Origin: Gemmatimonadota bacterium
GTDB lineage: Bacteria > Gemmatimonadota > Gemmatimonadetes > Gemmatimonadales > GWC2-71-9
Length of the DNA: 64,000 nucleotides
Direction of reading: 5' to 3'
NCBI GenBank assembly: GCA_036679605.1
Contig: JAZDCZ010000327.1
Coordinates: 1-64,000, forward strand
Part shown: positions 1-64,000 of the stretch, piece by piece
Numbering within the stretch: the stretch's first letter is position 1
Layout of the letters: every line of letters begins with the position of its first letter
Translations under genes and position numbers: made by a program
The notes under the pieces: model-generated
What the model was told of the DNA's origin: nothing
What the model saw: the letters and a program-made list of their open reading frames with translations, nothing else
Databases searched by the model: none

Positions 1-114
1 GAGGGGATCAACAACAAGATCAAGGTCATCAAACGAATGGCCTACGGCTTCCGGGATGACGACTATTTCTTCTTGAAGATTCGTGCAGCGTTCCCCGGAA
101 TTACCGGATGAACC
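1..114 (+). mobile_element. 3' end of an ISL3-family transposase gene and right end of the IS (partial)
   Basis: Frame 1 reads EGINNKIKVIKRMAYGFRDDDYFFLKIRAAFPGITG* (stop 109-111), a typical ISL3 C-terminus. The element ends ...GAACC (reverse complement GGTTC), followed by AT-rich DNA. Confidence 0.85.
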
Positions 115-158
115 GTAATAAGGCGGTAGAACTGGGCGGTACGAGGCGTAAGGCCATC

Positions 159-1304
159 TTACCGCCCTTCTTTCCACCCTTCTAGGAACTTCGCCGCCGC
201 CTTCACCATCCGTGGCGCGGCTTTGCCGTCGCCGTAGGGATTCGCCTTGCGGGACATGGCGAGATAGGCGTCACGATCCTCTAGCAGCCGAGTGGCTCGG
301 CTCACGATTTTTTCAGGGTCACGGCCAACCACTTCGACCACACCTGCCTCGACTCCTTCGGGGCGCTCGGTGACCTCCCGCAGGACCAGAACGGGTTTCC
401 CCAGCGAGGGAGCCTCCTCTTGAATCCCGCCCGAGTCGGTGAGCACCAGAGTCGAATACTTGAGCGCCGCGACTAAATCCAGATAGTCCAGTGGTGCGGT
501 GAGATGGATCTGCTCCACATCGCCCAAGCGTTCGTGCAGCACCCGCTTCACATTCGGATTGGGATGCACGGGACAAAGTATGTCCAACTCATGGCCGGAC
601 TGGGCCAGAGTCTTGATTCCGGAGCAAATATGCTCCAGCGGGGGGCCGAAACTCTCCCTGCGGTGCACGGTTACAAGAACCAGCTTTCTGCCGTTGGTCC
701 CATAGCCCGGCACCATTCGCCGCACACGATCTTCATCGACCAAATCGGCCACCTTTAGCAGCGCATCGATCACCGAATTACCGGTCACGACAATCGCGTC
801 GGGCCTTATCCCTTCAGCAAGGAGGTTGTCGCGGTTGCCGTCGGTCGGCGCAAAGTGGAGGTCGGCCAGCTGTGACACGATTCGGCGGTTCATTTCCTCC
901 GGAAACGGGTTCGCCTTGTCGAACGAACGCAGTCCGGCCTCCACGTGTGCTACCGGACAGCGAACGTAGTGTGCGGCCATGGCTCCCATCATGGCGGTCG
1001 TTGTGTCTCCCTGCACCACGGCCAAGTCCGGGGTCTCTCGACGCAATAACACCGTTAGCTCTCGCAATGCGTTGCTGGCCATGTCCTCGAGCTTCTGGTC
1101 GGGTGTCATCAGGTCCAGATCGTAGTCCGGCTCGATCTCGAACAGTTGAAGCACCTGGTCCATTAAGCCGCGATGCTGTGCCGTGCAGATCACCAGCGGC
1201 TCGAACGCCGGATCCTCGGTCAGTTGCTGAATGACCGGGGCGAGTTTTATGGCCTCCGGGCGGGTACCCAGGATGACGGCGACGCGGTGGGGGTGGTGAG
1301 GCAT
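159..1304 (-). CDS. wecB: UDP-N-acetylglucosamine 2-epimerase (non-hydrolysing)
   Basis: Motifs GTRPEAIKLAP, VQGDTTT, HVEAGLRS, PFPEEMNR, DSGGIQEEAPSLGKP, TERPE, NPYGDG. Start moved to the ATG at 1304. Confidence 0.95.
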   Translation of the reverse strand: MPHHPHRVAVILGTRPEAIKLAPVIQQLTEDPAFEPLVICTAQHRGLMDQVLQLFEIEPDYDLDLMTPDQKLEDMASNALRELTVLLRRETPDLAVVQGDTTTAMMGAMAAHYVRCPVAHVEAGLRSFDKANPFPEEMNRRIVSQLADLHFAPTDGNRDNLLAEGIRPDAIVVTGNSVIDALLKVADLVDEDRVRRMVPGYGTNGRKLVLVTVHRRESFGPPLEHICSGIKTLAQSGHELDILCPVHPNPNVKRVLHERLGDVEQIHLTAPLDYLDLVAALKYSTLVLTDSGGIQEEAPSLGKPVLVLREVTERPEGVEAGVVEVVGRDPEKIVSRATRLLEDRDAYLAMSRKANPYGDGKAAPRMVKAAAKFLEGWKEGR

Positions 1305-1351
1305 GATGGCACAATACAATGCAATCTTGGCGCCAACGATAGTGGTCAAAA

Positions 1352-1372
1352 GTGAAATGTGAAAAGTGAAAG
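1352..1372 (+). repeat. Tandem heptamer (GTGAAAN)x3
   Basis: GTGAAAT-GTGAAAA-GTGAAAG. A near-identical triplet lies at 58859-58879. Confidence 0.7.
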
Positions 1373-1496
1373 GACGACGCACCCGGCCCCGTTTCTCGTT
1401 TCCCCCCCTGTAGCACCTCCCCCACGTCGCAGCCCCTCCACAACTGTGCTGCAGGACGCACGCACAGCACCCCAGCACGGCAACGAACACAACCGC

Positions 1497-1521
1497 TAAG
1501 TGATTGTATCTAAATCACTTA
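1497..1521. promoter_or_regulatory. 25-bp palindromic intergenic motif
   Basis: TAAGTGATT-gtatcta-AATCACTTA in the divergent gap between wecB and the sugar transferase. The same geometry recurs at 15535, 44767 and 59769. Confidence 0.55.
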
Positions 1522-1581
1522 TATACCTTTAAGCTGCACACCCCAACCCGCACGGCTCTTGCTAATTGGGGTCGCACATAC

Positions 1582-3051
1582 ATGACTGCGACTCTACCTA
1601 CATTTCCGGAAACTGGCCTCGGCACCGAGTTGGCGGTGGTACTGCCTGCCTACAACGAAGCCAAGAACCTGCCCACACTGCTCGACCGCATCGGGAGAGC
1701 TTTGGGAGACTCGGGACGTCCTTACCGGATCATCGTGGTGGACGACGGTTCGACCGACGACACAGCGGCAACAGCCGACTGGGCGGGAAACAGTCTGCCC
1801 GTCGAGGTCTTGCGGCACGACAAGAATCGCGGTCTGGGCGCAGCACTCAGAACAGGATTGATCGAGGCAATCCGGCACAGCGACTTCGTCATCACCATGG
1901 ATGCCGACGATTCGCACGACCCGGCCATTATCTCTCACATGATCGAGCGGGCCGAGGTTGGCTATGACGTCGTCATCGCCTCGCGGTTCGAGTACGGTGG
2001 TGCGGAGATCGGAGTCGCCGGACACAGAAAATTCATGAGTCATGGAGCCAGTGCGCTACTCAAGCGTGTGGCCCCACTCAAAGGCGTCCAGGATTACTCC
2101 AGCGGATTCAGAGTCTACAGAACCGACCTTCTCAAGCGGTTAGTCGTTCACTACGGTGAAGACGCGCTCGTGACCGAGTCTGGTTTCGCATGTATGGTGG
2201 AATTGCTGCTCAAGACAAGCTTGCACGGGGGTCGCGTTTCCGAGGTTCCGCTCATACTGCGGTACGATCGCAAGAAAAGCCCCAGCAAGATGCGGATTCT
2301 CCGGACCGTAACGCGGTACGGCACGGTCGTCCGATCGCACCGCCAAGAGCGCTCCCGAAGACTACGCATCCAGCCTCTGAAGTTACGACTGGCAGAGTCT
2401 TCTGAAGCAGAGAACGGCGAGATTGGCCAGCGGATGCTTAGTGTGGTAGTCGCGGGTATCGGTCTCATACTAGCCGCCCCTCTCATGGCAATCATTGCAC
2501 TTCTTGTGAAGTCCAGCTCGCGAGGACCGGTGTTGTACACGCAAACGCGGGTTGGGATCGACCGCCGCGGCAACAACAACCTTCACAATCATCGACGCAA
2601 GGTCGACCAGGGCGGTCTTCCGTTCAAGATCTACAAGTTCCGCACGATGATCCAGACGGAGGGGAAGACGACGGAGCAGGTATGGGCGAGTCCCGATGAC
2701 CCGAGAGTCACGCGGGTCGGAAGAATACTGCGCAAGTATCGGCTGGATGAGTTGCCACAGCTCATCAACGTGCTCCGCGGAGACATGAACATTGTCGGCC
2801 CACGACCGGAGCAGCCCGACATCTTCCAAGATCTGCGTGTAAAGGTGAGCAACTACCAGGTTCGCCAGCGGGTCCGACCGGGAATAACCGGGTGGGCGCA
2901 GATCAATGCTCACTACGATCAGTCGCTCGACGACGTACGCCGCAAGGTCTCGTTTGACTTGGAGTACATCAGCAGGCGCTCGCTTGCCGAGGATCTAAAG
3001 ATATTGCTGCGTACGGTCCCAGTGGTTGTGTTACAGCGCGGAGCCTGGTAA
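1582..3051 (+). CDS. Fusion of a GT2 polyprenol-phosphate glycosyltransferase (DPM1/ArnC-like) and a priming phosphoglycosyl (sugar) transferase
   Basis: N-terminal LPAYNE, VVDDGSTD, MDADDSHDP, DYSSGFR. C-terminal KFRTM, DDPRVTRVGRILRKYRLDELPQL, GPRPE, PGITGWAQ, DLEY. Confidence 0.9.
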   Translation: MTATLPTFPETGLGTELAVVLPAYNEAKNLPTLLDRIGRALGDSGRPYRIIVVDDGSTDDTAATADWAGNSLPVEVLRHDKNRGLGAALRTGLIEAIRHSDFVITMDADDSHDPAIISHMIERAEVGYDVVIASRFEYGGAEIGVAGHRKFMSHGASALLKRVAPLKGVQDYSSGFRVYRTDLLKRLVVHYGEDALVTESGFACMVELLLKTSLHGGRVSEVPLILRYDRKKSPSKMRILRTVTRYGTVVRSHRQERSRRLRIQPLKLRLAESSEAENGEIGQRMLSVVVAGIGLILAAPLMAIIALLVKSSSRGPVLYTQTRVGIDRRGNNNLHNHRRKVDQGGLPFKIYKFRTMIQTEGKTTEQVWASPDDPRVTRVGRILRKYRLDELPQLINVLRGDMNIVGPRPEQPDIFQDLRVKVSNYQVRQRVRPGITGWAQINAHYDQSLDDVRRKVSFDLEYISRRSLAEDLKILLRTVPVVVLQRGAW

Positions 3052-3086
3052 CCCCCCCCAACCGTTCCATCCGGAATTCTTGCCGT

Positions 3087-3110
3087 CCCCAGGCTGGCGC
3101 CTGGGGTTAG
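3087..3110 (+). repeat. REP-like hairpin (possible terminator)
   Basis: CCCCAGGC-TGGC-GCCTGGGG-TTAG. Related copies at 6404, 55574, 55638, 61122 and 62079. Confidence 0.7.
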
Positions 3111-3111
3111 T

Positions 3112-4511
3112 TGACACCTGCCAAGACATTGGTAACGCCGGGAACTGCCAGGACATCGGTGACAGTCCGGTTCGCGGAGTGATGACTGGCCACAGATACT
3201 GTGTGCCTTTCTCCTACGGTTGGAGGAGGGCATGCGAAAGAACCGAGAACAGGACCGCCGTCGGGCGATCGAGCGCTACCTGGAGGCCGAAAGTCCATCG
3301 GCGGTCTGTGCCTCGATGGGCTACTCGGGCCGGTGGTTCTACAAGTGGCTGAGTCGTTTCGAGTCCGGCGATGCGCACTGGTTTCAGGATCGATCATGTC
3401 GGCCCCACCGGAGCCCGACTCGCACGAAGCGGGAAGTCGAGGAACTTGTCATGGCGCTTCGCCGGCATCTGAGCACCCAGGGACTCTTCCATGGCGATCA
3501 AGCCCTTCGCTGGGAGCTGGAGGATCTGGAAGTTCACCCCCTGCCCTCTGTGCGGACCATCGCCCGGATCGTGGCCCGCCATGGGCTCACGCGACGCCGC
3601 ACGGGCCGCTACCAACCCAGAGGCAAGCCGTATCCCGCTCCCGTCGCCGACGGACCGGGAGCCGTGCACCAGTCCGACTTCATCGGACCCCGCCACCTCA
3701 AGGGGCCGATCCGCTTCTACAGCCTCAACAGTGTGGACGTGGCCACGAATCGCTGCGCGGTGGAGCCGCTGCTCACCCGGCGCGGGCAGCAGACCATCGA
3801 CGCTTTCTGGGCTAGCTGGTGCTGCCTGGGGCTCCCCCAGCACCAACAGGTCGATAACGAGAGTGTGTTTTACGGCAGCGCCGCCTACCCACGGGGCATG
3901 GGGATGTTGATTCGCTTGTGCCTGCCCCAGGGGGTGGAACCGTGGTTTATTCCGCCCGGCGAGCCGTGGCGCAATGGAGTGGTCGAGAAGTTCAACGACC
4001 ACTGGCAGCAGAAATTGCTGCGGCGCACCGAGCTGGGGTCAGCCGCGGCACTCTGCGCGGCCAGCCAGCGATTTGAAGCGCGCCACAATAGTCGCTACCG
4101 CTACAGCAAGCTCGGAGGCAAAACGCCGGGGGCGGCCCTAGCGGCGAGTCGGGTCACGCTGCGGTTTCCGGCCACACCCCAAGCTCCAAGACACCCGCTT
4201 CCGAAACCCGAGCATGGCCGCTACCATCTTGTGCGGTTTGTCCGCAGTGATGGCCTCCTCGACGTCTTCACCGAGAAGTTTCCAGCACCCCCCGAGACCG
4301 TGTACGAATACGTCCGCCTGACGATCGATGTCGAGCGGCAACGCCTTCTAGTGTTTCTCGACAACACCCAGATCGATGCCTATGACTACCAACTTCAGTA
4401 AGGCTCGTTTGCTCCTCTCGCCACATACCACGGTCCTTTTTCCAAACAGCTATCTTCGTGTGAACGAGGTCATGGCAGTTCTTGCTGTGAACGATGTTCT
4501 GTCAGTTGTCA
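3112..4511 (+). mobile_element. IS481-like insertion sequence (1400 bp)
   Basis: Imperfect 26-bp terminal inverted repeats: TGACACCTGCCAAGACATTGGTAACG on the left and TGTGAACGATGTTCTGTCAGTTGTCA on the right. Each end has a second internal repeat (GAACTGCCAGGACATCG left, CGAGGTCATGGCAGTTC right). One transposase ORF inside. Confidence 0.8.
3232..4401 (+). CDS. DDE transposase (HTH plus rve integrase core), IS481-like
   Basis: GGAGG RBS. Motifs FYKWLSRF, DRSCRPHRSP, PSVRTIARI, HQSDF, VDNE, PWRNGVVEKFN, KTP. Confidence 0.9.
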   Translation: MRKNREQDRRRAIERYLEAESPSAVCASMGYSGRWFYKWLSRFESGDAHWFQDRSCRPHRSPTRTKREVEELVMALRRHLSTQGLFHGDQALRWELEDLEVHPLPSVRTIARIVARHGLTRRRTGRYQPRGKPYPAPVADGPGAVHQSDFIGPRHLKGPIRFYSLNSVDVATNRCAVEPLLTRRGQQTIDAFWASWCCLGLPQHQQVDNESVFYGSAAYPRGMGMLIRLCLPQGVEPWFIPPGEPWRNGVVEKFNDHWQQKLLRRTELGSAAALCAASQRFEARHNSRYRYSKLGGKTPGAALAASRVTLRFPATPQAPRHPLPKPEHGRYHLVRFVRSDGLLDVFTEKFPAPPETVYEYVRLTIDVERQRLLVFLDNTQIDAYDYQLQ

Positions 4512-4533
4512 ACTAGTCAGTTAGATTTGACCC

Positions 4534-6249
4534 ATGATAAATCGCCGCCTGATGCTCCGAGTGCTCATGCTGCTGTTCGTGGTTGGAGCGGGTGTACGCG
4601 CTATCGACCTCTGGCGCCCGGTGGACGGGACTGTGCGCGAGGCTTGGCGCGAATCCGACACCGCCGGCATAGCCCGAAACTACTACCGCGAGGGGATGAA
4701 CCTGTTCTACCCGCGCATCGACTGGCGGGGCGACGGGCCCGGCTACGTGGAGATGGAGTTCCCGATCTTCCCGTGGAGTATTGCCGCAGCCTACAAGGTG
4801 TTCGGCTATCACGAGGTCATTGGCCGAATCATATCCTATGTGCTTTCCCTTCTCACGATAGCCGTTTTCTTCCGGCTCGCGACGTATCTGCTGCCTCCTA
4901 TCGGTGCGCTGACCGCCTCCGGTTTCTTCGTATTGAGTCCACTGGTTGTCAGGATCTCCAACGCAATGCAGCCCGAGGCCCTGATGTTCTTCTGTTACGT
5001 AGCAGCCACGTACGCGTTTCTCAAATGGCTCGACGAGGACTCGTGGAAGTATTTCGCTCTGGCGCTCGCTGCTACCGCATTGGCGATCCTCGCGAAGGCC
5101 ACGGCAGCACACCTCGGATTCGTCTTCATAGGACTCCTGCTGTGGAAACGGGGATTTGTGGCGTTGCGTGACAAACGGGTATGGATGTTTGCGGTGGCGG
5201 CGTTGCTCCCAGGTGCACTGTGGTATTTCCGAGCACGGGGTTTCTGGGTTACGTATGGCAATTCGCTTGGAATGTCGAACGAAGCTCATGTAATTGGGTG
5301 GGATTTCTTTACCAATCGCGGACACTTACTTGGATTGACGGTATCGGAGTTGTTCCACGTTTGGATGCCCACTGGGCTAATTGTTGGAGCTTTCGCATTG
5401 GCTACGAGATTCTCGACAGACGCAGTTCGCGTAGCACTCCTGTGGCTCGTCGGGATTGCGCTGTACTACTTGATCTTCATTCGAACGACGAGCGCATCCT
5501 GGGCTGTGTACTATCATGTAGTGGCCGTGCCACCGGCAGCCTTGCTGATTGGTGCAACGGCAGCGGCACTCACGGAACGCATGCGCAGTCGCATCATGTG
5601 GATGGTACTGGGCAGCGGGACCATCGTATGGCTCTTGACCGTGGGCCTCATCGCACAGAAGAACATCCCATTGGGTTTTGCTTCGCCAAGTCTGCTCAAG
5701 GCTGTCGCGGTTATGGCAGCGCTCAGTTTCGGCGGTCTATTGGCTCTGGAAAAACACGCTCACAGTCGGATAGTAGGAACTGGAGCACAAACAAGAACCA
5801 GAACATCACCGGCGGCTGCGCTCGCGCTGTTTGCCTTGCCAGGCACTTTCCTACTCCAAGCTCGGCAAATTGCGGTAGATGCCCACCCGAGCACAATGCA
5901 AAACGCCTACGCTTGTGCCCAACAATTGGCTCCCGTAATCCCCGAGGACGCCCTTATCGTTGCAACCGGGGGAGAATGCACGTTCGGACCGAGGAACCTA
6001 CCAGCAGCGTACAACGCCTCGTTCATGCTCTATTAGACGGACCACAAGGGATTCAACATCTGCACACAGGAACAGTCGCTCGAGCAGCTGGAATCTTTCG
6101 TGGATAGCGGGGCCGAGTTTTTTGTCGCCAACAAGGGCTCGGTGCGTACCATCCCTGGATTCGAAGAAGAGTTGATGAAGAGGTATCCAGTCGCTGCCGA
6201 GTGTGAGGGCTGGTACTTGTTCGATCTGCGGAGGTCGAATGACAACTAA
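4534..6249 (+). pseudogene. ArnT/GT39-like (GT-C) membrane glycosyltransferase with an internal TAG at 6034-6036
   Basis: WRESDTAGIARNYY..IDWRGDGPGYVEMEFP. After the TAG the same frame continues TDHKGFNICTQEQSL...DLRRSNDN* and matches the C-terminus of the paralog at 28814-30523. Confidence 0.8.
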
Positions 6250-6434
6250 TCTCAGGTGCTAGCCTGGAGGATTTACTACGCGTAAACTCGCCGCTCGGCC
6301 GTTGCCGCTGAAGCAGCGCTGGCCGAAACGTCCGTTCACGGACAAAGCGCCGAGCAGCGACTTGAGTCGTTGATCTCAGCGAAATGGTGCTAACCGCCGG
6401 AACCCCCAAGCTAGCGCAATTGGGGTCAGAACAG

Positions 6435-6578
6435 CTCACAGATAGATCACGGCCGGGACACAACAAGAATCCACTCTGTGACCGCACCAAACATGCCACC
6501 ATCCATCAATAGAGCGTCCGGAGGTTGTGCGCCAAGCCCTCCTTAATGAAACCAGGTAGAGGCATCTCAGGATACCGT
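6435..6578 (-). pseudogene. Degenerate duplicate of the 3' end of the UbiA-family gene
   Basis: Aligns at DNA level with about 8074-8215 (ctcacagataRatcacggccg...caacaagaa...ccaagccctc...accaggtagag) and carries indels. Confidence 0.8.
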
Positions 6579-6594
6579 CCCGCAAAATGCGTGG

Positions 6595-7974
6595 TCACTG
6601 GCCGAGAGAATGACGGATAAAAGATATCACCCGGATGCTTTGCACCACTGACATGACCAGCAGTACCGAAAGGAGAATTCTAGCGAGTGTGCGTCGGCGG
6701 GCGCCTTCTGCCACTCCGGTTAGGAGCAAGACTACGAGCGGTACATACCAGTGTTGCGAGTAGAGAAACAGCTCTTTTCCAAACAATGAATGGAAAACCC
6801 AGTTGTACGAAAGCTGTATGATTGCCGCAGACGCAAGCAATCTCTTACCTACCCCGATGGCGCTATATGCGAACATACCCAGCGCGACCAATCCACCGAT
6901 CAGCCCGAACGACAGCAATCTCAGAACAGGATTGGGTCGGGCCGTCTCCGCATAGGTGGCTCGGCGATCTGCGGCCAGGATGTCGCCCAGATCCCTACGG
7001 AAGGTAAAGCGGATAGCTTGCGTTCGTTGCGCGGTGTTGCCTTCGGATGCGGGACCCGCAAACACCACACTCGGCTTCTCAGCCACTATCGAGTTAACCA
7101 AGGAATTCGGAACCCTAAAGACTGCTGATCTCACACTTGGATCAATGTCCTCAAGTTGCCCAACGTCGCGCGTCAAGTAAGAGGAAGCTCCATGCGCAGA
7201 CGTCAGGACAACAAAGAGACCGCCACTTATTACTGCCGCACCAAAGCATGTCGATGCCGCTCCCTCCAACGCCACGCGGATTCGATGTTTGTGCGAATAG
7301 ATCAAGTACGTAAGCAAGAGCCCGAACGGGACGATGTTGGTTGTGGTGATACTGAAGAGCAACATACCGGCAAGAAGCCACGGTCGCTCTACCCTGCCAA
7401 ACGGACGATCTTGTGCGACAAGATAGAAAACGTATGCCAGTACGGCCGCAGTGAGACCGAACGACTCTGGAATAGACCCAAAGAGAACACCTGAGAACCC
7501 GGCTGTCGTCAGCGCAACCCCAAGTAATGCGTCGCGTCTAGAGTAACCTGTCGTTGTCAACGCAAGGAAGAGAAAGACATTTCTCAACGCGGCAGCTGCC
7601 GGGGCAACTCCAGCCGCGAGACAATACCTAATTACCTCCCTGGATGCATCACCCAGAACGAGTGCCCCAGCCGCAGTTAGGAGTGCGATGATGGGATGGA
7701 TCAGGTTCGCAATATTTGGGTGAACGATCCCTCGTCCACCATATGAGCCGTAAGCTCCGGTGCCGAACGCAAAGCCCTGGAAGTACCAGCTGGAATCTGA
7801 TTCAAACAATAGGTTGAGCTGTATCGCCCCTTCCGCAAAGAGCATCAAGGCTACGAGAAGGTGGATACAAAATGTTCCAATCCCAACCAAAAGAACGTCG
7901 GCAACTTCTGCACGTCGCGCCGCATCTACTCGTGAGAGCGGAAACTGCACGTGACTGATCCACTCCATGGTCAC
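6595..7974 (-). CDS. Polytopic membrane protein, possible GT-C glycosyltransferase
   Basis: 459 aa with about 10-11 hydrophobic segments and a loop FESDSSWY...HP after the first TM segment. Lies in the polyprenyl-sugar operon. Confidence 0.6.
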   Translation of the reverse strand: MTMEWISHVQFPLSRVDAARRAEVADVLLVGIGTFCIHLLVALMLFAEGAIQLNLLFESDSSWYFQGFAFGTGAYGSYGGRGIVHPNIANLIHPIIALLTAAGALVLGDASREVIRYCLAAGVAPAAAALRNVFLFLALTTTGYSRRDALLGVALTTAGFSGVLFGSIPESFGLTAAVLAYVFYLVAQDRPFGRVERPWLLAGMLLFSITTTNIVPFGLLLTYLIYSHKHRIRVALEGAASTCFGAAVISGGLFVVLTSAHGASSYLTRDVGQLEDIDPSVRSAVFRVPNSLVNSIVAEKPSVVFAGPASEGNTAQRTQAIRFTFRRDLGDILAADRRATYAETARPNPVLRLLSFGLIGGLVALGMFAYSAIGVGKRLLASAAIIQLSYNWVFHSLFGKELFLYSQHWYVPLVVLLLTGVAEGARRRTLARILLSVLLVMSVVQSIRVISFIRHSLGQ

Positions 7975-8074
7975 ATGACGCGAACTGATCTGACGCTATG
8001 ACACAACCTGCTCGCGGTCTGCAAAACCCGGGTTGAGCCGATCCCCCAAGTTGCTGTCTTGCTACAGAAGCGAC

Positions 8075-8938
8075 TCACAGATAAATCACGGCCGCAACAA
8101 CAAGAACCCACCCCACGACAGCTCCCAACATACCACGATCCCGCAGTAGAGCATCCGTGGGTTGAGCACCAAGCCCTCGTTGGTGCACCAGGTAGAGATA
8201 TCTAAGGATCCCGTATAGAACAAACGGAACGGTCCAGATCAGCTTATCGGTGGAGAAACGTGCCACGGTCTCCGCATCCACCGTGTACAGCGTGTATGTC
8301 ACCAACGTCGCGGCGGCCAGGATGGCGTTCATGTGATCGAGGAATGGCTCGCTGTAGTCCTTCAGAACCGAACGGTGCAGCGCCGCATCGTTCGCGAGGG
8401 CAGCTATCTCCTGGCGGCGCTTCGCGAACCCTAAGAAGAGCGACAAGAAGATTGTACACAACACCAGCCACCGGCTGATCGGCACGGCTATGACGGTTGC
8501 GCCGGCAAATGTACGCAGCACGAAACCGCTCGCTATGCACCCGACATCCAAGATCGGTTCGCGTTTGAGACGCAATGTATAGAGGATGTTCACGGCGATG
8601 TATGTGCCACACAGTGCACTCGTATGTGGATCGAGCAGCCAGGCTCCTCCGACGCCAATGAAAGCCAGGCCCGCAGAGAGCGACAGGGCAGGAATTGCAG
8701 TGACCGTACCCGCCGCAAGCGGACGACCTGCCTTGGCCGGATTGAGCCTGTCCGCCGGGGCATCGACCCAATCGTTGAAGATATACACCGCGCTGGCCAA
8801 GGCCGAGAAACACCAGAACAGAACGAACACCCGTTCCACGCCAGAGACGCTCGTCAGGCTCCGAGAGAAGATGAGAGCCGCAAACACCAACAGGTTCTTC
8901 ACCCAGTCTTTGGGCCGAAGCAACCGAAGGTAGGTCAC
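8075..8938 (-). CDS. UbiA-family prenyltransferase (decaprenyl-phosphate phosphoribosyltransferase-like)
   Basis: LRPKDWVKNLLVF, YIFNDWVDAPADRLNPAKAGRPLAAG, GFAKRRQE. GTG start overlaps the upstream stop (GTGA). Confidence 0.9.
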   Translation of the reverse strand: MTYLRLLRPKDWVKNLLVFAALIFSRSLTSVSGVERVFVLFWCFSALASAVYIFNDWVDAPADRLNPAKAGRPLAAGTVTAIPALSLSAGLAFIGVGGAWLLDPHTSALCGTYIAVNILYTLRLKREPILDVGCIASGFVLRTFAGATVIAVPISRWLVLCTIFLSLFLGFAKRRQEIAALANDAALHRSVLKDYSEPFLDHMNAILAAATLVTYTLYTVDAETVARFSTDKLIWTVPFVLYGILRYLYLVHQRGLGAQPTDALLRDRGMLGAVVGWVLVVAAVIYL

Positions 8939-9810
8939 ACCCGCTCCGCCACGACAGTAATCAGATCTCCCAACCCATACCTCAGTGAGGTACGCTGGAC
9001 ACGCGCGCTGTCCATGATGAGTGCAAACGGCCTGGTAAGCAAAGGATGCTTCTCCCGCAGCAAACCCATCACGTGCCCAAGACCCACACGCTTGGAGGTC
9101 TTGCCAATCCAACGCACACTGAAGCCGCAACGCCTAAGCATCTCGGTGATTGTCGGGCGATCAAAGAGGTAGAGCACCGACGGTGGGCTCACCTGCTGCC
9201 AGTACCTCCCGCTCAGGCGCGCGATCCAGCTCATGCGGTCCCAGGTCTCAATAACCACGGTACCACCGGCTTCCAGCAAAGAGTGGGCAGCTACGAGCGC
9301 AGTGTGAGGATCGGCCACGTGCTCCAACGCCTGAAAGAAGCTGACCACGTTGACGTCGTTATCCAATGCGACAGAGTCGAGACTCGCATACACATTCAGT
9401 TCGAGTTGGTCACGGGCATAATCACGCGCATAGGGAGACACATCGACCCCGGCAACTTTCCATCCCGCGCTCCGAGCTTCGTCCAGAAAGAACCCCAGCG
9501 CACAACCGACGTCTACCAGCGTACCTGGGGCCACAACGAGACGGCTGATGATGTTGAGACGATCACGGGCATTCTGCCGGTGCAGGGCCTCATCGCCGGT
9601 ATAGTCCTGATAGCTTCCAGGAACTCCGCCCTCAAAGTAGCCGGCGCCGTAGAGTTCGGATGCAACATTATCTGTCGGTAGCGGGTCCAACCGAGCCATG
9701 CCGCAACCAGCACACGTCACATAGCGATAATCACCCGATGTGAAAAGTGCGCGAGTAGCTTCATCCCCGCACGCCTTGCAGCCGACAGTCGGAACGCTCG
9801 CCACCGTCAT
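8935..9810 (-). CDS. Class I SAM-dependent methyltransferase with N-terminal CxxC..CxxC
   Basis: CKACG...CAGCG, LVDVGCALGFFL, LEHVADP. ATGA overlap with the upstream gene. Confidence 0.85.
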   Translation of the reverse strand: MTVASVPTVGCKACGDEATRALFTSGDYRYVTCAGCGMARLDPLPTDNVASELYGAGYFEGGVPGSYQDYTGDEALHRQNARDRLNIISRLVVAPGTLVDVGCALGFFLDEARSAGWKVAGVDVSPYARDYARDQLELNVYASLDSVALDNDVNVVSFFQALEHVADPHTALVAAHSLLEAGGTVVIETWDRMSWIARLSGRYWQQVSPPSVLYLFDRPTITEMLRRCGFSVRWIGKTSKRVGLGHVMGLLREKHPLLTRPFALIMDSARVQRTSLRYGLGDLITVVAERV

Positions 9811-10817
9811 GAGCGGCCTGCCAGCGACTCCCTCCCGACACAATCTTCCCACGAGCCACTCTGTTCGGCACGGTAAGCCTGCTCGATGAACTCCACGGCG
9901 TCGAGCCCATTAAGTGAGTTCATGTAACCGTCGGGCTCTCGCAGACCCACAACGAACGCGTCGAGCTGGCCGGCAAACGCAGCGCTCTTGTCATAGCCAG
10001 TGCCAAACGGCGTCCATTCGCGGTCGTCGTGGCGGCGTTTGAGGCCGCCGGTCCACCCTATGCGAATGCCGCCCTCGGTTCCCTGCACCATCAGGTAGTC
10101 GAGATCCTTGGTAAAGTAGGTCCACGACAGTGCGACCCTGCCCAACGTACCACTACGGGTTCTAAACTGGATCTCCGCCGTGTCCTCAAGATCGGGAGTC
10201 ACGGTCCGGTGGGTAAACGCCGCGGACACGCCCGCTACTGGTGAGTCAAGCACGGTGCTCAACACGTCGTAGGCGTGACACCCGTTGTCCATCACGACAC
10301 CACCGCCGGCTACTTCGCGTTGCACCGACCACTTATCCGCAACCGGCACACGGGCACAGAAGGTGACCTCGTAGTAAACCGGCCTGCCGATGAACCCGGA
10401 ATCGATGAGCTTCCGAGCCTCCAGCAGGTCGTCCACATAGCGGAACTTAGCAGAAACCGCTAGAGCACGACTGGCTGCATCGGCGTGCGCCACCATCGCC
10501 TCGGCATCGGCAAGACGTGGGGCCAACGGTTTCTCGCACAACACGTGGACTCCTGAGTCCAGCAGCTGGGTTACAACACTACGGTGGGACGAGGGAGGAG
10601 TGCACACCACGGCAGCATCCGGCACATCACTGCCGAGCATCTCGCTTATGGAAGTAAACGTGGAACAACCCCACGAATCGTGAGCCCTTTGTCTGGCATC
10701 CTCGACCGAGTCCACCGCTGCTACGAGTTCAGCGTTGTCACTCGACCCAATTGCGGTAGCGTGAGATTCCGCAATCGCGCCGCAGCCCACGATGGCCATC
10801 TTGAGCGGCGCCGTCAC
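9807..10817 (-). CDS. Gfo/Idh/MocA-family oxidoreductase
   Basis: AIVGCGAIA, HVLCEKPLA, GGGVVMDNGCH. Confidence 0.9.
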   Translation of the reverse strand: MTAPLKMAIVGCGAIAESHATAIGSSDNAELVAAVDSVEDARQRAHDSWGCSTFTSISEMLGSDVPDAAVVCTPPSSHRSVVTQLLDSGVHVLCEKPLAPRLADAEAMVAHADAASRALAVSAKFRYVDDLLEARKLIDSGFIGRPVYYEVTFCARVPVADKWSVQREVAGGGVVMDNGCHAYDVLSTVLDSPVAGVSAAFTHRTVTPDLEDTAEIQFRTRSGTLGRVALSWTYFTKDLDYLMVQGTEGGIRIGWTGGLKRRHDDREWTPFGTGYDKSAAFAGQLDAFVVGLREPDGYMNSLNGLDAVEFIEQAYRAEQSGSWEDCVGRESLAGRS

Positions 10818-12058
10818 GAAGTGGCTCCGGCCGCGACCGTTTTGGTCCGAAGTCGCTCCACGACCTCACGGACCTGCTGCGCGATGAATTTGACGTGCAC
10901 CTCTTCGTAACGCTCGGTCCAAGGCAGCACCAATACCTGGGCCAACCCATCTCTGCAGCCCGGATAGTCGTCCAGCCGCTCGACATCGGGTGCACCGGCG
11001 TGACTCGAATAAGGATACCGCGTATCCCCAAACGTGATGCGTTCCTGGAACTGCTTGCACATGAACGCCGGCTTGACGATGTAACGCGGCGCGTTCCACA
11101 CGCCCAATTCCTTCAGTTCCTTGCCGATGTCGTCTGGGCCGATTCCCAATTCGCTGCGATTGACCAACAACACGAATTTCCAGTAGGTCTGCGTCGCGCC
11201 CGGCGTAGTGGGAAGCGGTGTGAGTCCGGGTACGTCGGCCAGCAAATCTCGCAGCAAATCAGCCATCCGAACACGCTGTGCCACCATGTCGCGCAGCTTG
11301 CGCAACTGCGCCAGCGCGACTGCCGCCTGCAATTCGGTCATACGGTAGTTGAGGCCCAGGAACTCGTGATCGGGCGAGGGATCGCCGTAGCCCCAACCCT
11401 TGTCGGCCCACAACCGGGCGCGTCGGGCCAAGTCGCCCGAGTTCGTTATGACAAAACCGCCCTCACCGCATGTCATCTGTTTGGTCTGCTGCAGGCTGAA
11501 GGCTCCGATGTCGGCGATCGTGCCGACCAGCTTGCCGTTGTAAGTCGCTAGATATGCTTGCGCAGCATCCTCCACGACGGGAATCCCGCGCGCCTTCGCC
11601 AGCGCCATGATGGGATGCATGTCGCAGGGATTCCCAAACAGATGGGTAATGACAATCGCACGGGTCCGATCGGTGATGCGCGGTTCCAGTGTTCCTGCCG
11701 TGACGTTCAGCGTGTCGGGATCGACATCCGCAAACACGGGCACCGCGCCTTGAAACAGAATGGGAGAGATGGCACCCATGTCGGTAATTGGGCTTGTCAC
11801 GATCTCGTCACCGGGGGCAATGTCCAGCGCTCCCAACGCGGTGTGCACTGCCGCCGACCCGGAACAGACGGCGCGCGCGTGGGCGATGCCAAACATCTCC
11901 TCCAGTTCGTGCTCGAACTGCGGCGCCTTGGTGCCACCTATGGTAAAGAGATTGCCCGATTCGATTACCTCTTTCAGAAGACTTAGTTCCTCTTCGCCCA
12001 GACTGCGCCCGCCGGCGTTACGATCCGAGAGAAGTGGCAGAATATTCGATTGGCTCAT
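10814..12058 (-). CDS. DegT/DnrJ/EryC1/StrS aminotransferase
   Basis: PGDEIVTSP, VFADVD, VEDAAQA, FSLQQTKQMTCGEGG, GLNYRMTELQAA. Confidence 0.92.
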   Translation of the reverse strand: MSQSNILPLLSDRNAGGRSLGEEELSLLKEVIESGNLFTIGGTKAPQFEHELEEMFGIAHARAVCSGSAAVHTALGALDIAPGDEIVTSPITDMGAISPILFQGAVPVFADVDPDTLNVTAGTLEPRITDRTRAIVITHLFGNPCDMHPIMALAKARGIPVVEDAAQAYLATYNGKLVGTIADIGAFSLQQTKQMTCGEGGFVITNSGDLARRARLWADKGWGYGDPSPDHEFLGLNYRMTELQAAVALAQLRKLRDMVAQRVRMADLLRDLLADVPGLTPLPTTPGATQTYWKFVLLVNRSELGIGPDDIGKELKELGVWNAPRYIVKPAFMCKQFQERITFGDTRYPYSSHAGAPDVERLDDYPGCRDGLAQVLVLPWTERYEEVHVKFIAQQVREVVERLRTKTVAAGATS

Positions 12059-12990
12059 TGAATACTTTCCATTATGGGTGTTTGAATGGGGCGCACCGCC
12101 CCGCCGTTGTAGTCATTTGCTATTTCCACGAGCGGTACGACGCGGCGCCGCTTTCGCAATTCTCCTACGGCACGCTCAGCCAAGGCCAACTTCGAGTCCA
12201 GCGACAAGTCCATGCCCGGATGCCGCAATATACGAGGGTCGAGCTTGTCACTCGTCATATCGAGGAAGTCCACAGCGTGGAATTGGTATGTGATGGCCTT
12301 CCTCCGCGTTCTCGCCACGGCACCGATCGCAGCGAAGGCGATGCCCGGCAGCACGAACCGCAGGGTGTGGTAGTACGGCACACGGGTAAAGGGTGCCGTA
12401 CAGATCGGTATCTCAATCAGAGACTTGTGGCCGACATCGCGCCGGTGCACCGTGGTGGGTCCGAACACGCCCGCCCAGATACTCGATTCGGTGCTGGTCT
12501 TGCCGGTGGAACTCCTGAGGGCGATCGAGCGGCGCAGCAGCGGCAACAAGATGGACGGATACGTCGATGCGTCATATTTGTATCCCGCATCTACCAGCCC
12601 GCCAAACAGCTCGTCCGACAGGTCCCAACTGGGTGCCCGGAAACCCGCCACCGGCGCTTCAGCCAGAGACTCAAGTAATGTCTTGGAATCGCGAGTCTCA
12701 CGCTCGAGCCGCGCGGGGTCCATGTTCGAAAATGGCAGCCGGTGGGTCATGGAGTGACTCGCCACCTCGTGGCCTCTGCTTACGATCTCGCGCACGACAT
12801 CCGGGTACCGCTCGGCCTCTTCGGCTATCAGGAAGAACGTACACCGAGCACCCAACCGCTTGAGGATCTTGAGGGCCCGCGGGATCGCCACGCGATATGC
12901 CGTACCGTCGTCCTCGGGGCGCTCGAAGCCGTAGCCCTCTAGATGGCTCGCTACCGAGTCGACGTCGATGGAGAGGCCGGCGAGTTTCAT
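12055..12990 (-). CDS. Polysaccharide deacetylase family protein
   Basis: SIDVD, TFF, GHEVASHSMTH, GFRAPSW, YDAS. Confidence 0.88.
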   Translation of the reverse strand: MKLAGLSIDVDSVASHLEGYGFERPEDDGTAYRVAIPRALKILKRLGARCTFFLIAEEAERYPDVVREIVSRGHEVASHSMTHRLPFSNMDPARLERETRDSKTLLESLAEAPVAGFRAPSWDLSDELFGGLVDAGYKYDASTYPSILLPLLRRSIALRSSTGKTSTESSIWAGVFGPTTVHRRDVGHKSLIEIPICTAPFTRVPYYHTLRFVLPGIAFAAIGAVARTRRKAITYQFHAVDFLDMTSDKLDPRILRHPGMDLSLDSKLALAERAVGELRKRRRVVPLVEIANDYNGGAVRPIQTPIMESIQ

Positions 12991-13142
12991 CGCATTCCGG
13001 CCTTGAAAGGGTCGCTGGATTGCGGACGCCGGCAGGTCCCTACGCGCCCTGCAGTTCGCTCTGCAGATCTGAGATCACCAGAGGGGCAACCGCTCACTGA
13101 CGCGCGCTGTGGGACCCACCGGCATCCGGCCATGGCGCTCAT

Positions 13143-14549
13143 TCAGGCACCCGCTTTCGCGGTCTCAAGCATCTTGGCAACGACCCTTTGGGCAAGTCCC
13201 GTCGAGCTATTCCACGCCGTGACGTCGGGATAGATCTGTGTGGTGGTGGCCAGGTAGACGCGCCCGGGCACGAGTTCGGCGGGCGGCTTGCGCTTGCCGT
13301 AGCCAGGCGTGTAGAGCGGCTCCACGAACGGTGCCTTGAAGACAACTGCGTCCACCACATCGTCCCGGGTGAGATCCGGTATCAAATTCAGCAAGGCGTC
13401 CACGTATTCCCGCTGCACATCTTCGGCGTCGCGCGCGAAGAGCGCACTCGAGCGGTGAACGTAGTTCAGTAGATAGACCAGGTGATATCCACCGCTGTCA
13501 GCGAGATCGATCGCCTTGGTCGTCTCCACGATCCCCTGAAACGGCACACCGGAGTCCACTACGGGAATCCAATAGTGCTTCGTGAGAGAACGCTTGAGAA
13601 GCACGACGACATTCAACACACCCTGGTAATCGATGTTGGCATCGACGGCGCCGAGCGCATCGGCCACGGTTCCGGTACGCGCCATCTGCTGGAACAAGGA
13701 CATCGGCACCGTCGAGATCACGCGGTCGAAGGTGTGTGATTGCCCGTCAATCGTCAGGGTTGGCCGTCCATCAGCGTGCAGATCGAGTTGTTCAACCGGT
13801 GATTCGAGCCTTAGAGTCACACCGCGTTTGGCAAGCGACTCTACCAGCTTGTCAGTGAGTCCCTTATAACCGCCGCGGAGATAGCCCTTCACCTCTTTCT
13901 TGGTGCCCTTCTCGCGGTTGAAACTGGCCCAATACCACAGGGCCGGGATCTTGTGATAGGCGTCCCCGAACTTGGCTTCCAGCAGCGGCCGCCACAGGCG
14001 GTCGAACGCCCGTTTGCCGGAAAGTTTCGTCAACCATGCCTCGACCGTGATGTCGTCCAGTGGGTCGGGTTTGGCGACGTGGCTCGCATACAGCGCTGTA
14101 AGCCCAAGGCGAATACGGTCAGTGAACGCCGCGGGCTTGAACCGGAGCAAATCCAGCGGCGTGTTGAGATCGTACAGTTCGTTGCCGTAAAAGAATCCGA
14201 GGGACGTGTCGCTCCAATAGACACTCTCCCTGATCCCCAGGGTTTCGAGCAGTGCCAGCAGATGCTCGTCCGTTGGCAGAATCACGTGATAGAACCGGTC
14301 GAGGCACACGCCGTCGTACTCGAAGAAGGTGCCGAGCCCACCATATTGCTTGGATGACTCGAACAGCGTCACGTCAGCACCCGCCTCGGCCAGGAAATGG
14401 GCGCTGGCAAGGCCAGCTATGCCGCCGCCGATTATGGCTACGGAGCCCGCCCCACAACCGCGGTTCCGGCGTTCAGGAACCCCACGCTTGCGCGTGGGGT
14501 TAGACGGGACGCTCGCGAGATCCAGAGGTGGTCGGCTCCCTGTTGCCAT
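13143..14549 (-). CDS. FAD-dependent oxidoreductase (protoporphyrinogen/amine oxidase-like)
   Basis: IIGGGIAGLASA, GGLG, LDRFYHVI, PLLEAKFG, GYLRGG, QIYP. Confidence 0.85.
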   Translation of the reverse strand: MATGSRPPLDLASVPSNPTRKRGVPERRNRGCGAGSVAIIGGGIAGLASAHFLAEAGADVTLFESSKQYGGLGTFFEYDGVCLDRFYHVILPTDEHLLALLETLGIRESVYWSDTSLGFFYGNELYDLNTPLDLLRFKPAAFTDRIRLGLTALYASHVAKPDPLDDITVEAWLTKLSGKRAFDRLWRPLLEAKFGDAYHKIPALWYWASFNREKGTKKEVKGYLRGGYKGLTDKLVESLAKRGVTLRLESPVEQLDLHADGRPTLTIDGQSHTFDRVISTVPMSLFQQMARTGTVADALGAVDANIDYQGVLNVVVLLKRSLTKHYWIPVVDSGVPFQGIVETTKAIDLADSGGYHLVYLLNYVHRSSALFARDAEDVQREYVDALLNLIPDLTRDDVVDAVVFKAPFVEPLYTPGYGKRKPPAELVPGRVYLATTTQIYPDVTAWNSSTGLAQRVVAKMLETAKAGA

Positions 14550-14550
14550 G

Positions 14551-15306
14551 CTAGGCCCCAGACCGCACCGGGCGGTTGAGTCCTCTGGCGTATCTGAGGT
14601 TCTTAGCGATCACCATCAAATAGCGAACGATGGTGTGGCCGATGTTCATCTTGCTCTCGCTCTGCTTCAGGTCGTAGCGCAGCACAAGGGGCACCTCGGC
14701 CGCGCGGACGCCGAGTGTGCGGAGCTTGAGTAGGAGTTCCATCATGCAGGAAAATCCTCGCTCGCCCACCAGCCGTCCGAACCGTTGCTTGACGTCACAC
14801 AGAGCTTGCGTGCGGTAGGCTCTGAAGCCACTGGAGTAGTCTTTGACCGTGCCGACGGGAAACAGAAACCGCAGCAACCCGCTGGCCACGTGACTCAACA
14901 CTTTGCGGTACCCCGCGACCCCGATCTCCTCACCGCCTGGTTCGAAGCGGGAGGCCACGATCAGGTCGAAGCCCTGATCGAGCTTGGCGAGCATGGCGTG
15001 GATCGTGGCGGGGTCGTGGGAGTCGTCGCCGTCCATTGTGACTATGGTATCACTCGCCTCCAGGGCCTCCAAGAGGCCCACCTCGAGAGCTCCACCCAAT
15101 CCGATGTTCTGGGGTAGTTCGATGACGGTGATAGGCAGGCGGTCACCGAACGCCCGCACGGCGCCGGGCGTCCCATCGGTTGATACGCCGTCCACTACTA
15201 CTATGCGATATGGGTCGCTGTGCTCTGCCATGGCACTCACGAACTTGCCAAGGAATGGCTCAACGCACTCGATTTCGTTGCGCATTGGTATGACTATCGA
15301 AAGCAT
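14551..15306 (-). CDS. GT2 polyprenol-phosphate glycosyltransferase
   Basis: IVIPMRNE, VVDGVSTDGT, MDGDDSHDP, DYSSGFRAY. Close paralog of the N-terminal half of 1582-3051. Confidence 0.9.
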   Translation of the reverse strand: MLSIVIPMRNEIECVEPFLGKFVSAMAEHSDPYRIVVVDGVSTDGTPGAVRAFGDRLPITVIELPQNIGLGGALEVGLLEALEASDTIVTMDGDDSHDPATIHAMLAKLDQGFDLIVASRFEPGGEEIGVAGYRKVLSHVASGLLRFLFPVGTVKDYSSGFRAYRTQALCDVKQRFGRLVGERGFSCMMELLLKLRTLGVRAAEVPLVLRYDLKQSESKMNIGHTIVRYLMVIAKNLRYARGLNRPVRSGA

Positions 15307-15534
15307 GGGTACCTTTGTAATTGAGATCAAGACGCGCTGCGAATCGCTGCAACTACAATTTTGACGCCGCATTAGGAAGGGCCCGTCTGCCAGCAATAAT
15401 TCGTTGTCGTTTATACACTTACGTGAATTTTGGCAGCCTGGCGCGGGGCAACCACGCTCGCTGATGTGGCGTGCGTGCAACAGGGTGTCCGTTGGGAAGA
15501 ACGTCTTAAGCTGGCCGGATGACGGCAATATGTG

Positions 15535-15559
15535 TAACTGGTTGTCGTTAAATGAGTTG
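15535..15559. promoter_or_regulatory. 25-bp palindromic intergenic motif
   Basis: TAACT-GG-TTG-TCGTT-AAA-TG-AGTTG in the divergent gap upstream of the exosortase. Confidence 0.45.
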
Positions 15560-15613
15560 ACTCAGCATCGGCCGGAACGAGCCGAGAGCATGCACCTTGC
15601 GAAAGGACACGGC

Positions 15614-16483
15614 GTGTTCAAGAACAAGTTTGATTTTTCGATAGAAAACTGGCGGGACTACCTTCCGGTAGCGGTTGGCGCCGTGGCGTTTCTGGTGCTG
15701 TTCTGGAAACCCATCCTCACGTTGGGCCAGGATTGGTGGAGCAACCCAGAAGCCGGCCACGGACTACTGCTGGGCCCGGTAGCAGTCTTCTTGGCTTATC
15801 GCAGCGGGTGGGTCAAGAAACGCCGCTTGCAGCCGGGGCTCGGTCTCACGATTCTCGCGGGTGCAGTATTGCTGCGCTATCTGTCGGGGCTTGCGGCCGA
15901 GTTGCTGACTATGCGTCTGTCACTCCTCGGAGGAATCGCAGCCATCGTCGTCTTTTTGGCGGGGTGGCGGCAGCTCAAGCACTGGTGGCTCCCTGCCCTA
16001 CTGCTCTTGCTCTCGGTTCCGATCCCCACGGTAATCTTGAACAGTCTCGCGTTTCCGCTGCAGCTCAAGGCGTCACAAAGCGGCGCGGCATTGCTCGAAT
16101 GGCGGCACGTTCCGGTCTTGTTGTCTGGTAACGTGATCCACCTACCGGGGCGGTCCCTGTTCGTGACGGAGGCTTGTAGCGGGCTCCGGTCGCTCACAGC
16201 GCTTATCTCGCTGGGGGTCTTGATCGGAGGCATCTGGCTACGCGCCCCACTGTCGCGCATCGGGCTGGTGCTGGCTGCGGTACCCGTAGCGATGTTGCTA
16301 AACGGAATCCGGATCTTTTTGACCGGTTTTCTAGTCTACTACGTGAATCCCAATTTGGGTGACGGTTTCATGCACTACACCGAGGGGTGGGCATTATTCG
16401 TGGTGGCATTCGCGATATTGGGTGGCATGGCGTGGGTGCTCAGTGGAACGGAACGGCGACTCCTGCAGTGGCGCTCGGCATGA
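15614..16483 (+). CDS. Exosortase (EpsH/XrtA family)
   Basis: Multiple TM segments with HGLLLGPV, FPLQ, and catalytic Cys/Arg/His in VTEACSGLRS, NGIRI and FMHYTEG. GTG start after AAGGA; alternative ATG at 15590. Confidence 0.92.
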   Translation: MFKNKFDFSIENWRDYLPVAVGAVAFLVLFWKPILTLGQDWWSNPEAGHGLLLGPVAVFLAYRSGWVKKRRLQPGLGLTILAGAVLLRYLSGLAAELLTMRLSLLGGIAAIVVFLAGWRQLKHWWLPALLLLLSVPIPTVILNSLAFPLQLKASQSGAALLEWRHVPVLLSGNVIHLPGRSLFVTEACSGLRSLTALISLGVLIGGIWLRAPLSRIGLVLAAVPVAMLLNGIRIFLTGFLVYYVNPNLGDGFMHYTEGWALFVVAFAILGGMAWVLSGTERRLLQWRSA

Positions 16484-17127
16484 ACGCATGGCTCAAGTGG
16501 TCTCCCGCGCTCATAATGGGCATTGGCGGCCTGTTCACGGTCGGCATAGACACCCAGCGCAGCCTGCCGCTCAGGGCGCCGCTTGACTCCGTGGTGCCCG
16601 TTGAAATCGACGGCTTCAAGGCAGAAGACGTTCGGATTTCTGATGCCGAACTCGAGGTTGCGGGTGTTACGGACTACCTGATGCGCAACTACCTCCCGGC
16701 CGGTCAAGACACGAGTGCCGCCGGTTTTTCACTCTACGTGGGGTATTACGACCGCCAGGTCCAGGGTAAGACGATCCACTCGCCCAAGAATTGTTTGCCC
16801 GGCAGCGGCTGGGAGGCGCTGACGTCGCGGATGGAGACGATCCCCACGGATGTCGGCCCTGTTACCGTAAACCGCTACCTGCTCCAGAACGGCGACCGGC
16901 AGGCGCTGGTGCTCTACTGGTATCAGGGACGCGGCCGAGTGCAGGCGAACGAGTACCTCGTGAAGTGGGATTTGCTGCGGGACGCGGCGTTAAAGCAGCG
17001 TAGTGATGAGGCGTTGGTGAGGATCGTGGTGCCGGTGACCTCGGGTGAGGCTCAAGCGTTTGATGTAGCGGCAGCGGCAGCAGCGGACATCGTGCCAGAT
17101 CTCTATGATGGGTTGCCCCAAGGATAA
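16480..17127 (+). CDS. epsI: EpsI family exosortase-associated protein
   Basis: YLMRNY, LYVGYY, IHSPKNCLPGSGW, VLYWYQGRGR, DEALVRI. ATGA overlap with the exosortase. Confidence 0.92.
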   Translation: MNAWLKWSPALIMGIGGLFTVGIDTQRSLPLRAPLDSVVPVEIDGFKAEDVRISDAELEVAGVTDYLMRNYLPAGQDTSAAGFSLYVGYYDRQVQGKTIHSPKNCLPGSGWEALTSRMETIPTDVGPVTVNRYLLQNGDRQALVLYWYQGRGRVQANEYLVKWDLLRDAALKQRSDEALVRIVVPVTSGEAQAFDVAAAAAADIVPDLYDGLPQG

Positions 17128-17132
17128 TCCCA

Positions 17133-18272
17133 TCAGGTGCCCAGTACCTCGGCATAGACCTCATCTAACCGCTTCAACCAACCCTCTGGTCCGAACCGAT
17201 TTGTCACTAGCTCCCGCGCGGCCGCCGCACGGCGCTTCGCCTCAGCCTCTTGCTGGCGAACTTCCACTAGGGCACTCCCTAACGCACGCGCGTCCTCAGC
17301 CTGGATCAACCATCCAGTCGAGCGGTCTAGGACCTCCGGCATACCACCAACGCCGAACGCAACAACAGGAACGCCGGCACTCATAGCCTCGAGCAACACG
17401 ATGGGCAGTCCTTCCGTCCTAGAGCTTATCACCAGCACATCAAAAGCGGAGAGCAATCTTGCCGCATCCTCACGGTACCCGGCCAGTCTTACCCGTGCTG
17501 GAGACAGCTGGCTGCGTCGGATTTGTTGCTCGAGGTTGGCTCTCTCCGGTCCGTCACCGATCAAGACTGCCACAGCATCTGGAACGTCGAGGGTGGCCAG
17601 GGCATCGACCAGAAGGTCCGGGCCCTTTTCGTGACTCAGGCGACCAATCCAGCCCACCACAAAACCCGTCGCGTTCAATCCAAGCCGTTCGCGGGAGTTT
17701 TCCCGCGAGAATGTCGAAACTGCCAGGTATCCGTTAGGTACCACGTGCACTTTGGCAGGATCACACCCGGCACGCAGCATCGTAACGCGCAGTTCGTTAG
17801 ATACGCACAGCACCGCGTCGAAGCGCCGCAGCAGCAATCGATCGATTCGTTGATATATGCGGTTCTTGAGGTCACCACCGGTGAAGCCGTGTACCGTCGC
17901 AACTACCGGGATTCCACAGCGACGCGCAGCCATGTAACCCACGAAATCCGCGTGGTACACGTGCGTGTGCACCAGCCGTGCGTTGGAACGTCTTAATACG
18001 CTGGAAACCGCTGTGACTTCCATCAGATACCGGCGACGACCACACCTCACCGGCCACACTGCAACGCCAGCATCCTGGAGCTGCTCCAAGAATGGATGGT
18101 CACCCTGGCCCTGGAGCAGCGTCGCAACCTGGGCACTCCCACCACCTCGTTGGGTAGCTATCGCCAACGATCGGACGACCGCCTCGGCCCCACCGATGAG
18201 CGCTGGTGCTATGACGTGGACCACCGGACTCAATTGGGATCGATCCGATTGCCCGTAGTTGGATCCGCGCAA
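17133..18272 (-). CDS. GT4 glycosyltransferase
   Basis: IGGAE, GRLSHEKG, GDGPER, SSRTEGLPIVLLEAMSAGVP. Start approximate. Confidence 0.9.
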   Translation of the reverse strand: MRGSNYGQSDRSQLSPVVHVIAPALIGGAEAVVRSLAIATQRGGGSAQVATLLQGQGDHPFLEQLQDAGVAVWPVRCGRRRYLMEVTAVSSVLRRSNARLVHTHVYHADFVGYMAARRCGIPVVATVHGFTGGDLKNRIYQRIDRLLLRRFDAVLCVSNELRVTMLRAGCDPAKVHVVPNGYLAVSTFSRENSRERLGLNATGFVVGWIGRLSHEKGPDLLVDALATLDVPDAVAVLIGDGPERANLEQQIRRSQLSPARVRLAGYREDAARLLSAFDVLVISSRTEGLPIVLLEAMSAGVPVVAFGVGGMPEVLDRSTGWLIQAEDARALGSALVEVRQQEAEAKRRAAAARELVTNRFGPEGWLKRLDEVYAEVLGT

Positions 18273-18461
18273 CAGTTAGTAATCCACCGCTCGACGCGCT
18301 TCAAGGTGACATCTGTAGTATAGTGCTATCATGCCTGTTCCCAATAGTTTAGGGGCAGCTATGCGACACGTCCTAACCTCAGCGTTAGAATGGCGTCTCA
18401 ATTGCCCCAAGGACAGCCGGTTCCGAATTTGGGGCGAATTTCACGCCAGGAGATAATGCGC

Positions 18462-20372
18462 ATGTGTGGTATCGTCGGAGTTGTACACCGCGACGGTGGT
18501 CCGCCCGTGTCCAACGATGTAATCGGACGCATGTGCGACGCCATCCGACACCGCGGCCCCGATGATGAAGGCCGGTATCTCAACGGTAACGTAGGTCTGG
18601 GGATACGTCGTCTCAGCATCATAGATCTCGCGGGCGGGAACCAACCTATCTCCAATGAAGACGAATCCAAAACGATAGTGTTCAACGGCGAGATCTACAA
18701 CTATCGGGCGATGCGCCACGACCTGGAAGCGCGGGGTCACCGATTTCGATCCGCCGGGGACACCGAAACCATCGTGCATCTGTACGAAGAAAGTGGCCCG
18801 TCATGCGTCGAGCATCTTCGCGGGATGTTCGCTTTCGCACTCTGGGACTCGACGAAGCGCTCGCTACTGCTGGCGCGCGACCGGTTCGGAATCAAGCCAC
18901 TGTACATAGTCGATGCACCCTGGGGAATCGCGTTCGCCTCGGAACTAAAGGCTTTGGTTGCGGTGGGCTTAACTGCCCGAGAGTTGGATTGGAAGGCCTT
19001 GGACATGTATTTCGAACTAGGCTACATCCCGGCTCCGCATTCTCCCTTTACCGATGTCAGGAAGCTCGAGCCGGGACACACCCTGGAATGGAAAGAATCG
19101 GGCGAAGTCACGGTCCGCCGTTACTGGGATCTCCCGTCACACAACGGTTCAGTACCGCAGCATGTTGAGAAGCATGTTCTGGAGTGGCTCGACGAATCCA
19201 TCAAGGCGCACATGGTGAGCGACGTACCGGTAGCTGCACTGTTGAGTGGCGGGCTCGACTCGTCCGCGGTTGTCGCTGGCATGGCTGTGGCCGGTGAGCG
19301 AGCCCATGCGTTCACGGCCCGGTATCACGGTTCTGGTTCTGCCGACACGGATGAGACACCACTAGCTACACAGCTGGCCAACCGATATGGCGTCAAGCAT
19401 ACTATTGTCGATATCGAACCCGACGTTAGTAAGGTTTTTGAGCCAATGGTTCGGGCACTCGACGAGCCGCACGCCGACGAGTCAGCGATGCCAACGTGGA
19501 TGATCTCACAAGCTGTGGCATCGGAGTACAAAGTGGTTTTGTCCGGGGCCGGCGGTGATGAATTATTCGCCGGGTATCGCAGGCACTTGGGACACCTCGT
19601 GGGAACCTATTACAACCGCCTCCCAGGACCGTTGCGGCGCGCCGCAAGTGGCGCGGCAAACGCTCTGCCGGAGCCGCGCAATTCAGCACTGGGGATCAAC
19701 CGTCTCAAGCGATTCCTGCGCACGGATGACAACACCGTACCAGAGCGATTCCTCGGTTACTTCAGCCGCCTACCAACCAATGACCGCAGGCAACTTTACA
19801 AAGCTGAGCTGCAGTCGCAGATAGTGAGCACCTCCGGCAAGCATCACTTCAGTAAGATGTACACACGAGGCGGGTCACCCACTGGGCTACGGGCTGCACT
19901 TTATCTCGACTACAAGACCTACCTACCAGATGACATCCTCGCCTTGAGCGACCGAATCTCAATGGCTCACTCCCTTGAAGTACGGGTGCCCTTCGTGGAT
20001 CATGAGCTGGTTGAACGCGTGTTCCCTTTGCCCGATCGGCTCAAGATCGGCCTTTTCCGGAACAAGCACCTCCTAAGACAAGTGCTAAGACCGCGCCTAC
20101 CGCGTGCGCACTTCGATGCGCCCAAACGCGGGTTCGTGGGTCCTACCGCTTCCTGGCTTCGAAACGAGTTGCGTGAGATGCTGACGGATGAACTATCACA
20201 AGAGCGAATCGGACGACTTGGGTACTTCGACTCCCGTACGGTCCATGGGTTTCTGGACGATCACTTCTCACGCCGACATAACCGGGAGGGAATCCTGTGG
20301 GAGATGCTCTGCTTTTTGACGTGGCACCGAGCCTACGTAGAGCAACCCATGGCAGGGAGCGCAAAACCATAG
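18462..20372 (+). CDS. asnB: Asparagine synthase (glutamine-hydrolysing) family amidotransferase
   Basis: MCGIVG, HRGPDD, RRLSIID, FNGEIYN, RDRFGIKPL, LSGGLDSS, GGDELFAGY, SLEVRVPF. Confidence 0.93.
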   Translation: MCGIVGVVHRDGGPPVSNDVIGRMCDAIRHRGPDDEGRYLNGNVGLGIRRLSIIDLAGGNQPISNEDESKTIVFNGEIYNYRAMRHDLEARGHRFRSAGDTETIVHLYEESGPSCVEHLRGMFAFALWDSTKRSLLLARDRFGIKPLYIVDAPWGIAFASELKALVAVGLTARELDWKALDMYFELGYIPAPHSPFTDVRKLEPGHTLEWKESGEVTVRRYWDLPSHNGSVPQHVEKHVLEWLDESIKAHMVSDVPVAALLSGGLDSSAVVAGMAVAGERAHAFTARYHGSGSADTDETPLATQLANRYGVKHTIVDIEPDVSKVFEPMVRALDEPHADESAMPTWMISQAVASEYKVVLSGAGGDELFAGYRRHLGHLVGTYYNRLPGPLRRAASGAANALPEPRNSALGINRLKRFLRTDDNTVPERFLGYFSRLPTNDRRQLYKAELQSQIVSTSGKHHFSKMYTRGGSPTGLRAALYLDYKTYLPDDILALSDRISMAHSLEVRVPFVDHELVERVFPLPDRLKIGLFRNKHLLRQVLRPRLPRAHFDAPKRGFVGPTASWLRNELREMLTDELSQERIGRLGYFDSRTVHGFLDDHFSRRHNREGILWEMLCFLTWHRAYVEQPMAGSAKP

Positions 20373-20516
20373 CATCCCCAACCCGCCACCGCAACCTCAC
20401 ACCAATAATGTTGAGCAATCTGCATGTCACAACGTGATGATCGCGCCGCGATCCACCACATTTGACATGACTGCTCTGAACAACCTTCTCACCACTGCAA
20501 GAAAGGTCCAATACAT

Positions 20517-21653
20517 ATGGCATTAAGACGTCTTCTGCTAATTTCGCAGCGCGGTTCGTCTTCCGGCTTGCCGGAGCATCTCGCGCAAGGATTTCGCGGA
20601 TCAGGGTATGAGGTCGATGTCGTTGATGCCCATTCACTTCGTCTGCGTCGATTCTTGTCTGCCGTGCGTACGTTCACGCCTAGTAAGAAAAAATGGCACC
20701 GTATGAGGGAGATGGATCAATTCTACTCCGTAGAAGCCTGGCTGCGAAATACGTACGTGAACGGAAAGCTACTGGACCAACGGCTCACACCGGGTGACAA
20801 AATTCTCCAAGTGGGTGGGCTCTACTATCCACATCCTCGGTTTAGGGAACTCCAGTACTTCCTGTTCTTCACCTACACTATGAAGCTCGCCCTAAAGGAC
20901 GGGTACTCACCTTGGATCGTAGAGGCTGAAGACGTTGGCGTTTTCATTAAGATGGAGACTGAATTATATAGGCACGCTCAGCACATCTTTGTATCCGCTC
21001 AATTTGTCAAGGACAACCTCGTATCGGAATACCGCATAGCCTCAACCGACATCACCGTTGTGGGAATGGGGGTGGACGAGTTCTACACAAAGAATATGCA
21101 ACGTGCTGCTTCGCCTGAGTTGACGCGGAAATGCCTATTCGTTGGATTCACGTGGGAACTGAAGGGTGGTCCCGATGTGATAAGGGCATTTGCACAGGCA
21201 CGAGAAGCGATCCCTGACATTGAACTTCTCATCGTCGGGCCACCGCCCAGTGTCGACATGCGGGGTCCTGGCGTAAAAGCAATGGGCCCGATTCGCGACA
21301 GAGCGTCTCTCCTCAAGCTTTATCGCGATGCGGATCTGTTCCTGTTGCCCTCTCGCTGCGACTCGTGGGGGTTCGTTTTTCTCGAAGCCATGACCCAGGG
21401 CGTGGTTTGTGTGGGGAGCACACTCAACGCTATGCCGGAGATAATTGAGGATGGCGTTACGGGATACCTGGCTGCCCCGGGGGATCACGAGCAACTCGCG
21501 CAATTGATCGTCGATTTCTACCAGAATCCGAGACGGAAAGGCATGATGGGAGCGGCGGCCCGGTCACGTGTGAGCGAACGCTTCACTTGGCCTCATGTGA
21601 TCAATGCAATCCTTCCCAGGATGTCGCGAACTACGCCGGAATCCCCATCTTAG
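20517..21653 (+). CDS. GT4 glycosyltransferase
   Basis: LFVGFTWELKGG, PSRCDSWGFVFLEAM, PEIIEDGVTG. Confidence 0.88.
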   Translation: MALRRLLLISQRGSSSGLPEHLAQGFRGSGYEVDVVDAHSLRLRRFLSAVRTFTPSKKKWHRMREMDQFYSVEAWLRNTYVNGKLLDQRLTPGDKILQVGGLYYPHPRFRELQYFLFFTYTMKLALKDGYSPWIVEAEDVGVFIKMETELYRHAQHIFVSAQFVKDNLVSEYRIASTDITVVGMGVDEFYTKNMQRAASPELTRKCLFVGFTWELKGGPDVIRAFAQAREAIPDIELLIVGPPPSVDMRGPGVKAMGPIRDRASLLKLYRDADLFLLPSRCDSWGFVFLEAMTQGVVCVGSTLNAMPEIIEDGVTGYLAAPGDHEQLAQLIVDFYQNPRRKGMMGAAARSRVSERFTWPHVINAILPRMSRTTPESPS

Positions 21654-23031
21654 TCGAACTGATGCCAAACTCATCGAACCTGACTGCGAAATCGACTGTG
21701 TTGCCCAAGTTCAACGTGCCATCGAAGATCAGATTCTGCATCATCTGGTTGTTCGAGTTTACCACGGGCGACTGCTCATCCAGCAGCAGTACATCGTCAA
21801 CAAAAATCTCGATCCGCAAAGGCTGGCCTGGCATCGACAGATGGTGGAATTCCCACCAGTGCCACTCGTTGACGATGTCATCAATATTGACCTCGACGCG
21901 GCTGCCTCCGCCAGTGTCATGATCGTCCCAGAACCAGCTAAACACCGCGTCCGACGAAGACGAACCAGACAAAGTGAGCGTACCAAGACCGCGCTTGGGG
22001 ACACCTTCAATCCCCTGCACGCGCCATATCTTCTGGATAGCTGTGGGTCTACCTACATGTTTCATGGCAAACCTAATCCATGTATCGATCCGCTCCGCTC
22101 CCGCCATCTTGAAGTTTATTGCCACCCCGCCCTCAGAAACTGGAGTGGGTCCGTAATCCACCTGGAGGCAACGAGTCCCTCGCGCCGCGTCGGTGCTTAT
22201 TACGGTACCTTGAGCCGCACCACCTACGTTGTCTTGCAAGCTCCCTACGGTCCCGTCTTCAAACGAGATTTCCGCAATATCTGGCCCAGAGTTGGCCAGC
22301 GCCACTTGGAATGTGGCTGTCACGGTCGAATCTGAGGTGACCACTACACTCTGCGGGTTGGTCACGCCTGAGGACAGCGCGAACCCTCCTGGCGGCACAT
22401 AGTTCACATCGTAAGTTCCCGGTACGAGAGACGTAGCCATCGTACCACTCGTGGGCACGTCTACGGTAATTGGTGCCTGTCCCGCGATATCCGTGCGAGT
22501 AATCTGGGCAGATCCGCCGGTAGCCGCCGTGCCCAGACCGGTTACGATGATCTGGAGAGTGCCGGGAGCAACGACTACGGCAACCGAAAAGTCGACTACT
22601 GTGGTTTGGCCCTCAACGACATTAGCGTTTTGTGGATTAGCCGCACCAGGGGCAAGCACGTGCCCTGCCGGCGCGGCATATTCTACGGAATAGGTGCCAA
22701 CAGGCACCGTGGTCTCGCCCACACCGCTCACAGGAACAGGCACAGTTATTTGCGTCGCTCCGGGTGCATCGACCGGTGTGACCGTTACCGTACCGCCGCT
22801 TGTGGCTGACGGCTCCAGGCCAGTAACCATTAGACCAAGTATACCGGTTGTCCCTGTTGGCCCTGTTGGCGTCGTGGATCCCGGAACATCATTGCAGGCA
22901 CTCAGCTGACCCGCAACTAACACTCCCCCAGCGGTCTTAACAAAGCGGCGTCGATCCATGGCACGAATCGGCCTGACCCAGGGCAAAGCCGGTCGGCCGG
23001 GAGCTTCGCGGCGCTTGCGGCGGATAGTCAT
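21631..23031 (-). CDS. Tat-exported lipoprotein with two beta-sandwich repeats and a LamG/lyase-like C-terminal domain
   Basis: GGAGG RBS before the ATG at 23031. DRRRFVK Tat motif and LSAC lipobox. Two roughly 90-aa repeats (VTGL..GG...GTY.V.Y..P.G..L.....NPQ). C-terminal domain has NEWHWWEFH, IEIFVDD and RFDE. Confidence 0.7.
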   Translation of the reverse strand: MTIRRKRREAPGRPALPWVRPIRAMDRRRFVKTAGGVLVAGQLSACNDVPGSTTPTGPTGTTGILGLMVTGLEPSATSGGTVTVTPVDAPGATQITVPVPVSGVGETTVPVGTYSVEYAAPAGHVLAPGAANPQNANVVEGQTTVVDFSVAVVVAPGTLQIIVTGLGTAATGGSAQITRTDIAGQAPITVDVPTSGTMATSLVPGTYDVNYVPPGGFALSSGVTNPQSVVVTSDSTVTATFQVALANSGPDIAEISFEDGTVGSLQDNVGGAAQGTVISTDAARGTRCLQVDYGPTPVSEGGVAINFKMAGAERIDTWIRFAMKHVGRPTAIQKIWRVQGIEGVPKRGLGTLTLSGSSSSDAVFSWFWDDHDTGGGSRVEVNIDDIVNEWHWWEFHHLSMPGQPLRIEIFVDDVLLLDEQSPVVNSNNQMMQNLIFDGTLNLGNTVDFAVRFDEFGISSTKMGIPA

Positions 23032-23189
23032 ATAACCTCCAAACAGAGTCACTGCATCAGGTTGTTATCGGCCGACACTCTAGATTCGCACTATCGCTCG
23101 CATTCCGCTAGGTACCAGTTTTTCTCCCGTCAACGTTCCCGCTGCACCTGGGGCACGGCAGCAGCAACGCGCATATCGTATCGGCCCAA

Positions 23190-23291
23190 GATATTTCGAC
23201 TGGTGGGACGAACGGCCTCTGCAACGATCGACCAGCTGCAAGCCAGTCGTAACCGAATACACCGATCGGTGCCCAACTTGAGAGCAATCAT
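23190..23291 (-). pseudogene. N-terminal remnant of a glycosyltransferase paralogous to 33911-35191
   Basis: Reads MIALKLG, then after a frameshift PIGVFGYDW..RSLQRPF, compared with GTPLVVFGDDWGRHVSSMQHLF. The ATG overlaps the methyltransferase stop. Confidence 0.55.
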
Positions 23292-23989
23292 GGTGTCGAC
23301 TTGTCGTAGATTACTAGAAACTTGTTCGCCCGGAATCGCACAGGCAACCATACCGTAAGGGCTCGATAGAGCCGTCGCATCCACCCCATTCGGTCGCCCC
23401 ATGGCCGATCTATGTAGTGGAGCGTGGTTTCACGAAACCGATGCCGTTCAAAAACAAGCCGCAGACGCCCAGGCCACAGCGCTCGTTGATTTGGAGTCAT
23501 CGCCGATATACCCCAAAACCTATTAATGACGTTGCTTGCAAACCAGGTGAGTGTGTTCTGTGCGTTCGGTTCGAATGCGACTACCCTCTCAATCGATACC
23601 CTAGCGAGTTCGGCTGGGAGAAGATTCAACTCTGGGAAATGATGGAGGAGCAGTGAGGTCCACGCCACTGTGACCGCGCCATCATGTAACGGAAGATGCT
23701 CGGCGTCGGCGACGAGAAACCGGGCCGTAAGCCCCTCACAAGTCAAACGTGCTCTGGCAGCCCTCACACCTGCCCTCGTAAGATCGACAGCGATTACGTC
23801 TATCCCACGCCTGGCCAAACGCAACGCGTGAGCCCCGGTGCCACAGCCAAGATCGAGTAGCGGGCCGTCGGGAAGTTCGGGTAGCGCTATGTCGTGGATC
23901 TCATCATAACCGCCCGTGATGTGTTCGTTGTCTGGGTTCGTGGCAAACAGCTCGTTGTAGAATGCGCGTTCAGCTTGAAGGTCCTGCAT
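23288..23989 (-). CDS. Class I SAM-dependent methyltransferase
   Basis: LLDLGCGTG, VADAEHLP, LLHH, FEPN. GAGGAGG RBS. Confidence 0.88.
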   Translation of the reverse strand: MQDLQAERAFYNELFATNPDNEHITGGYDEIHDIALPELPDGPLLDLGCGTGAHALRLARRGIDVIAVDLTRAGVRAARARLTCEGLTARFLVADAEHLPLHDGAVTVAWTSLLLHHFPELNLLPAELARVSIERVVAFEPNAQNTLTWFASNVINRFWGISAMTPNQRALWPGRLRLVFERHRFRETTLHYIDRPWGDRMGWMRRLYRALTVWLPVRFRANKFLVIYDKSTP

Positions 23990-24039
23990 TCCCCCTCCTC
24001 ATGAGGTTCAAACGACTGGTCTTCATGACGGGTTGCGGT

Positions 24040-24390
24040 GCTCCCGGTACAGGTGCGCAGGAAGGACTCCAGATCTGCCGCAAGCACCACCTGCTCCCCT
24101 ATTCTCGGCCCTACAATTTCGGCGTTTGCAACAAAATCCATGCCCGCGGCCTGTCGTACGCCATCGCCTCCATGAGACTTGTCGATGCCACCTCACTGTG
24201 CGACGTCAGGGCGAAAACGGTCGGAGAGCGTGGAGTATTCAAGTGGCAAATCGGTCCGACAGCGGAATCGCACCAGGTCTAGCAACCCCAACCCCAGGGG
24301 AGAGCGCGCTTCAGCGACGTCTTACAAGCTACCAAAATGGATTCCAGATCGGGCGTGGATCGGACGACCTCCACAAGGCGATCTACTGAA
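24040..24390 (-). pseudogene. Frameshifted GT4 remnant paralogous to 49980-51140
   Basis: Pieces in different frames (DRLVE; GLLDLVRF..TDLPLEY; VFALTSHSEVASTSLMEAMAY; DFVANAEIVGPRIGEQVV) match YDRLVE, VVRFVGWVDDPVEY, VFALSSLSEGLSLSLLEAMAC and DVGANADVLGPELQDQVV. Confidence 0.75.
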
Positions 24391-24799
24391 AATGAGCATT
24401 CCCGAGTAAAGATACCTATTGCGCAACGGAACAGTGACGACGGTGTTGCTTCAACGCAACAGGTTGGGGTTAAGTACACGACAATCGAACGGCATGTCCC
24501 TTGCTATACCCCGCCTCGCAATGTCACGAGCCCTTGCATCCAGATTCGTAATACCTTGGACCGCTGTGGCTGCGCGGAGCCACCTTTTGCGAACGGGACA
24601 TCCGCCTCAACTCAAGTCCTTGCGCTTGTTATGGCTGATCAAGCTGCTCGACCCCCAGTAGTCGATCGCAAGCTGGGGTCTCGGTTTTCAACGAAAGACG
24701 CCGACCGTCCTGTTCACTATCCTCGCTGTCATGCTCTCCTTTCGCTTGCCACCGCAGCTTGTACGCCCACCTCTTGCCCTGGTCGTTTTGACTGCTGCG

Positions 24800-25052
24800 A
24801 CACTAACGCGCGCCTCCAATAGGGGATACGCGGTCGCAGCTCTCAAACCGCTGATTCTCTATCATGTTATGGCGGTTGGCACCTTCACCCATGTCAAGAA
24901 GCCACCTCAGACAATGCCCATCATTTTGATGCTGCTCCTATATCAATTCGTGTGGTGGGGATTCCACGATGCGATGCCTGGTTTTGTAGGTTTGCACTAC
25001 TCCCTGAACAACTGCGACGGCTTCGGACCACTAATGGTGATAGGCTTGGGCG
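24800..25052 (+). pseudogene. Internal fragment of an O-antigen ligase/polymerase paralogous to 35641-36963
   Basis: NRGYAV..LKPLILYHVMAVGT..HVKKPPQTMPIILMLLLYQFVWWG...SLNNCDGFGPLMVIGLG compared with NRGMAF..FRVLALYYLLAVAT..YVRTPVQAIPILLIFLLQYAWWG...TLSNDDGFGAVVVMGIG. Confidence 0.8.
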
Positions 25053-25080
25053 ACCGCAGCGAACGGGCGAGATTACCAAA

Positions 25081-26250
25081 GTGACGGGGCACAGCCGATT
25101 CTGGAATCTCAGTCTGTTGATCTTCGGGCTTACTCTAGGCACCCTACTTACGGAGGTAATGGTCAGATCATATAGCCGTGCGATGGGCGGAACGCTCGCT
25201 GACGAGATCGAGCAGTGGGACCCGTTTGCTGTGCAAATCGAACCGCATGGTGAGTTGGGCTATAGGCAGAAACCGAATAGCGTATTCCACTACGCAAATG
25301 GCACCGTTGCGAAAAGCAATGGTATGGGATTTCGGGGACCGGAAGTCAGTGTGCACCGTGCAGAGGATACTTTTCGAATCATACTATTCGGAGGATCTAC
25401 AACGCATGGTTGGGGAGTCAATGACAATCAGACAATCGATTTCTACATGCGGCAAATACTCCAGCAACGCTACCCCGGCCACCGTTTCGAGGTAATAAGC
25501 CTTGCGTTTGACGGGTACGATTCTTATCAGGTGTTCGAGCGCCTCCGAAGTAACGGCGTGCGTCTTGAGCCAAGCCTAGTAATCGTGAACTCTGGCGTAA
25601 ACGATGTCAGGAACGCACGCTACAGCAATCTTGTGGACCGGGATCCACGGACGCTCATTTGGGAATCCGTCTTATCCCGACAGCGCGATGAGCTACGCCG
25701 GGGTAGACCTACGCTATGGGCGTGGCTCCAACACTTTTCGTACGCGTTACGACTTCCGGGGATTGTTCGCAATCATCTACACAGGTGGTCCCGCACCAAC
25801 GCTGAGATGAGAAACGCAGATCCCAATCCTCAGGCCGCCGACTACTTCGAGATGAATCTCAGGAGAATAGCAGGTTTGACGGCCGGAGATTCCATACCGC
25901 TCATCTTCTCCACACCTGCGTCCTCGCTCACTTCCAAGTACGAACCGCATGACATCTCGAGCCGTGACTATTGGCTAACCGACGCCTCTACTACTCAGCT
26001 TCAACGGAATAGCTTGGCGGAACGGATGCAACGTGTGGTCGCACAATTGCAGGCCAGCGGTCGCAAGATATCCTACATTTCACATGACCTTCCGCCGAAC
26101 CTGTTCCTGGATGACGCCCACCTGACACCGGAGGGGAATCGGCAGGTCGCCACTAACTTCGTGAACGCCCTGTCCGGTTTCATCAGACCTCGGCGAATGA
26201 GCCGGGACCAAGAGCGACGGCTATACAATATCGCCTCACGAGGCCCATGA
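25081..26250 (+). CDS. Membrane-anchored SGNH/GDSL hydrolase or acyltransferase
   Basis: N-terminal TM segment, NGMGFRG, FGGSTTHG, GVND, DDAHLTPEGN. Confidence 0.85.
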   Translation: MTGHSRFWNLSLLIFGLTLGTLLTEVMVRSYSRAMGGTLADEIEQWDPFAVQIEPHGELGYRQKPNSVFHYANGTVAKSNGMGFRGPEVSVHRAEDTFRIILFGGSTTHGWGVNDNQTIDFYMRQILQQRYPGHRFEVISLAFDGYDSYQVFERLRSNGVRLEPSLVIVNSGVNDVRNARYSNLVDRDPRTLIWESVLSRQRDELRRGRPTLWAWLQHFSYALRLPGIVRNHLHRWSRTNAEMRNADPNPQAADYFEMNLRRIAGLTAGDSIPLIFSTPASSLTSKYEPHDISSRDYWLTDASTTQLQRNSLAERMQRVVAQLQASGRKISYISHDLPPNLFLDDAHLTPEGNRQVATNFVNALSGFIRPRRMSRDQERRLYNIASRGP

Positions 26251-26327
26251 ACCTATTTCGCAGCCTCAATTATACACCCCAGCTTGACTCATGGCCTCAT
26301 CCTCGACTTGGTCGACTTCACTGGTAG

Positions 26328-27326
26328 CTAACTTCTACCCTCGGCTACGGGCGCTAATGCCCGAGCTACCTCACCCACTGTAGCCGGCTCAATCTCAGTC
26401 AGTTTCGCAAGTCCTTCGACGTAGTCAGCTATTGTCGCATAGAGACGATCCACATCAGCGTGAGACGCACTGAAGGGCGTGAGACCGGGAACCATGCTCG
26501 GACTGTGCCAGAAGAGATGCAGGAAGCGCACGCCTTGATCGAGAAGACGACGCGTCAACAACAGCATGTCCCGGGCCGAATCGGTTTCCGGACTCAATGT
26601 GATCCTCTTGAGAATTCCCAATCGGGCGACGATGGTTCGTAGGGACAACACTCGCGCTACTGGGAGGTCGAGCTTCTGATACATGCTATTCCAGAACCCA
26701 AACGGAGCCCGACTATACGCCGTTGAGATCGGTACTTCCACCAGAGGCGCGTTGGGCGCCGGTTGGCGGACATCGCACGCGTCAGAAACCCGATAGACAT
26801 CGATTGGGGCACCAATAAAGTCCGCGCCATCGTCCATGCCTTCGAAGCTGACAAAGGGTATGACACTGCTGTCCACCTCGTAACCGCACTTGGTCAAGGC
26901 CCGGACTGTCGTATTACCGAATCCAAACCTCCCTGCGCGAAAGGTGGAGGGCGTTGCTCCAAACGCGTCGGTCAGCGCCTGTGTCAAGGTCACGAGTTTC
27001 GCCTCCTGCAACTTCACCGAGAGGTTCTTGAGCATGGAGTGACGGGGTATCATTTGCTCGTCTTGAGGCGGAGTATTCCATGGATGAAGGTGGGCACCAA
27101 CCTCACTGCGCCCGTTCAGCTGGATCTCTCGTAGGATTGCGGCCGCCCAGGGACTTGTCGCGACCTGATACGTCGTGAAATACGTCACCCGCAGGCCCAG
27201 CTCCGTCAAGAATTCGGACGCGCGGGGAAGCTGTCGGATATTCTCCACGGTGATTCCATGTCGCGTCGGAATCCAGTTATCTTCTTCTGTGTCGATTGAG
27301 ATAACCAGCCTAATAGAATGGCTCAT
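26328..27326 (-). CDS. Polysaccharide deacetylase (WalW-like)
   Basis: SIDTEED, EVGAHLHPWNTPP, FRAGRFG, HSPSMVPGLTP. Confidence 0.85.
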   Translation of the reverse strand: MSHSIRLVISIDTEEDNWIPTRHGITVENIRQLPRASEFLTELGLRVTYFTTYQVATSPWAAAILREIQLNGRSEVGAHLHPWNTPPQDEQMIPRHSMLKNLSVKLQEAKLVTLTQALTDAFGATPSTFRAGRFGFGNTTVRALTKCGYEVDSSVIPFVSFEGMDDGADFIGAPIDVYRVSDACDVRQPAPNAPLVEVPISTAYSRAPFGFWNSMYQKLDLPVARVLSLRTIVARLGILKRITLSPETDSARDMLLLTRRLLDQGVRFLHLFWHSPSMVPGLTPFSASHADVDRLYATIADYVEGLAKLTEIEPATVGEVARALAPVAEGRS

Positions 27327-27377
27327 GTCAGCATGGAGATTGGGACCGATATACTCGTCCAGCAGTCATCCGTCCCC

Positions 27378-28817
27378 CTACCCACACTCGTAGATCCTGA
27401 GCGCATTCACGTAATAGTCAAATCGGTTTCGTAAAATGCGCCCCCTCAGCAGACACGAACGAACAACTGCACTCGATCCCGGCACACTATTGAACAAGCT
27501 CACACCTTTGCGATGCTCGCCCAATAAGAGCCACACTGGTTCCGTTCGAGTCGGGCTTCCCAACTGAATCGTGACGGAATCCCACTCCGATGTGACTTCG
27601 TGCGGCGCAAGGTCTGCACCATAGAAGTCCACGATGCCGTGTATGTCAGCATAGACCGGTCCCGGTCGGACTCGATGCAGCCTCTGCAGCTCGGCCACTG
27701 CTGCGCGATAGTCCGGCCGTCCGCCATCAATGTAGTAGGAACTCACATCGGGCAGCGTTGAAAGGAAAAGGATGCAAACCGCAACCACACCGGCAAGCGG
27801 AATCCTGTGGGATTGCCAGATGGAAGCGAGGGCAACACCACCGGCAGCGTAGGCAACGGCCAAAACACTTATGACGTGGTACGCTCCCATGGCAACAAAG
27901 GGATAGGCGGCTACATAGGTAACAGCACTCCCCAACGCAAGGAGAGGCAGAAACGTTCGGTCGATTCGTGCGTATGTACGGTCCCGGGACACGAGGACCA
28001 AGCCACCAACGGCCGCGAGTGACATGGGGATCGTCATTCCAGCAGCTGTAGCAGCAACCATGTGTGGCAGCGTGTCGATTCGTCCGTGCTGAAGCATTTC
28101 TGCTGAATACCGCAACACGCCAACTATGAGCCAGCTACCCGCTCCCATTACAACCACGAATGCCGCTCCCACAAACAGCGCGTAATGTCGCATCCACTGA
28201 ATGACATTCCGACCAGCAATCACCCGAAGATTCACTGCGATCCATAGGAACATGCCGGGAACGATGAAACTTGAAGATGGGACGAAGAACCACCCCACTA
28301 CGAGGCACAGAACAGTTATCCACAGCCATAGCGATCCTTCGGTACCCATCCAGAGACGGAGCCCGAAGGGTGCGAATCCCGCGAATAGGAAGGACTGCAT
28401 GTAATAGCGAGCGAATTGCGAATGCGTAAGCAAGACTGGCGATAGGGCAATTGCGAGCGCAGTAAAGACACCGGCCCGACGCCCGTACAACCGCCCAACA
28501 GCCCACCCGAAGACCGGAATTGCAGCAACGCCTGCGAGCGCCGGTACGAGCCGCACTGCGAACTCCGAGAGTCCGAACAGCGGAATAGTCACGTAATGGT
28601 TGAGCGCAAAGGTTAGAGGTCGCACGTCGGCCCAGGTAAACTGGTCGCTCGAAAACCACACTGTGTAGATCTCATCTCCTGCCAAACTCCAGTCCCCAAG
28701 CCGCCAAACGCGCAGAGCTGCGCCAAGCAGGGTGGCGGCCCAAAGAACCTGCGTCCACCGGTCCCCCCGCAGTGGGCCAAATCGGCAGGCCGTCAAATGC
28801 GGGCTTGCGATCGTCAA
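27378..28817 (-). CDS. GT39/ArnT-like (GT-C) membrane glycosyltransferase
   Basis: SLAGDE, SEFAVRLVPALAG, ALSP..HSQFARYY, RPDYRAA; many TM segments. Confidence 0.8.
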   Translation of the reverse strand: MTIASPHLTACRFGPLRGDRWTQVLWAATLLGAALRVWRLGDWSLAGDEIYTVWFSSDQFTWADVRPLTFALNHYVTIPLFGLSEFAVRLVPALAGVAAIPVFGWAVGRLYGRRAGVFTALAIALSPVLLTHSQFARYYMQSFLFAGFAPFGLRLWMGTEGSLWLWITVLCLVVGWFFVPSSSFIVPGMFLWIAVNLRVIAGRNVIQWMRHYALFVGAAFVVVMGAGSWLIVGVLRYSAEMLQHGRIDTLPHMVAATAAGMTIPMSLAAVGGLVLVSRDRTYARIDRTFLPLLALGSAVTYVAAYPFVAMGAYHVISVLAVAYAAGGVALASIWQSHRIPLAGVVAVCILFLSTLPDVSSYYIDGGRPDYRAAVAELQRLHRVRPGPVYADIHGIVDFYGADLAPHEVTSEWDSVTIQLGSPTRTEPVWLLLGEHRKGVSLFNSVPGSSAVVRSCLLRGRILRNRFDYYVNALRIYECG

Positions 28818-30523
28818 AATGCCTCGAAGTTGTCAGTGTTCGGGCCATCAAGATGAAACATGTTCCATTCCCTGCAGGAATCGTAAACTGGAAACGTTTG
28901 CCGCATAACATTCGAGAAGCCTGGCGCTGTACCCATCGCAGCGCGACTTGCGATGAGATAACGCGCATCGCGCGCCTGCAGACTCCGCACTGTATCAAGC
29001 GACTGCTGCTCCCCACATATGCTGAAGCCCTTGCGGTCGGTCCAGAAGAACATATAGGGAGCCTGATAGGATACGGGCCGCCCGCTGGCCCCTATGCACG
29101 ATCCGCCCACCGAAATGATCAGTGCCTGGGGGGGTATCAGTTGCGCAAACTGCTTGGCGCATTGGAAGGTTCCAAACCAACCCTGTGGTTTGAGATTCTG
29201 CATGACCTGTAGTCCTTGAGCAAAGAGAGCCGGTGCCGCCACGATCAGGCACGCCGTTCCCGTCAATGCGAGCCGGCGTTCTCTTCCTGTCGTACGGGCG
29301 GGCTTCAGGGACCGGGCCCACGACAGTCCGACCAGCAGTAGCACCGTTCCTCCCGCCCCAAATGCGCTTTGTCGCAGGTGCACCGCCAAGGGGCCATCGC
29401 CCTTGAGCAGTGCGGCAACACTCCCGAGAACAGCGATCCCGGCAAATGCTACTATTAGCCCTCCCAGCACCTTGGGGTCTCGCCAGCGCTTGGCGAAGAC
29501 GTCGAGCCCCACCCCGAACAGGATGGCCGCCGGCAGCACCACAAACACATGATAGTGAATGGCCCAACTTTCCGAGGCTGTCCGGCCGGCGACCAAAAGA
29601 AAAACGGCTACGGAACCCAGCCAAAAAAGTGCGTAGTGAACGGGTCGACTTCGAGGTCGCGAGAGAACCCCGAGAACTGCTAACACGATACCGGACGGCA
29701 TCCAAACAAATAGCACATCAAGCCCTGCGAGGCGAGCATAGAAGCTGGGGCTAGCAAGCAGGTCAGCACCGATCCAATGGTACTCGCTGGACAGTCCCAA
29801 CGAGTTACCGTAGGTTAGCCAGAAACCCCTTGCGTGCGCATACCATGCAACTGCCGGGAGCAACGACATGAGCGCAAAGACCCAAATCCGGCCGTCGCGA
29901 ATCCACCGCAAGCCTCGCTCTCGAAACAATACTACCAGGAAGAACAATCCAATGTGGGCGGCGCTGGCCTTTGCTAGAACGGTGAGTGCCGTAAGGATGA
30001 GTGCGGATACGTACGAGCGAACAGAGCCTTCTCTCACCCATCGAAGGAAAGTGAACGCAGCCGCGACATAGCACAAGAGCATCAAACCGTCTGGTTGCAC
30101 AGCGGTCCCAAGGCGCACGACCAATGGGCTTAGTACAAAGAACGTCACTGCACCAATGGCGGCAACAGCCGGGAGCATCCAACGCGCCAGTGCCAGGAAG
30201 ACGACCAGAGTGAGAAGCGAGAAACAGAACGAGAGTATGCGGCCGAAGACCTCGTGGTATCCAAAGGCTTTGTAAAGCACGGCCACAGACCAAGGGTAGA
30301 GTGGGAACTCCATTTCGACGTACCCTGGCCCGTCTCCGCGCCAGTCGATCTTGGGATACAACGGGTTCATACTCTCGCGATAGTAGTTGCGCGCCACGCC
30401 AGCAACATCACTTTCGCGCCACGGGTCGCCCACCACACCATCTATGGGATGCCAAACATTGCCACTCCGCAAGGCGACGCCGAGCACGAAGAGGAGAACG
30501 AGAACGGCTGTGTGTCGGCTCAT
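28814..30523 (-). CDS. ArnT/GT39-like (GT-C) membrane glycosyltransferase
   Basis: WRESDVAGVARNYY, IDWRGDGPGYVEMEFPLY. Intact paralog of 4534-6249. Confidence 0.85.
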   Translation of the reverse strand: MSRHTAVLVLLFVLGVALRSGNVWHPIDGVVGDPWRESDVAGVARNYYRESMNPLYPKIDWRGDGPGYVEMEFPLYPWSVAVLYKAFGYHEVFGRILSFCFSLLTLVVFLALARWMLPAVAAIGAVTFFVLSPLVVRLGTAVQPDGLMLLCYVAAAFTFLRWVREGSVRSYVSALILTALTVLAKASAAHIGLFFLVVLFRERGLRWIRDGRIWVFALMSLLPAVAWYAHARGFWLTYGNSLGLSSEYHWIGADLLASPSFYARLAGLDVLFVWMPSGIVLAVLGVLSRPRSRPVHYALFWLGSVAVFLLVAGRTASESWAIHYHVFVVLPAAILFGVGLDVFAKRWRDPKVLGGLIVAFAGIAVLGSVAALLKGDGPLAVHLRQSAFGAGGTVLLLVGLSWARSLKPARTTGRERRLALTGTACLIVAAPALFAQGLQVMQNLKPQGWFGTFQCAKQFAQLIPPQALIISVGGSCIGASGRPVSYQAPYMFFWTDRKGFSICGEQQSLDTVRSLQARDARYLIASRAAMGTAPGFSNVMRQTFPVYDSCREWNMFHLDGPNTDNFEAF

Positions 30524-30606
30524 CTCAATCGCCTACCAACTCCCGGAACGGTCCCAGCTAAGCGACGGCCGATGGTGCTACCGGACACGGTTGGGGACAT
30601 GTGGTG

Positions 30607-31965
30607 CTAGCGACCCTGAATGCTGCCATAACGACGCTCATACTGCAGAATCAGTCGAACAGCGGTTGAGTCCACAGCCAGCCTAGGTGCAGCTTGGGGC
30701 AACCCCCATGCCGCACGATAGGCTGGCCCAAGGTAATCGTCACGAAACTCCAGCGCGAAGCTGCGACCCAACAGCGCCCTTCTCGTGTTGAAGGCATGTC
30801 CGACAACACCCGCAGCCCCGAACAGCAGACAATACGACACCATAAGAAAGCGCAGTTTGGACAATCGTCCAAGTCGCGTACTCACAGAACCCAACGATCC
30901 AAGAAACAGTGGCTCTACCGGCAGCCAGAAACGCGTATCACTGTACGGCCAAACGAGCATGATACCAACGTATGCAAGCAAGAAGATATCGGCCGGGCCA
31001 AGATCCCTCCGTCTCACCCATATTGCAACGACCCATACTCCAAAAGCAATTGCTCCAATCCCAGGCAAAAGGACACGAAAAAAGGCTGGTACGCGAGCAA
31101 CTGGAACATTTGCGGCGAGCTGACCCCACTCAGCAAGGCGATAGTTCCAAGTCTGTAGCAACATCGACACCAGTCCAGCGTCGGCCAGTCGGCTAGGAAG
31201 ATCGCCCGTCACGTAATCACTGCGCAAGACCGCCCAGCCAACTGATAATGCGAGCATAACTAGAGCGGCGGACACTACAACAGTAACACGACGATTCTGC
31301 GTTGCCAGAGCTTTGATTGATCTCATACCGCCCAAGCGACCGATCATACACCAACCCAGCGCAGGAATCAGTGCGATCCCAATAGTACGTACGCCCATTG
31401 CAATGAAGGAGAGCAGGATGGCACTTGCCAACCAGGCGGCCCATCTCGCTTCGGTCCGAACGGCCCTCGTCACCAAGTACACGGCGGTGGACGCCAGTCC
31501 GAAGAAGGCATACTCGCTGAGGGGAACAGCGGAGTACTTGAACACGGGAAACGAGAGAAGGAACATGCTACATAACCAGAGCGCAGCTCTACGCTCGAAA
31601 CCAAACCCAAGCCGAAGGATTCCAAAGGTACTGATCAAGCCCATGGCAAGGAAAGTCAGATTAACCAGTACAAACGTACGAGCGCCTGCCATGTTCGCCT
31701 TAATCAGCATCGCAAGAATTGCGGGGTATCCAGCAGGATATCCGATCGGACATCGAGCGTGCACACAGCTCGGACAATCGAATCCACTGCCCTGAACGGC
31801 CCCTTCGGCCGTCAAGATGTAGCAAACCGAATCCGGCTCCAGGTGTAGCGGCCTGGCCAACTGAACCAGATACGCCAGGCCAACTACCGCAAGCACTGCG
31901 ATGGCAACCTCCGCCCGACACAGATTGCTTGGTGCTCCTGACTGATGGATTGGCGGGGTATTCAT
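30607..31965 (-). CDS. Polytopic membrane protein, probable GT-C glycosyltransferase
   Basis: PDSVCY...YPAGYP, LSEYAF, RTIGIALIP, DTRFWLP; about 10 TM segments. Confidence 0.65.
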   Translation of the reverse strand: MNTPPIHQSGAPSNLCRAEVAIAVLAVVGLAYLVQLARPLHLEPDSVCYILTAEGAVQGSGFDCPSCVHARCPIGYPAGYPAILAMLIKANMAGARTFVLVNLTFLAMGLISTFGILRLGFGFERRAALWLCSMFLLSFPVFKYSAVPLSEYAFFGLASTAVYLVTRAVRTEARWAAWLASAILLSFIAMGVRTIGIALIPALGWCMIGRLGGMRSIKALATQNRRVTVVVSAALVMLALSVGWAVLRSDYVTGDLPSRLADAGLVSMLLQTWNYRLAEWGQLAANVPVARVPAFFRVLLPGIGAIAFGVWVVAIWVRRRDLGPADIFLLAYVGIMLVWPYSDTRFWLPVEPLFLGSLGSVSTRLGRLSKLRFLMVSYCLLFGAAGVVGHAFNTRRALLGRSFALEFRDDYLGPAYRAAWGLPQAAPRLAVDSTAVRLILQYERRYGSIQGR

Positions 31966-32219
31966 AAGATGTAGTAGCCTGCTTGGCTGGTAGGGCCGAT
32001 GTGTCCTTTTGCGTAGCCCACGCCATGCATCCACTGCTCGAGCCAGCTCGAAATCCGCCAACATTGCCTGCACGGCGGCTCCCGTTTCACAGCGGCGCCA
32101 ACCTTTCAGGAGAAGGTGCACTATTTAGCCAGGTCCAGCGAGCGAGCGCGGCCCAGCGCTTGCACAGTACGGTCAGCTCGCTAGCCTCCACCAGCTGTAA
32201 GAACCGAAGGAGCAATCGC

Positions 32220-32927
32220 ATGCCAAAGCTGTCCATAGTGATTCCAGCCTTCAACGAAGAAAGCACAATTGGACAGGTAGTGAGAGCAGTGCTCGACGCA
32301 GAACTCCCGACGGATATCCAACGTGAAGTGATCATTGTTGATGATTGCTCCACTGATCAAACCGCAGCTCTAGCCGCCGTGGCCGCATCCGATCTCCACG
32401 TTTCCCTGCTACGCTTACCTGAAAACCGTGGCAAGGGGGCCGCCTTACGGTATGGCTTTAGCAAAGCCACCGGAGATTTCGTCGTCGTTCAGGATGCCGA
32501 TTTGGAGTACGATCCGCGTGAGTACGTCAAGTTACTTGCCCCTCTTTTGTCCGGCAAGGCAGATGTTGTCTACGGCTCGCGTTTTAGTGGTGGCGAATCG
32601 CATCGAGTCCTCTTCTTCTGGCATGCCGTAGGCAATCGGTTTCTTACTCTACTCTCGAACGCCGTCACCAACCTCAACCTTACAGACATGGAGACGTGCT
32701 ACAAGATGTTCCGTGCCAATGTACTGCAACGCATCAATCTCCGGGAAAATCGGTTCGGATTCGAACCCGAAATCACGTGTAAAGTAGCAAGACTTGGTGT
32801 CAGGATATATGAGATAGGAATTACATACTCCGGTAGGACGTATGAGGAAGGCAAGAAAATCGGTTGGCGAGATGGCATATGGGCATTGTGGTGCATCATA
32901 AAGTACGGCCTCCTCAGGTTTCCATGA
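32220..32927 (+). CDS. GT2 glycosyltransferase (DPM1-like)
   Basis: [61 protein letters not shown]. Confidence 0.92.
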
Positions 32928-33110
32928 ACTGTTTGCCATACGGACCCCCCGACCAGAAACCACATCACTGAGAAAACCCGATGCTCCGAGCGGTTTCGCC
33001 CACCACTATGAAGCACCCTCCGAAGGCTAGGAGGACATGCAACATGCCGGGGGCACCGCTGCAACGGCACGTCCACAGGTGCGATCGACTCAGAAAGCAT
33101 GCCCCAAATG

Positions 33111-33911
33111 CTAAATGTCTCTTACAGTAATCTTGTTCAAGAATGCACGCCGCCATTCAGCGTATCTATTGGGACCGAGAGCGCGGCGTATCATACGAAG
33201 GAAACCATCTCGCGCCTGGCGCGACGCACCAAGGGCACGGTCGCCCTCAAGTATGCGACGGAACCGAGTGGAGGCGACTTCACCACGAATGGTACACCGC
33301 CGGACAGGCCGCGGCTCGGGACTCTGCCAACGGACTCTGTTGACTCCCCATGTGGACGTCGCAACAAATCGGTAGCCCGCCGCAGCAACGAGCGCCCGCA
33401 AGCTTCGCCGGGGAGGATCCCCACCGGGGAACGCGAGCGTCGAAGTGTCTTGATCCAGCTTGGCGTCGAGAAGACTCTTCGACGCGCAAAGCTCGTCGCG
33501 CAACGCGCCCTCATCGAGGTTGGAAAGAAACGGATGCGTTCGCGTGTGGGATTGGATCGACATTCCTGCCATCTTCATCTTCCGGAGCTGATCCCATCCA
33601 GCGTAACCCGACTGGCCCACCCAGTCCGTTACGACAAAGAACGTAGCGGTCATCCCTCGCTTGATCAGCTCGGGAAAACCGTGAGTGTACTGCCCGGCGT
33701 CAGCGTCATCGAATGTGATCGCTATGCGCCCCGGAGCTGTCCCGTCAAGCACCTCCTCCAACGATCGACCCTCGAACCCCATCTCATGTATCATGTCGAG
33801 CTGCTCTCTGAATTTGCGCACCGGAACAGAGAAATGTTCCTTGCCGCCTGATGGTCCAACAGATCCGGGCGCAATATCGTGATACATGAGGGCAACCCAC
33901 GAGCGTTGCAT
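33111..33911 (-). CDS. Polysaccharide deacetylase (NodB-like)
   Basis: LMYHDI, ITFDD, ATFFV, SHTRTHP, AFPGG. Confidence 0.88.
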   Translation of the reverse strand: MQRSWVALMYHDIAPGSVGPSGGKEHFSVPVRKFREQLDMIHEMGFEGRSLEEVLDGTAPGRIAITFDDADAGQYTHGFPELIKRGMTATFFVVTDWVGQSGYAGWDQLRKMKMAGMSIQSHTRTHPFLSNLDEGALRDELCASKSLLDAKLDQDTSTLAFPGGDPPRRSLRALVAAAGYRFVATSTWGVNRVRWQSPEPRPVRRCTIRGEVASTRFRRILEGDRALGASRQARDGFLRMIRRALGPNRYAEWRRAFLNKITVRDI

Positions 33912-35191
33912 CAGCCAGCTTGGCTCGCCAAGGGTTCCGCGTGCTCACCTACAAGATCAGCGACAATATCGAGAAACGTAGCTGCGCGTCGCTCCCATGT
34001 ATGTTGAGCAGCCAGATCTTGCCCCGTACGCCGCACCAAATCACTATCTCGAAGGAGTACTTCTTTTACGGCAGCTACGAACGCATCGCCTCCCGAAGCG
34101 ATGCTGACGGTGTTGGAGTACTTCTCAACTTCGGGTAGCGGCGTCGACACTGCGGGAATGCCCGCCGCGAGGTACTCCAACAACTTTAGAGGATCGACTG
34201 CCTCGGTCCACTCGTTCAGCAAGTACGGAATTATCCCTACGTCGAAGCCCTGCACATAGGCTGGTAGTTGATCGTAGCTCTTTGGCCCAAGCACGTGAAT
34301 GTTGGGTAGGTCCAGTTGTGCAACGTCGATCGAAACGGGACCAACCAGAACCACAGATCCGGTGCGGAACTCACGGGACAGACGGCTTAGCAGCGAGACG
34401 TCCACGCAGGCGCTGACACCACCGGCGAACCCAAGTCGCGGCCGTGGCAACCGGCGCAGGTCAGACGGCTCCGGACGTCGCTTGGCAAAGTGTGTGAAAG
34501 TTACACCCTGAGGAAGATGATAGACTCTACCGGACCGAGGTTGCTTCGTGCGCGTCAGCTTCTCAGCTGTGGCAATGACCGCATCTACCCGCCTCAGCAA
34601 GCGCTGCTCCAACGGACCGATCATATCGGCTGAAACACCCGGAAGCTGTAGGAACTCATCCATGCAGAAGTAGACCGAGGCTGATTCGCCCAATCTACCC
34701 ACAACATTAACAGATGGAGGCGATCCAGTAATCAAGATCGGACGGTGGTGACTTTCCAGCTTGTGTAGCGCCTTTCGAATATCTCGAACGAGCGACCAAG
34801 TATTGAAAGCCAGAACGGTTCTGTATTTATGTAGTGGTATGACGCGCGGCTCTATGATCACCCGCGGAGCAGGCCTGGCAAGGGTCGACGGGTGTCGGTC
34901 AACATTGCCTTGGCTACGCCCGAGAGTCTTTTCCCACACGCGGCGAAGGTCCGCCACCGATAGTGACGGCACGCGGTGCCCGATGGAGTTGACCCAGATA
35001 ACCGGGTACCTTGGAACGACGTGGCGGAAAAGATGCTGCATGGAGGAGACGTGCCGCCCCCAATCGTCACCGAACACGACCAGAGGCGTTCCCGAGGCAA
35101 GATTCCCCGGTGTTATATGCTCGTTCTTGGGATTTCGACGAAACATCTCGTCATAGAAGACGCTTTCTGCGACTCGATCTTGCATCTCCAT
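33911..35191 (-). CDS. GT-B glycosyltransferase (TuaH-like) with a methyltransferase-derived N-terminus
   Basis: FGDDW, VYFCMDE, GFDVGIIPY, DPLKLLEYLAAG. The first 28 or so residues match the start of the methyltransferase at 23288-23989. Confidence 0.85.
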   Translation of the reverse strand: MEMQDRVAESVFYDEMFRRNPKNEHITPGNLASGTPLVVFGDDWGRHVSSMQHLFRHVVPRYPVIWVNSIGHRVPSLSVADLRRVWEKTLGRSQGNVDRHPSTLARPAPRVIIEPRVIPLHKYRTVLAFNTWSLVRDIRKALHKLESHHRPILITGSPPSVNVVGRLGESASVYFCMDEFLQLPGVSADMIGPLEQRLLRRVDAVIATAEKLTRTKQPRSGRVYHLPQGVTFTHFAKRRPEPSDLRRLPRPRLGFAGGVSACVDVSLLSRLSREFRTGSVVLVGPVSIDVAQLDLPNIHVLGPKSYDQLPAYVQGFDVGIIPYLLNEWTEAVDPLKLLEYLAAGIPAVSTPLPEVEKYSNTVSIASGGDAFVAAVKEVLLRDSDLVRRTGQDLAAQHTWERRAATFLDIVADLVGEHAEPLASQAG

Positions 35192-35640
35192 CTGTCTCAG
35201 TTGAAGGGTTGCCTTGCCATCCTTAGGAACAGGGATCGTGTCTCAAGTGCCCCTAGTTCCCTAAGGAACCCAATGCCTTACGTTTCGCCACTCTAGTACT
35301 ACTCGTAAGATACGCAAGGTCTGCGCCCCACGTCGCTGCAACGTTTCTCTGTTACACACACTGGTCAGGACATCTAGCTAGCTTCGAACAGGGCGAGCTC
35401 TTACTGTTGCATCCTCGCAACACTCCCCATTTTGCCGCAGTGAACACCCCATTAGCGCTCCGATTAGGCCCACGGGTACACCGATTGCAAGGCTCGGTCG
35501 GACTATGATGATTGGCAGATAAACCTACTCACCCGCATCCTAGAGATAGCTTAGATAGATTGCTAACCCTACCGTTGCACAGAAGCGGTCGCCGTACCGC
35601 CTCCCAAGGCCACACCAGGATCACGTTCCCGGTGGCGTAC

Positions 35641-36963
35641 ATGTACTTACTCTGGAGCGTGATCATCCTTAGCTGGCACCGCTTGCTGGCCTCCCTCGGG
35701 CTCGGAATCCTCCTCCGCGCTGAGACTTTTCTATTCGTACCGCTCATAATTGTCTTCGCCTTCAAGTTTCAAGTAATGTTATCACGTTCGCGCACAACAA
35801 CATTTTATCCGCTATTCCTCATCTACACTGGCGTGGCCGCAATCGCAGTGGTATTTGCGCCAAATCGAGGCATGGCTTTCGAAGTTTTTCGGGTACTCGC
35901 ACTTTACTACCTTCTCGCAGTAGCTACCACTGCCTATGTGCGAACTCCGGTACAAGCCATACCGATCCTACTGATATTCCTTCTGCAATACGCGTGGTGG
36001 GGTATCTTCGCTGGCACGTCAGGAAGGGTTCCATGGCATCCAACATTGTCCAACGATGATGGGTTCGGGGCGGTAGTTGTGATGGGCATTGGACTCTGCT
36101 ATTGGTTTGGCCTTTCTTTTAGAAATGGGCTCCTGAGATGGTTAGCCTTTCTGCTGGCGGCATACTGTGTCTTTGGAGCTGTCGCTTCATTTGCACGGGG
36201 AGCTATTTTTTCCGCGATAGGAGTCGCTGGTTACATCTGGCTCAGGTCTCCCCGCAAGCTCCACACCGCCGCTGCGGGCGTTTTGGCCGTAGTGATGTTC
36301 ACTGCTGCTAGTTCCATCCTGTTCCCCTCCGGAGCCATTTGGGCCGAGCTACAGAGCGCCTTCGTAGAGGGAACGCAGGAAGGAACTGGCCTAGACCGCT
36401 GGACGCTCTGGAAAGCCGCTCTTCAGGTGTTCCTCGAAAGGCCGCTAGTGGGCGCCGGAGGAGGTAATTTCGGAGTGTTTGCGATGCAGCTCTTTCCTGA
36501 TGGCTTGGGAACCTACACCAATCCAGGGTGGCTGTGGGGCCGCAACGTCCACAGTGCCTACTTCCAGATATTAAGCGAGTTTGGGATAGCGGGTTCGTTG
36601 CTATTTGTCTGGCTAGTAGTTGACTTCTGGAAACGTTGTCGTGCGCTGCGGAGTGTCGACCGTCTCCGCACCTGGGAGATCGCCACCAGGGGCCGGGTCG
36701 ACCTGCGGTACATTTCATACGGGTTAGAGGCAGCAATGCTAGGAAATCTCCTCGGAGGAGTATTCTACGCATCTCTTTACGACCCATGGATCTACACGTT
36801 ACTGGCCCTTAACATACTGCTCTTTTCTGTTACGGAAACTCCAGGCACCCTCACTCAGACACTTGCTAACCACAGATCGCCGGGGACTGACAGAAACATT
36901 TTCCAAACATCGTGTGGTCCGCTGTCCGTCGCTCGAACATCGGCGAACCGGTTGCAGACGTAG
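35641..36963 (+). CDS. O-antigen ligase/Wzy-like polymerase
   Basis: Many TM segments. SFARGA, RWTLW, PLVGAGGGNF, VHSAYFQILSEFGIAG. Start approximate. Confidence 0.85.
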   Translation: MYLLWSVIILSWHRLLASLGLGILLRAETFLFVPLIIVFAFKFQVMLSRSRTTTFYPLFLIYTGVAAIAVVFAPNRGMAFEVFRVLALYYLLAVATTAYVRTPVQAIPILLIFLLQYAWWGIFAGTSGRVPWHPTLSNDDGFGAVVVMGIGLCYWFGLSFRNGLLRWLAFLLAAYCVFGAVASFARGAIFSAIGVAGYIWLRSPRKLHTAAAGVLAVVMFTAASSILFPSGAIWAELQSAFVEGTQEGTGLDRWTLWKAALQVFLERPLVGAGGGNFGVFAMQLFPDGLGTYTNPGWLWGRNVHSAYFQILSEFGIAGSLLFVWLVVDFWKRCRALRSVDRLRTWEIATRGRVDLRYISYGLEAAMLGNLLGGVFYASLYDPWIYTLLALNILLFSVTETPGTLTQTLANHRSPGTDRNIFQTSCGPLSVARTSANRLQT

Positions 36964-37065
36964 AGCATCACCTTGAGCCGGACATGTTTCTCGACGACCC
37001 ACACCTTACGCCGGCTGGCAATTGTCGAAGGCCCGAGGACTTTGTGAACGCCATCCTGCACTGCT
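36962..37065 (+). pseudogene. C-terminal remnant of an SGNH hydrolase paralogous to 25081-26250
   Basis: HHLEPDMFLDDPHLTPAGNCRRPEDFVNAI compared with HDLPPNLFLDDAHLTPEGNRQVATNFVNAL. Confidence 0.8.
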
Positions 37066-37197
37066 TGCCAAAAGCATTCCGTAGTCACTCGCGTACAGGT
37101 GAATCGAATCTGCAGAAATCAACTAACGCCAGTCCGCCAAAGTCACGTGGTCCAGTCGGACAGTAGCCCGTCTTGGGCTCCGCCACAGAATGCAGAC

Positions 37198-37839
37198 ATG
37201 CCAGGGGTGTCGCACAGAGGACTAGGGAACTGGATATGGCTCGCGGAGTTGGATTGTTGGAAACGCGCACTGCAGGTCGGCTGCATATCTGACAGCCTCG
37301 CTGCTGCACTGCGGATTCACTTCTGCCATGTCTACAATCTTCCACTAAAGGATACGTTAGACTTCATAAAGTCATGCGATGCGCCCGCCACCTCACAGTG
37401 GCATTTTCAAGACGGCGCATTCGATTGTGTCACCCTGCACGGCGGATTCCATGACATCTACGCCAGCCACAGCCCTAACGTGTCCCAAAACGCATGTCGT
37501 CGTGTGCTGCAACAGTGCCACAGAGTGTTACGACCTGGGGGATGCCTGTACATCGCGACTGCCAACCCCACATGGCTTGGACGTAGAAGTCCACGGCGAC
37601 TTGTGTTCTCTTACGCCGATTGTCTCAAGCAGCTTGGCTTTCGAACTGTCCGTAGGTTCTATACTGAGCCGTCATACGACATTCAGATATCGATTATCCC
37701 TGCCAGCCGGCGTGCTGTCCTTGCACATCAGGGCACAACTGCAAGGACCGCGCGGGGACGTTTGCCAAAAAAACTGGCCACGCACATTGGGCTGCATAAC
37801 TTTCTCTACCCGGGTCTCATACAGTTGGCCTACAAGTGA
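37198..37839 (+). CDS. Methyltransferase-like protein
   Basis: RALQVGC, FQDGAFDCVTL, CHRVLRPGGCLYI. Start uncertain (37099-37198). Confidence 0.6.
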   Translation: MPGVSHRGLGNWIWLAELDCWKRALQVGCISDSLAAALRIHFCHVYNLPLKDTLDFIKSCDAPATSQWHFQDGAFDCVTLHGGFHDIYASHSPNVSQNACRRVLQQCHRVLRPGGCLYIATANPTWLGRRSPRRLVFSYADCLKQLGFRTVRRFYTEPSYDIQISIIPASRRAVLAHQGTTARTARGRLPKKLATHIGLHNFLYPGLIQLAYK

Positions 37840-38870
37840 TACCCTCCAAGTGGACGACCTTGTTGACGGAGCTGAAACTGCCGGACTATCCGCACAAGGA
37901 CGTCAAGTGGACGGACTGCCTCGTGGTTAACAGTGTCGCAACGATTCCGGCTGGCCTTCGCGCCAGTGAATACCCAAAGCCGAACCGAGGCTGCAACCTC
38001 ATCTTGCTTGGTCGGAAGGGAGTACCACAATATTTCGTCAAGGTGCGGCCGGCATGGGACCAAAGGCTCATCCGCGCTACGGGCATTCGGGAGCGGCTCT
38101 GTAACGATCCAATCCTCCGGGAGGTGGTCCCCTGGACCAAGGGGCTCAGGAACCGAGAGGTTACGATCCAAGCAAGCAAGATGGTGCCCGGTCACACGTT
38201 CGATCGGATCATGCCGAACAATGCTGATCGCTGGCGTGAATCGGTCAATGACATCCTGAGGGTAACCTCCCTGCTCACGAAACGTTCGGTAGCGTTACTG
38301 CCAGACCTCTCCGTAGGCGGTGGTGGGATTGACGTCGCAAATGCGGCCGTTGAAAACCTCGAGTATCTTGCGACGTTGGGGTTTCCCAGACGGCACCTCG
38401 ACAGTCTTGAGGCGGTGCTACGCTCGGCAGGCACGTTGCCGAGCATACCACAACACGGTGACCTCTGGCCCAGCAACATCGTGCGGTATCGTCGCCGGTG
38501 GTGGCTGCTCGATTACGAGGACTTCGGGCAGATCCGGGTTCCCCTTTATGACATGTACCATCTCCTTCGCTCCTGTATGGTTCAGCAAACACGGCGTGCC
38601 GAGGCACTACAGGGCCCCGTTTGGGTAGAGATGCTCTCGAGTGCCAACGCCGCAGCAGCGACAGGCAGAGAGATTATCGGGTACGCAGCAAGAGAACTCT
38701 CTTTGGAACCGCGACAAGTGTTGGGGACTCTTGGCTATTACCTGTCAGATATAGCGGTACGAATACGCCGCCGTGGTAACCCCCAGGCAATCTATGGACC
38801 ATTCCTTGAGGATCTCGTATCCTTCTGCTACGACAATCAAAGTTTTCTGGATAGCTGGGCAGTTTGGTGA
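37836..38870 (+). CDS. Aminoglycoside phosphotransferase/kinase-like protein
   Basis: YFVKV, QHGDLWPSNI, LLDYE, PLYDMY. GTGA overlap with the upstream gene. Confidence 0.8.
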   Translation: MIPSKWTTLLTELKLPDYPHKDVKWTDCLVVNSVATIPAGLRASEYPKPNRGCNLILLGRKGVPQYFVKVRPAWDQRLIRATGIRERLCNDPILREVVPWTKGLRNREVTIQASKMVPGHTFDRIMPNNADRWRESVNDILRVTSLLTKRSVALLPDLSVGGGGIDVANAAVENLEYLATLGFPRRHLDSLEAVLRSAGTLPSIPQHGDLWPSNIVRYRRRWWLLDYEDFGQIRVPLYDMYHLLRSCMVQQTRRAEALQGPVWVEMLSSANAAAATGREIIGYAARELSLEPRQVLGTLGYYLSDIAVRIRRRGNPQAIYGPFLEDLVSFCYDNQSFLDSWAVW

Positions 38871-39109
38871 CGCTGCCTGGCACCGCGCCTTCGGAACCTG
38901 GCCCGGCGTCAGGGGAACTGCACGATCTCGTTGATTTGCTGAGAAGGGGCGACGACATTGGCCCGATGTTTTTCGGGAAGTCAGCGTGAGTTGCCAACCA
39001 CAACCACGGACAGGCGTTCCCGTATCGTGGGGTAAGTCAAGCAACACAGGTCGAGAAATGGTGCAATGCGAATAAGAGCAACACCAAATACATGTCGCTT
39101 CGGTTGGGC

Positions 39110-40435
39110 CTAGTTCTCCCTTGAACCGCGCAGCCGGTTACTGATCAGTTCAGCTATTGCCCTATGCCCAAACACATTTGGATGCCCATCAGCTGTAGGT
39201 TGATACGGTTGACTGCCAGCTAAGAACTGTTTTCGCAGGGCCGGCAGGGCATCTACATACTCGATACCATATCTGTCGAGAAAATCGACAGTGGTACGCA
39301 AAAATAATTCTTCATTCTCGATCAATGATCGATAGCTTGCAGTTGGTCTCTCAACAAGATCCCGAAACACCGACTCCTTCGTTGGGATCAAGACAACTAG
39401 AAATCGTATGCTATCGGCGGTAGCAAGATCATTCATTTGTCGTATTGCCTTGAGCGAAATCTGCAACCCTTCAGCGATTCTGGGATCCTGAAGATCGAGA
39501 ACTGAAAGACGATACTCAGACGTAAAAAGTGTCTTGTACTGACCCTTCTCAAATACATGGGCGTACCGCGAGTGTTCCTCCGCAAATAGTTTTTGCTCTT
39601 GCCAGACGATTTGAGGAGTGTTCTTGAGTTCGAAAAGATAGCGCGCACCGGCATACCTAAGGCGTCGCAGCAGTCCATACAACCTTGAATGCAAGGAGAG
39701 AAAGCGTAGTGGGGAACTCTCGTTGCTTGAACTCGTTGCATCGATCGTTTCGCCCATCGCATACATCTGAGACACACGTTCGGCTATTGACTCCGATTCT
39801 TCCGCTGACCGCACTGACGACTGCACCGATCGGCTGCGGCTCTTCAGCTCGGCCAAGAGACCTCGGTTGTATACGAGGTTGAAGGAGTCATACAAATCAT
39901 TGCCTGCGTAAAACGCTTCAATGATCACTTTCGGACGTAGGGCAACTGCTTGGTTCCATAGAATGAGGCTGTGGGTAGGTCCATAGCCCCCAAACGCCAT
40001 ACTGTACACGGCCTCTCCGGTCATGGATTCCAATTGCCTTGGCCATGCATTGCGAGGTTCAACACCAGTACCGTAGGTTTGCGAATCACCGAGCCCAATG
40101 ATATCAGCCTCTATTGGCACGTTCGGATTGCGAAAGCCGTTTCTGTCGTGCCCTGGGTATTCGGGACTGGGACGATGACCGAGTCGGGGGTCAGGAAGAG
40201 TCTGAGGAATGGTGGACCATGGTGACGAAAGCAACCGTTCAACCTCAGGCGACGCCATTGCCAGGAGTTTGAGACCGCTCTCTAGGAGAGTAATGGTCAC
40301 CAAAGCTGTAAGCAGTGCAAAAAAAGCCTGCTTCTTACTGAATTTGGTCCGTCGCAACGCCCACTCCTCCGGATATCGCCAAGGCGTGTTCCAACCGCTC
40401 GGCCCGTTTGGCAAGGACTCCTTGTCAATTGTCAA
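39110..40435 (-). CDS. SGNH/AlgJ-like hydrolase or acetyltransferase
   Basis: TM anchor, DRNGFRN, LGDSQTYG, FYAGND, LIPTKE, DGHPN. Confidence 0.82.
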   Translation of the reverse strand: MTIDKESLPNGPSGWNTPWRYPEEWALRRTKFSKKQAFFALLTALVTITLLESGLKLLAMASPEVERLLSSPWSTIPQTLPDPRLGHRPSPEYPGHDRNGFRNPNVPIEADIIGLGDSQTYGTGVEPRNAWPRQLESMTGEAVYSMAFGGYGPTHSLILWNQAVALRPKVIIEAFYAGNDLYDSFNLVYNRGLLAELKSRSRSVQSSVRSAEESESIAERVSQMYAMGETIDATSSSNESSPLRFLSLHSRLYGLLRRLRYAGARYLFELKNTPQIVWQEQKLFAEEHSRYAHVFEKGQYKTLFTSEYRLSVLDLQDPRIAEGLQISLKAIRQMNDLATADSIRFLVVLIPTKESVFRDLVERPTASYRSLIENEELFLRTTVDFLDRYGIEYVDALPALRKQFLAGSQPYQPTADGHPNVFGHRAIAELISNRLRGSREN

Positions 40436-40476
40436 TTAACTATACCACCAGGTGGGCGAATCTTACCTATGTATCG

Positions 40477-41484
40477 CTATAGATCTGACTTGCCGTAGAG
40501 CCTTTCCCTTGCCATCAAATGCACACAGATCGCAGCCGCTTTGAATCGAGCACTCTGTCCGGCCTGGGTCACAGTAGACTTTAACACTCTCGCAAATTCT
40601 TCAGCAGGGTCCTTCGGAAATGCGGCGTAGAATTCTTCTAACCCGTCGGAATTATCCGCCGTTGCCTGAGAAAACTCCCTAAGCTTGTCATGAATGTCCG
40701 CCAACGTCTGGGCGCACCAGCACCCAGGAAACGGCCAGGAGAATATGACATGCTTGCGCCTTCTGAGGGCATCAAGTACCATGCGCGGCATTCCGTCGTG
40801 CCGCGTAATGCGAAGGAGACAACCGACACGGGACCAGACGGGCTCAAGATCGTCCATCCAACCCGGGCTCTCCACATTTGGATATTCTGTGAAACGATTC
40901 AATTCGTCAGCCACGATGATAAACTCAATATCGCTATTCCTCCGAATCAACTCCTCTACGGCCGGGCCACTATAGAATTCAAACCGGTTAGTCGGCAAGT
41001 AAACGAGTACTTTCTTAGGTAATCGCTTGCTACCCACTTGTGGCCACTCGCCTCTCGAATCAACGACCGAGGGAATCGGACGGGACTTCAAACCTATAGT
41101 ACTCAACTCCTCAACGAGGTGAGGGGCTACAGCGATGTTGCATGCGACAATCCGATCCAGCAGGAGCGCGGCTCGTTTGGTCTCAGGATCCGTCAAGCAG
41201 TTCAGTACGTCTGTTCCGACCCACCACCTGACAATGGGCGTGCCGAGAGATCTGGCAACGCTCAGCTGCCGGATGGAGTGCAGGTCGGGTCCATTATACG
41301 CGACATGGATGATGACATGATGCTGCCGAAAGAGGCGTATCCAACTACGAACGCCGCAAGGCCTTTCGCGCGCAACAAACGTTGAGACGAAGCCCATTTC
41401 ATTCAAACGCCTTGCTAATGTCAGCGAGGGTGCTGATGACACCGGTTTCTCACCGAAGAACAAGATCCTAAGCTGGTCACACAT
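40477..41484 (-). CDS. GT-B glycosyltransferase
   Basis: WVGTDV, YSG, LRITRHDGMPRMVLDAL. Confidence 0.7.
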   Translation of the reverse strand: MCDQLRILFFGEKPVSSAPSLTLARRLNEMGFVSTFVARERPCGVRSWIRLFRQHHVIIHVAYNGPDLHSIRQLSVARSLGTPIVRWWVGTDVLNCLTDPETKRAALLLDRIVACNIAVAPHLVEELSTIGLKSRPIPSVVDSRGEWPQVGSKRLPKKVLVYLPTNRFEFYSGPAVEELIRRNSDIEFIIVADELNRFTEYPNVESPGWMDDLEPVWSRVGCLLRITRHDGMPRMVLDALRRRKHVIFSWPFPGCWCAQTLADIHDKLREFSQATADNSDGLEEFYAAFPKDPAEEFARVLKSTVTQAGQSARFKAAAICVHLMARERLYGKSDL

Positions 41485-41548
41485 TCATTCTAGAATCCGC
41501 TTGGGCTGCTACATTGCCGCCAGTGCTCACCGCCATCAGTGTTCCGGA

Positions 41549-42295
41549 TCAGCGCCGATTAGTACAAACGGCAAGCAAATAGAGGCCGCGATCGAGTTGT
41601 TGCTCCGCGAGTCGATCCAATCTCTCGTAAAGCGTCCAGCCCCCCGGAGCTCTTGAGATTAGATGACGTAGTCTCTGACGAAAAGGGTGCAGGCGATACC
41701 AATAGCTAGTGTCAAATGTCGTAACATCAACAGATTTCATGCGATGCCTCACCAAATGCAAAAACTCTGTGTGCGAGAGCCAACGTTCAATCGGCTGTGG
41801 CTCTGCGCTCGTGGCGGAAAAGTAGGTCGCCTGGTATCTGCCATTGGGTGTTGTTATTACAAGTCGTCCACCCTTCTTCAAATGTTTAACCAGAAGATCC
41901 ACAAATCCGGCCTGGTCATCAACGTGCTCAAGGACTTCACTGCACGTGACAACATCAAATCTGCAAGGAAACGTGTATGTTCCGAAGGCACCTTGTACAA
42001 CCTGTGCCCGGGGTGTTCGTTGGCTGGCGTTTTGCACAGCGACAGCAGACGGATCGATTCCAAATAGGGAGCAATCTTCAACTACTTTGGCAATCCCTTC
42101 AAGAAGCCACCCGTTACCACAGCCGACATCCAAAATCTTGGGGCTCGCCAAAAATCGTACAGCTTTACGAACCGCAGAGACCACCAGTGATACTCTCTTT
42201 GGATTAGGTGGCTGCTGATGTTGGGCCTCCCGTTTCCAGCGTGAGTCATAGTACTTTGCTGCTGATCGTTCTAGAGCATGTGGGTCGATAACCAT
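41549..42295 (-). CDS. Class I SAM-dependent methyltransferase
   Basis: ILDVGCGNG, FDVVTCSEVLEHV, GGRLVITTPN. Confidence 0.9.
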   Translation of the reverse strand: MVIDPHALERSAAKYYDSRWKREAQHQQPPNPKRVSLVVSAVRKAVRFLASPKILDVGCGNGWLLEGIAKVVEDCSLFGIDPSAVAVQNASQRTPRAQVVQGAFGTYTFPCRFDVVTCSEVLEHVDDQAGFVDLLVKHLKKGGRLVITTPNGRYQATYFSATSAEPQPIERWLSHTEFLHLVRHRMKSVDVTTFDTSYWYRLHPFRQRLRHLISRAPGGWTLYERLDRLAEQQLDRGLYLLAVCTNRR

Positions 42296-42301
42296 GATGA
42301 C

Positions 42302-42559
42302 CTATTCGTCCGTCAGCTGTTTCAAGGAATACCAAAGCGTGGTCTTGCGGTGAGACTCCGGCATTACTTTGGAAGCGCCCAGCATGTTCCATTTTGATTC
42401 GCTGTCATCAAACATCTTTTCTCCAGAACTCACTCGTGCTGAGGCTCGGTTATCCTGTCGTCTAGAAGTTGGAGACATGAACTTCATGGACGGTGTCTGA
42501 GGGTTCCCAATAGGGAAAGCACTAGAAGGCGAACGGAATGCAGATTGAGTCAGGAACAT
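42302..42559 (-). CDS. Hypothetical 85-aa ORF or gene remnant
   Basis: ATG overlaps the wzt stop (TAATG) and the ORF fills the operon gap exactly. No recognisable motif. Confidence 0.3.
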   Translation of the reverse strand: MFLTQSAFRSPSSAFPIGNPQTPSMKFMSPTSRRQDNRASARVSSGEKMFDDSESKWNMLGASKVMPESHRKTTLWYSLKQLTDE

Positions 42560-43734
42560 TAGAGCACCTTCATTGAAGGATTAAGCTGGACTGACCCCTC
42601 CGCACCATGCCCCCGCACGTTCGCCATAGCGATTGGCCCGCGATGTACGTCCGTGTGGCGTGTGTTGCGTACGACGGATTCGATGAGATAGGAACCGTCG
42701 GGCAGATTCATTTGCAGGCTCATGTCGACTACGAAGTCGCGTTCCTCTGGCAGTTCCATCTTGAGTACTTCGTTACTAACTACGAAGAGAGCTTCCCCCG
42801 TTGCTGGGGACTTGACCCTCACTACGATGCCTTCGCCATCAACAGAACATTCACAGGTTCTTTGGGTGTGGATGAGAATTCGTAGACGTGCTCCCGATTC
42901 TACGGTGGAGCCGTCGGGCAACTCCACTTGGTTGATCTGGTATGGCGAATTGAAACGAGCATCTTCTGATGGCGTAGCATTGCCTGAAATATATTTCGCG
43001 ACACAATCGGACGGATTGCCTTCGAAAACTACGCTTCCCTGGTCGAGGAGCAAAGCGCGGTTACACAACGACACGACTCTTTGAAGTTGATGGGTGACTA
43101 TTATGACGGGGATGCCGCTCTTGACTAGTCGGTGGAGGTGCTCAAACGCTCTTGCCTGAAATTGCCAGTCGCCAACTGCAAGCACTTCATCGATAAGGAG
43201 GACATCGGGATCGAGGTGCGCAGCGATTGAGAACCCCAACCGGGCGTTCATTCCGCTCGAATAGCGCTTAACCGGAGTATCGATGAAATCCGAAATTCCT
43301 GAGAACTCCACGATCGCGTCGAACTTCCGGACTATCTCAGCCCGCTTCATTCCTGAAATCGCCCCCTGAAGGTAAAGGTTCTCGCGACCAGTCAGATCCG
43401 GATGAAATCCGGCCGCGATCTCGATCAGTGCTCCCACTCGTCCCTTGATGTCCATCGCTCCGCGGTTAGGACGGAGGATCCTGTTCAGGATCTTTAGCAT
43501 CGTGGACTTTCCGGCGCCGTTTGGACCGATGATGCCGAGGGCCTCTCCAGGCTTGACGTCGAAGCTCACATCGCGCAGCGCCCAGAAGTCGCCCTCGTCG
43601 AGCCGATCCCGCTTCGGCCCGCGCCCAACCAGCCTCTTCGCCATCGCGGGGACTAAATCCCGCAGGCTGTCATGCACCTCGCCCTTGTGGAACTTCTTCC
43701 ATACCCCATCTACTACGATCCCGTGCTCAGCCAT
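42559..43734 (-). CDS. wzt: Polysaccharide ABC transporter ATP-binding subunit with C-terminal domain
   Basis: FWALRDVSF, GPNGAGKST, GFHPDLTGREN, YSSGMNARLGF, LLIDEVLAVGD, plus about 140 aa of beta-rich C-terminal extension. Confidence 0.93.
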   Translation of the reverse strand: MAEHGIVVDGVWKKFHKGEVHDSLRDLVPAMAKRLVGRGPKRDRLDEGDFWALRDVSFDVKPGEALGIIGPNGAGKSTMLKILNRILRPNRGAMDIKGRVGALIEIAAGFHPDLTGRENLYLQGAISGMKRAEIVRKFDAIVEFSGISDFIDTPVKRYSSGMNARLGFSIAAHLDPDVLLIDEVLAVGDWQFQARAFEHLHRLVKSGIPVIIVTHQLQRVVSLCNRALLLDQGSVVFEGNPSDCVAKYISGNATPSEDARFNSPYQINQVELPDGSTVESGARLRILIHTQRTCECSVDGEGIVVRVKSPATGEALFVVSNEVLKMELPEERDFVVDMSLQMNLPDGSYLIESVVRNTRHTDVHRGPIAMANVRGHGAEGSVQLNPSMKVL

Positions 43735-43737
43735 GGA

Positions 43738-44709
43738 TCAGGCATACTCCGCGAAGAGAAACTCGAGCCGGTGGAACAGCAGTGAGGCACCCAGAAGGCC
43801 GAGCAACGCCCAGCCAGCACTGTAGGCCAGGTACCAGGGCGACCAGACCAACACTGTCTCACCGCTGGGCAGAGCTTCCATAATCGGTGCCAGAAGCCCC
43901 TGGCCCTCTACCACCGTTAACCGAATGCCCTCCAAAATGGGCGCCACGGGGTTCATCATCATGAGCTTGGCTCCCAATGGTCCCATCATGACCGGCTCGA
44001 AGAACACCGGAGTGAAGAATATCCCAAACATCAGAATGACTTGCACAAGGTATTTGACGTCTCGAAAGAACAGGTTGGCCGAACTCAAGAACAGCGCGGC
44101 CGCCCATGTGAACAGGAAAAGCAGTAGCGCCAATACCGGAATCCACAGCAGCGCCAGTGAGAACCCCACCCCCAGCACCGGAAGCAAGAGCACCAGACCG
44201 AGAGACCCTACCGCTGTGTCGAACGCCTGCGCGAACACCGAGGCGACAGGTAGAACCTCTCGCGGGAAATAGATCTTCGTGACCAGGTTCTGGTTGGCGA
44301 TGAGACTCGTGTTGGCAAACCCGATCGCCCCTACGAAGAACGCCCAGGGAAGCGCACGGACTGCGATCCCCGCCATGGCCGCCCGCTCCACACCACCACC
44401 AGACAGGTGGGACATAGCTATCCGGACGACCATTCCCGCGAGCACGATCAGCATCGGCATGAAGATGGCCCATGCGAACCCCATCACCGCCTGTTTGTAG
44501 CGGATCCGAATGTCGCGCAGTACGAACTGGTACAGTAGTTCTCGATACACCCAATAATCCCGAACAACCTCGCTCAGGTCAGCTAAGGCCGAGCGATGCG
44601 GCTCGGCCGAAGGTTCGGCTGCTACCCTCTGATGCTCGATCGGGCCGCTACCGGTCTCCGAGAGATCCTGGGTGCCCCTGCTAGGGGAAACGTTGAGATT
44701 GGTCATCAC
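43738..44709 (-). CDS. wzm: Polysaccharide ABC transporter permease
   Basis: YRELL..RDIRIRYKQAVMGFAW, KIYFPRE, FRDV, NP. Confidence 0.93.
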   Translation of the reverse strand: MMTNLNVSPSRGTQDLSETGSGPIEHQRVAAEPSAEPHRSALADLSEVVRDYWVYRELLYQFVLRDIRIRYKQAVMGFAWAIFMPMLIVLAGMVVRIAMSHLSGGGVERAAMAGIAVRALPWAFFVGAIGFANTSLIANQNLVTKIYFPREVLPVASVFAQAFDTAVGSLGLVLLLPVLGVGFSLALLWIPVLALLLFLFTWAAALFLSSANLFFRDVKYLVQVILMFGIFFTPVFFEPVMMGPLGAKLMMMNPVAPILEGIRLTVVEGQGLLAPIMEALPSGETVLVWSPWYLAYSAGWALLGLLGASLLFHRLEFLFAEYA

Positions 44710-44766
44710 GCTGCATCGACCACCGCAAGGACCAGGGCACCCGACTCTTTTTCAGTGGGACTGCCG

Positions 44767-44791
44767 CAAGTTGTTGTATTTCATACAGTTA
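44767..44791. promoter_or_regulatory. 25-bp palindromic intergenic motif
   Basis: CAAGT-TG-TTG-TATTT-CAT-AC-AGTTA in the divergent gap between wzm and the GT4 gene. Confidence 0.45.
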
Positions 44792-44993
44792 GCTATGTGA
44801 TCGAGGGTTTTCTGCCGACCTCTACGGATTGACTTGTTGCATCGACACCACACCGAGCGCCAACCTCTGCGGTACCGTGCTATCGTGTGAAGGCATCATA
44901 CCCCCAAACCCCGGTATGCGGCTTGCCATAATGCGGCTGTCAGAGGTTCCGGTACCCATCAACGGTAGCCCCTTTTTTCACGACAGGACAAAC

Positions 44994-46115
44994 ATGACCC
45001 AGCAACGTCCCTTGCGCGTGCTGTATCAATACAGATCACAGCACCTTGATACGGGCTCGCCACGGGCATTGCTCAGACTCATCGAACTCGTCGACAGGAA
45101 CATCGTGGACCCATGGTTCATGGCAAGTGGTGACGGTCCGTTGATCGACGCTCTTCGGGAAAGGAATGTGACTATCGTAGAGGGAGGAATGCAGACGATA
45201 TCTCATCGGCACCCGCTGAGGTCAGTTCGAGCAATCGCGCGCCAGAGGCACAGGCTGCGTAGTTGGAAGATCGATGTGGTGCACCTGAACGAACTGGGTT
45301 GGAACCAGGATCTCATCTTCGCCGCTGCTTCACTGCGCCTTCCGGTCTTCCTTCACGTCCATCTGCCTCAAGCCATCGAGTTCCGCAACGCGCATCGGCT
45401 CCTGGCATCAAAGGTTATCCTGGTTTCCGAGGAACAGCGGGTATCGATCCGTCACTTTCATCGCATCATGGACAAGGCAATCGTGATTCACAATCCCGTG
45501 GATCTCGCGACATTTGCATCGGGCAAGAACATTCGCGACGCCCTCAGCTTGCGAAGCGACCAGCGGGTTGTCGGAACCATTGCACAGATTCGACCGAACA
45601 AGGGTATCGTGACCCTAGTCGAGACTGCCCGACTGCTAATACCCCGCCAACCGAAACTCATATTCCTAGTCGTGGGCCCCGATGGCAAAGGACATGGCCC
45701 GTTCGCCGATGACATGAGGCGACTGGTGGGAGAACCCGTGTTCGACGACCGCGTGAGGTTTCTTGGATCTCGAACGGACATCGCCGACCTTCTTGCAACC
45801 TTTGATGTGTTCTTTCTTCCTACGGAACTCGAAACATTGAACATGTCGGTCACCGAGGCTATGGCGGCCAGCGTTCCGGTGGTAACGAGCCCAGTGCACG
45901 GCATGGCCGAACTCATCCCGTCGTCAGAGTTCGGACGTGTGGTCACGCCACCAACCGCCGCAGGGTTCGCCCAGACTATTGAGGACTTGCTGACGGACCC
46001 AGAGCTTGCATCAGGCATCGGTGCACGGGCATGCCACAGCCTGACGGCTCGCTTCGATCGTGCTAGCGTATCGAGCAAACTGAATGAGTTGTACAGCAGT
46101 CTCTTTCTCCCTTAA
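44994..46115 (+). CDS. GT4 glycosyltransferase
   Basis: AQIRPNKG, FLGSRTDI, ETLNMSVTEAMAAS. Confidence 0.88.
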   Translation: MTQQRPLRVLYQYRSQHLDTGSPRALLRLIELVDRNIVDPWFMASGDGPLIDALRERNVTIVEGGMQTISHRHPLRSVRAIARQRHRLRSWKIDVVHLNELGWNQDLIFAAASLRLPVFLHVHLPQAIEFRNAHRLLASKVILVSEEQRVSIRHFHRIMDKAIVIHNPVDLATFASGKNIRDALSLRSDQRVVGTIAQIRPNKGIVTLVETARLLIPRQPKLIFLVVGPDGKGHGPFADDMRRLVGEPVFDDRVRFLGSRTDIADLLATFDVFFLPTELETLNMSVTEAMAASVPVVTSPVHGMAELIPSSEFGRVVTPPTAAGFAQTIEDLLTDPELASGIGARACHSLTARFDRASVSSKLNELYSSLFLP

Positions 46116-46197
46116 CTGCGCGAACACTGCATCAGCAGCGAGCAGCGCGCTGGAGCATCCAACGCCGCGTCGACCACCGAGTGTTGTTGGCAAGTGG

Positions 46198-47244
46198 TCA
46201 GCCGGCGTAAGGGACCCCTCGGCGGAGATTCCTGAGCGCCGCACGTAGCTTGGTCGGTACCAAGCTCTTAGCCAGCATTGCGAGAACGGTCCACGATCTG
46301 CGCCACGCCCAAGCCTTCATCAAGGCTCTGCGTTCCTCCCGCGTGGCACCGGCCACGGCATAATAGTAGGCAAGGTCCATGCATCGAGTCGCGACCAGAC
46401 TACGACAGGCTTTCTGATCAGCAGGTGACATCTGTGCCGCTCCCCGCAAATAATTTCCTATGTACAACTCAACATTGCATTGTAAGACACTCTCGGACTT
46501 CGATGTGTCAACTCCCACTCTGAAATGGCCCGTGTGCGAATCCGGGCGCAAGCGAAAGTAGCTCAGTGGCTCATCCAGATAAGCGAACTGGCCCTGGAGC
46601 GCTAGGCGCAGCCACAGGTCTTCGTCTTGGTTGTACCTTAGGGCCTCCGAGAAACCACCAGCCACTTGGAATGCTTCCAATCGGACCGTCACGGCGGACG
46701 TGTGCATCGGGATCTGCTCCAGCGACATGAACGAATAGAAGCTTGGCTTGCAGACGTACAAGCCCTCACCTACCGCATCCAGATACTTCCCTGCACGCTC
46801 AACGAACTTCGTTCCCCCCAAGAACGGTTCCTGGTCCGCCACATCCTCATTTTCCCAAAAGCGCACGTGGTCGTGGAATACCGCAGTCAGTTGTGAGTTC
46901 GCCTGAAGCACATGAATGGCGCGTTCGACGCGTTCCGGATGGTAGAAGTCGTCGGCGTCCAAGAACGCCACGAACGGTGTTCTTACGTGTTCGATCCCGC
47001 GGTTCCGTACCACTCCTGGGAACCCGGTGTGTTCAATTTGTACGAGCCTGACGCGCTCATCTTCATTGGCAATCTGCTTTACGATACGAACTGTGGCATC
47101 GGTGGATCCGTCATCTACGACGATCACTGTTAGCCGCGGCTCTGATTGGGAGAGCACAGATTCCAGGCTTTGGCGAAGATACAGTTCGCAATTAAAGCTG
47201 GCTATGATGATGGAGATCAGCGAATCAGAACTCGCAGTCATCAT
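46198..47244 (-). CDS. GT2 glycosyltransferase
   Basis: VVDDGSTD, RNRGI, AFLDADD, DEDLWLRL. Confidence 0.9.
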   Translation of the reverse strand: MMTASSDSLISIIIASFNCELYLRQSLESVLSQSEPRLTVIVVDDGSTDATVRIVKQIANEDERVRLVQIEHTGFPGVVRNRGIEHVRTPFVAFLDADDFYHPERVERAIHVLQANSQLTAVFHDHVRFWENEDVADQEPFLGGTKFVERAGKYLDAVGEGLYVCKPSFYSFMSLEQIPMHTSAVTVRLEAFQVAGGFSEALRYNQDEDLWLRLALQGQFAYLDEPLSYFRLRPDSHTGHFRVGVDTSKSESVLQCNVELYIGNYLRGAAQMSPADQKACRSLVATRCMDLAYYYAVAGATREERRALMKAWAWRRSWTVLAMLAKSLVPTKLRAALRNLRRGVPYAG

Positions 47245-47359
47245 GCATGGCCTCTTACAACCGATTGCCCACCAGAAGGGGACCTTTTCATGCGGCCAGC
47301 ACCGCGCCTACCGATCGCACGCGGCGGACCCAACGCATACAAATACTATGGGGTCGTAC

Positions 47360-47518
47360 CTAGAAAATGGTGTAGATGAACGGCGCCAACGCCGACCCCT
47401 GAGCAAATACCAGCAACGCTCCCACCATCACCATTACCAGTACAATCGGCAACAGCCAAAATTTCTTGCGGACCTTCATGAATGCCCAGAATTCTCTTAC
47501 CAGACTCGACTGGCTCAT
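47360..47518 (-). CDS. DUF5989/SxtK-like small membrane protein (52 aa, absent from the ORF track)
   Basis: MSQSSLVREFWAFMKVRKKFWLLPIVLVMVMVGALLVFAQGSALAPFIYTIF*. Confidence 0.88.
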   Translation of the reverse strand: MSQSSLVREFWAFMKVRKKFWLLPIVLVMVMVGALLVFAQGSALAPFIYTIF

Positions 47519-47527
47519 GTATTCACC

Positions 47528-47929
47528 CTAAAATTGACGTTCCAGATCGCTGCGTACCGACGACGCCCGCGAAACCCACACGGAGTCTCCGCCGCGTTGT
47601 GCGGTAAGGGGGTTGCGACCGAATAGACGCATCACCACCCCTATCGGCATCAATACCACGTAGTATACCACCCCCATAAAGATCGGCGTTGTCACCTTGG
47701 AGATAGCGTGCGCCAGGCCCATCCACGCCCGATGGACCGGGCCCAGACGATCGGGAATGATCAAACCGGCGCCGAGGAACAACGCTGCAACAGACCAGAC
47801 AACAAGGTCTGCCGGCTCTTTGCCCCGCCACCAGAGAATGGTCCCCAGGACTCCAAATGCAATGCCGAGGGTGAGGCCAAAGCTACGGCCCTCCTTGCGG
47901 CTCAGTCTAGCTGGAATTCCTGTCGCCAA
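47528..47929 (-). CDS. SxtJ-family membrane protein
   Basis: RSFGL, PVHRAWMGLA, YYVVLMPIG..RLFGRNPL, ERQF. TTG start after AAGGAG. Confidence 0.85.
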   Translation of the reverse strand: MATGIPARLSRKEGRSFGLTLGIAFGVLGTILWWRGKEPADLVVWSVAALFLGAGLIIPDRLGPVHRAWMGLAHAISKVTTPIFMGVVYYVVLMPIGVVMRLFGRNPLTAQRGGDSVWVSRASSVRSDLERQF

Positions 47930-49731
47930 TCGGATGTCTCCTTCCACTGGGGCTGGGCCGTCTTGTCGAGCAGGTACGTACCCAGAACCAAATAATCCAT
48001 GTGCGTTCGCATGAAACAACGATGTGCGTCCCTTGGAGTGCAAACTATTGGCTCACCTCGCACATTGAACGACGTGTTCACCAGGACACCGCATCCGGTC
48101 TGGTTTTCGAACTCCTTGATCAACGCGTGGTAATTGGGGCTGGTGTCGCTGGACACCGTCTGCACGCGAGCCGAGTAATCGATGTGGGTGATCGCGGGAA
48201 TGTCAGACCGAGGCACGTTAAGCTGCTCGATTCCCCACAGCTGCTGCTGATCGTCGGTCATGGGAATCTGGCGGCCCTTCTTGACCGGAGCGACCAAGAG
48301 CATGTAAGGCGAGTCACAGTCCATCTCGAAGTAATCGCTTACCCGCTCTCGGAGAACGCTGGGGGCGAAAGGCCGGAAGCTCTCGCGGAACTTGATCTTC
48401 AAGTTCATCTGTTCTTGCATTTTGGTACTTCTCGGGTCGCCCAGGATAGTTCTCCCACCCAGCGCCCGGGGGCCAAACTCCATTCGCCCGTTGAACCACC
48501 CCACCACCTTTTCGTCGGCCAACACTCCCGCCACCCGCCGGTTTAGCTCGCTACGTTCCAACCGCTCGTACACGCAACCCTCCGAATCAAGAAATTGTCC
48601 GATCTCTTCGTCGGAGAAGCTCGGTCCGAGGTATGCTCCCCTCATGCTGTCCTTGCCCGGTATGACTTTCCTTGGCTGCTTGCAGTGGCGGTGCCAAATG
48701 AGCTGTGCCACGCCCAGCGCCCCACCGGCATCACCCGCAGCAGGTTGGATCCATATATTCTTGAATGGGCCCTCGCGAAGGAGCCGGCCGTTCCCAACGC
48801 AGTTGAGAGCGACGCCGCCAGCCAGGCAAAGATTCTCAGAGCCCGTCTCTTCGTGAGCGCTTCGCGCCATCCGCATCATGATCTCTTCGGTTACTTCCTG
48901 AACCGATCGGGCAAGATCCATCTCTCGCTGCGTGAGCTTCGATTCCGGCTGGCGCGGCGGACCGCCGAACAGCTTCGAGAAGGCCCCGTTCGTCATGGTC
49001 AGGCCAGTCAGGTAGTTGAAGTATTTCTGGTTGAGCGTGAACGAGCCATCATCGTGCAGGTCAACCACCTCATCCAGAATCAGCTTCACGTATTTGGGTT
49101 CACCGTACGGCGCCAGTCCCATCACTTTGTACTCGCCCGAGTTCACCTTAAACCCGGTGAAATACGTGAAGGCGGAGTACAACAGCCCTAGCGAGTCGGG
49201 CCAGTGCAACTCCTTCAACAACTCGATGTCGTTACCCTTGCCAACTCCAAAGGACGCGGTCGCCCACTCCCCCACCCCATCCATGGTGAGGATGGTTGCC
49301 TCCTCGAACGGAGACGGGAAGAACGCGCTCGCGGCATGGGACTCGTGGTGCTCGGCGTACAACATAGGACCGTCGTAACCCAACGAGTCCCGTAGCTGCC
49401 GATCAATGTACAGCTTGTCCTTGATCCAGAGTGGTCCCGCCTTGAGGAACGAACGGAAGCCTCTGGGCGCCACGCCGAGATAGGTCTCGAGGATCCTCTC
49501 GAACTTGAGGAGCGGCTTGTCGTAAAACCCTACGTATGAGAGATCCGACACCTGGATCCCGCCGGCTTTCAGGCAATAGCGCACCGCATTGTCAGGATAC
49601 GAGGCGTCACCCTTTTTGCGGGTGAAGCGCTCCTCCTGGGCGGCGGCCACGATCTCCCCGTCCTGCAAGAGGCAGGCTGCGCTGTCGTGGTAGAAAGCAG
49701 AGATGCCTAGGATATGTGTGGAATCACCCAC
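47902..49731 (-). CDS. O-carbamoyltransferase (NodU/CmcH family)
   Basis: ILGISAFYHDSAA, EERFTR, EHHESHAASAF, DGVGE, EYKVMGLAPYG, GGVALNC, EFGPRALG, NTSFN. Confidence 0.95.
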   Translation of the reverse strand: MGDSTHILGISAFYHDSAACLLQDGEIVAAAQEERFTRKKGDASYPDNAVRYCLKAGGIQVSDLSYVGFYDKPLLKFERILETYLGVAPRGFRSFLKAGPLWIKDKLYIDRQLRDSLGYDGPMLYAEHHESHAASAFFPSPFEEATILTMDGVGEWATASFGVGKGNDIELLKELHWPDSLGLLYSAFTYFTGFKVNSGEYKVMGLAPYGEPKYVKLILDEVVDLHDDGSFTLNQKYFNYLTGLTMTNGAFSKLFGGPPRQPESKLTQREMDLARSVQEVTEEIMMRMARSAHEETGSENLCLAGGVALNCVGNGRLLREGPFKNIWIQPAAGDAGGALGVAQLIWHRHCKQPRKVIPGKDSMRGAYLGPSFSDEEIGQFLDSEGCVYERLERSELNRRVAGVLADEKVVGWFNGRMEFGPRALGGRTILGDPRSTKMQEQMNLKIKFRESFRPFAPSVLRERVSDYFEMDCDSPYMLLVAPVKKGRQIPMTDDQQQLWGIEQLNVPRSDIPAITHIDYSARVQTVSSDTSPNYHALIKEFENQTGCGVLVNTSFNVRGEPIVCTPRDAHRCFMRTHMDYLVLGTYLLDKTAQPQWKETSDWRQEFQLD

Positions 49732-49979
49732 GGGCCTCACACCTCGTTCAGTCAGAATAACGGCCAATAAAGCAAGACTTGCACTCCATTCACTGCTAAC
49801 GCGGCAGACACTTCAAGTCAAGATGTTACAAGAGGTTACAATCTGTCCACGCAAGCCAGCGATGGCTTGTTCGATCACGGGTGTTGCGGGGGCCCTACAG
49901 TTCACGACGGTGCCGCATTTTCTATGGATGGCTCCATCGCGCTGTCCGGCCGGTAGGATCCCGAAGCCTCGGAGCGTTT

Positions 49980-51140
49980 CTAGGAGGATTCACACTGACC
50001 GCCACAGTACAGGCGTTCATACTCCGCCAGCATGCGGGTAAGATTAAAACGTGTGACGACTCGCTCCCGCCCATGGTCTGTCACTGCTGCCTGGTGGCCG
50101 GCCGAATGCATGGTTCTCTTGAGCACGCGCACGTACTCATCTCGGTCATGCAGATCCACTACCTGATCTTGCAGCTCAGGACCAAGCACATCGGCATTGG
50201 CTCCGACGTCCGTAACCACAGGGATTGCCCCACAGGCCATCGCCTCCAACAAGCTAAGGGACAAACCCTCGCTCAAAGATGAGAGGGCAAACACGTCAAA
50301 CATCCTGTAGTATTCTACCGGGTCGTCCACCCAGCCAACGAATCGGACCACGGCCGAAATTCCGAGAGCCCGCACCTTCGCCTTGAGAGCTTCTTCTTGA
50401 GATCCACTTCCACAAAGCACCAGGTATGCTGGTCTCCTTGACTCAAAGGAAGCGTGCACGCTAGCAAATGCTTCGACTAGCCGGTCGTAAGCTTTGATGG
50501 GTTCCAGCCGACCAACGCTCCCCACAATGCACGCGTTCTGCGGGATGCCTAGGCTGGAAGGAAGAGCGGAACTACGCCGAGGGGCAGGCGAGAAAACCTC
50601 CGTATCGATTCCGTTCTCAATTGTGGTTAGGGATCTGTGGTCAACGCCCATCTCTTGCAGGTCCTTCCGCACCCTATCAGAAACGGCAACCGCAAAGTGA
50701 GTCCATGCCGCAGCATGTCGTCTCAGCCACCTATTGACTGTTCCGTTGTCAAGTGTTAGTCCGTGCTCTGTATAGATGATTCTTGGTACATTCACCATCC
50801 GAGCAGCTCGAGCACCCTTGTACCAACAGCCGGAGTGCACGTGTACGACATCGGCCTTGAGTTCCCGTAGGCATCGAGCCAACTTGCGCGGAGCCAACAT
50901 CGAGAAGCCGGGGACGCACTTCAATACTCTGAAATCCTGGAGCAGTGGTCGGATCGACTCTCCCACTTTCCCTGCCCGCCCCGACAGAGTGACAACGGAC
51001 ATGCCAATGCGACTTCCTTGAAAGTGCTTCGCCATTGCTGCGACCAGACTCTCCATCCCGCCGCCGTGAATGTCGAAGACAACGTGTGTGACCCGCACCT
51101 TATCGGAAGGGGAAACTCGATCACACGGTTTAGAACTCAA
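49980..51140 (-). CDS. GT4 glycosyltransferase
   Basis: GGGME, YTEHG, NGID, VGRLEPIK, SEGLSLSLLEAMACG. Start uncertain. Confidence 0.9.
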   Translation of the reverse strand: MSSKPCDRVSPSDKVRVTHVVFDIHGGGMESLVAAMAKHFQGSRIGMSVVTLSGRAGKVGESIRPLLQDFRVLKCVPGFSMLAPRKLARCLRELKADVVHVHSGCWYKGARAARMVNVPRIIYTEHGLTLDNGTVNRWLRRHAAAWTHFAVAVSDRVRKDLQEMGVDHRSLTTIENGIDTEVFSPAPRRSSALPSSLGIPQNACIVGSVGRLEPIKAYDRLVEAFASVHASFESRRPAYLVLCGSGSQEEALKAKVRALGISAVVRFVGWVDDPVEYYRMFDVFALSSLSEGLSLSLLEAMACGAIPVVTDVGANADVLGPELQDQVVDLHDRDEYVRVLKRTMHSAGHQAAVTDHGRERVVTRFNLTRMLAEYERLYCGGQCESS

Positions 51141-51162
51141 CTGCAGGGCTTGTCTTCCTCTT

Positions 51163-52761
51163 TCACACTCGGCTCCTGAATCGAGATAGGTCAACGCCAT
51201 GGACTCTCACTTTCCACGCAAGAGTCTCATGGTCTCCGCCAAGCTCGATCCGAGAGAGATCAAACAAATCCGAGCCAGGAAAGTTTTCTCCGGGCATGTC
51301 TGTGAAGCTCGCCCCATATCCCGCTTCTCGGACAACTGGCCGCCAATTGTCGGGCACATCATCAGCCTGACCAAACGGATAAGCCATAAGGAGATCGGTG
51401 GACCCGAGGTTCTCTCTCAACGCTTCTATCGGCGCCGTTACCTCGTAGGCTAAGCGCTCTTCGTCCAGCTCCGAAAGCCGTGCATGAGTTGCCGAATGAG
51501 CCCCGATTTCCCATCCTTGCGCCTGCAAACATCGAAGCTCATCCCATCCCATCACATCCAAAAACTGCTGGACTGAACTGTCCAAATCGTGTTGGAACCG
51601 ACGATCCGTGTCCACCATATCGGTCGGGACGAAGCAGCAACCGACTATGCCAGCACGCTTCATTATGGGTCTAGCCTGATTGAAGACGCTCCGATAACCA
51701 TCGTCGAACGTCAGAACTGCACAAGCCCGACGCAAACCCCGCGAAGACTTAATGAGTTCAACCGCTTCGCCGGCCGGAATCACTCGGTGGTGTTTCATCA
51801 CGTATTGTACCTGGCGCTCAAATACGGCAGGTGAGACTGTCATCCCGTCGCGGCAAAGATCCGTCACACGGTGGAAATTGAAGACGCGAACTGGATGACG
51901 GGCTGTCGCTGTGCGCCACAGATCCCTCAGGGGGCGAAGTACCGTTAGCACGAGAATCGAGACTAGCATCTTCGGCCAATGACCAGGCTTCGAGTTCCAG
52001 TACCCATACCGCCGCAAGGCGTTCCGGACCTGTACTTTGATCCGCTGCGACACCAGTGGTTGCTTGAAAGTGCACCCACCGGGTGCTTGAGGGTGAGAAG
52101 ACGTTTCTCCAATGGAAACTCCCGCCAGCACTCTTGACAATATCGACCGCCCCATCTCAACGGCTCGGGATTCCACATCACTGATGCCGTCGTTCTCGTA
52201 CACGTGAGCTACCGCTTCTTCGATGATGTCTCCTGTATCCAACCCCTCGTTCATCCAATGTACCGATGCCCCGATCTGTCTCGCACCCTTGAAGATTTCC
52301 CAGAACCCGGGAGGCGCGCCCCTGAAATCCGGCAGCTTGCCACAATGAACGTTAATGGTGCCCTTCACAGGGATCGTGAACAAACTTGGCTTCAGAATGG
52401 GTGCTCCTATCGAGAGTCCCAAGTCGGGACCCCATTCTCTGACTTTTGACAAGGTGTCGCCGAAATGGATATTGTTGGACTCAATCCTAGTCACACGGGT
52501 TTCCCAGCGTTCCTCACTGCTAACTGTCGGGTGCCGGAACAATCTCCCCGCAATGGCTCTGACGAGGCGGTAAATGCGATACGGAACGAAGATGAGCCCG
52601 TGCTTACGAACATTCCGCCCGAATCTCCGGGCAACACTTGCCCAATCGTTGGGTGTTGTCTTCCTGCAGATGAGCACCGCATCAAGGCCAGGATTATTCA
52701 TTACCACAGGCCACCAGTCGGTTGACTCAATGTCAAGGGTAGTAAATAGTACGATTCTCAC
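51163..52761 (-). CDS. Formyltransferase-polysaccharide deacetylase fusion
   Basis: N-terminal INVHCGKLPDFRGAPP and HWMNEGLDTGDII. C-terminal FHRV, LTFDDGY, GAHSATH, AYPFG. Confidence 0.85.
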   Translation of the reverse strand: MRIVLFTTLDIESTDWWPVVMNNPGLDAVLICRKTTPNDWASVARRFGRNVRKHGLIFVPYRIYRLVRAIAGRLFRHPTVSSEERWETRVTRIESNNIHFGDTLSKVREWGPDLGLSIGAPILKPSLFTIPVKGTINVHCGKLPDFRGAPPGFWEIFKGARQIGASVHWMNEGLDTGDIIEEAVAHVYENDGISDVESRAVEMGRSILSRVLAGVSIGETSSHPQAPGGCTFKQPLVSQRIKVQVRNALRRYGYWNSKPGHWPKMLVSILVLTVLRPLRDLWRTATARHPVRVFNFHRVTDLCRDGMTVSPAVFERQVQYVMKHHRVIPAGEAVELIKSSRGLRRACAVLTFDDGYRSVFNQARPIMKRAGIVGCCFVPTDMVDTDRRFQHDLDSSVQQFLDVMGWDELRCLQAQGWEIGAHSATHARLSELDEERLAYEVTAPIEALRENLGSTDLLMAYPFGQADDVPDNWRPVVREAGYGASFTDMPGENFPGSDLFDLSRIELGGDHETLAWKVRVHGVDLSRFRSRV

Positions 52762-52812
52762 TTCACCAGTCTGGCCAAGTCGAACGATACAGCGGTTGGG
52801 CATTCACCGACA

Positions 52813-54012
52813 CTAGTCCGATAGGTTGACGACCGTTGACTTGGGGGCCTCTCGCCGAGTCGGCTCCCAAATAGGGTTCAACTCTCCTCGAAGCGCGTTG
52901 AGCCACGCGTGCATCCCTGCGACCAATCCCAGCGCAAAATACCCTGGAAGGGCAACGAACCGTGGCATCGCACGGGAAGCAGGCCAGAACCAAGCAACCG
53001 CAGCATCGAGCCCAAAGATGGCCACCACGAGAACCACGATCGGCAGAGCCGGCGTCGACGCCGCCACGACCACCAGTCCGATCAATGCCGCCAGTGTGCC
53101 CCAGGGAACCAGCCACCGCACCAACTTGTGACTCACCAGCATCCAGCCAAACCACCCATGTTTGAGTGGATTCAATAGATGACGCTTGTAGTAAAGTGTC
53201 TCGAGGCCGCGGGTCATCGTGCGCACCTTTCGGCGGTACTCGTGGCGGAGCGATCCCTGGCGCGGCACGAAGCAAACGGCGTCCGAAACCGACACCGATC
53301 GGTAACCGTGTTCCTTAGCGATAAGCGGCGCCGCAAAATCACGGCTCAGTGCATCCGGAACTACGTGCTCGTGCAAATCTGCTCTGGTTGCGAAGAAGCA
53401 TCCGGACGCCCCGACGATACCGCCGGCTTTGGTTTCCCGCTCACGCACCCACATCTCGTATCCCACGTAGCGTGACTCACCCACGTTGGCATCGCGCTCG
53501 CCACTCACAACGCTCACGTCGCGGCCGGACGCAATACCTACCGTTTCATCGAGGAACGCCGCGACAAGCGGCTTGAGCGAGTTGGGGGCCAGTCGCACAG
53601 AGGCATCGGTATTGACCACGACCTCGCCTATGACGTGGTGTCGAGCAGCGTTCTCGGCAGCGGTCTTGCCCGATCTCTCTGCCTGTCTGAATAGCTCAAC
53701 CCCTCGGCCCGCGTAACTCTTGACAATCTCATCGGTGCGATCGGTCGATGCATCGGATACGACCAGGATGTGTTTTAGGTGTGATGGATAATCGACGGCG
53801 AGAAGGACATCCAAGGTCCGGGCAATCACGTGCTCCTCGTTGTAAACCGGCAGCACGATAGTGATCTCGGGCCACTCGTCGGGCTCCACGTACGCCGAGT
53901 GACGTGACTTTCTACCCAGCACGAGCAGGATGAGCGGATACAGCACGTAGGCGTAGAGACCGACACTCAATCCGACGGCGACTAGGATCCAACCCACCAG
54001 GCTCAGTGACAT
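52813..54012 (-). CDS. GT2 glycosyltransferase (membrane-anchored)
   Basis: PVYNEE, SDASTDRTD, GKTAA, TDA, EYRRKVR, SHKLVRW. Confidence 0.9.
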   Translation of the reverse strand: MSLSLVGWILVAVGLSVGLYAYVLYPLILLVLGRKSRHSAYVEPDEWPEITIVLPVYNEEHVIARTLDVLLAVDYPSHLKHILVVSDASTDRTDEIVKSYAGRGVELFRQAERSGKTAAENAARHHVIGEVVVNTDASVRLAPNSLKPLVAAFLDETVGIASGRDVSVVSGERDANVGESRYVGYEMWVRERETKAGGIVGASGCFFATRADLHEHVVPDALSRDFAAPLIAKEHGYRSVSVSDAVCFVPRQGSLRHEYRRKVRTMTRGLETLYYKRHLLNPLKHGWFGWMLVSHKLVRWLVPWGTLAALIGLVVVAASTPALPIVVLVVAIFGLDAAVAWFWPASRAMPRFVALPGYFALGLVAGMHAWLNALRGELNPIWEPTRREAPKSTVVNLSD

Positions 54013-54022
54013 GTGCTGCGCC

Positions 54023-55708
54023 CTAGTTCACGTCACTGATCTGCCGCGGCTTCAACACCCACCCACCAAACCCATCTGGCACTAGGATTCCTCTAGCCGT
54101 GATGGATGCCCCCGGTATCATCCCGGTCACATTAAAACGTGGCGGTGCTGCAGCACCACCCACCAACACGATTTTCAGCGGGCCCGAACCGTCGTCGACC
54201 GTCACAACAAAGTTGGTATCTACGGTAGCAGTATCGGTGATCGGCGCAGTCAAAACTTGCGCGAACGCAGCGTCGAGTCTTCCCCCATCAGCAGTAGCTG
54301 CAATTCCCGTTGTCACCTGCTCTGGTGGCGGCGTGTTACCGAAACTCAGAACGAACGCCGTCACATTATCCATGATCGGCTGCCCATCGCGCATCGCCGT
54401 CGTACCGACCAATCTCACACTGTCGCCAGCGAAGCTCGTTATCTGAGCCACACGTGTCGCCATGATGGTGCCCGAGCTGTCCGACACACTGATCGTACTA
54501 TCCCCAAAGGCAGTCCACGAATTGAGAGCCACACCGTCAATGAACACACGCGCCCCCGCGGCCATCCCGCGCACCCTCCCAATCGACAACACCGGCACGT
54601 CCAGCGTCACATCCGCCGCAGACCTCGGCTTGAGTCGCCACGATCCCGCTCCGTCGGACACAAGAACACCCTTAAGTGTCGTCAAGTCCGCACCCGGTAT
54701 CAAAAATGGTCCCAGGTTGAACGTGATGTCGCCGTCCAATGCGACGTCCAACGCTCCCGATCCGTCGTCTACGGTGACGACGAGGTCGTTGGTGACGGTC
54801 GCAGTGTCGGTGATCCTCGCGCTGTCGATGACTACGAAAGCTGCATCCAATACGCTCCCGTTCGCAGCCGCGGCGGTCACAGTGGTGAGAGTGTCAGGCA
54901 CGGGCAACTCGGCGATTGCAAGCACCAGGGGAGCGCGCCGGTCGAGATTCAACACCGGCTGGCCGTCCCTGGTCGCCATCGTGCCACGCAGGCGCACACT
55001 GTCGCCCGGAAAGGCCACGCCTAATCCGGTCTTGATCGCCCTGATCGTGCCCGACGTATCGGCCACGTGCATTGTCGAATCACCGAACGTACCGGCGGTG
55101 TTGAGCGCAATTCCATCTACGAACACCTTGCTTCCCACCGGAAGCGCCCTGGCCTCGGCCGCGAGCAACAGCGGAAAGCTGATTGCCACCGCGATGTCCA
55201 CCGAGTCGTCCGGCGTCACCCGGATGTCAGCCGTGTCGATCCGCGCCACTATAGTGGTGTCGCCGATCGTGGTGGTGTCCACCACCACGCGGTAATCTCC
55301 CACGGGTACCGACGAGAGATCCAACACACCCTGGTCGTCCGATGTGGCAATCACCACGGTGTCCGACGTCCCCGCAGCCAACAGCGCCACCCTAACCTGC
55401 GCCAACGGAGTGTCGTTTACATCGGGCTCGCGATTCGCGTTCGCATCAAAGTAGACCAGCCCGGTCAACACCCCGCTCGTCTGAATCGCCAATACGCGAT
55501 CTTCCCCCGCACCGGTACAGGCCGTGCCGAGAAACCCTGCGACAGCCGCCACGAACAGAAATTGCTTCCCATGAACCCCCAAGCTGCCGCTTGGGGTTAG
55601 ATGGGGCTCTCCTATCCCTATCCAACCAGCTGCCGGTCTAACCCCAGGCGCAAGCCTGGGGCTCCCGACAACGCAGGACTCTCCACTCCGTACTCCCTTG
55701 TTATTCAT
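54023..55708 (-). CDS. Secreted lipoprotein with an SdrD-B-like domain and tandem OB-fold-like repeats
   Basis: FLGTAC lipobox and GLVYFDANAN. Two long repeats (VFxDGxALN..FGDST..DxSGTI..GDSVRL.GT..RDGQP..LDAAF..ITDTATV..VTVDDGSG..W.LKPR). Start uncertain. Confidence 0.75.
   Translation of the reverse strand: MNNKGVRSGESCVVGSPRLAPGVRPAAGWIGIGEPHLTPSGSLGVHGKQFLFVAAVAGFLGTACTGAGEDRVLAIQTSGVLTGLVYFDANANREPDVNDTPLAQVRVALLAAGTSDTVVIATSDDQGVLDLSSVPVGDYRVVVDTTTIGDTTIVARIDTADIRVTPDDSVDIAVAISFPLLLAAEARALPVGSKVFVDGIALNTAGTFGDSTMHVADTSGTIRAIKTGLGVAFPGDSVRLRGTMATRDGQPVLNLDRRAPLVLAIAELPVPDTLTTVTAAAANGSVLDAAFVVIDSARITDTATVTNDLVVTVDDGSGALDVALDGDITFNLGPFLIPGADLTTLKGVLVSDGAGSWRLKPRSAADVTLDVPVLSIGRVRGMAAGARVFIDGVALNSWTAFGDSTISVSDSSGTIMATRVAQITSFAGDSVRLVGTTAMRDGQPIMDNVTAFVLSFGNTPPPEQVTTGIAATADGGRLDAAFAQVLTAPITDTATVDTNFVVTVDDGSGPLKIVLVGGAAAPPRFNVTGMIPGASITARGILVPDGFGGWVLKPRQISDVN
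55574..55666. repeat. Inverted pair of REP-like hairpins (REPIN/BIME-like)
   Basis: AACCCCCAAGC-TGCC-GCTTGGGGTTAGA followed by TCTAACCCCAGGC-GCAA-GCCTGGGGCT in opposite orientation. Confidence 0.7.
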
Positions 55709-58664
55709 AATTGACCCTTATGCCAATCCTCACCGCTCGCCCCAAACCCCGCCGCACGACCGGTTTCCCAAAGTCCGGGTTTGCCACTAACGGCACCGTA
55801 ACCACCCCCGTCGCAGCGTCGACACTTAAGCTGCCGGATCCGTCTACCAGGTAGAGTGCTCTGTCGAGATCTGCAACGTCGGAATCCAACAGGTTGAGCC
55901 CGTCAATTGTCACAGTGATTGGATAGGTACCGAGACGCACGGCGCTCAAGCTCAACCTCAAATCGAGCGTTTCGATCTTGTCACCCCTGCACGAGTTGCG
56001 CTTGGCGAAGGCGCCGACCTGGCCTCTGAGACAACCCCACTGGTTGAACAGATCGGAGATTCCGGCAACTTGATCGTCGATAAACGCGGGATCGTTGCGA
56101 AACGATCCGTCGCCGTTAGCATCGACTCCGTTCCGGAATCCCGGCGTAAACGGCAAACCCGATTGCACGCGATAGAAACCCGCCAGCGACACGGAGCCCA
56201 CGTTGAGTTCGGCACCAAATGTGAAGCGGTCGGGCACGTCGAAGTCCGAACGGGCATCCGCCCAGTCCGCACCGTTCAAGCTGTCGGGAAACGGCGTGAG
56301 TTGGAGCCCCGGTCCACCTCCCCGCCCCGAAAGCCAGTTGTCCTCGGCGCGTGAATGGGTGTAGCTCGCGAACAGGTTCAAGTCTTTGGTCAGGCGGCGC
56401 TCTAGCCGTGCAGTGAGACTCCAGTAGTCCGACTGGCCGTCAGCATCTAGCGCGCTCACGGTGCCGAAGCCCTGAAACCGCCGATTGGACCCCGGGTCGG
56501 CCGCGAGCAGTCCGCCGCGCTGGATCATCGTGCCGAAGAGCGGGCGGCCGTATTGATCGCGGCTGGCGGGAGCCGGCAGCAAGTTGAGGTCGTGACGCCG
56601 TGCCAGAAAATCGGTGTGGCGGTACGCGCCCGAGACGTCCAGCGTAGTGGCGACGTCGATCGGGATCGTCACTCCTCCCGAGATACGCGTCGACCTGGGC
56701 GGCTCGAAGTCGGGCCCTAGCAGCGCCAGATTGGGGCCCTGAACCGCGGCCACCGCCGAGTCAGGAGGATTGGGCCAGCTACTCAAGGTTCCGAGCCCGA
56801 TCCGCATCTGGCCGCTGCCCGACTGCGCAGCCAACTCCGAAAACGTACCGGCGTCGACCGAGCCGTAGTGCACCGTCGCGTCGGCCCGAACCTGCCAGCG
56901 TCTGGGCCCAGCGGAATTCCACACCAAGCCGAACCTGGGGCTGAACTTGGTAATGGTCTTATCTATGCTCGTGTTGGAAAGACCTGTCCGATCGCGCCAA
57001 GTATCGTTGAGCGCAATCTCGTTGTTGGGCAGAACTTCGATATCCACTCTGAAGCCACCCGTCAGGTCGAGGCCCGGTATCGGCGACCACGAATCTTGAA
57101 GGAACAAGCCAAACTCCGACGTGGAGTACTTGGCCTCAGGTACCTGCCCTACCGATTGGACGAACAGGCCGTCGCGCACCGCTAGGCCCGCCACGTCGGC
57201 AAACAGAAACTGGCCGCCGCGCCCGAAGTCGAAAGTGTAATCGATCGAGCTGAACGTGCCGCCGGCGCCCAACTTGAACCGGTGTGGTCCCGCTCTAAGG
57301 TGCAGGGTCTCGCTCAGCCTGACCCCGAAACGTTTGAAGTCTCCGGGTAGGGCAGGATCGCTGCCGAACGCCACGGGGCCGGAGATCAACACCGTCACCG
57401 GGAGATCACCCGCACTGTAGTCACGCTCGCTGAACTCGATGCCCAATCGCAATTCGAGGCCCAGCTTGGACGAAAACGCAGATGTAAGGCTAGCCAACGC
57501 CGAGGCGTCAGTCCCGTCCAACTTGGCACCACGTGCAGCCGGGCTGAGCGGTCCCAGGTCGGGATCGTCAGCCGAGATGGTGGCCACGTTGGCGCGCACG
57601 GTGAGCGCGTTCTTGAGACCGAATTGCCAATCCACCCGGCCGAACGCCGAAATCAGGTCGGTCGATGCCTGGCGCGGGTTTACATAGGGCGAGAGATCCA
57701 CGGCGAACGAATCCGCCGCGACCGAGACGAGCGATGAATCCAAACTCGTCGGCTCCCACGCCCGCGGCAGCGGGGTCTCCAATCTCCTCGCCTCAACCCC
57801 CAAAACGAAATACGATGTGTCCCTTACTATCGGGCCGGTCAGGAGCAACCCGCCGCGCACGGTGGTCTGAGATACGTCCTCGGGATTGAAATGGTCAGAA
57901 CTCGTGAGTGCGTCGCCGATCCAATCGCCGAACGCCTTCACCTCGAGCTGCTGCGTGCCGCGCCTGGTGTACCCTGTCAGCGAAGCGGCTGCAAAGCCGC
58001 CGTATTCGACGTCCACACCGCTGGTCAGGAGACTCAACTCTTCGAAAAAGGACATCGCGAACGGCGCCGTCTGGAACATGGGTGCGGCAAGTCCCGGATT
58101 GCCGGTTCCGGAATACCCCACCCCGTCCACCACCACTCCGGCAAATCTGCTGGGCAGACCCTCCGTAGCCAATTGCCCGGTCGATACGCTCGAGAACCTA
58201 CCCAACTCGGCCAGTTCCCTCGTTCTCAACGGCAGCCGCTCCAGCTCGAGCCTAGAGAAACTGCGGGCACCCTCCTGGCCGTTCAAGGCGCCACCGCCCG
58301 CGAAATCGATCTCGGTGATCTCGGTGATCGGTGGGGTCGCAGGCGTTAGGTATACCTGTAGGCGAGCCTTCCTGGCAGGCCGGACCGGCACGTGGCGCAC
58401 CAGGACCGGCCGGTCTCCCAGCCGCTCAGCGAAGACGCTGTATTCGCCCGGCGGCAGAAAGATGAACTCGAACTCGCCGTCGCTGCCCGTCTCCACTTCC
58501 CGTTGAAGACCCGTGGTCGTCTCTGTCAGGATCACGTGCACCCCGTCAGCCGGCTCGCCGGTTCCCGTCACGACGACTCCTCCGACCGTGCCGGAAACGA
58601 TGCTTTGGGCCTGAACTGTGGATGTTAGTGCTGCCGCTATGATTGCGAATGCCAAAACGCGCAA
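55701..58664 (-). CDS. TonB-dependent receptor (Oar-like) with an N-terminal carboxypeptidase-regulatory-like domain
   Basis: Signal peptide ending VQA-QS. GTVGGVV..LPPGEYSV, FLQDSW, FSPRFG, DANGDG..ND, C-terminal IGIRVNY. TTG start after AGGAG. Confidence 0.88.
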   Translation of the reverse strand: MRVLAFAIIAAALTSTVQAQSIVSGTVGGVVVTGTGEPADGVHVILTETTTGLQREVETGSDGEFEFIFLPPGEYSVFAERLGDRPVLVRHVPVRPARKARLQVYLTPATPPITEITEIDFAGGGALNGQEGARSFSRLELERLPLRTRELAELGRFSSVSTGQLATEGLPSRFAGVVVDGVGYSGTGNPGLAAPMFQTAPFAMSFFEELSLLTSGVDVEYGGFAAASLTGYTRRGTQQLEVKAFGDWIGDALTSSDHFNPEDVSQTTVRGGLLLTGPIVRDTSYFVLGVEARRLETPLPRAWEPTSLDSSLVSVAADSFAVDLSPYVNPRQASTDLISAFGRVDWQFGLKNALTVRANVATISADDPDLGPLSPAARGAKLDGTDASALASLTSAFSSKLGLELRLGIEFSERDYSAGDLPVTVLISGPVAFGSDPALPGDFKRFGVRLSETLHLRAGPHRFKLGAGGTFSSIDYTFDFGRGGQFLFADVAGLAVRDGLFVQSVGQVPEAKYSTSEFGLFLQDSWSPIPGLDLTGGFRVDIEVLPNNEIALNDTWRDRTGLSNTSIDKTITKFSPRFGLVWNSAGPRRWQVRADATVHYGSVDAGTFSELAAQSGSGQMRIGLGTLSSWPNPPDSAVAAVQGPNLALLGPDFEPPRSTRISGGVTIPIDVATTLDVSGAYRHTDFLARRHDLNLLPAPASRDQYGRPLFGTMIQRGGLLAADPGSNRRFQGFGTVSALDADGQSDYWSLTARLERRLTKDLNLFASYTHSRAEDNWLSGRGGGPGLQLTPFPDSLNGADWADARSDFDVPDRFTFGAELNVGSVSLAGFYRVQSGLPFTPGFRNGVDANGDGSFRNDPAFIDDQVAGISDLFNQWGCLRGQVGAFAKRNSCRGDKIETLDLRLSLSAVRLGTYPITVTIDGLNLLDSDVADLDRALYLVDGSGSLSVDAATGVVTVPLVANPDFGKPVVRRGLGRAVRIGIRVNYE

Positions 58665-58697
58665 AAGATTTGCTCCTGTGAGTGCAGCCCGGCTGGG

Positions 58698-58713
58698 TGC
58701 AAGGAGGGCGCCC
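58698..58713 (-). promoter_or_regulatory. Candidate sigma-54 promoter (-24/-12)
   Basis: Minus strand GGGCGCCCTCCTTGCA (GG-N10-GC with TTGCA), about 35 nt upstream of the receptor start. Confidence 0.4.
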
Positions 58714-58932
58714 GGTGGGGGTCTGGTGCAGTTTACCGACGTTGTTGCCGTAAGTTGGTGTAAAACAACATCATAGGAGAATCGAGCAGTACGGCGCTGC
58801 CTGACCGACGGTGGCGAATAGTAACACTGTTGCGGGGATGCTACATGGGAGTGGGGATGTGAAATGTGAAAGGTGAAAGAATACGGACGACACCGGCTGA
58901 AACCGGACGCACGGAATCCCGTATGCGAACAC

Positions 58933-59529
58933 ATGAGCCGCAATACCGATCTCTCCACCGGCTCCGACCGCGACATCGTGCGCTCCGCACGCGCGGGCCA
59001 CGAAGACGCGTACGCCGAGCTGGTGCGCCGCTACCGCCGCCGCGTGCTCGAGTCCATCTATCGCATCGTCCGCCACGAGGAGCGCACGAACGACCTCGCA
59101 CAAGAAACCTTCGTCAAGGCGTTCAACGCGCTCGACCGCTACCATTCCGAGCGCCACTTCCTACCCTGGATCCGCACCATCGCCACCAACTCGGCTTCCG
59201 ACTATGTCCGCCGCAAACGCCCGGACCGCGCCGATTCCCCCTGGGCCGTGACCCCCCGGCGCATCGATGCTGAGCGGATCTTCGTACCCGGCCCCACGGA
59301 CACCCCGGCGGCGGAACGAGAGAGATGTGACGCCGCTGCCGCGGTTCGCCGGGCCCTGAAACGGCTCAAACCCAAGTACCGCCGCTGCGTCACGTTGCGC
59401 TACGTCCACAACCGCTCGTACGAGGAGATCGCGCGGCTGATGGGCGTGCCCGTGGGCACGGTCGGCACCTACCTCCACCGCGCGCTCAAAGACCTGAGGC
59501 GGATAATCGAGAACAGCCCAACCCCGTAA
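58933..59529 (+). CDS. ECF sigma-70 factor
   Basis: AYAELVRRY, DLAQETFVKAF, FLPWIRTIATN, SYEEIARLMGVPVGTVGTYLHRA. Confidence 0.92.
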   Translation: MSRNTDLSTGSDRDIVRSARAGHEDAYAELVRRYRRRVLESIYRIVRHEERTNDLAQETFVKAFNALDRYHSERHFLPWIRTIATNSASDYVRRKRPDRADSPWAVTPRRIDAERIFVPGPTDTPAAERERCDAAAAVRRALKRLKPKYRRCVTLRYVHNRSYEEIARLMGVPVGTVGTYLHRALKDLRRIIENSPTP

Positions 59530-59766
59530 CCGCCTACCCCTGCCGCCGCAGGATCTCGTAACTCCCTGCCCCGTAGTGACTTCCAAGAACCCCGCTGAAA
59601 GAAAATCGGGCCCTTCCCGTATACCAGAATAGGGACCAGTGCGACGCCGCGCCCCGGCCGAGAGGTCGGGACCGAGCACTGCTGGTCACGTCCCAGACGC
59701 GAAAGGAGACTCCATGGCCGCCCACATCCTCCAAACCCCGCGGAGAGCCGACGCAGGCTACGACGA

Positions 59767-59795
59767 CGTAAGTCAATGTCACTACTTGACTTACG
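59767..59795. promoter_or_regulatory. Palindrome with perfect 10-bp arms
   Basis: CGTAAGTCAA-tgtcactac-TTGACTTACG immediately before the 21-bp array. Confidence 0.6.
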
Positions 59796-59799
59796 GCGT

Positions 59800-60345
59800 T
59801 TCAAGCACCGTTCCGGATGGCTCAAACCGAATTTCGATCGGGTCAAACCGAAATCCGGGTGCCGCGATCGAACATCCGGGTGCGGCGACGGAAGTTCCGG
59901 ATGTAGCGGTCCGAGTTCCCTGTACGGCGAACCCAACTTCGCCCGTTCCAATCGGAACTCCGGGCCTGCCGATCAGAGTGCCGGATGCGCCGATCCGAGT
60001 TTCGGGCGTACCGATCCGAGTTTCGGTCGTACCGATCCGAGTTTCGGTCGTACCGATCCGAGTTTCGGGCGTACCGATCCGAGTTTCGGGCGTGCCGATC
60101 CGAGTTCCGGGTACGCCGGCGCGAGTTCCGGGCGTGCCGATCCGAGTTCCGGGTACGCCGGCGCGAGTTCCGGGCGTGCCGATCCAAAACGCGGCCACCG
60201 TAATCCGACTTCCGGACCTGCCAAGCCAAACTGCGGGCGTGGCGCCCGGAATTGCCGGCGGGCCGATCGGAATTCCCGGCGCGCCACGCCGAGTTGCGAC
60301 CGACGCTTCCGGAATTCGGTTCGACCTGTCCGGAGTTCGGCGAAA
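59800..60345. repeat. Tandem array of 21-bp repeats (about 25 units; conserved core 59990-60178)
   Basis: CCGATCCGAGTTTCGG(G/T)CGT(A/G) x5, then CCGATCCGAGTTCCGGGTACG and CCGGCGCGAGTTCCGGGCGTG alternating x2. Degenerate units keep the 21-bp phase on both sides. Confidence 0.9.
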
Positions 60346-60386
60346 CCTCATTTCACCACCCTTTCACCCGTACCAGGAGGTGCATT

Positions 60387-60995
60387 ATGGCACGCTTCCC
60401 AGAAACAGAGCCCGACATCGCGGCGCTCGCGATGGTCTTGATCCAAGGACTCAGAAACACGCCGGAGCTGTTCCCGGCACCGCCCGTGCCGGCAGACCCG
60501 CTCCAGGCCAGCCTCGATGAGTACAACGAGGCGAGGACCGGCGCGGTCGCGGCGGAGTCGGCAGCCCGCGATCAGGTGGCCGCCAAGAACGCGGCGCTGG
60601 AGCGCCTCGCCAACCACATGCGGCTCGACTTCAAGTACGCAGAGATCGCCGCTAAGGACGCCCCCGAGCACTTGGCAAAGCTCGGCTGGGGGGCGCGCCG
60701 CGACCCCCGCGGTCTCGAGGCCCCGGGCATCATCCGCGACCTGGGGGTCAAATCCCAGGGCGACGGCTGGGTGCTACTCGATTGGAAGGCCCCGACCAGC
60801 GGAGGCGCCGCGGCGGTGTATCACATCGAGCGCCGCCGGCGCGATGGCGGCGAGTGGGGGCAGGTCGCCCACGCGATCGCCACCGAGGACTTGCTGACCG
60901 GACACGAACCCGGTGTCGAGTGGGAATTCCGCGCCTACGCCGAGAACAAGGCCGGCGTGGGTGAGCGGAGCACCGTGGTTACGGTCGAGTTGTAA
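60387..60995 (+). CDS. Fibronectin type III domain protein with a helical N-terminal half and no signal peptide
   Basis: AGGAGG RBS. Ala-rich helical region, then APG..DL....GDGWVLLDWKAP..GG....YHIERR..W...PGVEWEFRAYAENKAGVG. Confidence 0.82.
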   Translation: MARFPETEPDIAALAMVLIQGLRNTPELFPAPPVPADPLQASLDEYNEARTGAVAAESAARDQVAAKNAALERLANHMRLDFKYAEIAAKDAPEHLAKLGWGARRDPRGLEAPGIIRDLGVKSQGDGWVLLDWKAPTSGGAAAVYHIERRRRDGGEWGQVAHAIATEDLLTGHEPGVEWEFRAYAENKAGVGERSTVVTVEL

Positions 60996-61006
60996 CGGCG
61001 GGTAGC

Positions 61007-61075
61007 CGGTTAGGCGGTTGGTGCGGGCCGGTTGAGCTGTCAAGTCGCCGGGTCACCCGTCCAACCGCCTAACCG
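61007..61075. repeat. 15-bp perfect inverted repeat (hairpin or terminator)
   Basis: CGGTTAGGCGGTTGG, a 39-nt spacer, then CCAACCGCCTAACCG, just after the FN3 gene. Confidence 0.7.
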
Positions 61076-61307
61076 CTCAACCGCCTGATCGCTCACGGCC
61101 CGGTTGCGAACGCGAGTGTGTGGAGCCCCAGGCTCGCGCCTGGTCAGCCCTTTCACTCTTCACCTTTTACTCCGCTACTCCCCACTCCCCCACGTACCGA
61201 GGCTGTTTGCCACGCCATGCGCTCAAGTGGTACCAGTTTCTGTGACCTACCACATTACGCTAGTGCGTGCAGTACTCTTGCCCAATCCGTACAGCCGAGG
61301 TGAGCTT

Positions 61308-61856
61308 ATGGGTATGGCCGCTCCAATCTATTACTCGGCCGAACTGGTCCGTGCGATGCCTGACGACGGGAAGCGTTACGAGACCGTCCACGGGGAGTTG
61401 TTGGTGACACCAGCCCCCCGCATACCCCATCAGGAAGTCGTCCTGGGACTCGCCGCCGATCTTCGAGGATATCTCAAGGAATACCGCGTCGGATCTGTGC
61501 TAATCTCACCCGCCGACATTTCGTGGGGGACCGGCGTTCTGGTGCAACCCGACGTGTTCGTGGCCGACCGCAACGAGGTCAGGACCAGCGAATGGGAGAA
61601 CGTCCAGACCTTACTGCTGGCTATCGAGGTCCTGAGCCCGAGCACGGCTCGCTACGACCGCTTCACCAAACGGCGGCTCTATCAGGAAGTGGGAGTACCG
61701 CACTATTGGATCGTGGATCCCGACCATCGGCTCGTCGAGGTGTGGACTCCAGACGACACGTTCCCGACGGTTGAGCGCGAGCGGGTTACCTGGGCCCCGC
61801 GAGGCGCCGCGAAGCCGTTCACACTGCCATTGGCCGAGTTATTCGAGGATACGTGA
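61308..61856 (+). CDS. Uma2-family (PD-(D/E)XK-like) endonuclease
   Basis: MPDDGKRYE..HGEL..PAP..HQ, VQPDVFV, IEVLSPST..DRFTKRRLY...GVPHYWIVDP. Confidence 0.9.
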   Translation: MGMAAPIYYSAELVRAMPDDGKRYETVHGELLVTPAPRIPHQEVVLGLAADLRGYLKEYRVGSVLISPADISWGTGVLVQPDVFVADRNEVRTSEWENVQTLLLAIEVLSPSTARYDRFTKRRLYQEVGVPHYWIVDPDHRLVEVWTPDDTFPTVERERVTWAPRGAAKPFTLPLAELFEDT

Positions 61857-62167
61857 GCCTCGCAGGTCGGGGAGTCTCCAGGCATTCCGTGTCAATGGAG
61901 TTGGGATCAATTCCGGCTCAGCGCAGCGTGCCGGAGTGTCCGGAGCACGCGTCGGTGAGCGGCGGGGCTACTTGGGACGTCCGGCCCGTGCGAGCGAACC
62001 GCAGCGTGCAGAGGATCACTGCCGGCATGCGTAGCGACGGGAGCCCCGGGGATTCATGAGCACCTTTTCGAGCCACTACCAGGCTGGCGCCTGGGATTAG
62101 CCTTTTCACTTCTCCTTCACCGGTATACATATTGCCCCTGCGCTAGTTCACATATATTGGCAACTAA

Positions 62168-63025
62168 CACCAGCATGGCGGCACCATCAAACACCACTTC
62201 ACCGTCGACGTAGAGGAATACTTCCAGGTCTCGGCGCTAGAGCCTTACGTTTCGCGTGACTCGTGGGACGAGCGTGAGAGCCGAGTGGAGATGTGTGTCG
62301 ATCGGTTGCTGGAACTGCTGGACCGTCACGGGCACACGGCGACGTTCTTCGTGCTGGGATGGATCGCAGAGCGTCACCCGGACCTCGTGCGTCGCGTAGC
62401 AGCTGCAGGGCACGAAATAGCATCGCACGGCTTCGGTCACCGCCGGATAACCGAGCTGACTCCCGATGATTTCCGTGAGTCGATCAGGAGTTCCAAGGCT
62501 ACGCTCGAGGCAATCATCGCCGACGATGTAATCGGATATCGGGCACCGAGTTTCTCGATTGTACGAGGCGGAGAATGGGCGCTCGACATACTGATAGAGG
62601 AGGGCTACAAGTACGACTCCAGCTTATTCCCCATGAAACGTAACGGCTACGGATATGCCGGCGGCGAACGCGGCCCGCATTGGCTCGATCGTCCCGCTGG
62701 GAAACTGTTCGAGGTGCCGCCCACTACTCTTCGCAGGTTCGGCAACAACCTTCCGGCCGCGGGCGGCGCTTACTTCAGGATCTTTCCCTATCATGTCACC
62801 AAGACGGCCATACTCGAAGCGGAGCGGGATGGCACGCCGGCCACGTTCTACGTGCATCCATGGGAAGTGGATCCCGATCAACCACGGCTCGATGTTTCCG
62901 CATTTACCCGTCTCAGGCACTATGGGGGATTGAATCGTACACGGCCGAGGCTGGAACGCCTGCTCTCCCAGTTCGAGTTCTCTTCCATCGCCGAGACACT
63001 CAGTGCATGCAGAGAGCATGACTGA
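62168..63025 (+). CDS. Exosortase-system polysaccharide deacetylase (DUF3473 type); start anomalous
   Basis: HFTVDVEEYFQVSA, ATFFVLGWIAE, GHEIASHGFGH, GYRAPSFS, GGAYFR, YVHPWEVDPDQPR. The frame is open from 62168 but has no in-frame ATG/GTG/TTG before the first motif. Confidence 0.85.
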   Translation, partial: HQHGGTIKHHFTVDVEEYFQVSALEPYVSRDSWDERESRVEMCVDRLLELLDRHGHTATFFVLGWIAERHPDLVRRVAAAGHEIASHGFGHRRITELTPDDFRESIRSSKATLEAIIADDVIGYRAPSFSIVRGGEWALDILIEEGYKYDSSLFPMKRNGYGYAGGERGPHWLDRPAGKLFEVPPTTLRRFGNNLPAAGGAYFRIFPYHVTKTAILEAERDGTPATFYVHPWEVDPDQPRLDVSAFTRLRHYGGLNRTRPRLERLLSQFEFSSIAETLSACREHD

Positions 63026-64000
63026 AGAGGTTCACGAACTTCACGTCGATCGGTTCGCGGGAGCACCATCGACCTGGAACGAATTCGTTCGCGCGCAAGA
63101 TGGATGGACACATTTTCATCTGTTCGAGTGGAAGAACGTCATCCAGGAGGTGTTCGGACACGAATGCATTTACCTAACTGCAGTCGACAGAGACGATGCA
63201 CTCTCCGGCGTGTTGCCGCTCGTGCGGGTCAAAAGCAGGATCTTCGGGCACTACCTGGTTTCGATGCCATTCTTGAACTACGGCGGACCATTGGGAACTG
63301 CAGGCGCGATACGGAAACTCGTGGATCATGCCGTGCATCTTGCCCGCGAGAGCGACGCCGACCTCCTCGAGTTGCGCAGCAGAACTCGATTGGATCTTGA
63401 TCTACCGGTATCGCACCGAAAAGTTGATGTCATTCTCGAGCTACCCGACAATCCCGCCGCGCTCTGGTCGCAGTTCAAGACAAAGAGACGCACAAGGATA
63501 CGCCGCGCAGAGAAGGAGGGAGTCGAGGTTCGGTTCGGATTGTCCGAGCTGGACACATTCTACACCGTGTTTAGACGACACATGCGTGATCTGGGAACGC
63601 CTGTACTGAGTCGCCACATCTTCGAATCCATCGGCGATCATTTCCCCGACGACGTTCGCTTTGTGACCGCCTACCTCAAAGGAGTGCCCATTGCCTCAGG
63701 ATGCGGCTTCACTTGGGATAGAGAGTTCGAGATGACTTGGGGAGCATCATTGCAAGAATTCAACAAGTGGGCACCCAACATGCTCCTCTATTGGAAGACC
63801 ATGGAGCAGGCCATCGGTGAAGGAGTAAGGGTATTCAACTTCGGCCGTTGCACGCCTGGTGGAGGAACCCACAAGTTCAAGCTCCAGTGGGGATCTCGGG
63901 AAATACCGCTTTTTTGGTACCAGCATGCCGCCACTCTCACCGAGGGAACGCCGTCGCCGGATGACTCACGCTACTCGTGGGGTCCGCGGATATGGAAACA
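63018..64000 (+). CDS. FemAB-family exosortase-system-associated protein (partial, runs off the window)
   Basis: GVLPLVRVKSRIFGHYLVSMPFLNYGG, LELR, MRDLGTP, APNMLLYW, FNFGR, KFKLQWG. Confidence 0.9.
   Translation, partial: MTEEVHELHVDRFAGAPSTWNEFVRAQDGWTHFHLFEWKNVIQEVFGHECIYLTAVDRDDALSGVLPLVRVKSRIFGHYLVSMPFLNYGGPLGTAGAIRKLVDHAVHLARESDADLLELRSRTRLDLDLPVSHRKVDVILELPDNPAALWSQFKTKRRTRIRRAEKEGVEVRFGLSELDTFYTVFRRHMRDLGTPVLSRHIFESIGDHFPDDVRFVTAYLKGVPIASGCGFTWDREFEMTWGASLQEFNKWAPNMLLYWKTMEQAIGEGVRVFNFGRCTPGGGTHKFKLQWGSREIPLFWYQHAATLTEGTPSPDDSRYSWGPRIWK

Follow-up and report, generated by a model that had tools for sequence, protein, structure and literature searches.

A phased array of 21-bp palindromic units paired with a helical-FN3 gene: a proposed DNA-protein control module of an undescribed kind in bacteria

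Iteron origins with an IHF site, such as those of pSC101, R6K gamma and P1, carry conserved direct repeats that are bound by a winged-helix Rep protein, and plasmid centromeres are paired with their own binding proteins, as in parC-ParR, tubC-TubR, sopC, and P1 parS with IHF. The phage phi29 protein p6 forms a dimer filament with a 24-bp repeat at the phage genome ends and reads bendability over exact sequence. The ToxIN and TIGR-Tas arrays are processed into RNAs of about 35-57 nt that are structured or carry box motifs and go together with a nuclease or a Nop-domain protein. At oriC, datA, and DARS2, the spacing of an IHF site to neighbouring protein boxes matters (PMC10380432).

The locus described here resembles each of these systems in part. 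Like iteron origins, it has phased repeats of about 21 to 22 bp and an IHF-type end site, and the product of the adjacent gene would bind the repeats and repress itself; its units, however, are degenerate palindromes and its gene encodes a helical domain plus a fibronectin type III (FN3) domain. No Rep was found among 53 upstream neighbours, and no DnaA boxes or unwinding element were seen. With plasmid centromeres it shares a repeat lattice, cooperative coating by a small dimer (proposed here) and often an overlap with its own promoter, but no ParA, ParM, or TubZ NTPase occurs in the shared neighbour clusters or scanned upstream neighbours, and Pfam and structural searches gave the FN3 protein no clear ribbon-helix-helix, HTH, or ParB match. 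Fixed repeat length and periodic bendability (here as YR steps about every 5 bp) recall phi29 p6, but the present lattices have periods of 20 to 22 bp, are chromosomal, capped and tied to FN3, and no link to p6 in sequence or fold was found. ToxIN and TIGR-Tas also have a single small gene right behind a tandem non-coding array, yet the RNA structure signature, box motifs, nuclease, and Nop-domain protein were not found here, nor was a ToxN, CptN, or TenpN endoribonuclease (Pfam returned fn3-type models only and PADLOC nothing). Finally, as at oriC, datA, and DARS2, a site like the IHF consensus is phased to neighbouring boxes, with IHF binding putative in our case; unlike the DnaA boxes there, a symmetric 25-mer here stands beside about 12 palindromic units. 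No description of the module was found in the literature covered, which left most subscription papers and bioRxiv supplements outside. Its relatives are annotated merely as "hypothetical" or "fibronectin type III" proteins.

The window, that is, the whole stretch analysed, comprises positions 1 to 64,000 of contig JAZDCZ010000327.1 (assembly GCA_036679605.1, Gemmatimonadota bacterium). Every feature listed in the initial annotation is present in the sequence (Table 1), although of the two divergent glycan operons named as flanks, the left-hand neighbour is an outer-membrane beta-barrel (TonB-receptor-like) gene and does not belong to glycan synthesis. The 7-mer repeats that flank the locus are genome-wide; an inverted pair at 58847-58879 and 61150-61182, considered as possible element ends, was rejected as it is composed of 7-mer runs that occur 31 times in the genome.

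Table 1. Coordinates and basis of the features of the locus (positions in the window)
Feature	Position	Strand	Basis or remark
ECF sigma factor (ORF 58873-59529)	58933..59529 (likely start ATG 58933)	+	Pfam, NCBIfam
ECF-type promoter-like motif GAAAC-N16-CGTAT, directly before the sigma ATG	58899..58924	+	Regex match
Second TAA-N19-TTA-like site, one mismatch	59559..59583	No strand	Exactly 210 bp (10 x 21) from main cap
Second ECF-type promoter-like motif, pointing into array and FN3 gene	59597..59622	+	Regex match
RBS and ATG, likely stub of a deleted amidase	59702..59716	+	Matches amidase starts in relatives
Cap: palindromic TAA-N19-TTA, centre 59781	59767..59795 (arms 59767-59776, 59786-59795)	No strand	Resembles symmetric IHF site; phase +2 of 21-bp grid
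Lattice: 25-26 dyad-symmetric non-coding 21-bp units	59800..60345	No strand	Periodicity, symmetry, and frame tests
Ribosome-binding site AGGAGGT of FN3 gene	60375..60381	+	Sequence
202-aa protein: titin-like FN3 domain behind a helical dimerisation domain that matches no known family	60387..60995	+	Pfam, fold, and dimer prediction
15-bp-arm inverted repeat from 8-mer repeats	61007..61075 (arms 61007-61021, 61061-61075)	+	Sequence

The sigma factor was correctly recognized as an ECF type (Sigma70_r2, r4_2, and TIGR02937; regions 2 and 4 only) with no adjoining anti-sigma gene in the window. The motif before its start is presumed to be an autoregulatory promoter; similar motifs precede the linked sigmas of loci L136 and L057, the pattern having been chosen after the sequences were seen. 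A stretch nearly identical to the second motif follows the sigma in L148, and within 1 kb the motif occurs in sense orientation in 10 of 51 Gemmatimonadota-type loci (antisense, 2/51) and in 1 of 81 other loci. Among Gemmatimonadota-type loci, 8 of 36 (the window included) have a co-oriented sigma homolog upstream, versus 1 of 61 others; among genome loci alone the linkage is confined to L033, L057, and L081, and metagenome loci widened it. The sigma is thus a clade-level accessory of the Gemmatimonadota-type locus that stands outside the pan-phylum core, and its proposed membership in the module holds at clade level only.

At the position of the RBS and ATG upstream of the array, L130 and L148 have truncated amidase starts and L033 and L057 have intact amidases; the frame opened there in the window runs through the array to 60520 and encodes no conserved peptide. 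Its layout suggests that this locus arose by deletion from a sigma-amidase-array-FN3-kinase operon. The 15-bp inverted repeat behind the FN3 gene is real and likely an ordinary 3'-end hairpin, but it does not help to define the module: some inverted repeat follows 17 of 72 genes and its sequence is not conserved. A sigma-70 promoter and terminator scan found nothing; the hairpin was not called because it has no T-tract. Across loci, the neighbours include toxin-antitoxin, Uma2 nuclease, amidase, and spanin-like genes as well as surface-glycan operons. In an empty-site comparison, a same-genus genome retains Uma2 and a deacetylase, with its contig ending about 350 nt upstream.

The core of the finding is the array and its gene. 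The in-register units span 59800/59821-60345 and end 41 nt before the ATG at 60387, in agreement with the roughly 25 phased repeats and the gap of about 40 nt first noted. Identity at a lag of 21 is 0.65 versus a window background of 0.275, with peaks at 21, 42, and 63 only; TRF reported the core alone (59961-60185, 10.7 copies). The exact unit number may be off, since assembled contigs break within the identical core at 60019-60156, as seen in a sequencing run that holds 98% of the words. Across arrays, spacing is exactly 21 in 508 of 576 cases, which phases the units at about two helical turns, and dyad symmetry is significant (p<0.05) in 37 of 48. Unit sequences diverge but have a palindromic consensus in common; within arrays, conservation is 0.55 to 0.79, and the variable positions are distributed across the full 21 columns. 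It is as DNA that the units are palindromic. A CRISPR or TIGR guide array was rejected, there being neither a constant repeat nor box motifs between unique spacers, and other 21-bp periodic stretches in the genome (C227, C429, and C262) proved to be coding Cys-rich repeats.

When homologs were searched for upstream periodicity, a 21-bp array was found within 800 nt upstream of the gene in 52 of 80 homologous loci, the window included, versus 5/68 for downstream and 3/56 for far-upstream controls; no other period scores in more than 4 loci. With a matrix trained on these loci, lattices were found to precede 41 of 62 distinct held-out metagenome genes. The suggestion that the array and the FN3 gene form a unit is therefore supported by a conserved pairing. 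The pairing has exceptions: 21 of the 80 genes are array-negative even with the matrix search, several paralogs in genome G414 have no array, and two orphan arrays in the host genome have no adjoining FN3 gene. An N-terminal profile recovers at least 908 relatives, and record titles place arrays in eight phyla.

The palindrome upstream of the array, reported with 10-bp arms and found to have them around a 9-nt spacer, belongs to the unit as a phase-locked cap. An exact cap lies beside 23 of 52 arrays but only 3 of 52 controls. In the training loci all 22 sites keep to the grid (5' sites, 8/8 at +2/+3; 3' sites, 14/14 at 17-19), as do 16 of 17 held-out sites (3/3 at 2-4 and 13/14 at 18-19), caps selected by phase having been left out of the statistic; both orphan arrays of this genome also obey the rule (2/2). 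Caps are found on either side of an array and up to about 100 bp away, 9 of 14 3' caps are centred 18 to 19 nt before the ATG, and in many loci the cap overlaps the gene's own ribosome-binding sequence. The second cap-like site of the window lies just upstream of the second promoter motif, and its exact version was seen by eye in the same place after the sigma in L139.

The array also varies with its protein. In genome G412, different protein subfamilies lie behind arrays with mean spacings of 20.1, 20.6 to 20.75, 21, and 22. These pairings are found again in G555, G537, and G541, which makes it likely that the cognate protein sets the spacing. Array-matrix distance correlates with FN3 distance (partial rho 0.43, permutation p 0.002) and not with N-terminal distance (-0.12), both values being uncorrected for kinship; within the non-Gemmatimonadota clade the two correlations are of similar strength (N-terminal, 0.46; FN3, 0.41). 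Because array and gene are inherited together, the subfamily-period match and the FN3 correlation may in part reflect shared descent. A simple ruler by helix length is not supported for the period: the helix of the 20-bp subfamily does not differ in length, and that of the 22-bp subfamily is shorter by 3 residues and comes with a longer linker.

The protein itself fits the early description of a helical-plus-FN3 gene with a strong RBS: fn3 occupies residues 117-200 (PF00041, E 2.6e-7), only fn3-type Pfam models match, and the FN3 fold matches twitchin Fn31 (Z 15.9, rmsd 1.1, 92 aligned). There is no hydrophobic leader at the N terminus, as read by eye from the sequence, consistent with the reported lack of a signal peptide. 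AlphaFold places helices at 8-24, 36-88, and 94-97. The homodimer prediction scores 0.71 (best control, 0.00; pLDDT at least 85) with runs agreeing in at least 79% of contacts; for comparison, the mark was reached by 20 out of 30 solved dimers and by 1 out of 23 single chains. In the predicted homodimer the chains pair antiparallel via the long helix, and each end of the resulting rod carries an FN3 domain. Of 254 sequences, 253 are free of indels in helix 33-86, and the two linker exits would lie about 65 A apart, versus 71 A for 21 bp, as estimated from contact pairs and helix rise. Structural searches matched neither domain to a known bacterial DNA-binding fold. For the N-terminal domain, any one Pfam family matches at most 3 of 68 domains, PHROGs gave no family, the best PDB sequence match was a generic coiled coil (E 0.0035), Foldseek against PDB and viral structures gave nothing at E<=0.001, a wide structural alignment gave a best Z of 6.3, which is not meaningful for a helical hairpin, and the ESM Atlas returned unnamed or fn3 clusters only; these negatives are no proof of a new fold. 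A search of representative proteins was dominated by multi-FN3 proteins. The protein is acidic (median pI 4.75 over 108 homologs; N-terminal net charge, -6), and about 20 columns are at least half basic.

We infer that this protein binds the lattice DNA. A protein-coated lattice is favoured by the linkage, the exact period, the DNA palindromy, the cap phase, the subfamily-specific periods, and the predicted dimer, and we give a probability of roughly one half to the reading in which FN3 homodimers coat the two-fold lattice, one per 21 bp, with an IHF-type bend at the cap setting where the coat starts or ends. The FN3 ends of the dimer rod would read the lattice, and a filled lattice, commonly of about 12 units, would close the adjacent cap, so that the unit would work as a self-limiting switch that counts dimers and governs its own gene along with genes inserted next to it. 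In the Gemmatimonadota lineage, the ECF sigma would likely drive transcription into the unit. The neighbours point to an accessory role in envelope stress or defence. Counting against the coat are the acidity of the protein, its lack of a known DNA-binding fold, and the existence of array-less genes and gene-less arrays; for the cap, the low share of arrays with an exact site, the partial IHF match and the weak score of the host's IHF-like gene do so as well. Somewhat more tentative is the fuller version, in which the homodimer polymerises on a programmable lattice whose period is set by subfamily (20, 20.6, 21, or 22 bp) and, with an IHF-type cap, forms a switch of about 12 dimers over the module and captured cargo.

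An unlikely alternative, though it draws on several observations, is that only host nucleoid proteins of the HU or IHF type, or another trans factor, read the lattice and cap, which would be a regulatory platform for whichever gene comes next, with the FN3 protein as the usual regulated cargo. The cap resembles the IHF consensus, given as TAAnnnnTTGATW in PMC10380432, in that 11 of 23 caps match at least 4 of 6 core letters versus 3.3 expected, a partial match with 1 perfect case and only 3/6 for the window's own cap. The host has one HU-like and one IHF-like gene, both scoring below family cut-offs, and cap-type sites are enriched genome-wide (104 versus 35-63 at other spacers). The array consensus consists mainly of flexible YR steps spaced about 5 bp apart, orphan arrays adjoin AbiEi-type and Uma2 genes, and the FN3 protein is acidic. 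A shared host factor alone would not, however, give four periods in one genome, each tied to a protein subfamily; moreover, a lattice accompanies only 3 of 99 genomic cap-like sites, and the array consensus tracks FN3 divergence.

Improbable, to our mind, is a decoy pair, with Ocr and ArdA as comparison cases, in which the acidic dimer rod mimics DNA and the array is a DNA sponge, both directed at one DNA-binding protein of host or phage, which the array would sense and the gene product titrate. The acidic two-fold rod and the toxin-antitoxin and nuclease neighbours would suit such a role, but N-terminal charge is not conserved, ranging from -10 to +5 among array-bearing genes, no known-mimic fold is among the matches listed, and a PADLOC search with the full protein gave no match. 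We would give equally little weight to a gene-capture or self-spreading cassette in which lattice and IHF-type cap serve as a recombination or insertion platform and the protein as an architectural factor. The loci are multi-copy and patchy (up to 12 matches per genome; 8 of 166 genomes of the host's family), arrays lie between two paralogs in 21 loci and beside unrelated orphan genes in 6 distinct loci, and the cap may stand on either side. Against this, no recombinase, transposase, or reverse transcriptase was found among the 53 scanned upstream neighbours or the shared neighbour clusters, no common junction at the cargo borders was evident by eye, and the flanking 7-mers are not specific to the locus. 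The multi-copy loci are on chromosome-like contigs, with no match in the plasmid collection and one locus, with 47 nt upstream, in the viral collection.

Still less probable is that the array acts as RNA, either as an antitoxin of a type III toxin-antitoxin-like system or as a protein-bound structured leader. The array lies between a promoter-like motif and an RBS and so is probably transcribed here, its sense strand folds better in the window (z -7.1 versus -3.4 for antisense), and column-shuffled versions are less stable than the real array in 35 of 48 cases. On the other side, the units have no pairing excess or covariation and no G-U bias (GT/TG 658 versus AC/CA 709), the sense strand is the more stable in only 23 of 48 arrays, real order beats unit-order shuffles in only 26 of 48, Rfam gave three chance-level matches only, no nuclease domain was found, and helical phasing this strict, over distances of up to about 100 bp, is a property of DNA. 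Where the initial annotation left open a protein-binding or an RNA-structure array, protein binding thus appears to be the best reading, and RNA structure is not supported. That the array encodes a heptad-repeat protein is hardly credible and is largely refuted at the family level: the units of the window leave three frames open, two forward and one reverse, with an RBS and an ATG at 59714, and RBS-led ORFs cross the array in L052 and L054 too, but that ATG matches the start of the deleted amidase, stops interrupt every one of the six frames in 15 of 52 arrays, and open frames average 1.42 versus 1.35 expected. Leader ORFs of related loci run into the array in any of lattice frames 0, 1, and 2, the closest relatives use different frames that give unrelated peptides, and Pfam and NCBIfam gave no match, so that the array is not a conserved coding sequence.

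If the protein coats the lattice, as is likely, the lattice with its cap and cognate gene would be an undescribed kind of DNA-protein control module. An exact period and a phase-locked cap that are kept despite sequence change suggest a structural protein-DNA code rather than an ordinary operator. Given the consensus, the cap rule, and the cognate pairs, the question can be tested with a few oligonucleotides and one small protein. If the model is true, the 20-, 21-, and 22-bp lattices of one genome would be natural orthogonal pairs, usable for DNA-templated protein arrays. If the FN3 dimer is indeed the reader, a DNA-binding role would be added to a fold known for adhesion and muscle filaments, and bacteria would be using the FN3 domain to read DNA, by a period code whose protein-DNA pairs can be swapped.

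The core of the module is the lattice of 21-bp units, the palindromic cap beside it and the gene for a helical+FN3 protein. The initial annotation had listed these, together with an ECF sigma gene and a hairpin, as one candidate module, and all of them were located in the window sequence. Its proposal that array and FN3 gene form a unit held at homologous loci: among 80 loci that contain the gene's N terminus with 500 nt or more of sequence ahead of it (window in, two duplicates out), an array of 21- or 42-bp period lies upstream of the gene in 52, compared with 5/68 downstream and 3/56 far-upstream controls, and each other period from 10 to 30 scored in at most 4 loci. In leave-one-out use, a matrix built from the arrays recovered 49/52 and gained 7/28 negatives; on distinct held-out metagenome genes it placed a lattice at 41/62, against 11/57 in a downstream control, a count that tandem paralogs with an array on their downstream side probably raised. 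By record titles, array-bearing loci come from Gemmatimonadota, Planctomycetota, Hydrogenedentota, Thermodesulfobacteriota, Zixiibacteriota, Chloroflexota, Nitrospirota and Pseudomonadota, with misbinning possible for short MAG contigs. Near-duplicates counted, 55 of 101 arrays have 11 to 13 units. The window array is longer, and its identity at lag 21 is 0.65, where the window as a whole has a background of 0.275. Contigs from the sequencing run with 98% of the words end within the array's identical core, and a contig of another study omits 382 nt of the array, so the unit number of this copy is less certain than the array's existence.

Features of the module and related elements in the window and elsewhere in the same genome (G000)
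Feature	Location	Remark
ECF sigma gene	window 58933-59529	
Cap, TAA-N19-TTA	window 59767-59795	
Array (lattice)	window 59800/59821 to 60345	25-26 units, single continuous 21-bp grid
Helical+FN3 gene	window 60387-60995	202 aa
Hairpin	window 61007-61075	15-bp arms
TGAAAGG-type 7-mer runs	window 58847-58879, 61150-61182	31 runs in G000
Uma2-family nuclease gene	window 61308-61856	at least 8 close paralogs in G000
Repeat after Uma2, ~120-150 nt	window 61913-62045	at least 16 more copies in G000
Orphan array L268	G000:C113:2549-2895	window unit type, correctly phased cap, without FN3 gene
Orphan array L269	G000:C275:6750-7050	window unit type, correctly phased cap, without FN3 gene
Degenerate array, different unit	G000:C319:1078-1670	before truncated family gene (N-terminal 61 aa)
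Lone FN3 half	G000:C243:474-770	

Although unit sequences vary from locus to locus, 37/48 arrays have dyad symmetry, and the pooled unit consensus (S n C R W W S S A A G | C T T S S W W Y G n) places YR steps at 5-6 bp intervals. The array had also been suggested to act as an RNA structure, and real arrays do outdo column shuffles in stability in 35/48 cases. However, half-units pair no better within the same unit (0.466) than between different units (0.467-0.483), G-T and A-C mismatches are about equal (658 and 709), in 23/48 arrays the sense strand folds more stably than the antisense, and the true unit order outdoes shuffled order in 26/48, so the symmetry seems to belong to the DNA duplex. 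A protein-coding array is largely refuted by stops in all six frames in 15/52 arrays, by a mean of 1.42 open frames (1.35 expected) and by the ribosome-binding-site-led ORFs that traverse the array in the window and its closest relatives in differing frames, with unrelated peptides. In the long-array subclade (window 59714-60520, L052, L053 and L054), such an upstream-starting ORF, in a frame that differs between loci, is open through the entire array, with its end at the FN3 gene, within it or in its frame; what is selected here may be the passage of ribosomes and not a peptide.

The FN3 protein has two helices separated by a Pro-rich loop, the second of 53 residues, followed by an FN3 domain nearest to those of titin and twitchin. 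A single-sequence search found 194 relatives, nearly all of 201-202 aa among the 120 matches listed, and an N-terminal profile search found at least 908. The fold search proposed for the N-terminal domain matched no solved fold, and neither a Pfam nor a PHROGs family was matched. The family is patchy (8/166 genomes in the host's family) and multi-copy (three genomes gave 12, 10 and 6 matches), and the closest relatives of the window protein, at 71-77% identity, are from Gemmatimonadota. Two copies were predicted to associate with a score of 0.71 (best of three controls 0.00), contact agreement between runs of at least 79% and pLDDT of at least 85, a mark passed by 20/30 solved dimers and 1/23 single chains. 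In the predicted contacts the two chains form an antiparallel rod with its centre close to residue 58, which would give the modeled dimer the same two-fold symmetry as a lattice unit. Helix 33-86 is free of indels in 253/254 sequences, and the linkers exit about 65 Å apart, as estimated from helix rise, close to the 71 Å that 21 bp span, but helix length as a ruler for the period leaves the 20- and 22-bp variants unexplained. The protein is acidic, which argues against plain DNA binding, though it has conserved basic residues at the rod ends and in FN3.

Array period follows protein subfamily. In genome G412, mean spacing is 20.1 for one subfamily, 20.6-20.75 and 21.0 for others and 22 for a distant 214-aa subfamily, and these pairings were seen again in G555, G537 and G541. 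The distant subfamily is homologous across the N-terminal domain (hhalign probability 96%), and, by eye, the 18-bp core of its unit is retained while the spacer is 4 nt rather than 3 nt long. Four periods in one cell cannot come from a shared host factor or from the DNA helix alone, and the simplest source is the cognate protein, with linked inheritance as a caveat. Array-matrix distance had a partial rho of 0.43 with FN3 distance and -0.12 with N-terminal distance, with kinship ignored and mixed results within clades.

The palindrome belongs to the unit as well. TAA-N19-TTA adjoins 23/52 arrays (3/52 controls; 1-6 for other spacer lengths), and all 22 caps that could be placed on the grid keep one phase rule, 8/8 on the 5' side at phase +2 or +3 and, in mirror position, 14/14 on the 3' side at 17-19. 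Their distance to the nearest unit is 39-103 bp (248 bp in one case), and 9/14 3' caps overlap the ribosome-binding sequence. The rule was seen in both main clades, the loci being related and the counts thus not independent; it was kept by held-out caps (3/3 at 2-4, 13/14 at 18-19) and by the two orphan arrays, which were outside training (C113 phase 19, C275 phase 3). The cap resembles the IHF consensus TAAnnnnTTGATW given in PMC10380432, and 11/23 caps have at least four of the six core letters (3.3 expected). The same review restricts IHF to a few phyla, which counts against this reading. G000 has one HU-like and one IHF-like gene, each under the family cut-off, and a lone IHF-like protein would form a homodimer suited to a symmetric site. 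The cap motif is enriched across G000, with a lattice at only 3/99 sites. The form TAA[CG]-N17-[CG]TTA occurs there 104 times, against 35-63 for other spacers, and, apart from any link to arrays, is a motif that the genome's one IHF-like protein (C170:4168-4452) may bind.

The other members of the candidate module are looser. Of the 36 Gemmatimonadota-type loci that extend 1.2 kb or more upstream, the window among them, 8 have a homologous, co-oriented ECF sigma gene there, as has 1/61 others. The fullest order (L033, L057) is sigma, amidase, membrane coiled-coil gene, array, FN3 gene, small membrane gene and Ser/Thr kinase; L136 and L137 carry parts of the sigma-amidase-array-FN3-kinase arrangement, and the window, L130 and L148 appear to derive from it by deletion, with the amidase start alone left. 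An ECF-type promoter motif precedes the window sigma gene and a second copy follows it; the pattern, picked after inspection of some of the counted sequences, occurs in sense in 10/51 Gemmatimonadota-type loci (antisense 2) and in 1/81 others. The promoter motif of the closest paralog sigma in G000 (45%) is similar, and next to this paralog lies a candidate anti-sigma gene. The amidase is endolysin-like, and the weak match of the coiled-coil gene to Rz-like spanins (E 5e-4) is only a lead. At L033, L039 and L057, the amidase, coiled-coil and small hydrophobic genes flank the module, with the kinase next, in an arrangement resembling a lysis cassette. The hairpin is present in the window as described, while its sequence is not conserved at other loci; inverted repeats of 10 bp or more come after 17/72 genes and 0/64 controls.

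At 21 loci (four near-duplicate pairs within), the array lies between two paralogs, the upstream one being a basic, aromatic variant in 19. In the tree these variants group as a supported clade, with an upstream array in 0/6 scorable members, and are possibly a heterodimer partner or specificity subunit. Clade members L073, L082, L094, L100, L104, L109 and L110 have a variable helix, basic and aromatic, at about residues 17-50. Unrelated orphan genes sit beside the array at six distinct loci (L074, L078, L083, L085/L104, L090 and L196, Planctomycetota-type), co-oriented on either side of array and cap between FN3 paralogs, which suggests a gene-capture hotspot. In G000 (bin contamination 6.3%), one orphan array precedes a gene with a weak AbiEi match and the other is flanked by an AbiEi/AbiEii pair on one side and a Uma2 gene on the other; the window's protein could recognise both arrays in trans. 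The C319 array with its truncated gene and the C243 FN3 half are decayed module copies, while C227, C262 and C429 encode Cys-rich 7-residue repeats of large proteins and were rejected as arrays. The window's Uma2 gene keeps its position in a genome of the same genus (G060).

The module was not described in the literature searched, where coverage of subscription papers and bioRxiv supplements was thin. We put the probability that the cognate FN3 protein binds the array directly at about 0.5, and the biological purpose of the module we infer. With its IHF-like site and a proposed self-regulating dimeric binder, the module most resembles an iteron or centromere array; however, the neighbouring genes scanned include neither the Rep of the former nor the partition NTPase of the latter, and its FN3 protein has no known DNA-binding fold, which places the module outside both families.
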